DNA of 37,728 bases from assembly GCA_050942765.1 (NCBI GenBank), contig JBMNNY010000002.1, positions 1-37,728 of the forward strand, given 5' to 3'. The notes beneath the pieces were generated by a model. The model was not told the DNA's origin and ran no database searches. It worked only from the letters and a program-made list of their open reading frames with translations. Each line of letters opens with the position of its first letter. Position 1 is the first letter of the stretch. Position numbers and translations under genes: made by a program. Source of the DNA: Bacillota bacterium. Its GTDB lineage: Bacteria > Bacillota > UBA4882. Below are positions 1 to 37,728 of this stretch, piece by piece.

Positions 1-131
1 ATGACAAAAAATAAGTCCCTTGTGATGACAGATTTGCTTTTGAACTTCTTGCGCTCAAAAATCGAAGCTGCAAAAAAAATAATAAAGCCGATCAATAAAT
101 ACCAAAAGTCTGCCGTAAAATAAAGCTTCAT
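1..131 (-). CDS. N-terminus of a putative membrane protein, truncated by the window edge (MKLYFTADFWYLLIGFIIFFAASIFERKK...)
   Basis: Manual translation: ATG at 131 preceded by AAGGAG RBS, open to position 1, hydrophobic segment followed by basic residues. Confidence 0.7.
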   Translation of the reverse strand, partial: MKLYFTADFWYLLIGFIIFFAASIFERKKFKSKSVITRDLFFV

Positions 132-257
132 AGTCACACTCCTTTACCCTGGTTTGGGATCCGTTAGACTTCCTTTGTAATGATATCCCATCTCCTTTCG
201 CTGTCACTCCTTATCGCTGTAATTACTCGTTTTTTCGACTAGAACTCCTTCTTGCAT

Positions 258-284
258 TTTCTACTATTTTAGCCTACTTCCTCC
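258..284 (-). promoter_or_regulatory. sigma-H-like promoter (GGAGGA-N17-GAAA)
   Basis: Matches the RNAGGA-N17/18-GAAW consensus upstream of the gene starting at 131. Confidence 0.45.
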
Positions 285-302
285 TTTAACTCTTTGATAT
301 GC

Positions 303-340
303 AAAAAACGCCCCAAACAGAATCGTCCGGGGCGTTTGTT
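303..340 (-). terminator. Intrinsic terminator after speB
   Basis: AAACGCCCC...GGGGCGTTT stem followed by a U-tract on the minus strand. Confidence 0.75.
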
Positions 341-416
341 TCAAGTTTTATTCCTGTTCTCTGGTGAAATATGGCTTCATTTCACCAATGCCAGCGTCAT
401 GTTGCCTGAGCCAGCA

Positions 417-1283
417 CTATTTCACCAGGGCCAGCAGCGCTTCTCTCAGGATTTTGGCTCCCACCAGTGAGGTTGCTTCGGAATGATCATATACCGGCGC
501 AATCTCGACTAAGTCAAATCCCACAACGTTCAATCCGCGCAACTTCCGAACCACTTTCAACAGTTCACTGGAAGAAATGCCGCCTGGTTCTGGTGTGCCG
601 GTTCCAGGAGCAAACGCCGGATCAAGAACATCGATGTCGATGGTGACATAGACCGGTTTATTGCCAAGAGAAGGCAGTAACCGCTCAAATGGCTCAATTA
701 CATCTGCGTGCAAATGCGTATGCTCACGGGCATAGTCGAATTCCGGCTTGTCCCCCGAGCGAATGCCAAACTGATGCACATCGGCAACAAATCCGCGTTC
801 AATAGCCAGGCGAATTACATTGGCATGCGAAAGTGTTTCGCCAAAGAACTCGGTGCGCAGGTCGGTGTGCGCGTCGAAATGCAGCAATACTATATCATTG
901 TAGCGTTCGGCAATGGCTTCAATCGCTGGCAGACTGACCAAATGCTCTCCGCCAAGCAGGAAAGGCATTTTGTTATCGCCTAAAATGCGGTTGCATGCCT
1001 TGCGGATCAGTTCCAGGCTGCCGCTGACGTTGCCGATCGGCAAAATTAAATCGCCTAAGTCAGTAAAAGAAATTTCATGCAGATCCCGATCCAAAGCGGG
1101 ACTATACCACTCAAGCCCATACGAGGCTTCGCGAATGGACTGTGGTCCGCCGCGCGAACCGGGGCGGAATGATGCCGTATAATCCATAGGTGCCCCAATG
1201 ATAACAGCCGATGCCGCCGCATAATCATCCGTAGAATCCATAAAGCGACTCTTGCGATCGACTATCTCTTTCCAGTCAAACAT
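417..1283 (-). CDS. speB: Agmatinase (ureohydrolase family)
   Basis: GGEH, HFDAHTD and DIDVLDPAFAPGTGTPEPGG motifs; follows speE; ATG at 1283 preferred (GGGAG upstream). Confidence 0.93.
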   Translation of the reverse strand: MFDWKEIVDRKSRFMDSTDDYAAASAVIIGAPMDYTASFRPGSRGGPQSIREASYGLEWYSPALDRDLHEISFTDLGDLILPIGNVSGSLELIRKACNRILGDNKMPFLLGGEHLVSLPAIEAIAERYNDIVLLHFDAHTDLRTEFFGETLSHANVIRLAIERGFVADVHQFGIRSGDKPEFDYAREHTHLHADVIEPFERLLPSLGNKPVYVTIDIDVLDPAFAPGTGTPEPGGISSSELLKVVRKLRGLNVVGFDLVEIAPVYDHSEATSLVGAKILREALLALVK

Positions 1284-1327
1284 CGATGTCTTTTTGCTCC
1301 CTTCGCCTATACGATTTCTTAACACAC

Positions 1328-1360
1328 ACAGCCGGCTGATTCAGTCAATCAGCCGGCTGT
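1328..1360. repeat. Perfect 14-bp inverted repeat between speE and speB (stabilising hairpin or weak terminator)
   Basis: ACAGCCGGCTGATT-cagtc-AATCAGCCGGCTGT. Confidence 0.7.
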
Positions 1361-1377
1361 CAGGCTTGTCTCCAAAA

Positions 1378-2205
1378 CTATTTTGTCAATTCTGCTACAA
1401 ATTCCGGTAAGGCAAAACAGCCGTGATGCACTTCTGGCCCATAGTAGCGCATCGGCAACCGTTTCATTTTTTTAGGATCAACCTTTAAGGGATCATGCTT
1501 TTTGGACCCAAGTGTAAAGCTCCATAGCCCGCTCGGATAAGTCGGTATATTCGCCAAATAGAGGCGCGCAATTGGGAAAGTGGCGCTGATATCGGCAAAG
1601 ACCGAGCGAATCAGATCCCGGTTTACAAAAGGAGACTCGGTTTGGGCAACCATAATACCATCTTCGGTGAGCGCTTCATAAATGGACTGGTAGAACGGCT
1701 TCGCGAACAAACCTTGCGCCGGGCCGACCGGTTCTGTCGAATCGATCAGGATCACATCGTAGCTGTTCTTATGCTCAGCCACATGTTTGATACCGTCGTC
1801 AATAATCACCTGGCAGCGCGGATCCTGCAGGCCAACACTAATTTCAGGCAGCCATTTGCGGGAGGCTTCTACAACGCGTTCATCAATTTCAACCAAGGTG
1901 GCCTGTTCTACAGTATCATGCTTCAGAATCTCACGGATTGCTCCGCCATCTCCGCCACCAACCACCAAAACCTTTTTCGGGCATGGATGGGTGTGCAGCG
2001 CAACGTGAGTGATCATTTCATGGTAGACAAACTCATCCCCAATGGTAGTCTGTACCATGCCATCGAGTACCAGCATACGTCCATACTGAAAAGTATCCAG
2101 TACAGCCAGATGCTGGAAAGGAGTCTGTTCGACATGCAATGTTTCTTTAATCAGCAAATCCAGTCCAAGATGGGCGGTCTGCTTTTCTGTAAACCAAAGT
2201 TCCAA
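1378..2205 (-). CDS. speE: Polyamine aminopropyltransferase (spermidine synthase)
   Basis: [10 protein letters not shown] start, [32 protein letters not shown] and IPTYPSGLW motifs. Confidence 0.96.
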
Positions 2206-2228
2206 CTTCAGGCAGGTCCCCCTTCAGC

Positions 2229-2696
2229 TTAATACCAGAGAGCAACAGCGGCGAATGCGCAAGCGCACTTTTGAACTGTACAATCGGTGGCTTTCACCAT
2301 TACATCGACTAGCGGAATGCCACGCACTTCAAAGGCTTCTTCCACCATCGCCCGGATTTGTCTCTCAGCCTCGGCTTTGTCGCATTTTCCCGAAAATTCC
2401 ATGATCACGCCAAAGTCATTCTTGGAGAAACCGATGCCTACTGCCGCAGAAATGACTTCCCCAGGAACATCGCTGGCTATCGAACCATAGGCGGTCGGAG
2501 TCAGGGACCCTGGGGGAATTGAGAGCTTCTCCACAAATTCCGTTGCCGGAGGCAAAATGCTGCTGACTTTCAGCAGGTTCAGATTCCCGATGCCAGAAGC
2601 CAGTAGCGCATTATCAAATGCGTTTAATCTGGTGCGGCCTTCGGCGGTACCAGCCACCAGAGTGTATTTCTTCGGGGTTTGTAACAACAATATCAC
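2229..2696 (-). CDS. pdaD: Pyruvoyl-dependent arginine decarboxylase
   Basis: LNAFDNALLASGIGNLNLLKVSSILPP with the S-S self-cleavage site; polyamine operon context. Confidence 0.9.
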   Translation of the reverse strand: MILLLQTPKKYTLVAGTAEGRTRLNAFDNALLASGIGNLNLLKVSSILPPATEFVEKLSIPPGSLTPTAYGSIASDVPGEVISAAVGIGFSKNDFGVIMEFSGKCDKAEAERQIRAMVEEAFEVRGIPLVDVMVKATDCTVQKCACAFAAVALWY

Positions 2697-2731
2697 GCTC
2701 CTCTTATGTTTCTTTTGTCAGATCGAGATAG

Positions 2732-2753
2732 ATTATACCAAAGCTATGTCGAA
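2732..2753 (-). promoter_or_regulatory. Extended -10 (TGgTATAAT) with an adjacent perfect Spo0A box upstream of pdaD
   Basis: Minus strand reads TTCGACA-tagctt-TGGTATAAT; TGTCGAA at 2747-2753 on the plus strand. Confidence 0.5.
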
Positions 2754-2781
2754 AAATAAATAATAAAAATCGCCTTAAACT

Positions 2782-2822
2782 AAAGAAAGACGGGGTGCCG
2801 GTCCAAATGCGGCACCCCGTTT
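2782..2822 (-). terminator. Intrinsic terminator after the large repeat protein
   Basis: ACGGGGTGCCG...CGGCACCCCGT 11-bp stem followed by CTTTCTTT on the minus strand. Confidence 0.8.
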
Positions 2823-2872
2823 ATTGCTACAGTCTGTACGGGTTGTTTTTGTCAATTCGAAATGTAACTGGT

Positions 2873-5800
2873 TTAGCCGATCGCATTCAGATTTTGCCTT
2901 GGATCCGGCAGCCAAAGTCCCGGCCACGCATAATTGGCTGCATACTGCCTGCTTGTATCAAGCGTGGCACTGCCTGATTTGGTACTTAGTACAAAAGACT
3001 GCTCAGGTGTGACACTGGACTTGCCAGACTGATCAATGGCCATAATCTTGAATTTGTAAGTGCTGTTCGGAATCAGGTTCGTAAGCACTACCGAGTGCTC
3101 CGTTTTATAATCAGCGCTGCGATCTTGGCTTCCCGAATTGAATCTTTCCTCTTTTTTAGTCCCGGAGTTGCTGGCAACATAGTAAGTTATTACCGCAATC
3201 GTTGGCTTGTCGGTCTTCCACCGAATCCGGACCGATTTATCGTCAATTTTCTCAACGCTGATGCCGCTAATCTTTGGTGCTTCAGAACTGTTGGACGGCG
3301 GCGTGGACGTACTGCTGACGATAATATCATCACTGACTGTTGCTGAAATGTTACCGGCGGCATCGCGGAATCTGGCATAGACTGTTCTTGTTCCGGTGCC
3401 GGGAGCCAATGTCCAATTTACTGATTTTACCACGTTGTTCCAGGCACTCCATACTCTGGCGTCATTAGACAACTGGTATTCAATCCTGCCGCCCCGATCA
3501 TCACTTGCTTCGATGTCAATGCGAACCTGTGAGCTGTTAGTACTGGCGGCACCACCATTGATGCGGATGCTCCCCCGTGGCGGTGTGGTATCTGCCGCCG
3601 AGCTGGTCGCAAAGTTGCCATCATGCGTGGCTCTATTGCCTGCCTGATCGGTCGACTGAATCTGGAAGCGATAGCTGGTTCCTTCACTCAGTCCGCTCAG
3701 AGTCACAGTATGCTCGGTGGTATAGCTGCTGCTGCGGCCGGAATCGCTACGCTTGTCAAGGCTGCCACGACTGCCGGATCCATAGAGCACCGTACCGCTA
3801 GTCGGCTCATCTGTACGCCAGCTGATGCGAACCTTGCGGCTTGAAACCGCTGCCACCGCTACACTAGAAATGCGTGGTGCTTTGGTATCGAGGATAATTT
3901 GCGCTGTTACCGCCGTTGAAACATTGCCAGCCGCATCCCGGAAACGAGCGTAGACTGTTTTGGTTCCATCCCCGCCGGTAAGCGTCCACGTTACCGAAGT
4001 AGCCACTTGTGCCCAACTACTCCAGGCTCTGCCGTCATTAGAAAGCTGATATTCCAGACGACCGGACTGATTATCACGGACGTCTATTTTCACGGATACC
4101 TGCGTGCGATTGGTGTACTGCGCCCCATTGTTCAAAGAGATGCTTCCGGACGGCGGCGTCGTATCTTTGCTGGGCATATTGAACTGGCCTTGATACACTC
4201 GTTTATTGCCGGCCCGATCTTCGGCATTGATGGTATACCGGTAACTGGAACCGCTAAGGCCTGAAATGTTCACGCTATGGTCGGTATTGTAATAGCTGCT
4301 TTGGGCTCTGTAAGAACCGACTTCCACTAATCCGACTGTAGGCTCGTCAGTCCGCCAGCGTACCCGGATAGTGTTGCCAGTGACTAGATCAACACTGACA
4401 TTACTGATTTGAGGTGCCTTGGTGTCCAGAGTCACTACATACCTTTCTGTTTTGGAAACATTGCCGGCGTCATCTCTGAATCTGTAATAGATCGTCTTTT
4501 GACCGTCGCCGTAATCAAGGTTCCAATTGATTGTCGAAGTGGCCGAATACCATGTGCTCCAGCTATAGCCATTATTCGAAAGCTGGAAGTCGATATCGGC
4601 AGTCCGGCTCTGATCATCCGACGCTTTAACCTGGACTTTAATCTGCCGGTTGTTGACGTACTCCCGGCCCTCGTTGATGATCAGCTGCCCTTGCGGCGGT
4701 GTGGTATCCCGTTCCTGCCAGGCGAAGACATTATCATATCTGGTAACATTACCGGCCTCATCAACGGCCTGAATGACGTAATAGTAATTAGTATTGGAAA
4801 GGATCGCTGATATTTCTACCGCATGAGTGTCAGACGGTACCTTTTGCTCGATACGGCGCGTCATGGATGGTGACATCCAGTAATATTCAAAATAACCATA
4901 GGTGACCTGATCCGTGCGCCACGATACCCTGATAGTGTTAATTCCGAGGGTTTCCACTTTCACATCGTAAATAGTCGGAGCTTTAGTATCAAGTACGATT
5001 GTAGCACTATAGGCGGGCGAAATATTGCCAGCGCTGTCCTGGAAACGCACATATACGGTCTTGACACCATCACCCGCGCTTAGGTACCACAATTTGAATG
5101 GGGTCAATACTTCCCATGGCGACCATGACCAGCCGTCGTTTGAGAACTGAACACTAATCGCACCTGACGAATTGTCAGTCGCGCTCAAAAACAGCGTGAC
5201 CTGATAATTATTAGTGATACGAGCACCGCTATTAATATTCAGTGATCCAGTAGGCGGCACGGTGTCTCTCGCAGTGCCTCCCGGAACAGTGATCATCTGC
5301 TGCACTGGCTGGGACTGGTTCCCCGCCATATCACGGGCAGTAATTTGAATAGTGTATGTATAACCTGCCCAGAGTTGATCGAGTACGACTTCGTGCTCCA
5401 GAGTATAGTAAACACTCTGTGCCGTTTGAATCTGTTGCTGTTGCTGATTCAAAATTATCAGCGTGCTGTCGCCCTGATATTGCGTAATACAAAAAGCGGG
5501 TTCACTGGTCCGCCAGGTGATTTTGACCTGATTCGGGCCGATCAGATTCATATTCACATCGTAAATCTGTGGAGCCAGTGTGTCTAAGGTAATGCTGGCG
5601 CTGTATACCGGGGATACATTTCCTGAGCCGTCCCGGAAAGTTACATACACGGTTTTCAGGCCGTCGCCCTCCGGAAGTGTCACCGCCAGTGCTGTCTTGT
5701 AAGCCTGCCAGGGGTTCCAGTACTGACCGTCAAAGCTAATGGCCATGAGCGGTACCTGCCCGGAATTGTCCTGAGCCCACAAATTTAATGTGACATTCCT

Positions 5801-5968
5801 TGTATTAGTGAATCCTGCGCCGCCATTAATCATGATGCTACCGGTCGGGGCAGCCGAATCTCTGGCGGCCAAAGCCAAGCTGCCTGTGAAAATCGCTATC
5901 AGCAATGCGCTTAATAAGGCGAGTCCTGACTTAAGGCAGCGTTTCCTGAAACCATCCGATAAAAACAT
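2873..5968 (-). CDS. Large secreted beta-sandwich repeat protein, 5 x (Ig-like module + fibronectin-III-like module)
   Basis: Signal peptide (..GSLALA); five GSxxINxGAxxTNxxxV..FRDxAGNxS modules alternate with five APxI..WRTD..H..L..A.D.AGN modules; AAAGGGGG RBS before ATG 5968. Confidence 0.85.
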   Translation of the reverse strand: MFLSDGFRKRCLKSGLALLSALLIAIFTGSLALAARDSAAPTGSIMINGGAGFTNTRNVTLNLWAQDNSGQVPLMAISFDGQYWNPWQAYKTALAVTLPEGDGLKTVYVTFRDGSGNVSPVYSASITLDTLAPQIYDVNMNLIGPNQVKITWRTSEPAFCITQYQGDSTLIILNQQQQQIQTAQSVYYTLEHEVVLDQLWAGYTYTIQITARDMAGNQSQPVQQMITVPGGTARDTVPPTGSLNINSGARITNNYQVTLFLSATDNSSGAISVQFSNDGWSWSPWEVLTPFKLWYLSAGDGVKTVYVRFQDSAGNISPAYSATIVLDTKAPTIYDVKVETLGINTIRVSWRTDQVTYGYFEYYWMSPSMTRRIEQKVPSDTHAVEISAILSNTNYYYVIQAVDEAGNVTRYDNVFAWQERDTTPPQGQLIINEGREYVNNRQIKVQVKASDDQSRTADIDFQLSNNGYSWSTWYSATSTINWNLDYGDGQKTIYYRFRDDAGNVSKTERYVVTLDTKAPQISNVSVDLVTGNTIRVRWRTDEPTVGLVEVGSYRAQSSYYNTDHSVNISGLSGSSYRYTINAEDRAGNKRVYQGQFNMPSKDTTPPSGSISLNNGAQYTNRTQVSVKIDVRDNQSGRLEYQLSNDGRAWSSWAQVATSVTWTLTGGDGTKTVYARFRDAAGNVSTAVTAQIILDTKAPRISSVAVAAVSSRKVRISWRTDEPTSGTVLYGSGSRGSLDKRSDSGRSSSYTTEHTVTLSGLSEGTSYRFQIQSTDQAGNRATHDGNFATSSAADTTPPRGSIRINGGAASTNSSQVRIDIEASDDRGGRIEYQLSNDARVWSAWNNVVKSVNWTLAPGTGTRTVYARFRDAAGNISATVSDDIIVSSTSTPPSNSSEAPKISGISVEKIDDKSVRIRWKTDKPTIAVITYYVASNSGTKKEERFNSGSQDRSADYKTEHSVVLTNLIPNSTYKFKIMAIDQSGKSSVTPEQSFVLSTKSGSATLDTSRQYAANYAWPGLWLPDPRQNLNAIG

Positions 5969-6149
5969 GTAAAAGCCCCCTTTCATATGCGAAACCGATG
6001 AAAACTTCTGCTTACGGTATCAGTATATCGCAGGAAAGTTTCTGTGTGATTAGCACGTTTTACAAAATTGTTGCAGACTATTAAATAACATATGAAATAG
6101 CAATGCACGACGGCGCGGTGCATTCGTGGAGCGCAGCTCGTCGCGCGCA

Positions 6150-6231
6150 GCGCGCCACACGCCGCGCCGCACGCCACACGCCACCCGCCGCGCCGCACGC
6201 CACACGCCACCCGCCGCGCGCCGCACGCCGC
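6150..6231. repeat. GC-rich imperfect microsatellite (CGCCACA/CGCCGCG/CGCCACC heptamer-like units)
   Basis: cgccacacgccacccgccgcg occurs twice in tandem context; begins at the stop codon of the Fe-ADH-like gene. Confidence 0.8.
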
Positions 6232-7508
6232 TACCAACCTTCCTCCAAAATACTGACAAGCATTCGGTTATTTACCGGACGAGGGTTGCCCTCCATTAAT
6301 CCGATGTTCTCTGTACACTCGACTGCTTCAGCCAGGAGCGCTTTGTCAAAGCCAAATGCCCGGAGTTGTGCAGGAATGCCCGCGCGTCTGTTAACATTCA
6401 TAATATGCCTGATAGCCTGGGCTGCTTGATCAACAGTGTCCCCCCGGCTACCCATGCCCCATATTCCCGCCAGTACAGCGTACTTCTCATGCGACTGTGG
6501 CATGTTATAGCGCATCACCAGTGGCAAAAAGGCCGCTGCCAGCGCTGCATATCTTTTTTGTCCCTGGCCCAGACGTTCCAGCCCGCAATCAGTTCCGGTA
6601 ATCCAGCGCGCCAAAGCCTGTGCCGCACCATGTCCGGCGCTCTGCCGGGCAAGCGCGGCTAGCATCGCACCATTCGTTACTTTGCTCAGCAGTTCGCGAT
6701 CGCTGTTACAGCCAACTTCCAGACGATTCTGTAAGAGGCCTAGGTTCTTTGCGGCGCTAATGGCCAGCGCATCCGTAACTTCGTTGGACTTTGCCGATAC
6801 CAAAGCCTCCACTGCCTGGCACAGTCCGGCGGCCACCTTTTCTCGGATAAGGTTATCTGGCGTCATAGAGATCAGCTGAATATCATACACGGTCCAATCC
6901 GGAGCCAAACCGGCACCGTGATAGATTTGCTGATGACCCGATGTCTCTGTTTCGGTGCGGATGACTTCACTGACCAGTTCTGCTCCAGTGCCTGGATTAG
7001 TTGGTATACAGATGACTTTGACTAATCCGCTTTTCTCGATGTTGCTGAAATTGGTAATCCCAGGAGCATTCAGCATCGCAGCCACGCTCTTTGCCAAATT
7101 CATCGCGCAATCGCCGCCGATCGCTATCAAGTACCGTACTGCGCGATTACTTAGTTCAGAAGTTAGCTGCTCTGCCTCTGCGATCGTCAAATCACGATCT
7201 GCCTGGAATATCAAACTTTGGGGTACCGGCTTTAGGGATGGGGATCCTTTACTGTTGTCCGGGGTGTTACTTAGGTTACTTTCTGTGTGGATACTGCTTG
7301 GGGTGCTGTCAAAGGTAATATTGGAACTACTGCTCGGGTCTGACAACGCGCATTGCAAAAAATCAAGCTGATTGCTGCCAGTATCATCATCGGTAATGAT
7401 CGCTACCGAACCGCTGTTGGCGAGCTCCTTGACTTTTTTGGTCAAAGCTGGGATGCTTCCTTCGCCAAAAATGACCTGCGTGTTCAGCGCATATAAGGCA
7501 TATGTCAA
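6231..7508 (-). CDS. Iron-containing alcohol dehydrogenase-fold protein, catalytically degenerate
   Basis: VIFGEGS, IAIGGDC (normally GGGS), IPTNPGTGAE, AVEALVS and GNPRP motifs; metal ligands replaced; TTG 7508 follows GGGAG. Confidence 0.75.
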   Translation of the reverse strand: MTYALYALNTQVIFGEGSIPALTKKVKELANSGSVAIITDDDTGSNQLDFLQCALSDPSSSSNITFDSTPSSIHTESNLSNTPDNSKGSPSLKPVPQSLIFQADRDLTIAEAEQLTSELSNRAVRYLIAIGGDCAMNLAKSVAAMLNAPGITNFSNIEKSGLVKVICIPTNPGTGAELVSEVIRTETETSGHQQIYHGAGLAPDWTVYDIQLISMTPDNLIREKVAAGLCQAVEALVSAKSNEVTDALAISAAKNLGLLQNRLEVGCNSDRELLSKVTNGAMLAALARQSAGHGAAQALARWITGTDCGLERLGQGQKRYAALAAAFLPLVMRYNMPQSHEKYAVLAGIWGMGSRGDTVDQAAQAIRHIMNVNRRAGIPAQLRAFGFDKALLAEAVECTENIGLMEGNPRPVNNRMLVSILEEGW

Positions 7509-7565
7509 AAAAACCACTCCCGCTCGGGATAGAATTACCTTTTACCGTTGTTTTCATGTTCTTCG

Positions 7566-7988
7566 TTATTTCCCCTTTTTCCTGCTGAAATACCTGTCGA
7601 GATACATGATTCGCGTCAATATCCAATAATCTAGTTTGCTGCTGAAGTGGTCTTTTTGCATCTCACAGAATTCTTTGCCGCTTCTTTTGTCTCTGTAATC
7701 CAATATTTGGCTTGGCTGCAATCTCTGAAGCGCTTTCCCCGTATAGGCCAGCGCCCTAATCCATGCGACTAGCCCGCGTCTGCGCCATCTTCGCGGATGC
7801 ACAATTACTTTGTCGACCACCTTAGCGGCCGCACCGGTTTCCATTATGAGGTCAGCGTTGTCTTCGTCTGTGACCCATGCCAGACGACAATCAGGGATCA
7901 TATCTTTAAGTTTTCGTGCTACCGGGAAGCACTGTTCGAGTGCTGCCGCCGGACCGGCATGAAAGATTACCAGCCAATTTTCGTTCAT
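7566..7988 (-). CDS. Protein resembling the N-terminal domain of GT9 (LPS heptosyltransferase) glycosyltransferases
   Basis: PVARKLKDMIPDCRLAWVT...VVDKVI resembles GT9 P...LK...P...I.W.......VD.VI; only 140 aa; 4-nt overlap with the upstream gene. Confidence 0.5.
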   Translation of the reverse strand: MNENWLVIFHAGPAAALEQCFPVARKLKDMIPDCRLAWVTDEDNADLIMETGAAAKVVDKVIVHPRRWRRRGLVAWIRALAYTGKALQRLQPSQILDYRDKRSGKEFCEMQKDHFSSKLDYWILTRIMYLDRYFSRKKGK

Positions 7989-8680
7989 GTCTTAAGCACC
8001 GCAGCTGCCCCGCTTTCTGCAGCCACCAACGATTTCTCCAATGCATCCCGATTCCGGCGAAAGATTTCGACATCAGGCCCAGATTCAATCCATACCGGAG
8101 GGCCAAAGTACAGCACTACCCTGGCAAAGGGAAGCGGGTAAAGCAAACCGGTTCCGTTACGGGAATAGATACCGGGACGGGCTGCAGCCGCGAATGGTAC
8201 TATCGGCTGCCCGCTTCTTTCAGCGAGAAAAAGAGGGGCAGGCTGCACCTGTCGATATGGGCCAAAGGGACTATCGGCTGTCAGGGCAACATTGCGGCCT
8301 GAATTTAGCAGTTCTTTGAGCTGCATTAGCGAGTCTTGTGAGTAAAGCCTTGGCAGAGTATCCCATCCAAACTTTGATAGCAATACATTTTCAAGGATAT
8401 TGCCCATTCCGGATTGGGCATATATATCTCGGCCAGCCAGAAGCCATAGTCCAATAGGCCAATGGCAGCGCCAGCTGACCAGAATCGACCGGAACCCGCG
8501 TATGGCCAGGCGATCTATGACCATTTCACCTACTCTTTCCACACGGGCAGTACAATTGACAAACTCTATATAAGCCTTGCATAACATTTTGCGGCATTCA
8601 GAGAAGTTTTGGCGCTTCAACTTAAACAAGGACAATATGTTCACTCCAATACCCGGCTTGAACTGGTCTTGGGCTTGCAT
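7985..8680 (-). CDS. DUF374 / lysophospholipid acyltransferase-like protein
   Basis: VALTADSPFGPYRQVQPAPLFLAERSGQPIVP and PLPFARVVLYFGPP match the DUF374 pattern (DGPxGP..A..SG.PI.P..P.PF..GxP). Confidence 0.7.
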   Translation of the reverse strand: MQAQDQFKPGIGVNILSLFKLKRQNFSECRKMLCKAYIEFVNCTARVERVGEMVIDRLAIRGFRSILVSWRCHWPIGLWLLAGRDIYAQSGMGNILENVLLSKFGWDTLPRLYSQDSLMQLKELLNSGRNVALTADSPFGPYRQVQPAPLFLAERSGQPIVPFAAAARPGIYSRNGTGLLYPLPFARVVLYFGPPVWIESGPDVEIFRRNRDALEKSLVAAESGAAAVLKT

Positions 8681-8739
8681 TGTGATTCACTGTCTATTTT
8701 CTTTCCGTTTCTTATTTTTAAACCTGTTGTGAATGCAGC

Positions 8740-8896
8740 GTGCTCGCGGACGCTACGCGCCCCGCACACTAGCGTGCACCATGCCCATGCTGACTTGGTC
8801 TGCTGCGGCGCGCGCCCGAACCCGCTGTACCGCACCTGCTGTGCAGCACCTGCTGCGCCTCGCCCGCCGCGCCCGCCGCGTCTGTTCACCCGCCGC
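8740..8896. repeat. GC-rich low-complexity tract (gcacctgctg x2, cgcccgccg x2)
   Basis: Directly visible short tandem duplications upstream of the DUF374-like gene. Confidence 0.6.
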
Positions 8897-8907
8897 TTGC
8901 ACAAACA

Positions 8908-8969
8908 AGAGGGACGCTTTTTATGCTGCCCATGCTTTGAACCAAGTCAGCACAAAAATGCGTCCCTCT
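8908..8969. repeat. Long imperfect inverted repeat; terminator or divergent REP-like element
   Basis: AGAGGGACGCTTTTTATGCTG ... CAGCACAAAAATGCGTCCCTCT. Confidence 0.65.
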
Positions 8970-9039
8970 GAGTTCCTGCGTTGTTACCTATTTTTGCTAA
9001 CCTATTAATTTTATACCTGAGATCCAATGTCAAAATTTC

Positions 9040-9471
9040 TTAGAACAGTGGTTGCTCAATAATGATCTTGACCGGAAACTCATTAACCAGAGTCAATGTG
9101 GTATTCTTCTCATCCATCAGGGACATGGTGTAAGCTTCGCTGCCTTCATTAGTAACAATTGATGTTTTCAAAGCACTGGGATAACGCATCTCATAATAGG
9201 CGTTAACCATTGAAAAAGCATCTTCGGTGGTATACACGACTTTGAGGACGCCATCCACTTCCTCACCGACAGTCTGTATGGCACCCGAGTAGATAATTAT
9301 GCCAAGATCTTCTTGCGTTTTGACAAGCATGTTCTCGTCGACGACTGTTGCAGTCTGATCCTCCTGCGCGTCAGTTGGCTCTTCCTTCTTGCCACAGCCG
9401 TTCAGGGCAACTACACACACTACAAGCAGAACTGCCACCAGGAAAAGGTTTCTCCAAATTTTTGTCTTCAT
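9040..9471 (-). CDS. Hypothetical lipoprotein
   Basis: Basic N-terminus, hydrophobic core, lipobox ALNG-C, acidic linker; GAGGGG RBS. Confidence 0.8.
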   Translation of the reverse strand: MKTKIWRNLFLVAVLLVVCVVALNGCGKKEEPTDAQEDQTATVVDENMLVKTQEDLGIIIYSGAIQTVGEEVDGVLKVVYTTEDAFSMVNAYYEMRYPSALKTSIVTNEGSEAYTMSLMDEKNTTLTLVNEFPVKIIIEQPLF

Positions 9472-9501
9472 CCATCCATCCCCCTCAAATTTCTGAATGC
9501 T

Positions 9502-11109
9502 CTATCCGGCTTTGTCGGCTTTTTTAGCCGATTCAACCCATTGATCCAGTGCTTTCAACTGCGCCACCAGTCCTTTCAGGGCATCAAGCGGCAAGTTTTC
9601 TTCTTCCTTGATCCACCGCTGGTGCAGTTGCTTCCAGGCCTGATCCACCTGAGCGTACAACTCGTCAATTTCGGCGTGTTTTACAAGAGCCGTGCCACTA
9701 CGGCGTACGCCAGCAGCACTGACTTCGAAGCTTTCATCCAATACCGGCACCAGACACTCTGTACCAATCTGTTCTTGGATTTTGGATGCCAATGAGTTAA
9801 TCGACTCTTCCTCACCATGTACCAGAAAAACGGCTTTCGGTTTGGATTCAACAGACCGAACCCATTCCAGCAACCCGTTGGCATCCGCATGGGCCGAAAA
9901 TCCATCAATAGACTTTATCGCCGCTTTCACAGCAATTTCTTCGTTGAAAACGCGAACCTCTTGATCACCTGCCTGCAGTCGGCGCCCAAGCGTACCTTCC
10001 GCCTGAAACCCGACAAACAGAACCGTGGCATCCGGACGCCAGAGATTGTGTTTCAGATGATGCAAAATGCGGCCGGCTTCACACATACCGCTGGCAGAAA
10101 TGATGATTGCCGTGCCTTCCATGGCATTTAATGCCTTGGATTCTTCCACGGTTCGCACCATACGCAGTTCGTTGAAGTCAAACGGACTCTTATTCATATT
10201 GAGAATTTCCCAGGTTTCCTGATCATAACATTCGGGATGGTTCCTGAAGATTTCGGTGGCTGACACCGCCATCGGGCTGTCGATAAAAACCGGTATTCTG
10301 GGAACCTTGTTATTCATATATAAGGTTTTAATATGATACAGTAGATCTTGCGTACGTCCAACTGCGAATGAGGGAATAATCAGTTTTGCGTTGCGGGCAG
10401 CGACATTTCTGATGGCTTCTGCCAGGAGCTCCAGGCGGGCAGCGCGTTCTTCATGCAATCTGTTGCCATAAGTCGATTCCAAAACGACGAAATCGGGATT
10501 GCCGCCGGTAGCCGGATCTTTAATGATCGGCTGGTTTTTCTGACCAAGGTCGCCAGAAAAACGGATCGTAAACGGAGTGCCGTCATCATCCGCTGCTGTG
10601 ATATCAATAAAGGCTGATCCTAAGATGTGACCGGCATCATGAAAGCAGACTTTCAGCGTTCCCAAATCAAATAGCTCTTCATAATCGACTGCCTCAAACT
10701 GACTCAGACAGCGCATGGCATCAGCAGCCGTATAAAGGGGCGGCAGCGCTTCTTCGCCAGCCCTGACCCGTTTACGGTTACGCCACTCCGATTCCAGTTC
10801 CTGAATATGACCGCTATCCGGTAGCATAATACTGGCCAGATCCTTTGTGGCTGCCGTGGTATAAATAGGGCCTTTAAACCCCTGATTACATAAACGAGGC
10901 AGTAATCCGCTGTGATCGATGTGCGCATGCGTCAGCAGTACGGCATCAATCTCAGCCGGGTTAAATGGAAAAGGATTATCGTTACGGCTGCGAATCTCTT
11001 TTCTGCCTTGAAACATTCCGCAGTCTACCAAGACATGCAAACCGCCGTCTTCAAGTAGAAAACAAGAACCTGTTACCGTTCTGGCTGCTCCGCAAAACGA
11101 GATTCGCAT
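9502..11109 (-). CDS. Metallo-beta-lactamase / beta-CASP ribonuclease family protein
   Basis: GAARTVTGS, DCGMFQG, THAHIDH, AGHILGS, ESTYG, SASGM, FSAHAD and VHGE motifs; GAGGGGG RBS before ATG 11109. Confidence 0.92.
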   Translation of the reverse strand: MRISFCGAARTVTGSCFLLEDGGLHVLVDCGMFQGRKEIRSRNDNPFPFNPAEIDAVLLTHAHIDHSGLLPRLCNQGFKGPIYTTAATKDLASIMLPDSGHIQELESEWRNRKRVRAGEEALPPLYTAADAMRCLSQFEAVDYEELFDLGTLKVCFHDAGHILGSAFIDITAADDDGTPFTIRFSGDLGQKNQPIIKDPATGGNPDFVVLESTYGNRLHEERAARLELLAEAIRNVAARNAKLIIPSFAVGRTQDLLYHIKTLYMNNKVPRIPVFIDSPMAVSATEIFRNHPECYDQETWEILNMNKSPFDFNELRMVRTVEESKALNAMEGTAIIISASGMCEAGRILHHLKHNLWRPDATVLFVGFQAEGTLGRRLQAGDQEVRVFNEEIAVKAAIKSIDGFSAHADANGLLEWVRSVESKPKAVFLVHGEEESINSLASKIQEQIGTECLVPVLDESFEVSAAGVRRSGTALVKHAEIDELYAQVDQAWKQLHQRWIKEEENLPLDALKGLVAQLKALDQWVESAKKADKAG

Positions 11110-11135
11110 CGCTAGACCCCCTCGAATATTATGAT

Positions 11136-11162
11136 ATTCTAGCATAATATGCCAGTTCCTTC
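11136..11162 (-). promoter_or_regulatory. sigma-H-like promoter (GAAGGA-N17-GAAT)
   Basis: Exact consensus match 27 nt upstream of the beta-CASP start. Confidence 0.6.
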
Positions 11163-11205
11163 TTAATCCGCGCGCATATTAAATGACACTTATGTTATAT
11201 GGCAC

Positions 11206-13386
11206 TTATGTCGCAGGAGCTTCGGTCACAGGTGCTTCTGCTTTCGGCACCAGATGGAACAGCCAGGAATCACAGGGTGCCAGCATTTCCTGTGGCCGAA
11301 AACATTGGTCAGCGGAAACTGTAGCCAAAAGGCAGTTAGTAAACCTGTCAAAGATCTGGATCTCCATGTCGCCTTCTGCTATGCCAAACCCGTACTGCAC
11401 CAGATCAAGTGCCACTTCTTCAGGAGCATTCCCTGTATTGATTACCAAAACAAGCAACCCTGCGCATTGCTCTGATTTAATGATCAAAGACTTAATTGCG
11501 GAAGTAGTCATCCATCCGGGACCAGGCGTGCAATGCGTACCTTGCGTGCAGTGCGCGCCATGCTGCTTTGGCGCATGCAGAAGATCGGTGAATATTTCTC
11601 TGAACTCGGCGTTGCTGATTAGCGCGTGATTTTCATCTTGTGCTTCAAAAATGACCACTTCGCCACCAAAGGCTGCCAAAGCAGCCGCTGTCTTTGGCGT
11701 AAACCGTTCCCATAGACTTGCTTGCCAGCGCAGCGCGCTTTTCCAAAAAACTCCGCCAGCAGGTGATCTCAGTATCAGATTACTGAGAGGTTGGAGTTCC
11801 GTGTCCGGCTTTTTGCGCAGAAACGGGAAAAGCGAGCGGTTCCTAGGCTGACTACTGTTGCCATTTTCGGCACCGATATCGACCGCATTGAGCAATCCGG
11901 CAGTTGGCCAAAACGGACAACCCCTGCCAATCAGGAATGCGAAAGGAAGAGCGCTGCGAATGGCACTCAATCCGGCATGAAAAGCTCCGATTCTGGTTTT
12001 TTGCGCATCATGCCGTTCACCAACTAAGGCTGCCAGATAGAGGCGATCCAGCACTACCGTATGATAGCCCCAATCCTCACTGATCCTGCGTGCTGCTACG
12101 GATAGATAGTCAACGACTTCGGGATTGGTGACATCCAAAGCCGCCAGCTTACGTCCATTGAGCTTCCCGGCAGGCACCATTTTGCCATTACATTGCAATG
12201 CCCATTGCGGTTTATTTTTAAGCATGGCACCATCGCGGTATGCTGCGAATGGCGACCACCACAGTGCCGGACGATAACCGGCGGCCTTTATCTCAACGGC
12301 GGCTTCTTTCAGCCAGACACCGGCGGCATCAGCTTCATAAGCGTCTTCATAGGCGTCCATGAAATCACCGATCAAATCAGCATCAAGAAAGATGGTGTCA
12401 CAAAAACCATACGATGCAGTGTCAGGAAGGCTGGCTTTAATACTGGCTTTAACGCTGTAACCTTCCGGACGGTCGGCAAAATGGGGACTGACATGTACCC
12501 GCAAGCCAGCGCGAGGAGATTCGCTCGCAGCGCACGTATCGCATTTATTCTGTTCTCTGCATGCCATAGCCCCGTCTTTGAGACTAAAAAGCTCTGACAC
12601 GAGCCGCTCTTCTTGTTTTCCCAATGTAATATAAAGCTCTTCCGATGACATTACTCCGCCAGCTTCCAGTGTGCGGCCTTCCGCATCAGACCGGGCTAAA
12701 AAGTCTTCGCTGCGATCAACACGGCGATAAAGAAAATATCCGGATTGATCTTTGGGATGTACGTAACCCAGTAATGCCTTTTCTTCGCCAGTACCGGCAC
12801 ATAACTCACAAATCCAGCTGCTGATAAATTGGTTCTGACCACCAAAGGGCTTAACTCCCGGATCAAACTGCAGATAGTGCTCATTGATCCCGGAGGCGTA
12901 AGAATCCCCTGGACGCCTTACCTTCGCCGGGCTGAGTGACTGAAAGCCCCAATCAAAAACTGCGCCGTTGGTGCCGCCATAGCCAGGCCAGAATGAAGCC
13001 TTACCACCGAGAGCTTCAATAATGTTGAATCCAAAAATCGTTAGAGGTTCAGTACCGTCATTCCTGACAGCCATTTTGAGGAAAATTCCCGGTACATCAG
13101 GGGAGGTGCGCAAGCGTAATGATAAAGCGGTTTTGGAATTACCGGCATATGTAATGGTGTAGCTGCAGCCAGTCGCTGACCATGCCAGTTTCCCTTCTGC
13201 ACGGCCGCAATCCTGAGGCCGAACAAGGCCATAGCCGCCTGCCAGAGAAAAGGTGGCACCTGCCAGCCATAGACGACCCTGATAACTGAAAGAAAGGCGG
13301 GCTTCCTCTGGCTGACATAGTATTTGCCAGCCATCACTGTCAAATCTCAATTGCTCAATATTCTGAGACTGTTCTATGTCGTTCAA
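11206..13386 (-). CDS. Glycoside hydrolase family 36 (alpha-galactosidase)-like protein, divergent
   Basis: GFQSLSP, AGYRPALWWSPF, LDVTNPEVVDYL, WGYHTVVLD and IGRGCP resemble Thermotoga-type GH36; TTG 13386 follows GGAGG. Confidence 0.65.
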   Translation of the reverse strand: MNDIEQSQNIEQLRFDSDGWQILCQPEEARLSFSYQGRLWLAGATFSLAGGYGLVRPQDCGRAEGKLAWSATGCSYTITYAGNSKTALSLRLRTSPDVPGIFLKMAVRNDGTEPLTIFGFNIIEALGGKASFWPGYGGTNGAVFDWGFQSLSPAKVRRPGDSYASGINEHYLQFDPGVKPFGGQNQFISSWICELCAGTGEEKALLGYVHPKDQSGYFLYRRVDRSEDFLARSDAEGRTLEAGGVMSSEELYITLGKQEERLVSELFSLKDGAMACREQNKCDTCAASESPRAGLRVHVSPHFADRPEGYSVKASIKASLPDTASYGFCDTIFLDADLIGDFMDAYEDAYEADAAGVWLKEAAVEIKAAGYRPALWWSPFAAYRDGAMLKNKPQWALQCNGKMVPAGKLNGRKLAALDVTNPEVVDYLSVAARRISEDWGYHTVVLDRLYLAALVGERHDAQKTRIGAFHAGLSAIRSALPFAFLIGRGCPFWPTAGLLNAVDIGAENGNSSQPRNRSLFPFLRKKPDTELQPLSNLILRSPAGGVFWKSALRWQASLWERFTPKTAAALAAFGGEVVIFEAQDENHALISNAEFREIFTDLLHAPKQHGAHCTQGTHCTPGPGWMTTSAIKSLIIKSEQCAGLLVLVINTGNAPEEVALDLVQYGFGIAEGDMEIQIFDRFTNCLLATVSADQCFRPQEMLAPCDSWLFHLVPKAEAPVTEAPAT

Positions 13387-13408
13387 GGAGGCACCTCCAC
13401 AATAAGAA

Positions 13409-13528
13409 GGACACAGAGGGACACAGGGGGACACAGGGGGACACAGGGGGACGGTTCTCCTGTGCTAATTTTCACGTGTCACGAATGACACAGGAGAACC
13501 GTCCCCCTGTGTCCCATCCCCCTGTGTC
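13409..13528. repeat. REP-like palindromic element: perfect 27-bp inverted repeat plus 10-nt tandem copies of its outer end
   Basis: GGGACACAGGGGGACGGTTCTCCTGTG (13438-13464) / CACAGGAGAACCGTCCCCCTGTGTCCC (13489-13515); ACACAGGGGG tandem units on the left. Confidence 0.9.
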
Positions 13529-14188
13529 CTATGGCAATTCTGCTTCTTCCAGGATGCTGTCGATCTGGTTATAGTTTTCATCAAATCTGACGACCGACAT
13601 GATGATCTTGCCTTTTTCCTTTTTCAACTCGGTGACTTCGCTATATTCGCCCGGCTTATACCATAATGCGCCCTGACCCGTGCGGGCGTCCACCAGGTAT
13701 ACATCTCCGCCCGGGCTGGTTGTTCCAAATGCATAGCCGAGGATTGTCAGGAAACGGTCGTCATCAACCCATAAAAACTTCTTCGGAGTCAGATTCCCCT
13801 CCAAAGCCAACTGGAGCTGCCAGCGCGATGCTTCCTTGACGTCCTCGATGTAGACATCAGCAAACGACTCAAACTCAATGGGACTTAAGAAGGCGTTCAT
13901 GCGTTTTCCCGGCGAAGCATAGGTTTCCGAAGCCAGCTCCGTCAGTTCTTTTAATTCGACTGGATCCATCTTAATTGGGTTCCAGGCGTTTTTTCTGAAA
14001 ATAGTCTTAAACTGCAAATCCGTTTCAGTAGCCGCGACATTGGTGTTAATGGCAGGTGTCGGTTGATCTGCCTCTTGATCGGCCTGCTCTTTGCCAAAAA
14101 ACGAATGGAAATCAAAGCTGAGTCCGATCCATACGATCAAGCCAGCAACTGCTGCCACAATTACCAGGATCAAAAAAATCCGCCGCAT
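13529..14188 (-). CDS. Membrane-anchored protein, probably DUF4652 family
   Basis: N-terminal TM helix; TPKKFLWVDDDRFLTILGYAFGTTSPGGDVY recalls clostridial DUF4652 proteins. Confidence 0.6.
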   Translation of the reverse strand: MRRIFLILVIVAAVAGLIVWIGLSFDFHSFFGKEQADQEADQPTPAINTNVAATETDLQFKTIFRKNAWNPIKMDPVELKELTELASETYASPGKRMNAFLSPIEFESFADVYIEDVKEASRWQLQLALEGNLTPKKFLWVDDDRFLTILGYAFGTTSPGGDVYLVDARTGQGALWYKPGEYSEVTELKKEKGKIIMSVVRFDENYNQIDSILEEAELP

Positions 14189-14288
14189 TACCCTTCACTC
14201 CTGTTCCTCACTTCATAAACATTTATCCCGGCGCACAAATGCAGAAATGCCTCCGGCAATTCGATACTAAATCATACATTCTCATACA

Positions 14289-14315
14289 TTTCGACTGTTA
14301 AACTGTCATTCCTGC
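14289..14315 (-). promoter_or_regulatory. sigma-H-like promoter (GCAGGA-N17-GAAA)
   Basis: Consensus match upstream of the gene starting at 14188. Confidence 0.5.
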
Positions 14316-14346
14316 AGAATAGCCAGCTAATGCATACCTGACAATA

Positions 14347-15120
14347 TTAGTCATCCGGCGTATGCTTGAAACTAAATCTGACCGGCAGCTTCGGCATCAT
14401 CCGACGTACCATGTTTACGGTCTTCTCATATTGGTTACGCAAATATTCAGCCATCGGATATACTTGTGCCGGATTGGCAGTCCAGCTGCCGGTGGCGCTG
14501 CGGCTAAAAGCCGCTGTTAACGAAAGCTTGCCATCCACCACTAATATGAAAAAGCGGTCCCGCCGCAATTGTCCGCCCTTGCGTCCACGACGCCGGTGTA
14601 CATTTGGAAGGTTAACTTTCCCATCACCATAGGCAATGATTGAAAGGTGCACACCGGAGTCTGCCGCCCGCAACAGTTCTTCCTGCAGAGGTTCAATTTC
14701 TGAGAACCATGCCTGTAACAATATTTCTCGCTCCGCCTGGGCAATCATTGCCACTGCCCGGGCAAACACAGCTACATGACCTGACAGATTCCAGGAAGAA
14801 AAATCCTTGACGCTCTTGGTTTCAGCAAATTGAGCAACCAATGAATCCGCTAGCAGGGCCGCCTCCCTTTTCAACTGTGCAGACAACACCGGCACTGGAA
14901 CCGGCACATATGTCGTCGCCTCACCCTCCAGGACGGTAACTGCGCCCTTGGCTACCAGTCGCTCCAATGTTTCGTATATTTTCGAGCTTGGTATACCTGC
15001 GCGCCGGGCAATCTCATATCCCCCTGCCGGGTTTTTTCCGCCAAGCAAAGCAAGGTAAGCCTTAGATTCATAGGGACTGAATCCCAGTCCTTGCAGTATA
15101 TCGATCATCATTGTATCCAT
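14347..15120 (-). CDS. TrmB family transcriptional regulator
   Basis: LGFSPYESKAYLALL..GYEIARRAGIPSSKIYETLERL HTH plus PLD-like C-terminal domain; AGGAG RBS before ATG 15120. Confidence 0.9.
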   Translation of the reverse strand: MDTMMIDILQGLGFSPYESKAYLALLGGKNPAGGYEIARRAGIPSSKIYETLERLVAKGAVTVLEGEATTYVPVPVPVLSAQLKREAALLADSLVAQFAETKSVKDFSSWNLSGHVAVFARAVAMIAQAEREILLQAWFSEIEPLQEELLRAADSGVHLSIIAYGDGKVNLPNVHRRRGRKGGQLRRDRFFILVVDGKLSLTAAFSRSATGSWTANPAQVYPMAEYLRNQYEKTVNMVRRMMPKLPVRFSFKHTPDD

Positions 15121-15122
15121 CG

Positions 15123-15710
15123 TTATAGCTCCTGCCAGGAAATATAATCGGTTGGGGGCCTTAATATGCTTTCCGGCCATGCATCTTGCCAGTTTTCCTG
15201 CTTGAGGGCATGGACAAATTCTTCTGGTAAGTCATCATAAAGTCCGGGATATTGCGCAATATAGAAGTCCTGCTCAGGGAGAAGTGTGCCTCTGACGCTG
15301 TCGAAGGGAACTACATAACGGGTACCGCCTCTGGGATCCAGACGCACCCATTGATCATTTAAGTAACATGCGCATAAACAATGCATCATCAACTTGTCCG
15401 CCGTGCGAGCACCTCTGATCCCCTGAAAGGCAAATCCGGTCGGTATTCCCACCGCACGGCATAAGGCAGCAAACAGTAACGCCTTTGCTGCACAAATACC
15501 TTCCCGCCGGTCTAATATTGCGGATGCCGGATAGGCAATTACCGGGCTAAAGCGGATTTCATCCCGAACAAAGTTGAAAAGCGCACGGGCCTTTTCTACC
15601 GATCCGCTGCAATTGGCAGTGAGCCGGGCGGCCCTTAGCCAAAGCGAGGGATGATTACAGTTGATGGATTCTGTGGCACGGAGATAATGTTGCAGCGCAC
15701 TATCAAGCAC
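15123..15710 (-). CDS. Transglutaminase-like cysteine protease family protein
   Basis: LFNFVRDEI, GICAAKA (Cys), MHCL (His), WVRLDPRG (Asp); GTG 15710 follows GGAGG. Confidence 0.85.
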   Translation of the reverse strand: MLDSALQHYLRATESINCNHPSLWLRAARLTANCSGSVEKARALFNFVRDEIRFSPVIAYPASAILDRREGICAAKALLFAALCRAVGIPTGFAFQGIRGARTADKLMMHCLCACYLNDQWVRLDPRGGTRYVVPFDSVRGTLLPEQDFYIAQYPGLYDDLPEEFVHALKQENWQDAWPESILRPPTDYISWQEL

Positions 15711-15735
15711 ATTGGTCACCTCCCCGGACAATACC

Positions 15736-15765
15736 ATCATATAACATTTTGGGAAGCGTGGTCAA
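15736..15765 (-). promoter_or_regulatory. sigma-A-like promoter of the transglutaminase-trmB pair
   Basis: TTGACC-N18-TATGAT on the minus strand. Confidence 0.5.
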
Positions 15766-15773
15766 TGAGCGCC

Positions 15774-15800
15774 AAAAAGGAGGGCTTACACAGCCCTCCT
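15774..15800 (-). terminator. Intrinsic terminator after the SPOCS gene
   Basis: AGGAGGGCT-gtgta-AGCCCTCCT followed by TTTT. Confidence 0.8.
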
Positions 15801-15819
15801 AACCCTCCTGTAAATGTCA

Positions 15820-16362
15820 TTATCTGTGTACCGCGGTTGAGAAAAATCCCATTTCCTTAGGACCTGATCTGACATGAAATGTATTTGAACTCATGGTTGT
15901 AAAAACTCCACTGGGAGTCATACTGGTCTGGACATTGCCGCCATTGTTACCATTTCCGAAGAACGTCACCGACTGCGGCTGCACCGGTACTATGATTCCT
16001 GACTGTCCATTAAGTGTTTCAACAAAAATGCGCACTACGACTCTTTGGATCAAAGTGATGGGATCAATCAAATCAAAGTCCACGAACTCTATCACAGCAT
16101 CGATTCGACAGGCAGAGCCAGCCACTGCGCCTGGTACATCCACAAAGCCTGCAAATCTGACATCTTCAGCCTGATGCGCCACTAATCCGTCTTCGCGAAC
16201 AAAAAAGATTTGCTTGTGCAATACGCCCTGAAATATCACCTTGTCGGCAATTACCGTACAGGTGAGATCTCTTACCATCGCACGAATTTCATCTATTTTA
16301 ACAGCCGGCTGTTCGAGCTCAACTGTGCTTTCAACCAAGACTTGAACGCTTGCTTCCGGCAA
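15820..16362 (-). CDS. SPOCS / DUF3794 domain spore coat protein
   Basis: PAVKI...VIADKVIFQGVLHKQIFFV..F.GFVDVPGA pattern of DUF3794. Confidence 0.8.
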   Translation of the reverse strand: MPEASVQVLVESTVELEQPAVKIDEIRAMVRDLTCTVIADKVIFQGVLHKQIFFVREDGLVAHQAEDVRFAGFVDVPGAVAGSACRIDAVIEFVDFDLIDPITLIQRVVVRIFVETLNGQSGIIVPVQPQSVTFFGNGNNGGNVQTSMTPSGVFTTMSSNTFHVRSGPKEMGFFSTAVHR

Positions 16363-16457
16363 GTGCTTTCACCACCTTTAACAGCCATTCTAAGGCTCCA
16401 TCTGTTCTATGATATTCGCCCCCAAAGGGCCACGCCTCAGGCGAAAGGCACATCCAT

Positions 16458-16485
16458 GCAGGAAATACCATGCTTTTAGCAGAAT
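16458..16485 (+). promoter_or_regulatory. sigma-H-like promoter (GCAGGA-N18-GAAT)
   Basis: Consensus match 33 nt upstream of the OsmC-family ATG. Confidence 0.6.
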
Positions 16486-16518
16486 GTTTTTCGAAAATAT
16501 ATGTTTAGGAGGATTATA

Positions 16519-16947
16519 ATGAAAGCGTCAGTCAAGTGGGTTGAAGACTGGACTTTTATTGGACGTTCCCAATCCGGTCATTCGATTGTCTTAGGGGGGC
16601 GTCCAAGTCCTGAAGCTAAAGATGCCGGTGCCCCTTCGCCGATGGAACTGGTTCTGCTGGCATTGGGTGGATGTACTGCTATTGATGTAGTCAGCATTTT
16701 GGAGAAGAAACGCCAGCCAATTAAGGGGTTCGAGATAAATATTGACAGTGAGCGGGCCGAAGACTATCCGCGTGTCTTTTCGCACGTTGATTTGGAGTAT
16801 GTCTTATATGGCGACCTTGATCCAAAAGCTGTTGAAGACGCTGTGCAGCTGTCCATGGAGAAATACTGCTCTGTTTCAGCAATGGTAGAGGCCAAAGCCA
16901 AGATTTCCTATCATATCCGCATTGAAAAGGAGCAAGAAGCCCAATAA
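16519..16947 (+). CDS. OsmC family protein (YhfA-type)
   Basis: SPMELVLLALGGCTAIDVV, RAEDYPRVF and LSMEKYCSV motifs; AGGAGG RBS. Confidence 0.9.
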   Translation: MKASVKWVEDWTFIGRSQSGHSIVLGGRPSPEAKDAGAPSPMELVLLALGGCTAIDVVSILEKKRQPIKGFEINIDSERAEDYPRVFSHVDLEYVLYGDLDPKAVEDAVQLSMEKYCSVSAMVEAKAKISYHIRIEKEQEAQ

Positions 16948-16976
16948 AAAAACAGGGACAATCCCTGTTATTAAAA
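16946..16976. terminator. Hairpin between the convergent OsmC-family and tRNA genes
   Basis: AACAGGGA-caa-TCCCTGTT with an A-tract on the left (U-tract for the minus-strand transcript). Confidence 0.65.
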
Positions 16977-16978
16977 AA

Positions 16979-17055
16979 TGGTCGGGGCGAGAGGATTTGA
17001 ACCTCCGGCCTCTTGGTCCCGAACCAAGCGCTCTACCAAGCTGAGCCACGCCCCG
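16979..17055 (-). tRNA. tRNA-Pro, anticodon CGG
   Basis: CGGGGCG acceptor stem, GCTC D-stem, CTTGG-TTCGGGA-CCAAG anticodon arm, GGTTCAAATCC T-arm, encoded CCA; 77 nt. Confidence 0.97.
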
Positions 17056-17107
17056 ACAAAATGCTACATATTGAGTTAAAGGAATTCCCGTTTTTAGACA
17101 CAAATAT

Positions 17108-17136
17108 AGTATAGCAAAAAGCCACATGTGTGTCAA
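17108..17136 (-). promoter_or_regulatory. sigma-A promoter of tRNA-Pro
   Basis: TTGACA-N17-TATACT on the minus strand. Confidence 0.8.
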
Positions 17137-17239
17137 AAGGTATCTATTAGTTTTTTCCCTTGATTTTACCTTGATCTGATTTTGCCATATTTTAATTTTA
17201 AAGGTTAGGCTGAATTGGAGAGATGAAAGGGGCAGTGCA

Positions 17240-17938
17240 GTGAACACGGTTAGTATATCAATGGCCTTTTTGGCCGGTTTGGCTTCTTTCTTTTCACCAT
17301 GCGTCCTGCCGCTGGTGCCGGTTTACTTTGGAGTCCTTACCGGAACCTCGCTGACCGAGCTATTTGAGAATCCTGGTCAGGCCAAGTTACTGCCTCGTGC
17401 GATCGCTTTTGTGACTGGCTTCAGTGTCGTCTTTATCACCTTAGGAATGTCCGCCAGTCTGCTCGGAAGCCTCCTCTTGTCCTATCGCCGTTACCTGGAG
17501 ATTGGCGCTGGCGTTTTGGCGATTATCTTCGGTTTGCACTTCACCGGGATTGTCCAGATACCTTTACTCAACAGACAGCATCATGCAGCCCAATCCTCAC
17601 CAGCGCACACCGGTATCTGGCCATCCTTTTTGCTGGGCATGGCGTTTTCGCTGGGCTGGACTCCCTGCGTTGGTCCTGCTCTTGGTACCATTCTGGGAAT
17701 GGCCAGTACTACTGGCACAGCACTGAGTGGTTTTTTGCTTTTAATCTGCTATTCTCTTGGTCTGGGTGTGCCTTTTATATTGGCAGCGGCATTTATCAGA
17801 TACCTCTTCCCCAAATGGAGCAAAATTGCGCGCTATGCCCGGATTGCTCAGTTTGCTGGAGGCATTCTCATGATTATTGCCGGTCTGCTGCTAATAACCG
17901 GATACTTTACTCGCCTTTCCGGTCTCTTGGGAGGTTAA
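17240..17938 (+). CDS. ccdA: CcdA-type thiol-disulfide transmembrane electron transporter (cytochrome c biogenesis)
   Basis: AFLAGLASFFSPCVLPLVP and FSLGWTPCVGP motifs, YSLGLGVPF, about 6 TM helices. Confidence 0.92.
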   Translation: MNTVSISMAFLAGLASFFSPCVLPLVPVYFGVLTGTSLTELFENPGQAKLLPRAIAFVTGFSVVFITLGMSASLLGSLLLSYRRYLEIGAGVLAIIFGLHFTGIVQIPLLNRQHHAAQSSPAHTGIWPSFLLGMAFSLGWTPCVGPALGTILGMASTTGTALSGFLLLICYSLGLGVPFILAAAFIRYLFPKWSKIARYARIAQFAGGILMIIAGLLLITGYFTRLSGLLGG

Positions 17939-17957
17939 TCTTTTACTTCAGCGGCGG

Positions 17958-17985
17958 CAAGGATTCAACCGTCATGCTGCCGAAT
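17958..17985 (+). promoter_or_regulatory. sigma-H-like promoter (CAAGGA-N18-GAAT) upstream of the riboswitch
   Basis: Consensus match about 20 nt before the riboswitch P1. Confidence 0.5.
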
Positions 17986-18006
17986 AGCCTCATAACTGAA
18001 TAAAAT

Positions 18007-18207
18007 CCTTCGAGCTCAACGCCCTAAAGCAGCTGCGACGTGCGACTTTACGCATGTTGCGCAGATGACACCGGTTGCGCAGATGGCGCAGGTTACCCAG
18101 GTAGCCTTAGGTAGCCTCAGGTTGCCTCAGGCCGCCCGCAGATTGCCATGGGTCTGAGCCGCCAGGGTATATGCGGAAACGCCTATGCCTCCCTTTTGGA
18201 AAGAAGG
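18007..18207 (+). ncRNA. Moco-RNA-class riboswitch candidate, P3-less tungsten-cofactor type
   Basis: P1 CCTTC/GAAGG; P2 GCTCA..CCCTAA / ATGGG..TGAGC (tetraloop-receptor-like); AGGGTATATGCG-GAAA-CGCCTATGCCTCCC; 3' TTTGGAAAG; upstream of tupA. Confidence 0.8.
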
Positions 18208-18329
18208 TGATACTGAAGCTGCCTTGTAGATGCAGGTGATTTTGCAGATGCGGGACAAGCGTATTAACAATGCCTGCGAAACCAACGATGCCCGGTAATA
18301 AAATTTAAGGATTTAAGGAGATTTGATGC

Positions 18330-19181
18330 ATGAATAGAAAGAAACTGGTTTTGCTTTCACTTTTAATGTTAGTCGTTGCAGCCGGCGCAGCCTTGAGTGT
18401 TCAGGCGAATGAACCGGCTATTAAAGATGTTATATTAGCAACCACTACAAGCACTCAGGACAGCGGATTGCTGGACGTGCTGATTCCCATTTTCGAGAAA
18501 GATACCGGCTATAAAGTTAAGACGATTGCCGTTGGAACCGGACAAGCTCTGGCTTTGGGGGAACGTGGTGAAGCGGACGTTTTACTGGTACACGCGCCTG
18601 ACAGCGAAAAACCCCTGGTTGAATCGGGTGTCTGTATCAACCGCCAGCTGGTAATGCACAATGACTTCATTATTGTCGGTCCTGCGAAAGATCCTGCCAA
18701 AATTAAAGGCATGCGCTCGGCGGCCGAGGCATTTCGCAAAATCGCCGAAACCAAATCGCTTTTTGTCTCCAGAGGCGACAACTCCGGAACGCATAAAATG
18801 GAGCTCAATATCTGGAAGTCCCTCTCAATCACTCCTGCTTCTGCCTGGTATCAGGAAACCGGCTCCGGTATGGGTCAAACCCTGAATGTGGCTTCGTACA
18901 AACACGGTTATACCCTTACAGACCGCGCCACCTACCTGGCTCTGAAAAAGAATCTCGACCTGGACATTCTGGTGGAGGGCGATCGCATCCTTCTGAACAT
19001 CTATCACGTCATGCAGGTCAACCCGGCGAAGTTCCCCAAGGTTAACGGCCCCGGTGGCGCCGCCTTTGTGAGTTTCATGGTCTCCAAGTCGACGCAGGAA
19101 ATTATCGGAAAGTTCGGTCTTGATCAATTCGGACAGCCGCTGTTCTTCCCGGATGCAGGCAAAAAAGTCGAGGATCTATAA
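18330..19181 (+). CDS. tupA: Tungstate ABC transporter substrate-binding protein
   Basis: ATTTSTQDSGLL (TTTS tungstate motif), VGTGQAL, VHAP, SRGDNSGTH, YTLTDRATY. Confidence 0.93.
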   Translation: MNRKKLVLLSLLMLVVAAGAALSVQANEPAIKDVILATTTSTQDSGLLDVLIPIFEKDTGYKVKTIAVGTGQALALGERGEADVLLVHAPDSEKPLVESGVCINRQLVMHNDFIIVGPAKDPAKIKGMRSAAEAFRKIAETKSLFVSRGDNSGTHKMELNIWKSLSITPASAWYQETGSGMGQTLNVASYKHGYTLTDRATYLALKKNLDLDILVEGDRILLNIYHVMQVNPAKFPKVNGPGGAAFVSFMVSKSTQEIIGKFGLDQFGQPLFFPDAGKKVEDL

Positions 19182-19200
19182 AGCACGATAAAAGCGCAGC

Positions 19201-19233
19201 AAAAGGGCGGTTCAGTGAACCGCCCTTCGTTTT
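19201..19233. terminator. Bidirectional intrinsic terminator
   Basis: AAGGGCGGTTCA-g-TGAACCGCCCTT with A/T tracts, between convergent genes. Confidence 0.85.
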
Positions 19234-19275
19234 GGAAAACCTAACATGTTTCCTGCCAAAGGTTTCCTGTCAAGG

Positions 19276-19521
19276 TCAGTCGTAACAACCCTGCCTGATT
19301 CCTTCGGCATTGACTGTGGAGTCATAGCCGCAATTCCGGCAACGAATATAAGCCGGCACAGTGCCTCCAACCAATTTGCCATAATCCAGGCAGTCCTTTT
19401 GACATACCGGACATTTGATAGGCTGCCGCGTGGATATAATGCGGTAACTTGGCAGTTTCATGGCATATTCAATCTTCTCAATAATGTCCTGCCATTTTTC
19501 TTGCTCAATAACAGCGAACAC
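19276..19521 (-). CDS. Small zinc-ribbon protein (81 aa)
   Basis: CPVC...CRNC; GGAGGGAG RBS before GTG; own promoter-like motif and terminator. Confidence 0.7.
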   Translation of the reverse strand: MFAVIEQEKWQDIIEKIEYAMKLPSYRIISTRQPIKCPVCQKDCLDYGKLVGGTVPAYIRCRNCGYDSTVNAEGIRQGCYD

Positions 19522-19623
19522 GTTCTCCCTCCGTGCAGATCCGAATTGCTGCTATTTTTGGAGTTGTTACTGATCCGGATACATCATGATACGCAATTAT
19601 TTACCCAAATTGCTTTAGTCTTT

Positions 19624-19650
19624 TTTCTATTATTCTAACAAAATTCCTGC
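19624..19650 (-). promoter_or_regulatory. sigma-H-like promoter (GCAGGA-N17-GAAA)
   Basis: Consensus match upstream of the zinc-ribbon gene. Confidence 0.45.
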
Positions 19651-19658
19651 TAAAAACA

Positions 19659-19684
19659 GAAAAATCCGGTCCTGCCGGATTTTC
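19659..19684 (-). terminator. Hairpin terminator after the 156-aa gene
   Basis: AAAATCCGG-tcctg-CCGGATTTT. Confidence 0.6.
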
Positions 19685-19706
19685 CTTTTAAGCTCATTTG
19701 CTCGAT

Positions 19707-20177
19707 TCAAAAACTATAATTTCTCAATGCTTTAAGTACCGCCTCTTCAATTGCTTCAGCCTTTAACTCATCTACTCTATCATCACTAATATGATAAATG
19801 TCGCCGAAGAAAAACTGACCCTTGACCGATTCAGATGCCTGTTGATTATATATAGTTCTAGAACCCTCCATCACAGTAACATCTACTGTGGCATCAGCAG
19901 TCGTACGTGTAATAGGTACTATTGGCCAAAGCCCGCAAAGTAAAAACCACCAGTTAAAATTCGATCTGGTCTTTATTTCAACAACATTTACTTTTACCAC
20001 GGTACCTGCTCGACCAATTGATTGAGTTACCTCAGCCCCTTTTTTGCTAATTGCCTTCGCAATGGCATCGACATACTCATTGGGGGCTTGCACAGACACT
20101 TGGCGAGCAGCAAGAGCGGTATTTACAAACAATGTAAAAAGCATAACGACAAGTACAAAAACAGCAAGTTTTTTCAT
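19707..20177 (-). CDS. Hypothetical secreted/envelope protein
   Basis: Signal peptide ending ALA, GAGGGAGG RBS, internal hydrophobic segment NWWFLLCGLWPIVP. Confidence 0.75.
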   Translation of the reverse strand: MKKLAVFVLVVMLFTLFVNTALAARQVSVQAPNEYVDAIAKAISKKGAEVTQSIGRAGTVVKVNVVEIKTRSNFNWWFLLCGLWPIVPITRTTADATVDVTVMEGSRTIYNQQASESVKGQFFFGDIYHISDDRVDELKAEAIEEAVLKALRNYSF

Positions 20178-20270
20178 TCAATACCCTCCCTCAAAATGCA
20201 CCAAATTGCAATCCGACTGTTGTCGCTCATGTAAGAAAAGTGCATGTCAGATGCCGGATATATTGAAATC

Positions 20271-20298
20271 ATTCCAGAATGCTGAGCAAATTTCCTGC
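20271..20298 (-). promoter_or_regulatory. sigma-H-like promoter (GCAGGA-N18-GAAT)
   Basis: Consensus match upstream of the gene starting at 20177. Confidence 0.55.
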
Positions 20299-20325
20299 CA
20301 AAACCGAAATAATTCGCCTTTGCGT

Positions 20326-20961
20326 CTACAAATCTCTACCCCTGACAATGTCTTTCACTTTCATCAGACGGGTCAGGGTGCTGCGATCGTTTTCTTCAAG
20401 TTTCATGCTAATGAAGCGAATCGTCTCTTCAAGCTGAGGGATCAAGACAAACTCCAAAGCATTCACCCTACGTCTGGTCTTTTCAATTTCAGCCGCGATT
20501 AATTCAACCGCCTTTTCGACCTCCGCCAGTTCCAGCAATGGTCCGAATGAATCCAGCAGTAGCAAAATGGCCTGGTCCAACTCACTCGAAGTTTGAGCGA
20601 GACCATAAGGCAATCCCTTACCGGCTTCGACCGCCGAGGTAATTTCGAAAGACGGCACATCAAGTCCCATGCGCCTCTGAATCCCGGCTTCCAGGGTCAG
20701 TTTGTGTTTTGAATAAGCTATTGCCCCTGTCAGGAACTCAGGAGACATCTGCGCACGCGCCAACAGAAACCCTTTGAAAGCCTCCGAAAGGCTTTCTTCA
20801 ACAGTTTCACGCAGGTGGCGGTTTTCCTCTACCAGCCCAAGAAACTGCTTCATCATTTCTTCCAGCTTATCCTTAAGCAGCTTATGGCCACGCCTGGCAA
20901 CCTGCAGACGCTTTTTCAGTCTGCCAAGCTCCATGCGGGTGGGATTGACACGCAGTTCCAA
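20326..20961 (-). CDS. ntpD: A/V-type ATP synthase subunit D
   Basis: VNPTRMEL..RGHKLLKDK, EIEKTRRRVNALE. Confidence 0.96.
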   Translation of the reverse strand: MELRVNPTRMELGRLKKRLQVARRGHKLLKDKLEEMMKQFLGLVEENRHLRETVEESLSEAFKGFLLARAQMSPEFLTGAIAYSKHKLTLEAGIQRRMGLDVPSFEITSAVEAGKGLPYGLAQTSSELDQAILLLLDSFGPLLELAEVEKAVELIAAEIEKTRRRVNALEFVLIPQLEETIRFISMKLEENDRSTLTRLMKVKDIVRGRDL

Positions 20962-20976
20962 AGACCGCCACCCCCT

Positions 20977-22356
20977 TTACTTTTCCTGCTTGGGAAGGTA
21001 CTTTTCAATAAATTCATCGCGAATACGCTTGAGCTCGCCTTTAGGCAGTAAGGTCATCAAGCGCCAGCCCAGGTCAAGCGTTTCCGTAATAGTCCGATCG
21101 GTCGTTTCTCCCTGATTGACATACTGCTCTTCAAAGCGATCCGCGAACTGTGCAAATTGCTTATCCACATCCGACAAAGCTGCATCACCGAGAATAACTG
21201 CCAGCTCTTTGGCTTCTTTACCACGGGCATAAGCGGCAAATAGCTGATTCATCGTATCGGCATGATCCTCTCTGGTTTTACCCTTGCCGATACCCTTGTC
21301 CTTCAAACGTGACAGCGACGGTAACACGTCAATAGGCGGAAAAATTCCTTTGCGATGCAGTTCGCGTGACAATATAATCTGGCCTTCGGTAATATACCCG
21401 GTCAAGTCCGGAATCGGGTGTGTTTTATCATCCTCCGGCATTGACAGAATCGGAATCTGAGTAATGGAACCGCTGCGGCCTTTAATCCTTCCGGCACGCT
21501 CATATATGGTCGCCAGGTCCGTATAAAGATAACCGGGATACCCGCGGCGTCCGGGAACTTCTTTGCGGGCGGCTGAGACTTCACGCAGCGCTTCCGCGTA
21601 ATTAGTCATATCCGTCAGGATTACCAGGACGTGCATATTCTGTTCGTAGGCCAAATACTCAGCTGCAGTCAGAGCCATTTTGGGAGTGGCAATGCGTTCG
21701 ATCGCCGGATCATCGGCCAGATTCATAAAGAGCACCGCCCGGGCAATGGCGCCGGTTCTGCGGAAATCGTTGATAAAGTAATCTGCTTCTTCAAAGGTGA
21801 TACCCATTGCTCCGAACACAACGGCAAACTTTTCATCCTTGCCAAGAACCTTGGCTTGACGGGCAATTTGGGCCGCCAGGCGGGCATGTGGCAGGCCTGA
21901 AGCAGAAAAGATCGGCAGTTTTTGTCCTCTGACCAGCGTGTTCAACCCGTCGATTGCCGAAACACCTGTCTGGATAAACTCCGAAGGGTAGTCGCGCGCC
22001 ACCGGGTTGATGGGCGCCGAGTTAATATCCATACGTTTCTCGGGGATGATTTCCGGCCCGCCGTCGATTGGGCGTCCCAGGCCATCGAACACGCGTCCCA
22101 ATATGTCCTGCGAAACGGCTAGCTCGATGGAACGGCCCAGAAAACGCACTTTGCAGTCATGCAGATTGATGCCAGATGAGCCTTCAAACAACTGCAGCAA
22201 AGCTACATCCTCATTAGCTTCCAAAACGCGGCCGCGGCGAACTGTTCCATCGCCAAGCCTGATCTCAGCCAGCTCGCCATATTTGACATCGGCGACTTTT
22301 TCGACCAGCATCAAGGGTCCGACAAGTTCACGAACGGTACTGTATTCTTTCAGCAT
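20977..22356 (-). CDS. ntpB: A/V-type ATP synthase subunit B
   Basis: [43 protein letters not shown]. Confidence 0.97.
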
Positions 22357-24128
22357 CAGGCCACACCTCCTGTGGTGTTTGCCACTTCGGTACGCAAGTC
22401 TTTTTCAATTTGAGCGATGCGGTCCATTTCCGATTCGGGAATATATTTAGCCCTGGCAATACGCTCGCGGATCGGCATGGCAAAAATCTCTTTCAGCGGT
22501 CGCCCGGCGTTCAGCAGACTATGGGCTGCTTCTCTGTAAGCAAGCGTCAGCCGCAGCAAAAGGAGCTGCTTTTCAACAGAAGTATAGGTATCGACCTCGT
22601 GGAAGGCGTTCTGGTGCAAATAGTCTTCGCGCAAGGAGCGGGCGGTTTCCATCGTTATGCGGTCTTTCGGAGAAAGCGCATCCACACCTACCAAACGCAC
22701 GATTTCCTCGAGCTCCGACTCTTCCTGCAGAATTTTCATAGCTTCGCGACGCAGAGTCACCCATTCTTCACTGCCCTGTTTACGGAAATGGTCATCCAGC
22801 ATTTCGGTGTAGAGAGAATAGCTCAACAACCAGTTAATCGCCGGAAAATGCCTGCGATAAGCCAGGGTAGCATCCAGTCCCCAGAAAACTTTCACAATAC
22901 GCAATGTATTTTGAGTAACAGGCTCGGAGAGGTCGCCACCTGGCGGTGAAACTGCCCCAATTGCAGTCAGGGAGCCGATCCGGTTCTGATCTTTACCAAG
23001 ACATACTACTTTGCCGGCCCGCTCATAGAACTCCGCCAAACGTGATCCCAAATAGGCCGGATAGCCTTCCTCGCCGGGCATTTCTTCCAGACGTCCGGAG
23101 ATTTCGCGCAGCGCCTCCGCCCAGCGGGAGGTGGAGTCGGCCATAATCGCCACGCTATAGCCCATGTCGCGGAAATATTCGGCAATGGTGATCCCGGTAT
23201 AAATTGAGGCCTCACGGGCAGCAACCGGCATGTCCGAAGTGTTGGCCACCAGCACGGTGCGCTTCATCAGCGACTCGCCGGAGCGTGGGTCCTTAATCTC
23301 CGGGAATTCCATCAAAACGTCGGTCATTTCATTGCCGCGTTCACCGCAGCCTACATAAACAATAATATCGGCATCGGCCCACTTGGCCAGCTGGTGCTGA
23401 ACAACCGTCTTGCCGCTGCCGAACGGACCCGGAATACAGGCGGTACCGCCTTTGGCAACCGGGAAAAATGTATCAATCACGCGCTGCCCGGTTGACATAA
23501 TTTCCGAAGGAGCTTTCTTCTCCCTGTAGGGACGCCCCCGGCGCACCGGCCAGCGCTGCAGCATGGTAATGTCCTTTATTCCGGCGGCCGTCTTGATGCG
23601 GGCAATCGTCTCATCAACCGCAAAGTCGCCAGCCTTGATTTCTTCAATCGTGCCCTCCACGCCAGGCGGCACCATGATGCGATGCTCCACAACTACCGTT
23701 TCCTGCACAGTCCCGATAATATCACCGCCGGTGACTTGTTCTCCTTTTTGGACGGTCGGGACAAAATTCCACTTCTTTTCGCGGCTGATGCCAGGTGCCT
23801 GCACACCGCGGTTAATGCGATCGCCGGTTTTATCGCGAATAGCGTCCAGCGGACGCTGAATGCCGTCATAAATTGATTCAATCAAGCCAGGCCCCAGTTC
23901 GACACTGAGCGGGTTGCCTGTGGAGTATACCGGTTCGCCGGGTCCCAGTCCGGTTGTTTCCTCATAAACCTGAATCGAAGCGCGATCACCGCGTATTTCA
24001 ATAATTTCGCCGATGAGCTTGCTTTCGCTCACCCGAACTACATCGTACATTTTGGCCCCGGGAATTCCCTCTGCTACCACCAGTGGTCCGGAAACCTTGA
24101 TGATCCGTCCAGCGTTCATGTCCCTCAC
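22356..24128 (-). CDS. ntpA: A/V-type ATP synthase subunit A (catalytic)
   Basis: P-loop [26 protein letters not shown]; 590 aa, no intein. Confidence 0.97.
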
Positions 24129-24460
24129 CGACCTTCTTTCCCAAATAGAATATCAGCACCCACTGCCTTTTCCACAATGCGCCTGATGCGTTCCGTTGCC
24201 AGCCCAACACTGCCATGCCGGCCCGGTATCAGCACAATGCTGGGCAGGGGCCGTGTGCTATATTCCTGTATAATTGGCAATATATTCCCGGCAGCAGTTT
24301 CAGTAATGAAAATAACAGCGTGCTTTCCTTCGCGAACAAGCCGGTGCAGGGTTTCAGCAGCTTCATCGGAGTCACTGACTGCATACGTTTGTACGCCCAC
24401 CGCCTTGAAGCTCAGAATCACATCCTGTTCACCGATGATTGCCAGCTCATAAGTAGGCAT
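24125..24460 (-). CDS. ntpG: A/V-type ATP synthase subunit F (NtpG in Enterococcus nomenclature)
   Basis: [16 protein letters not shown]...VEKAVGADI. Confidence 0.93.
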
Positions 24461-24461
24461 G

Positions 24462-25472
24462 CTATAATCTCTCCCTTAAGATTTCGCGAGGGATACCGTT
24501 TAATTTGCCAACGATAATAATCCGGATTTTGCGGATCTCGTTTTCCTTAGCCAGCAAGTAGGCAAAAATGGGCTCCGGCCCAACAACCGCCGCCTGGCCG
24601 GCTTCTGCAATCAGCTGGCGCAAATAGCTGTTGGCAGCATTTTCGAAAGCTGCCGGCGATGTCAAGGCTTCTTTGCCGGCAAATAAATTCTTGTATCCGC
24701 GGAGCTCCAGAAAGCGCACCAGATTCTCGGCAAAGCGCGCCGCACTCTCGGCATTTTGATCATATAACTTCAGGAATTCATGAGTGGGAATGTTGCCGCC
24801 CTCTAATAATGCCGTTCTCAAAAAAACTACGCCGGTCGCCATGCGCTGGCAACGTGCCGTTGATAAGGCATTTGTTAAATCGATCAGCCCAATCCAGTAA
24901 CGTTCCAGTACGTCCCACTTTTCTTTGCGAGCTGTTGCGGCCGCATACCGGTAGAAGGCGCCGTCCAAAGCCAGATCGACTTCCTGTGGGTCGCCGGATA
25001 GCATTGCCTGGCGGCCTTGTTCGATCCATGTTGCCAGATAATCTACAATTCCGGCTCCGTCGCTCGAACCAGCCCCGGCTCCACTAATCATGGCCTGCAG
25101 CCTCTGTGGCCCAAACACGCCTTCATCAACCAGACCTTCAGGAGTTGTTGCCGTCATCTCCGCTTTGAGCAATACCTTCAAATTGTGAAGATCATAACGC
25201 AAAAAGTATAAGACCGCTATTTTAGGTTCCGGAGACAGCATGGAACGCACCAGATCGTACACCCGGTGCCGTTCATAATCCAGTACTGCCTCATAATCAT
25301 TTTGATTCTTAATTGCCGCAAACGCCTGGGCGTATTCAGTTTCTCCCAGTACACGCAGAACTTCTTCGGCATCCCGGGCTTCCAGCATACGCTCGAATTT
25401 ACCGCTGTCCAGCAAACGGGTTTCGAGCACCCTAACCCGGCCTACGGCAAAGGCAAAGTCGTTTTCGCGCAA
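24462..25472 (-). CDS. ntpC: A/V-type ATP synthase subunit C
   Basis: GRVRVLETRLL, YDLHNLKVLLK, YLLAKENEI..IRERL. Confidence 0.93.
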   Translation of the reverse strand: MRENDFAFAVGRVRVLETRLLDSGKFERMLEARDAEEVLRVLGETEYAQAFAAIKNQNDYEAVLDYERHRVYDLVRSMLSPEPKIAVLYFLRYDLHNLKVLLKAEMTATTPEGLVDEGVFGPQRLQAMISGAGAGSSDGAGIVDYLATWIEQGRQAMLSGDPQEVDLALDGAFYRYAAATARKEKWDVLERYWIGLIDLTNALSTARCQRMATGVVFLRTALLEGGNIPTHEFLKLYDQNAESAARFAENLVRFLELRGYKNLFAGKEALTSPAAFENAANSYLRQLIAEAGQAAVVGPEPIFAYLLAKENEIRKIRIIIVGKLNGIPREILRERL

Positions 25473-25512
25473 CGAAACGCCCTCCCCCGTTTTACAGCCA
25501 TCTGTGACTCAT

Positions 25513-26115
25513 TTATTCAAAGAGTACTCTGGCCACTTCCGGTATCAAATCATTCTTAACTCCAAGCAGCATTGATTCGATCGAGCAATCAGCCTGGAAA
25601 TGCTCCCCGATAATTATAAAACCGCCCTGAATACCAGATTCTACTGCTCCCAAACGTAACTGACCCAACAGACCCTTTGCCTTCAGTGCATTGTTGACCT
25701 CCGGCAAAATTTTTTCCAACAAAGCCTTGTCGGCAGCTGCCGGCCTGATTTCCTCTGCACCGGTTTCCACTGCCTTCAGGATACTGGCAGAAAACAGGGC
25801 TGACTTTTGATCCTGCGGCAAATTGCAAAGTCTATGCAGAGCGAGCGTGACCGCCTCATCAATAACCCGGCCTTTGGCGGAAAGGAGATCTCTTTTCCTG
25901 TCCAGTTCGGACGCGATCTCGATCCTACGCCGTATTTCAGCTGCTTCCTGATCACCATTCCGGACGATCTCACCGCGGCGTTCTTCCGATGCTTTTTTGG
26001 CTTCAGCAAGAATCTCCGCAGCGCGTTCTTCCGCTTCGGACCTTAAGCGTGCCGCTTCTGCTCTGGCTACATCAAGTATTCCTTTTTTCAGCGCGTTCAG
26101 ATCGCCCATCAGCAA
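25513..26115 (-). CDS. ntpE: A/V-type ATP synthase subunit E
   Basis: N-terminal coiled coil, IQGGFII..DCS..VARVLF; operon position. Confidence 0.9.
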   Translation of the reverse strand: MLMGDLNALKKGILDVARAEAARLRSEAEERAAEILAEAKKASEERRGEIVRNGDQEAAEIRRRIEIASELDRKRDLLSAKGRVIDEAVTLALHRLCNLPQDQKSALFSASILKAVETGAEEIRPAAADKALLEKILPEVNNALKAKGLLGQLRLGAVESGIQGGFIIIGEHFQADCSIESMLLGVKNDLIPEVARVLFE

Positions 26116-26126
26116 CGCTCCTCACA

Positions 26127-26585
26127 TTAAATGGCGTTAACCATCAAGTATGAAAAGATAAACGCCAAAATAGCATAGGTCTCAACAAGACCGGCAAAAA
26201 TCATACCTTTTGTACCTTCTTCAGGCCGCTTGGCCACAATTCCAATACCGGCTGCCGAAACTCTGCCCTGCCAAATAGCCGAAAGCAATCCGACTATTCC
26301 AATTGGCAAACCGGATATCAGAAGGCGCAGGCCTATTTCAAGAGAGATCGGACTGCCGCCAATACGCCCCAAAATCAGCATGCCAATGACAAATCCGTAA
26401 ATGCCCTGTGTTCCGGGAAGAGCTGTCAATAGCATCGTTTTTCCGAATTTGGTCGGATCCTCAGCCACAACACCGCATGCTACCTGACCTGCCAAGCCAA
26501 CACCGCGAGCTGACCCATAGCCGGCCAGAGAAATTGAAAGAAACATCCCAAGATAGGCAAGAATCGAACCCCACTGCAATTCCAT
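26127..26585 (-). CDS. ntpK: A/V-type ATP synthase subunit K (4-TM proteolipid, Na+-binding signature)
   Basis: LPGTQGIYG, AIWQG and LVETYAIL correspond to the NtpK Na+ site residues. Confidence 0.95.
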   Translation of the reverse strand: MELQWGSILAYLGMFLSISLAGYGSARGVGLAGQVACGVVAEDPTKFGKTMLLTALPGTQGIYGFVIGMLILGRIGGSPISLEIGLRLLISGLPIGIVGLLSAIWQGRVSAAGIGIVAKRPEEGTKGMIFAGLVETYAILAFIFSYLMVNAI

Positions 26586-26590
26586 TAATG

Positions 26591-28576
26591 TTAAGCCTCC
26601 CTCTTAGATATGATGTTAGTGAACTTATATTGCTTTCTTAAAGGGCTGAATGGCCGCCCACCGCCTTCGAAGAACTTGCCGAAAAACTCCAGATACTGCA
26701 AACGGCTCGGATGCACATAAGCTGACAAGAGATTAAGCGCCATATTGAGCAGATGCCCAAATACAAAAACGATGGCAGCCAGTAAATAGCCCAATACCGA
26801 GTTTGGCAATGCGGCGAATTGTCTGACAAACTGGTTTACCACACTTCCCATTACCGAGCCGCCCAGAGCCAGCGCCATCAAACGCGAATAGGACAATATG
26901 TCGCCAAAGAAACCGATACTATTATAAATCTTATATAAGGCCGCCGGGATACCCAGTAATTTCTTGAACCCTTTTCTTTCGCTCATGGCTCCAATAATGA
27001 CCAAGACTACGGAGGCAATTAACGCGTACGTTATTATATCACCATAAGCCCCCAGTCCGATAAAGTCTTTGGCCAGCATTAAAATTGCCATCAATAAGAA
27101 CAAAGCATATGCGCCGTCTCTCAGCAGGGCGGCAATAATACCAGCCGTACGACTATACATAATGCCGCCGATGACCAGACCTACAAAGCTTTGAACGACA
27201 CCTAATACAACAGAGAGTATTAGAAGCTGAATCGGTTGTTCCACCGGATTTATACCGAACAGCGGCTTAAATGGGATAATATCTCCGAAAAAGCCTCCCA
27301 GACCCAATCCCATAACAATTGTTGCCACACTGCCAGCCAGGAAAACAAGTGTCAGTTTCTTGCCCGAATTTGTCATTGGCAGGAATTTCAATAGCGCGAG
27401 ACACAGGCATCCCAATAAGATTCCATAACCGGCATCCCCTAGTGCAAACCCGAAAAAGAGCAAGAAAAACGGAGCCATAATAGCAGTCGGATCCACTTCG
27501 TTGTATTGCGGGTTACTAAATGCCTGCAGTAACGATTCAAAAGGAGTGATAATCGGACGGTTTTCGAGAAAACTGGGCGGCTCTTCGCCTTCTACGGGTT
27601 CGCGGAACTCGAGATAATGAGGCAGCCCGCTTGCTTCCGCCTTATTACTGAACACTTCGGTGTCCTTGGTGCGAATCCAGCCTTCCAAATAAAAAGTTCT
27701 GCTGCCAGCGGCAAACTTGCTGGCTACAGAAAGTTTATAGCGTTCATTATAGTAATAATCATATGCCGCTTGCAGCTGCAAGCGTTTACCAGACAACTCT
27801 TCCACAGAGTGCATCAAGGATTGTTGTTCGGCGGCAATTTCTTTAAGCTGCCTTTGAAGCGAGTCGATTCTATCAGCCGCCAATTTCCCGTAGGGCGGAA
27901 GAGTCACCTGGGTAAAGCCAAACGGTGCCAACAATAAACTCAGTTCGGCAACATGTTCTGCCAATACAAATAAGGCCAGACGCACACTACGCTGATCCTG
28001 ACTAACCCGGCGCAGTTCACAGCCGAATGATGCCGCCGCGACTGCGTCCTGAACTTCGCCAAAATGCCGTGCCTCAACTTCTCCCAATACCACACGCACA
28101 AGGCTTGTCCCTTTCAGATCCTGCTCACTCAAATCCAGTTCACTCCAGGGCAGGAGGTTTTGCAGATCCGAACGGACAGAAGCTTCCCGATTGGAGAGCT
28201 CAGCCAGCTTACCGCTCAATTCGGCAGCTTGATCGACAATTCTGGCCGCTTCATCGCGTGCATCGGCTAATTCCCCAAACTCGGTTTCGGTCAGAAAAGT
28301 TTTTACACCGGCAAACTGTTGAACCACAGTCGGCTTGACTGGAAAATAACGATCAATAAAAACGATCGTCTTGTCCAAGTCCCCAAGATGGCGATCAATT
28401 TCGGCCATTTGGCGTTCGAGCTCAAGAGCATTGATCTCTTCTTGTCCGAGCACAACCCCATCGTTCTCAGGCATATCAACTTCGATTGCCTGTGCTTCCT
28501 GCAGCGCTTTCAGCCAATATTCACGATCTTTTAGCAGCCCGGCCAGCTTGACCCGGTACATCCGCGCAACAGCCAT
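26591..28576 (-). CDS. ntpI: A/V-type ATP synthase subunit I (a)
   Basis: P.YNEVDPT, GDAGYG, DILSYSRLMAL, VHPSRLQYLEFFGKFFEGGG. Confidence 0.96.
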   Translation of the reverse strand: MAVARMYRVKLAGLLKDREYWLKALQEAQAIEVDMPENDGVVLGQEEINALELERQMAEIDRHLGDLDKTIVFIDRYFPVKPTVVQQFAGVKTFLTETEFGELADARDEAARIVDQAAELSGKLAELSNREASVRSDLQNLLPWSELDLSEQDLKGTSLVRVVLGEVEARHFGEVQDAVAAASFGCELRRVSQDQRSVRLALFVLAEHVAELSLLLAPFGFTQVTLPPYGKLAADRIDSLQRQLKEIAAEQQSLMHSVEELSGKRLQLQAAYDYYYNERYKLSVASKFAAGSRTFYLEGWIRTKDTEVFSNKAEASGLPHYLEFREPVEGEEPPSFLENRPIITPFESLLQAFSNPQYNEVDPTAIMAPFFLLFFGFALGDAGYGILLGCLCLALLKFLPMTNSGKKLTLVFLAGSVATIVMGLGLGGFFGDIIPFKPLFGINPVEQPIQLLILSVVLGVVQSFVGLVIGGIMYSRTAGIIAALLRDGAYALFLLMAILMLAKDFIGLGAYGDIITYALIASVVLVIIGAMSERKGFKKLLGIPAALYKIYNSIGFFGDILSYSRLMALALGGSVMGSVVNQFVRQFAALPNSVLGYLLAAIVFVFGHLLNMALNLLSAYVHPSRLQYLEFFGKFFEGGGRPFSPLRKQYKFTNIISKREA

Positions 28577-28577
28577 C

Positions 28578-28889
28578 TTAACTCACAACCTTGTCCACAA
28601 TTAGTTGTGCCGCTTTATCAAGCCGTTTTTTAGCCGACGCAATAATTTCCTCTGCCTCTTTCGAAGCGCGGGCAGCTTCTTGATTAGCGGCTTCCCTGGC
28701 TTCCTGCTCCGTGCGGGCGATTAAATCCTGCACGCCTCTTTTGGCCGATACTTCAGCTTGCTTTAGCAATGTAACGGCTTTCTGCCTGGCTTCTTTAATA
28801 ATATTCTGTGCGTATTCACGGGCTTCTGCAACAATCCGCTCGGATTCAGCCTCTGCGGCCTGTACTTCATTAAGTACTTCCCGTACCAC
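28578..28889 (-). CDS. A/V-type ATP synthase subunit H/G (peripheral stalk), 103 aa
   Basis: Ala/Glu/Lys-rich coiled coil [13 protein letters not shown]..; GTG 28889 follows GGGGGTGG; first gene of the operon. Confidence 0.85.
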
Positions 28890-28945
28890 GATCCCACCCC
28901 CGGTGTACCATATACCTAATGTCAAATGACGCACAATTAAAATCA

Positions 28946-28972
28946 ATTCTTCACAAATTCCAAAATACCTTC
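28946..28972 (-). promoter_or_regulatory. sigma-H-like promoter (GAAGGT-N17-GAAT) of the ATPase operon
   Basis: One mismatch to consensus, correct orientation and distance. Confidence 0.45.
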
Positions 28973-29000
28973 TTGATTTTCTCACACATTCAGCACAAGG

Positions 29001-29072
29001 CACAAGGGGACGGTTCTTCTGTGTCAATTGTATCCTAAACCCTATATGACACAGAAGAACCGTCCCCTTGTG
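29001..29072. repeat. REP-like palindromic element, second copy (perfect 26-bp arms)
   Basis: CACAAGGGGACGGTTCTTCTGTGTCA / TGACACAGAAGAACCGTCCCCTTGTG. Confidence 0.9.
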
Positions 29073-29078
29073 TCCCTT

Positions 29079-29234
29079 TAGGATGTTCAAAGAAGGCCCT
29101 GCCGTATCTTTAAGCGGATCCCCGACTGTATCGCCTACGACAACTGCCATATGGCTGTTAGTACCTTTCCCGCCAGGCTCACACTCTATGTGTTTCTTGG
29201 CGTTGTCCCAGGAGCCCCCCGAATTAGCCATCAT
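29079..29234 (-). pseudogene. hppA: Fragment of membrane-bound H+/Na+-translocating pyrophosphatase (C-terminal conserved region)
   Basis: [44 protein letters not shown] is the family signature; only about 52 codons remain. Confidence 0.9.
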
Positions 29235-29306
29235 TTTAAACTGATAGCGCTGTGCGAACATTGGCATCGGTCGCCGCCAGCACCCCGATTAGCCCCGCTG
29301 CGGCAG

Positions 29307-29339
29307 AAAAAAATCCCCCTGACAAAGATGCAAAGGGGA
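29307..29339 (-). terminator. Intrinsic terminator after the tagO-like gene
   Basis: TCCCCTTTGCATCTTTGTCAGGGGGA followed by T7 on the minus strand. Confidence 0.7.
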
Positions 29340-29410
29340 CCACAATCGGGCTACTGTACCCGTAGTTACTGTATGTTGTGGGTGTCTGACTATATGCCTA
29401 AGTCTTGCCC

Positions 29411-30496
29411 TCACCCGGTTATATTGCCCGAGCCTGAACTCGGACCATGCCCGGACCCTGGTACGTGCCCATGCCTGGGTTCGTGCTTAATGACGCCAAT
29501 CTTATAGCCGCCATATACTCCAGTACCCAAAAACGCCATAAAGAAAAGCGCACTGACCGGAACGTCACTTACAGTCGAAATCAAGGCCGCGCCACCCAGC
29601 ACAGCGCTAATCAAATAAAGGATCAATACGGTCTGGCGCTGCGACAGTCCCAGATCCAGCATTTTATGATGTAAATGTCCGCGATCCGCCGCCATTATGG
29701 GTTGTCTCGCCTTGACGCGCCGCACAATCGCCAATAAGGTATCGAAAAACGGCACTCCCAGCGCCAGCACCGGAATCACGAGCGTCACAGCAGTGGCGGC
29801 TTTGAGAGCTCCCTGTACTGAAATGACACCCAATATGTATCCGAGCAGCAGCGCTCCGCCATCCCCCATAAAAACCTTAGCCGGATAAAAATTAAATAGT
29901 AAAAATGCCAAAGTAGCGCCGACCAGGATGCTACACATAATGGCGGCCAAAACTTGTCCTTTCATAATGGCAATGAAAAACAATGTGCTGCCGGCGATCG
30001 CCGTGACTCCGCCTGCCAGTCCGTCCAAGCCATCGATCAGGTTGATCATGTTCATCATGGCAACCATCCAGAATATCGTTAGCGGTATCCCCAAACCGGC
30101 TCCAATCTCAGTAAACCCGCCCAAAGGATGCGAGATACATCGGATACGCACACCGAAGGCAACTACGATCAGTGCCACTACGATTTGTACGGCCAGTTTG
30201 ACTGGGGCGCTCAGTCTGTATAAGTCATCCAAAAAACCGAGTACAAAAATGACGGTCGCGCCAAGAGCAATACCAATCTTGGCAGGACCGTCCGGAGCGC
30301 TGTACAAGAATACAGCGCCAAATGCCAGAAAAATGGCCAAACCTCCACTGCGGGGAGTTGTGTACCTGTTAATGTGTCTCCCACCCGGACGATCAACAGC
30401 GTTTAGGGCAAACCCAATTTGCCGCGCCACCGGAGTCAGCACTAAAGCAATCAAGAAAGCCGCAGCAGCCATTGCCATGTATTTGTAATATGCCAT
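29411..30496 (-). CDS. tagO: Undecaprenyl-phosphate GlcNAc-1-phosphate transferase (TagO/WecA, MraY-like family)
   Basis: PRSGGLA, GFLDD, NLIDGLDGLA, FNFYPAKVFMGDGG, ADRGHLHH. Confidence 0.88.
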   Translation of the reverse strand: MAYYKYMAMAAAAFLIALVLTPVARQIGFALNAVDRPGGRHINRYTTPRSGGLAIFLAFGAVFLYSAPDGPAKIGIALGATVIFVLGFLDDLYRLSAPVKLAVQIVVALIVVAFGVRIRCISHPLGGFTEIGAGLGIPLTIFWMVAMMNMINLIDGLDGLAGGVTAIAGSTLFFIAIMKGQVLAAIMCSILVGATLAFLLFNFYPAKVFMGDGGALLLGYILGVISVQGALKAATAVTLVIPVLALGVPFFDTLLAIVRRVKARQPIMAADRGHLHHKMLDLGLSQRQTVLILYLISAVLGGAALISTVSDVPVSALFFMAFLGTGVYGGYKIGVIKHEPRHGHVPGSGHGPSSGSGNITG

Positions 30497-30503
30497 CTCT
30501 GTT

Positions 30504-30968
30504 TCACCCCTGTACGGTTCTATTGGGGATGAACCGCACTACTTCGATGCCAGCTTCCTGAAGAAGCTCAGCACTGAGCTGATCAGGATACTCATCCCGG
30601 TAGACTACCTTTGTGATACCGGCATTGATTAGCATCTTGGCACAGAGCACGCAGGGATGGTTGCTACAATATAGTGTGCTTCCGCCAAGTCCGACACCGT
30701 GCAAAGCGCCCTGTATAATGGCGTTCTGCTCGGCATGAATCGCCCGGCAAAGCTCGTGACGCTCGCCTGATGGAATATGACGCTGTTCCCTAAGACACCC
30801 GACTTCGGAACAATGCTTGACGCCCGCAGGCGCACCATTATATCCGGTCGTCAGAATACGCTTATCCCTGACGATGACTGCGCCGATTTGACGACGCAGG
30901 CAGGTGGACCGCTTGGCTACGACTTCGGTGAGTTCCATAAAATAGTCATCCCAGGAAGGACGGGTCAT
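30504..30968 (-). CDS. dCMP deaminase (ComEB-like)
   Basis: [31 protein letters not shown]. Confidence 0.92.
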
Positions 30969-31009
30969 CGCGTCATCACCAAAACCTCTCAGATCAGAAT
31001 TAAATCGTC

Positions 31010-31636
31010 CTATTTTGTTCCAAATAGCCGATCGCCGGCATCGCCCAATCCGGGGATGATATAACCATGCGAATTAAGATGATCATCGATCGCGGCGGTG
31101 TAAATGTCAATTTCCGGATGTTCGCTCTGTACCCTCTTAATTCCTTCTGGAGCAGCAATCAGGCACATGAATTTAATGCTACGTGCCCCACGCTCTTTAA
31201 GAAAGCGGATACTGGCCACAGCAGAACCGCCTGTCGCAAGCATTGGATCGACCAGAATCAAATCACGCTCCGTCAGATCAGACGGCAGCTTACAATAATA
31301 CTCTACTGGCTGCAGAGTTTCCGGATCGCGGTAGACTCCGATATGCCCAACCTTTGCTACCGGTATCAGCCGCAGAATCCCGGAAGTCATCCCAAGGCCG
31401 GCGCGCAAGATAGGGATGATCCCAATCTTCCTGCCAGACAAAACTTTGGTTTTGGCCATGGCGACTGGTGTCTCAACCTCAGTTTCTTCCAAAGGCATGT
31501 CCCTGGTAACCTCGTAAGCCATTAAGGAAGCGACTTCCTCAATCAACTCCCGAAAATCTTTGGGACTGGTGTTTTTGTCCCGAATAAAGGTCAGCTTATG
31601 TTGAATTAGCGGATGATCGATTACATGAACGGCCAA
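31010..31636 (-). CDS. upp: Uracil phosphoribosyltransferase
   Basis: [43 protein letters not shown]. Confidence 0.98.
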
Positions 31637-31701
31637 TACACATTCCTCCTAAATGTAGCCTAGTGATACACGCCGCTGCCGCTACCCCACTTCTTTTTAC
31701 G

Positions 31702-32148
31702 CTAGCACCGATTTTTGTCCAGCTGACATATCTGTTCAACACGTCTGGTGTGACGTCCGCCTTCGAAATCGGTCTTTAAAAAGATGTCCACGATATCGAG
31801 TGCCAGCCCGGCACCGATCACGCGCGCACCTAGTGTCAGCACATTGGCATCATTATGCATGCGCGTCATCCTGGCCGAAAAAGTATCGTGGCACAACGCT
31901 GCCCGAATCCCACTGACTTTATTGGCGGAAATGGATACGCCAATGCCGGTGCCGCAAACCAGAATGCCAAATCTAAATTGCCCGTTGGCTACTGCCCCGG
32001 CCACTGTCTGCGCAATCAGCGGGTAATCGCATGACTCTTGCGAATGAGTCCCAAAATCCTCAAATTCGATGCCAGATTTACTCAAATGAGACTTGATCTC
32101 TTCCTTTAAGATAAAACCGGCGTGATCGCTTCCGATCGCCACACGCAC
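31702..32148 (-). CDS. rpiB: Ribose-5-phosphate isomerase B
   Basis: GSDHAG, CGTGIG, ANKV.GIRAA, HNDANVL, FEGGRH. Confidence 0.96.
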   Translation of the reverse strand: MRVAIGSDHAGFILKEEIKSHLSKSGIEFEDFGTHSQESCDYPLIAQTVAGAVANGQFRFGILVCGTGIGVSISANKVSGIRAALCHDTFSARMTRMHNDANVLTLGARVIGAGLALDIVDIFLKTDFEGGRHTRRVEQICQLDKNRC

Positions 32149-32165
32149 AATAAGCACCACCCTTT

Positions 32166-33062
32166 TTAGTCTTGATCAGGCTGTTGAGTCGGGTCATCCA
32201 ACTGATCCGGCGCCACTTCTGCATCCCTTGCTGCCTGTTCCGGCGCAGTCTGCTCTTGTGTAGTCTGTTCATTCATAGTCTGTTCACCAGTAGACTGTTC
32301 CTTTCGCGTCTGTTCCGGCGCAGTCTGCTCTGGCGCAGATTGCTCCGGCGCCTGCTTTTTCTCGGCCGATGCCTGATCGTCCAAGAATTGCAGTACAAAA
32401 TCAAGATGCTCAGAAATGGAGTCGGCGCATTCCTCATATTCGGCAAGATCGCCGCCGTAAGGGTCGGCAATATCGGGCGGACTACCCAGCAATTGATTCA
32501 ACTGCTTAATATTTACGCCTATTTCCGTTATGAGCTGGCCAGAAATGCGACGCAACTCGGCCTCAACCTTGATTAGTTCGTTGCGCAAAGCTTCACGCCT
32601 GGCCTCCAACTCCCTAATCTGCTTCAGCGGCTCCAGTCCCATTAGTTTCCGGGCTGCTTCACGAATCTCCGTGCGGAAACTGTCCGCCTCCTCCGGTTCA
32701 GCTTTCGTTAGGGCCGTCAACTCTGCCAGAGTATAGACTTTGCTCAGCGCTTCAGGAACGAGCGCTAAAACAGCTTTCTTATGGTTACGGGTCATGGTAA
32801 TCACAAGATCGGCATTGATTATGTCGGAAGCCTCAAGTAACTTTGACTGATGCCCCGATAAATCGAGATTTCTGTTTTTCATGGCTGCAATGGCATTCTC
32901 AGAAGCCGGTCCTCCTAAAAAAGCGGAAACTCCAGCTGAAGACACAACAATGTCCTTTGCCCATGATGCAGAATGCTTGGCCAGCTTACTGCGCAGCAGA
33001 GCTTCCGCCATCGGGCTTCGGCAAGTGTTTCCACTACATACAATCAGAATTCTTCTGATCAT
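32166..33062 (-). CDS. ywlE: Low-molecular-weight protein arginine phosphatase with an internal coiled-coil insertion and repetitive tail
   Basis: P-loop CSGNTCRS (Thr typical of YwlE), SAG, DIADPYGG; position between sua5 and rpiB; GGAGG RBS before ATG 33062. Confidence 0.85.
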   Translation of the reverse strand: MIRRILIVCSGNTCRSPMAEALLRSKLAKHSASWAKDIVVSSAGVSAFLGGPASENAIAAMKNRNLDLSGHQSKLLEASDIINADLVITMTRNHKKAVLALVPEALSKVYTLAELTALTKAEPEEADSFRTEIREAARKLMGLEPLKQIRELEARREALRNELIKVEAELRRISGQLITEIGVNIKQLNQLLGSPPDIADPYGGDLAEYEECADSISEHLDFVLQFLDDQASAEKKQAPEQSAPEQTAPEQTRKEQSTGEQTMNEQTTQEQTAPEQAARDAEVAPDQLDDPTQQPDQD

Positions 33063-33181
33063 TTTCTGCGAACCTCCTGCCAAACAAATAACGCCTAGTG
33101 CCCCGTTGGAGTAATCGGTAATGCCTAAGCAATCAACATGGCCAAACTAATCGGCTTGATCTTATGATCCATTTGGATAAT

Positions 33182-33209
33182 TTTCCGCTTTACTCCCCTT
33201 TTTTCCTGC
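33182..33209 (-). promoter_or_regulatory. sigma-H-like promoter (GCAGGA-N18-GAAA)
   Basis: Consensus match upstream of ywlE. Confidence 0.45.
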
Positions 33210-33241
33210 CCGCTTTTTGGGCGAATCCCAATTTCACATTC

Positions 33242-33280
33242 AAATTGCTCTGGTAAATTGCTCTGACAAATTGCTCTGGC
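33242..33280. repeat. 3 x 13-bp direct repeat AAATTGCTCTG(GT/AC/GC)
   Basis: Directly visible just after the sua5 stop codon. Confidence 0.85.
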
Positions 33281-33284
33281 TTCC

Positions 33285-34376
33285 TTAACGAGCACGTATG
33301 ATGTCTCCGCCGGAAGCTTTCCATAGACGGTTCATGACGGCATATCCCAGGCCAGCTTGTTCTGTGCATTCCGCCAGAATAATATTGGCTCCGCTGTCAT
33401 CCAATTCCCTGAGGGCGGCAAACAAATGCTGCGCTGCTTCCTGAGGCCGTTCCCGCTCTCCCAGGACAATCACAATATCAGCTTTATATTGGGCGGCGTT
33501 CTCTTTGCTGGCCAGCACCGCCACCTTGCTTCTGCGCGCCTGCCAGGAAGCAATTTCCTTACGAATGGCAGCTGCTACCTTGTCCACTTCGCCGACTACA
33601 AGCAGCAGCTTGGCTTTCGGGGCGTAATGACGGTATTTCATTCCCGGGGCGCGAGGTACTCCTTCAGTTTCGGCAATCTCCAGTCCGGGAACAATTAAAT
33701 CAGGAAGATACTTAAGCAGCTCTTCAACAGGAGTCCCTCCCGGCCTTAATATCACTGGAACCGGTCCGGCCAAATCCAATACGGTTGATTCCACGCCGAC
33801 TTCGCACGAACCCCCATCCAGAATTAGATCGATCTTTCCGGCCAGATCATGATAAACATGCTCTGCACTGGTAGGGCTGGGGCTGCCGGAAACATTGGCA
33901 CTCGGGGCGGCTACTGGCACGCCGGCTGTGCGGATCATCTCCCGCGCATATTCATTGGCAGGCAGCCTGATTCCGACTGTATCAAGCCCTGCGGTGACAA
34001 CCTTTGGTACAGCTGAACTCACCGGCAACACCATCGTGAGCGGACCGGGCCAGAACTTCTCGGCCAATAGCCGGGCAATCTCCGGAAAACTGCTCACCAG
34101 CGGCAGTGCTTCTTCCCATTTACTAATATGTACAATGAGTGGATTATCTGCGGGACGGCCTTTCGCTGCAAAAATTGACTTAACGGCCTTCTCATTAAGC
34201 GCGTTCGCGCCAAGGCCGTAAACCGTTTCGGTCGGAAATGCCACCAATCCGCCATTTTGCAGGATGGTGGCGGCTTTGGAGATGGCATCCCCGCGGCTAT
34301 GTGGATCCTTTACATCGAGGACCAGTGTGGTTGTGCTGCCTTTATCGATCCTATTATCTAATTCATCATGCTTCAT
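33285..34376 (-). CDS. sua5: L-threonylcarbamoyladenylate synthase (Sua5/YwlC)
   Basis: VAFPTETVYGLGA, KGRPADNPLIVH, AAPSAN.SG, PGMKYRHYAP, C-terminal SUA5 domain. Confidence 0.96.
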   Translation of the reverse strand: MKHDELDNRIDKGSTTTLVLDVKDPHSRGDAISKAATILQNGGLVAFPTETVYGLGANALNEKAVKSIFAAKGRPADNPLIVHISKWEEALPLVSSFPEIARLLAEKFWPGPLTMVLPVSSAVPKVVTAGLDTVGIRLPANEYAREMIRTAGVPVAAPSANVSGSPSPTSAEHVYHDLAGKIDLILDGGSCEVGVESTVLDLAGPVPVILRPGGTPVEELLKYLPDLIVPGLEIAETEGVPRAPGMKYRHYAPKAKLLLVVGEVDKVAAAIRKEIASWQARRSKVAVLASKENAAQYKADIVIVLGERERPQEAAQHLFAALRELDDSGANIILAECTEQAGLGYAVMNRLWKASGGDIIRAR

Positions 34377-34447
34377 GATGCTCTCCTCCCCACGCCCATC
34401 CTCTGGCTATCGCATCAATAATACCACAATACTACGTTTTAATACTT

Positions 34448-34474
34448 ATTCTTTACCAATTTGCGCCGTCCTGC
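34448..34474 (-). promoter_or_regulatory. sigma-H-like promoter (GCAGGA-N17-GAAT)
   Basis: Exact consensus match upstream of sua5. Confidence 0.6.
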
Positions 34475-34501
34475 ATGATATCATTCGGGTTTGCGGATAA
34501 A

Positions 34502-35506
34502 CTAACAAGGAAGGCGCGTAGCGCTGTGATCGCTTTCCCACTGCTCATAAATGCGCCTGATTGTGGTTTCCACGTCCGGATCCTGCAAACTGATATCAGC
34601 CCACTTGTATTTGCGCGACAGGTCTTCAATAAGCGGTGCCACACCATTTCCGTTGGAATGGAACGCATAGGTTACTTTCCGTCCTTCCTTGGCGATGATC
34701 CTGGCACCTGCAATACTCTGATCATCGTATTCCTCCGCAAAATCCACTACTAACCTGCGTTCTCCGCCAAAGCGGCTGACCAGTTCCGCCAGGGCACCGT
34801 CGAAAAGCACTTTTCCGTGATCGATCATCATAACTCGGCGGCAGAGTTTAGCTACGTCACCCAGATCATGCGTTGTCAGGATGACGGTGGTCTTCTTCTC
34901 ACAGTTAATGGTGGCAATAAACTGGCGAATGCGCTCTTTGGCCAGCACATCCAGCCCGATGGTCGGTTCATCCAAAAAGACAATCTCAGGATCATGCAAA
35001 AAGGCTGCTGCCAGGTCGGCGCGCATTCTCTGTCCCAGTGACAGACTGCGCACCGGAGTGTTCAGGAATTCGGACAGCCCTAAAAGGTCCGTAAACATTT
35101 CCAAATTGCGACGGTATTGCTGTTGCGGAATTTTATAGATAGTCCTCAGTAAATCCATTGTTTCAATGACTGGCAGGTCCCACCATAAGGTGGTGCGCTG
35201 TCCGAAAACCACTCCCATCCGCCGGGCATGTTTTACACGCTCGCGCCATGGGACAATACCGCCAATCGTAAGCTCTCCGGATGTAGGCACCAGAATGCCG
35301 GTCAGCATTTTGATAGTCGTGGATTTACCAGCCCCATTGGGCCCCAGGTAGCCCACCAACTCACCGGCAGCGATGCGGAAGCTAATCTGATCCACCGCCC
35401 GTACAATAGTGTGGCTGGTACTGAACATGTTGCGAACCGCTCCGAAAAAGCCGCGGCGGTGCTGATAGATTTTGTACTCCTTGACCAGTTCTTTGGCGAC
35501 AATCAA
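34502..35506 (-). CDS. ABC transporter ATP-binding protein (ABC-2 exporter)
   Basis: GPNGAGKST, VVFGQRT.LWWDLP, LSLGQRMR, FLDEPTIGLD. Confidence 0.93.
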   Translation of the reverse strand: MIVAKELVKEYKIYQHRRGFFGAVRNMFSTSHTIVRAVDQISFRIAAGELVGYLGPNGAGKSTTIKMLTGILVPTSGELTIGGIVPWRERVKHARRMGVVFGQRTTLWWDLPVIETMDLLRTIYKIPQQQYRRNLEMFTDLLGLSEFLNTPVRSLSLGQRMRADLAAAFLHDPEIVFLDEPTIGLDVLAKERIRQFIATINCEKKTTVILTTHDLGDVAKLCRRVMMIDHGKVLFDGALAELVSRFGGERRLVVDFAEEYDDQSIAGARIIAKEGRKVTYAFHSNGNGVAPLIEDLSRKYKWADISLQDPDVETTIRRIYEQWESDHSATRLPC

Positions 35507-35561
35507 TTTTTCAATGCCTCCCCATTGCGCAATAATCGTCCACTATTAGAGCGTTAGGGTG

Positions 35562-36362
35562 TTAGGATCCGGTGCTCTGGTAATGCCGGACTCCATAATC
35601 CCAAAATCGGCGTGCCAATAGAAATGCGCCCACTCCAAACAACGGAGAAAACCAGGCGATCCATGGCGGCACCCCGGCCGCAGTCAGCGGTTTACCCATA
35701 ATTGCTGCCACGGGAATGTAGTTGATAAACGCCATTGGCAGAATGTATGTGAAAAACCGTCTTAACACTGGATGGAATATGTCGAGCGGATGGCTAAGTA
35801 CTTCATTGCCTCCGTTAGTGATGATACTGAATACTTCCAGACTTTCTACGGTCCAGATTGCAACTGTCGCCTGCACGATAAAAATTGCCAAATAGAATAA
35901 AGCCCCACCTGCGATTACTGGCAGCAGGAGTGCGGCCATGCCAAACACGGTTTTCCATGCAAAAACCCGGGGCAATGCCACTGCTATAACCATCAACCCC
36001 TGGGTGAGCCTTCCGAATCGACGCAGTACAAACTCACTGGTCATCACCTGAAAAAAATGTCCCAACGGGCGCACCAGCACCTGATCAAACCCACCCTGTC
36101 GGATCATTTGCGGGAAAAGGTCAAACCCGCCACCGATCAGTTCCGCCAGGGCAAAAGAGGTATTGGTCATCCCAAGCAAGAGCGCCGTTTCCGCCAGATT
36201 CCATCCTTTGAGCGCTGGTGTATGCGTGAAAAGAATTATTGTGGCTGCCAGATCGATAAATGCATAGCAAAAATTAGCCAGCACTTCAAGCAAGAATGAT
36301 GTGCGATACTGCATTTGGCTGCGTATTCTGGCACCAATCAAGGTAAAATACAATCTAACCAC
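35562..36362 (-). CDS. ABC-2 family permease (DUF990-type)
   Basis: QMQYRTSF, GW, G.FDQVLVRP, C-terminal GVRHYQSTGS. Confidence 0.88.
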   Translation of the reverse strand: MVRLYFTLIGARIRSQMQYRTSFLLEVLANFCYAFIDLAATIILFTHTPALKGWNLAETALLLGMTNTSFALAELIGGGFDLFPQMIRQGGFDQVLVRPLGHFFQVMTSEFVLRRFGRLTQGLMVIAVALPRVFAWKTVFGMAALLLPVIAGGALFYLAIFIVQATVAIWTVESLEVFSIITNGGNEVLSHPLDIFHPVLRRFFTYILPMAFINYIPVAAIMGKPLTAAGVPPWIAWFSPLFGVGAFLLARRFWDYGVRHYQSTGS

Positions 36363-37152
36363 CCTGGATCACCACTTTTTTAGCTCCGGCGCGTAAAATG
36401 AGCCGCGCCGTAATGAGCATAGCAATCGTCCAAAACAACTGTCTGCCCAAGAGCAGAAATACTTCTTCTGTTCCTGCCGGTCTATCGAGCAATATCGCCA
36501 ACGGTATATCCAGTATTGCTGAGAAAGGTGTCAGACTCACTACCTGCTGCAACCATTCTGGAAAGAGACTGACCGGAATCGTGAAACCCATCAGAAACTC
36601 ACTGATGGCGTTGGCCATGATAGCAATTCCTCTGGCATCCAATACCCAAAATCCGATTGCGTTATAGATCATGCGCCAGGAAAAGCTGATATTCAGTGCC
36701 ATGCTCATGCTGATTAGGAACGCTAATCCCTTTAAAGCACTTAATTTCAGTTGTATTTTGAAAACCACCAGAAAAAGCAGCATTATGGGCAAACCCCGGG
36801 CGATCAGCTGGTAGGCCGCCTGGCCGCAATCACGTGCATACCACATGCTATAAAAATCAATCGGCTTGCAGAAATCCGAAATTGCTTCGCCACTCTTAAT
36901 GGCGCGCAGTAAATCCCACCCTCCGTATATCTTCAGGGGAGCAATTATGGCCTGCGTAAATCCCGCATAGATTATGATGCCGTCATGATCAAGTCCTCCT
37001 ATCTCTTTTCCAGATCCCAAGACTGCCAATAACAGATAAATTCTAAAGAATCCCCAGCAAATATTGGTGGCCATGCCAGCCAAATTAGCAGCCCGATAGA
37101 CTATTTGTCGTTTAAAGGCGATCTCCGCCAACTTCCAATAGGCGCTGAACAA
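36355..37152 (-). CDS. ABC-2 family permease (DUF990-type)
   Basis: YRAANLAG, IKSGE...KPID, PVSLFPEWL, C-terminal VVIQGG; TTG 37152 follows GGAGG. Confidence 0.88.
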   Translation of the reverse strand: MFSAYWKLAEIAFKRQIVYRAANLAGMATNICWGFFRIYLLLAVLGSGKEIGGLDHDGIIIYAGFTQAIIAPLKIYGGWDLLRAIKSGEAISDFCKPIDFYSMWYARDCGQAAYQLIARGLPIMLLFLVVFKIQLKLSALKGLAFLISMSMALNISFSWRMIYNAIGFWVLDARGIAIMANAISEFLMGFTIPVSLFPEWLQQVVSLTPFSAILDIPLAILLDRPAGTEEVFLLLGRQLFWTIAMLITARLILRAGAKKVVIQGG

Positions 37153-37349
37153 CCTTGCGTCACCTCCCAACCTGTAGCGTAGAGCTGATTAGGCAAGTCA
37201 TCGTCATTATCGAAGATCGGTTAAGCAAATACTATGCCGTTGTTGAAGGAGCGCTTTGGCGCAAGTTTGTTTTGAATGTAACAAGTGTGCATTAAACGTA
37301 AAATGTAATAAGATAAGCGGCATATGCGGCGAACGCCAGCATCAAACAC

Positions 37350-37383
37350 AAAGAACGGCGGGATCCTTATCCCACCGTTCTTT
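37350..37383 (-). terminator. Hairpin terminator
   Basis: AAAGAACGGCGGGAT-cctt-ATCCCACCGTTCTTT. Confidence 0.7.
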
Positions 37384-37406
37384 AACCGCTTGGCACCCCC
37401 GGGGGG

Positions 37407-37728
37407 TTACCGGTCTTGCTCGGCCTCTTCTTCATTATCGATTTCAGCGCTGACTACTTCGGAGTCATTATCTTCAACGTTGGCTTCTTGGTTATTACCG
37501 CCTTCGGCTTCGGTTTCATCTGTGCGTTCTTCTTCTGAACAGTTTTCGGCTGCGCCGCTTTCCTCTGAACGATCATAGTCAACGATGTATTCTTCTGTAA
37601 TGAGATCATCCTTAGTTATGTTTTTCTGAAGGTGGTCTTCATCGGCATGGTCGTCTTCGACGCTTTCTTGAGTCTCTGTAGTGCTATCCTGGGCTTTTTC
37701 ATCTTTTGGCTCATTCAAGTTATCTGCT
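37407..37728 (-). CDS. Highly acidic, probably disordered C-terminus of a gene entering from outside the window
   Basis: Frame open to the window end; D/E-rich; followed by a hairpin. Confidence 0.65.
   Translation of the reverse strand, partial: ADNLNEPKDEKAQDSTTETQESVEDDHADEDHLQKNITKDDLITEEYIVDYDRSEESGAAENCSEEERTDETEAEGGNNQEANVEDNDSEVVSAEIDNEEEAEQDR

Follow-up and report, generated by a model that had tools for sequence, protein, structure and literature searches.

The window analysed here, the whole stretch of 37,728 nucleotides (positions 1-37,728 of contig JBMNNY010000002.1), comes from the draft genome of a Bacillota bacterium (GCA_050942765.1; 2.16 Mb in 231 contigs). It contains a gene for a tungstate-binding protein of the TupA type, preceded by a riboswitch aptamer with a long leader and followed by an intrinsic terminator (Table 1). 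The gene product matches PF12849 with 169 bits and NF041772 with 234.3 bits (E 1.6e-69). As the latter score does not reach the equivalog cut-off of 400, we call the protein TupA-like and not a certified equivalog. Among solved proteins, it matches 5my5_A (244.8 bits), 3lr1_A (220.1 bits) and 3muq_A (245.7 bits) with the LATTTST segment aligned, and it contains the TTTS motif, which we take to be diagnostic of TupA. The gene is solitary, its neighbours being a DsbD-like gene and a V-type ATPase operon, and tupBC are not adjacent; genes for a TupB-like protein (NF041773, 157.8 bits) and an ATPase (TupC-like) are found on a separate contig (C118), in which no Moco RNA match was found. A first-pass annotation of this DNA had described an orphan tupA with the TTTS motif, and a monocistronic, TupA-like gene with its own terminator is indeed what lies there. 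The arrangement as such is ordinary for tungsten biology, a cofactor-sensing leader before a tungstate-binding protein.

Table 1. Features of the tupA locus, with positions in the window.
Feature	Position	Strand	Basis
Moco/Tuco riboswitch aptamer (RF01055)	17996..18221	+	covariance-model match
P1, 5' strand CCUUC	18007..18011	+	pairs with 18203-18207 in model alignment
P2, 5' strand GCUCA..CCCUAA AGCA, with receptor bulge UAA (18025-18027) and distal 4-bp P2b	18014..18031	+	model alignment
Insertion of 112 nt, P2 terminal loop	18032..18143	+	model alignment: 112 nt versus 4 in model
Tandem array A, period 18 (9+9), palindrome TGCGCA in units	18050..18094	+	Tandem Repeats Finder: 2.5 copies, 77% matches, score 62
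Tandem array B, period 10, palindrome CCTNAGG in units	18098..18131	+	Tandem Repeats Finder: 3.4 copies, 87% matches, score 54
P2, 3' strand UGCC AU GGG UCUGAGC	18144..18159	+	model alignment
P4 hairpin, GAAA tetraloop 18176-18179	18165..18190	+	model alignment; kept in minimum-free-energy fold
3' core CCUCCC-UUUU-GGAAAG, then P1 3' strand GAAGG (18203-18207)	18188..18207	+	model alignment
tupA leader, Shine-Dalgarno AAGGAG 18315-18320	18208..18329	+	alignments, terminator scans
tupA-type tungstate-binding protein gene, 283 aa, signal peptide, ATTTST motif	18330..19181	+	profile and structure-sequence matches
Intrinsic terminator after tupA, 11-bp G+C-rich hairpin then CGUUUU	19203..19233	+	-21.8 kcal/mol, z-score -3.62

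The RNA ahead of this tungstate-binding protein gene is a genuine member of the Moco RNA family that lacks P3. The Rfam model RF01055 matches it over its full length (model positions 1-135) with 50.8 bits (E 1.9e-9), well above the curated gathering score of 36 bits, which bears out its earlier assignment to the family. Three whole-genome searches with RF01055, two of them with stricter filters, detected the element again. The concern that automated scans may miss so enlarged a variant was therefore unfounded, since the Rfam model itself detects it at the curated threshold. P1, the arms of P2, the GAAA-capped stem and the 3' core, all picked out in the first-pass annotation, are present in the model alignment. 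The core comprises CCUCCC (18188-18193) and UUUUGGAAAG (18194-18203), and its CCUCCC ... UGGAAAG columns are invariant in alignments of 11 and 9 representatives. The bulges UAA (18025-18027) and AU (18148-18149) align to CCUAA and AU-GG of the model, the tetraloop receptor. In the published description of Moco RNAs, P4 carries a GNRA tetraloop, the receptor of which lies in a bulge of P2 (PMC2408646). The absence of P3, likewise proposed earlier, is complete, as every model position of this helix is deleted in the match and P2 is followed by CG-CC and then by P4.

In the same source, Moco RNAs without P3 are reported to correlate with tungsten-cofactor metabolism (Regulski et al., 2008; PMC2408646). 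This correlation, together with the tupA context, suggests that the ligand of the leader RNA is probably Tuco, and the switch would be predicted to shut down tupA at high cofactor levels. We know of no biochemical demonstration that RNAs of the Tuco-associated subclass bind their ligand directly. The tupA aptamer scores about 25 bits lower than the other RF01055 copy of the genome (76.1 bits). In the model alignment, the central part of its P2 has three non-canonical pairs, and these pairs, not the insert alone, account for part of the gap.

The first-pass annotation had also noticed that the arms of P2 are separated by about 110 nt that contain imperfect 9-10-mers. The model alignment and Tandem Repeats Finder confirm this, placing a 112-nt insertion with two adjacent arrays at the tip of the helix (Table 1); a period of 9 is additionally scored over 18059-18091 (score 31). 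By eye, 18050-18144 reads as about ten units of 9-11 nt, of the form GCNCAGRTN or GCCTNAGGTN. Matches between copies range from 58 to 87% (Tandem Repeats Finder), which makes for an imperfect, degenerate array. Chance is not a plausible source of two adjacent arrays, because the whole 2.16-Mb genome, after triplet shuffling, gives only 5 arrays with a score of at least 50. The ends of the insert pair with each other (GCAGCUGCG with CGCAG-A-UUGC) and prolong P2. The predicted fold of the insert is multi-branched and stable (-54.5 kcal/mol, z-score -3.29), with 0 of 200 shuffles as stable. This strong fold can be attributed to the palindromes inside the repeat units, which yield stability by themselves, but selection for structure could also explain it. 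We ruled out a dispersed element as the source of the insert, since blastn-short against the genome returned only the insert itself and no second copy, other matches being at most 17 nt long. Beyond the tetraloop receptor, the tip of P2 presumably points away from the core that binds the ligand.

Sampled 31-mers of the stretch are 100% present in 14 of the 14 DNA runs that contain it (5 studies), and over 2101 bases two DNA contigs from different studies reproduce the window without any difference or gap. The insert is also unchanged in RNA-library contigs of two other studies that span it, one of which differs from the window at four flanking positions. No length variant of the insert was seen in these two DNA and two RNA-library contigs, a type of assembly from which rare variants are dropped. 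With copies as dissimilar as these and contigs that agree in length, the insert does not resemble a phase-variable contingency locus. The proposal of the first-pass annotation that folding or expression could be tuned through the number of repeats finds no support in the imperfect repeats, the full retention of sampled words in the DNA runs and the unchanged contigs.

A comparison within the genus, which covers two species, shows what has been kept and what has not. The congener (G001) has an orthologous tupA riboswitch (L009:1501-1672) in the same synteny of DsbD-like gene, riboswitch and tupA. It also carries an insert at the same tip of P2, of 62 nt, without tandem repeats and with a fold no better than that of shuffles (z-score -0.51). 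The comparison of repeat number among relatives that had been suggested earlier thus found its site-matched insert, but no repeats in it. Between the two species, 33 of 34 positions are identical in the 5' core of the aptamer and 61 of 68 in the 3' core, that is 90-97%, while the tupA coding sequence is 82% identical and divergence is seen in the leader, in the spacer upstream and in the insert. An aptamer that is conserved at least as well as its gene points to purifying selection, and this conservation suggests that the enlarged aptamer is active. The mismatches in P2 are common to both species and hence appear to be old and tolerated. Two metagenome contigs (L091 and L092), the only ones obtained in a scan with a 22-nt core pattern, are of the congener's type. 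The tip of P2 varies in length: elsewhere in the class (58 genomes), members have about 6 and about 11 extra nucleotides at the same place.

At 226 nt, the match is the longest among the 11 RF01055 matches of the class and among the 150 phylum matches listed (maximum 166), beside which 102 further phylum matches exist. It is also longer than any of 34 RF01055 matches in 40 tupA loci (maximum 220); these loci are 40 of 80 that are linked to tupA, and as the motif prefilter missed at least two true matches (L045 and L071), the remaining 40 may hold more. Five tupA-linked RNAs (L031, L015, L026, L023 and L027), whose TupA homologues are 66-71% identical, are enlarged as well (150-220 nt). An expansion of P2 was considered for them and rejected, their extra 13-100 nt being located in P3. 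As P3-bearing RNAs upstream of tupA homologues, they are exceptions to the association between lack of P3 and tungsten. L031 yielded no tandem array and L015 only one, with a period of 13 nt. In literature listings on Moco RNA, Moco riboswitches and repeat-expanded riboswitch aptamers, we found no description of a P2 expansion.

Downstream of the aptamer, a consensus scan of the leader found no canonical terminator, the best combination of hairpin and T-run having only -3.6 kcal/mol. By comparison, a hairpin of -10 kcal/mol or lower followed by a T-run is present in 15 of 20 other tupA-linked representatives; the congener's leader has a hairpin of -13.5 kcal/mol with no adjacent U-run. Terminator scans and full-leader folds gave no clear helix after the aptamer that would sequester the Shine-Dalgarno sequence. 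When the whole leader is folded to minimum free energy, the Shine-Dalgarno region pairs with the 5' strand of the aptamer, only across about 300 nt. Two complementarities were also noted, AAAUCCUU with AAGGAUUU, which is not kept in the congener, and AAAGCAGCU with AGCUGCCUU, which is kept there with a bulge; because both are without covariation, we do not rely on either. An 18-nt tandem duplication in the leader (18224-18236 and 18242-18254) is absent from the congener. A consensus scan of the plus strand upstream of the aptamer found no sigma-70-like promoter. One RNA-library contig covers 17810-18510 without a break, starting within the DsbD-like gene and ending within tupA, although such contigs give no transcript starts, ends or levels and the libraries may contain DNA.

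Short tandem arrays are abundant throughout this genome. Tandem Repeats Finder reports 464 of them after merging, or about 215 per Mb, compared with 63 per Mb in the congener (206 kb), 27 per Mb in other genomes (295 kb) and 2.3 per Mb in the shuffled control, so that the density is roughly 3 to 8 times that of the comparison DNA. The period is divisible by 3 in 221 of the 248 arrays inside long open frames and not divisible by 3 in 152 of the 216 others, and this period-3 bias inside open frames speaks for the arrays being real. Among the genome's T-box leaders, the longest has an array with a 10-nt period inside an insertion. A common repeat family behind the arrays was also considered and rejected, as 5-mer enrichment among the 464 consensus units led to an unrelated GGGAC/CCCCA motif and GCGCA[AG] occurs in only 29 of the 464.

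We consider it probable that a functional P3-less riboswitch controls the monocistronic tupA gene and that the insert at the tip of P2 is a tolerated expansion, the product of tandem duplication that acts genome-wide. A Moco RNA of the tungsten-cofactor type would control the gene, with a lineage-specific expansion segment on P2, past the tetraloop receptor. In the source species, this segment would have reached its present length as units of 9-10 nt were duplicated locally in tandem, and the identical process would have scattered short tandem arrays over the genome. The insert would be tolerated and not used, its paired ends simply lengthening P2, and its context suggests that it is neutral.

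The extension could instead be functional, either by tuning co-transcriptional folding or the response to the ligand, or by setting tupA expression through a variable copy number. The stable fold of the insert fits this idea, as does the long insert that both species of the genus keep at the tip of P2, and 112 nt between the strands must presumably delay the closure of P2 during transcription. We nevertheless regard such a function as rather unlikely, since the imperfect units disfavour slippage, length variants are unseen in runs and contigs, the palindromes within the units account for the stability, the congener's insert differs in length and repeats and has no significant structure, and about 216 other arrays lie outside long open frames in this genome. 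A more general version, in which genome-wide tandem duplication actively remodels structured regulatory RNAs (the Moco riboswitch, its leader and the T-box leader) and alters folding kinetics or thresholds, seems to us unlikely; if true, it would make repeat-built expansion segments a natural route for the evolution of the aptamer periphery. It is highly improbable that the phased palindromes (CCTNAGG at 10-nt and TGCGCA at 18-nt spacing) are protein binding sites that provide a second regulatory input. Three CCTNAGG palindromes do lie exactly 10 nt apart (18106-18132), and two copies of TTGCGCAGATG are spaced by 18 nt, but tandem duplication of any unit produces such phasing automatically. 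The genome has only 14 sites of GCCTNAGGT, and TTGCGCAGATG is confined to the insert (2 sites), so the distribution is not that of a regulon. Moreover, the motifs are missing at the orthologous site of the congener and in the two related metagenome contigs, and no regulator gene adjoins tupA.

Two further readings concern the integrity of the element itself. The riboswitch may be decaying: the insertion, together with three P2 mismatches, would have disabled sensing, and tupA would be constitutive or read through from the upstream gene. Its lower score relative to the other copy, the non-canonical pairs in P2, the lack of a recognisable terminator or promoter and the uninterrupted RNA-library contig from the DsbD-like gene into tupA are all compatible with decay. 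Yet the core has stayed near-identical between species while its surroundings diverged, the mismatches are shared, and neither the tetraloop nor its receptor nor any invariant core residue has been lost; a contig cannot show transcript ends, moreover, and may derive from DNA. Decay is therefore distinctly improbable. That the repeat region is an artefact of assembly would be in keeping with a fragmented, metagenome-assembled genome and with short repeats, which can be misassembled. It is almost inconceivable in view of the 2101 identical bases in independent contigs of two DNA runs, the RNA-library contigs that bridge the insert, the arrays, which are imperfect and far shorter than a read, and the genome-wide selection for period 3 on arrays inside open frames.

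The locus shows that a Moco/Tuco aptamer with over 100 additional nucleotides at its P2 tip can remain conserved and recognisable to the standard model. The tip of P2 would thus be a permissive site, useful for engineering or structural constructs, and the inserts of 62 and 112 nt may serve as a natural pair for studying effects of peripheral length on a cofactor riboswitch. A more general point, which deserves separate study, is that this genome is several-fold richer in short tandem arrays than the comparison DNA and that some of these arrays lie within regulatory RNAs.

Compared with TupA of TupABC systems (NF041772; PDB 5my5 and 3lr1), the protein has the same PBP_like_2 fold family, signal peptide and ATTTST motif, but its gene stands alone, scores 234 bits against a cut-off of 400, and has its TupB- and TupC-like partners on another contig. 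The RNA shares with the P3-lacking ("Tuco") class of RF01055 (PMC2408646) the same P1, P2 receptor, GAAA-capped P4 and CCUCCC...UGGAAAG core, the lack of P3 and the setting at a tungstate-transport gene. It differs in its repeat-built insertion of 112 nt at the tip of P2, where the consensus has 4 nt, and in a leader in which no canonical expression platform was found. The riboswitches of the congener and the two metagenome contigs are closest, with the same synteny, a near-identical core, no P3 and extra sequence inserted at the P2 tip as well; the congener's insertion, however, has neither repeats nor a significant fold, and its leader lacks the 18-nt duplication. The five long tupA-linked RNAs are likewise enlarged, but their extra length is in P3. 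Eukaryotic TPP riboswitches have a long, variable P3. As in such variable peripheral helices, a stem tip here appears to tolerate lineage-specific changes in length that leave the ligand pocket untouched, with the difference that the tupA insert is visibly built of short tandem duplications, in a bacterial genome rich in such arrays.

The element upstream of tupA is matched at full length, at 17996-18221 on the + strand, by the covariance model of RF01055, the Rfam family of Moco/Tuco riboswitches. The first-pass annotation had suggested that automated scans may miss it, which proved wrong: the match scores 50.8 bits (E 1.9e-9) against a gathering score of 36 bits. The RF01055 alignment bears out each structural element that had been named by eye, namely P1, P2, the absence of P3, the GAAA-capped P4 and the 3' core. 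The P2 bulges UAA and AU align to the tetraloop-receptor positions of the model, none of its P3 positions is present, and P1, P2 and P4 persist when all 226 nt are folded to minimum free energy. All tested sequence-level features that define the P3-less class are found. Judged by sequence, the element is a member of RF01055 and of its P3-less class, with ligand binding predicted. Regulski et al. (2008; PMC2408646) reported that a GNRA tetraloop capping P4 binds a receptor formed by a bulge of P2, that P3 is absent from 58 of 176 representatives, that the P3-less RNAs go together with tungsten-cofactor metabolism, and that the representative of E. coli works as an OFF switch. On this pattern, the window riboswitch would sense the tungsten cofactor, and plentiful cofactor would reduce tupA expression.

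Features of the tupA locus and related elements of the same genome (coordinates without contig prefix refer to the window; C, other contigs; L, fetched loci)
Feature	Position	Strand	Details
tRNA gene	16982-17055	-	67.5 bits
DsbD-type membrane protein gene	17240-17938		upstream of tupA
P1	18007-18011 with 18203-18207	+	CCUUC with GAAGG; RF01055 alignment
P2	18014-18031 with 18144-18159	+	RF01055 alignment
P2-tip insert	18032-18143	+	112 nt; RF01055 alignment, terminal loop of P2
Array A	18050-18094		period 18; Tandem Repeats Finder score 62
Period-9 reading of array A	18059-18091		Tandem Repeats Finder score 31
Array B	18098-18131		period 10; Tandem Repeats Finder score 54
P4	18165-18190	+	GAAA cap; RF01055 alignment
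Core		+	CCUCCC-UUUU-GGAAAG; RF01055 alignment
tupA ORF	18330-19181	+	283 aa; signal peptide, ATTTST motif
Hairpin then U-run	19203-19233		11 bp, G+C-rich; -21.8 kcal/mol; 3' of tupA
Second Moco RNA	C41:10244-10363 (L001, L094)	-	76 bits; P3-less
ORF upstream of tupB-like and ATPase genes	C118 (L093:3222-3875)	-	217 aa
Longest T-box leader	C19:65-466 (L110)	-	402 nt; 92 bits, slightly below gathering score 93
Array in T-box leader	C19:169-204		period 10 nt

One feature that sets the element apart is its P2 tip. The insert is placed in the P2 terminal loop because the model shows 112 nt where the consensus has 4. The enlarged P2 had been described as built of tandem repeats, and the three arrays reported by Tandem Repeats Finder in this region confirm it. 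They are not a chance product, since a triplet-shuffled 2.16-Mb genome contains only 5 arrays with a score of at least 50. The genome has no other copy of the insert, which is therefore no mobile element. Palindromes within the units (TGCGCA for array A, CCTNAGG for array B) allow neighbouring copies to pair with each other, which accounts for the high stability of the fold predicted for the insert (-54.5 kcal/mol, z-score -3.29). The outermost 9 bp (GCAGCUGCG with CGCAG-A-UUGC) prolong P2. As the insert is distal to the tetraloop receptor, it should face outward from the core, and this would account for its being tolerated.

Synteny of the locus is the same in G001, the only congener available, where tupA is 82% identical, the aptamer cores agree at 33 of 34 (5') and 61 of 68 (3') positions, and the orthologue scores 52 bits. 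The P2 tip of the orthologue is likewise extended, but its insert measures 62 nt, lacks tandem repeats and folds no better than shuffles (z-score -0.51). A 22-nt pattern from the core, run against metagenomes, yielded two more contigs, both G001-type, with two substitutions within or adjoining the insert. Among 11 RF01055 matches in the class (7 of 58 genomes), nine are 117-131 nt long, against 226 nt in the window and 172 nt in G001. Of 80 loci fetched for TupA homologues of other genomes, 40 were scanned with Rfam, giving 34 matches, 29 of 100-125 nt and five of 150-220 nt; in these five, the extra 13-100 nt lie within P3, not P2. In a phylum sample of 151 genomes, the best 150 of 252 matches reach at most 166 nt. 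Across these length surveys (class, scanned tupA loci, best 150 of 252 phylum matches), no large P2-tip insertion was seen outside this genus. Other members of the class do carry small ones, of about 6 and 11 nt, and the site is therefore generally length-variable. The P3-enlarged RNAs precede TupA homologues of other Bacillota (L031:1217-1436, L015:1294-1479, L026:1086-1240, L023 and L027:1321-1470). Such P3-bearing RNAs are at odds with a simple rule linking lack of P3 to tungsten.

The decisive context for the insert is a genome-wide excess of repeats. Merged Tandem Repeats Finder arrays number 464 in the 2.16 Mb of this genome (215 per Mb), compared with 13 in 206 kb of G001 (63 per Mb), 8 in 295 kb from 80 other genomes (27 per Mb) and 2.3 per Mb in the shuffled control. 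These arrays are biological, because periods inside open frames of at least 150 codons are biased towards multiples of three (221 of 248 arrays), unlike those of the remaining arrays, where 152 of 216 are not divisible by three. Further arrays in the window include 6142-6231 and 32235-32351. When 14 cis-regulatory RNA matches of the genome were checked (nine T-box, one cobalamin, two TPP, two Moco), arrays lay inside two, the window riboswitch and the longest T-box leader; the latter array sits within an insertion of roughly 86 nt and has units similar to GCGUAAGGUA on the RNA strand. A motif near ATCGATTGGGGACA recurs among array consensus units on many contigs (for example C38:9799-9848, C77:18154-18187, C153:4387-4450 and C223:756-822), and among the 5-mers of the array units GGGAC shows the strongest enrichment (44 arrays, 10.9 expected), which suggests a dispersed repeat family. 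The simplest reading is that this species has an unusually high activity of, or tolerance for, tandem duplication, and a P2 extension pre-existing in the genus would have been enlarged here by local tandem duplication. The repeat-rich genome is perhaps a more interesting lead than the riboswitch itself.

The proposal that repeat number tunes folding or expression found no support. The 14 DNA runs that contain the 1-kb stretch, any one of which may be the assembly's source, come from five studies (2020-2024) of sludge and digester samples; all contain 100% of the sampled 31-mers, and contigs from two of these runs, belonging to different studies, match the window over 17200-19300 without a difference or gap. 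RNA-library contigs of two further studies, whose libraries may contain DNA, also span the insert, one covering 17810-18510 and the other 18026-18294; the former differs at 17926, 17947, 17962 and 18419, leaving the riboswitch unchanged. The contigs compared thus give no sign of a variable tract, with the proviso that contigs hide rare variants.

The tupA product matches NCBIfam TupA (234 bits, E 1.6e-69, under the equivalog cut-off of 400), Pfam PBP_like_2 (169 bits) and the solved structures 5my5 (245 bits) and 3lr1, a Geobacter tungstate-binding protein (220 bits). The gene was rightly called an orphan as to gene order: it is monocistronic, given the terminator-type hairpin and U-run directly 3' of it, a V-type ATPase operon follows on the opposite strand, and TupB-like and ABC-ATPase genes are on contig C118. 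Tblastn found no second tupA in the genome. The 217-aa ORF on C118 has no NCBIfam match and occupies the position expected of a binding-protein gene. The tRNA gene keeps its position upstream of the DsbD-like gene in G001. Only two RF01055 matches occur in the genome, neither on C118. The second, on C41, precedes an NAD-type aldehyde dehydrogenase (TIGR01236-like, 543 aa) and a thiamine-pyrophosphate enzyme, with no cofactor or transport gene downstream; these genes may back up tungsten-dependent aldehyde oxidation in a cofactor-independent way.

In 15 of 20 further tupA-linked representatives, a T-run follows a hairpin whose energy is -10 kcal/mol or better; four abut the start codon. The best hairpin with a following T-run in the window leader reaches only -3.6 kcal/mol, and the G001 leader has a hairpin of -13.5 kcal/mol without an adjacent U-run. 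No promoter was recognised upstream of the riboswitch. Within the leader, the segment CUGCCUU complements AAAGCAG of P2 and also, though weakly, the Shine-Dalgarno sequence, which suggests a three-way competition, one without covariation support. The leader also contains an 18-nt duplication (18224-18236 and 18242-18254) that is absent from G001. ATTTAAGG ATTTAAGG, a perfect direct duplication of 8 nt at 18303-18319, leads into the tupA Shine-Dalgarno AAGGAG, and its first copy is complementary to the P1 5' strand (AAAUCCUU, 18003-18010); this arrangement is not conserved in G001. Compared with the RF01055 representatives examined, the window element shows no recognisable canonical expression platform and carries a P2 tip of 112 nt built from repeats. 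Overall, it is a member of a known riboswitch family whose peripheral expansion is unusual.
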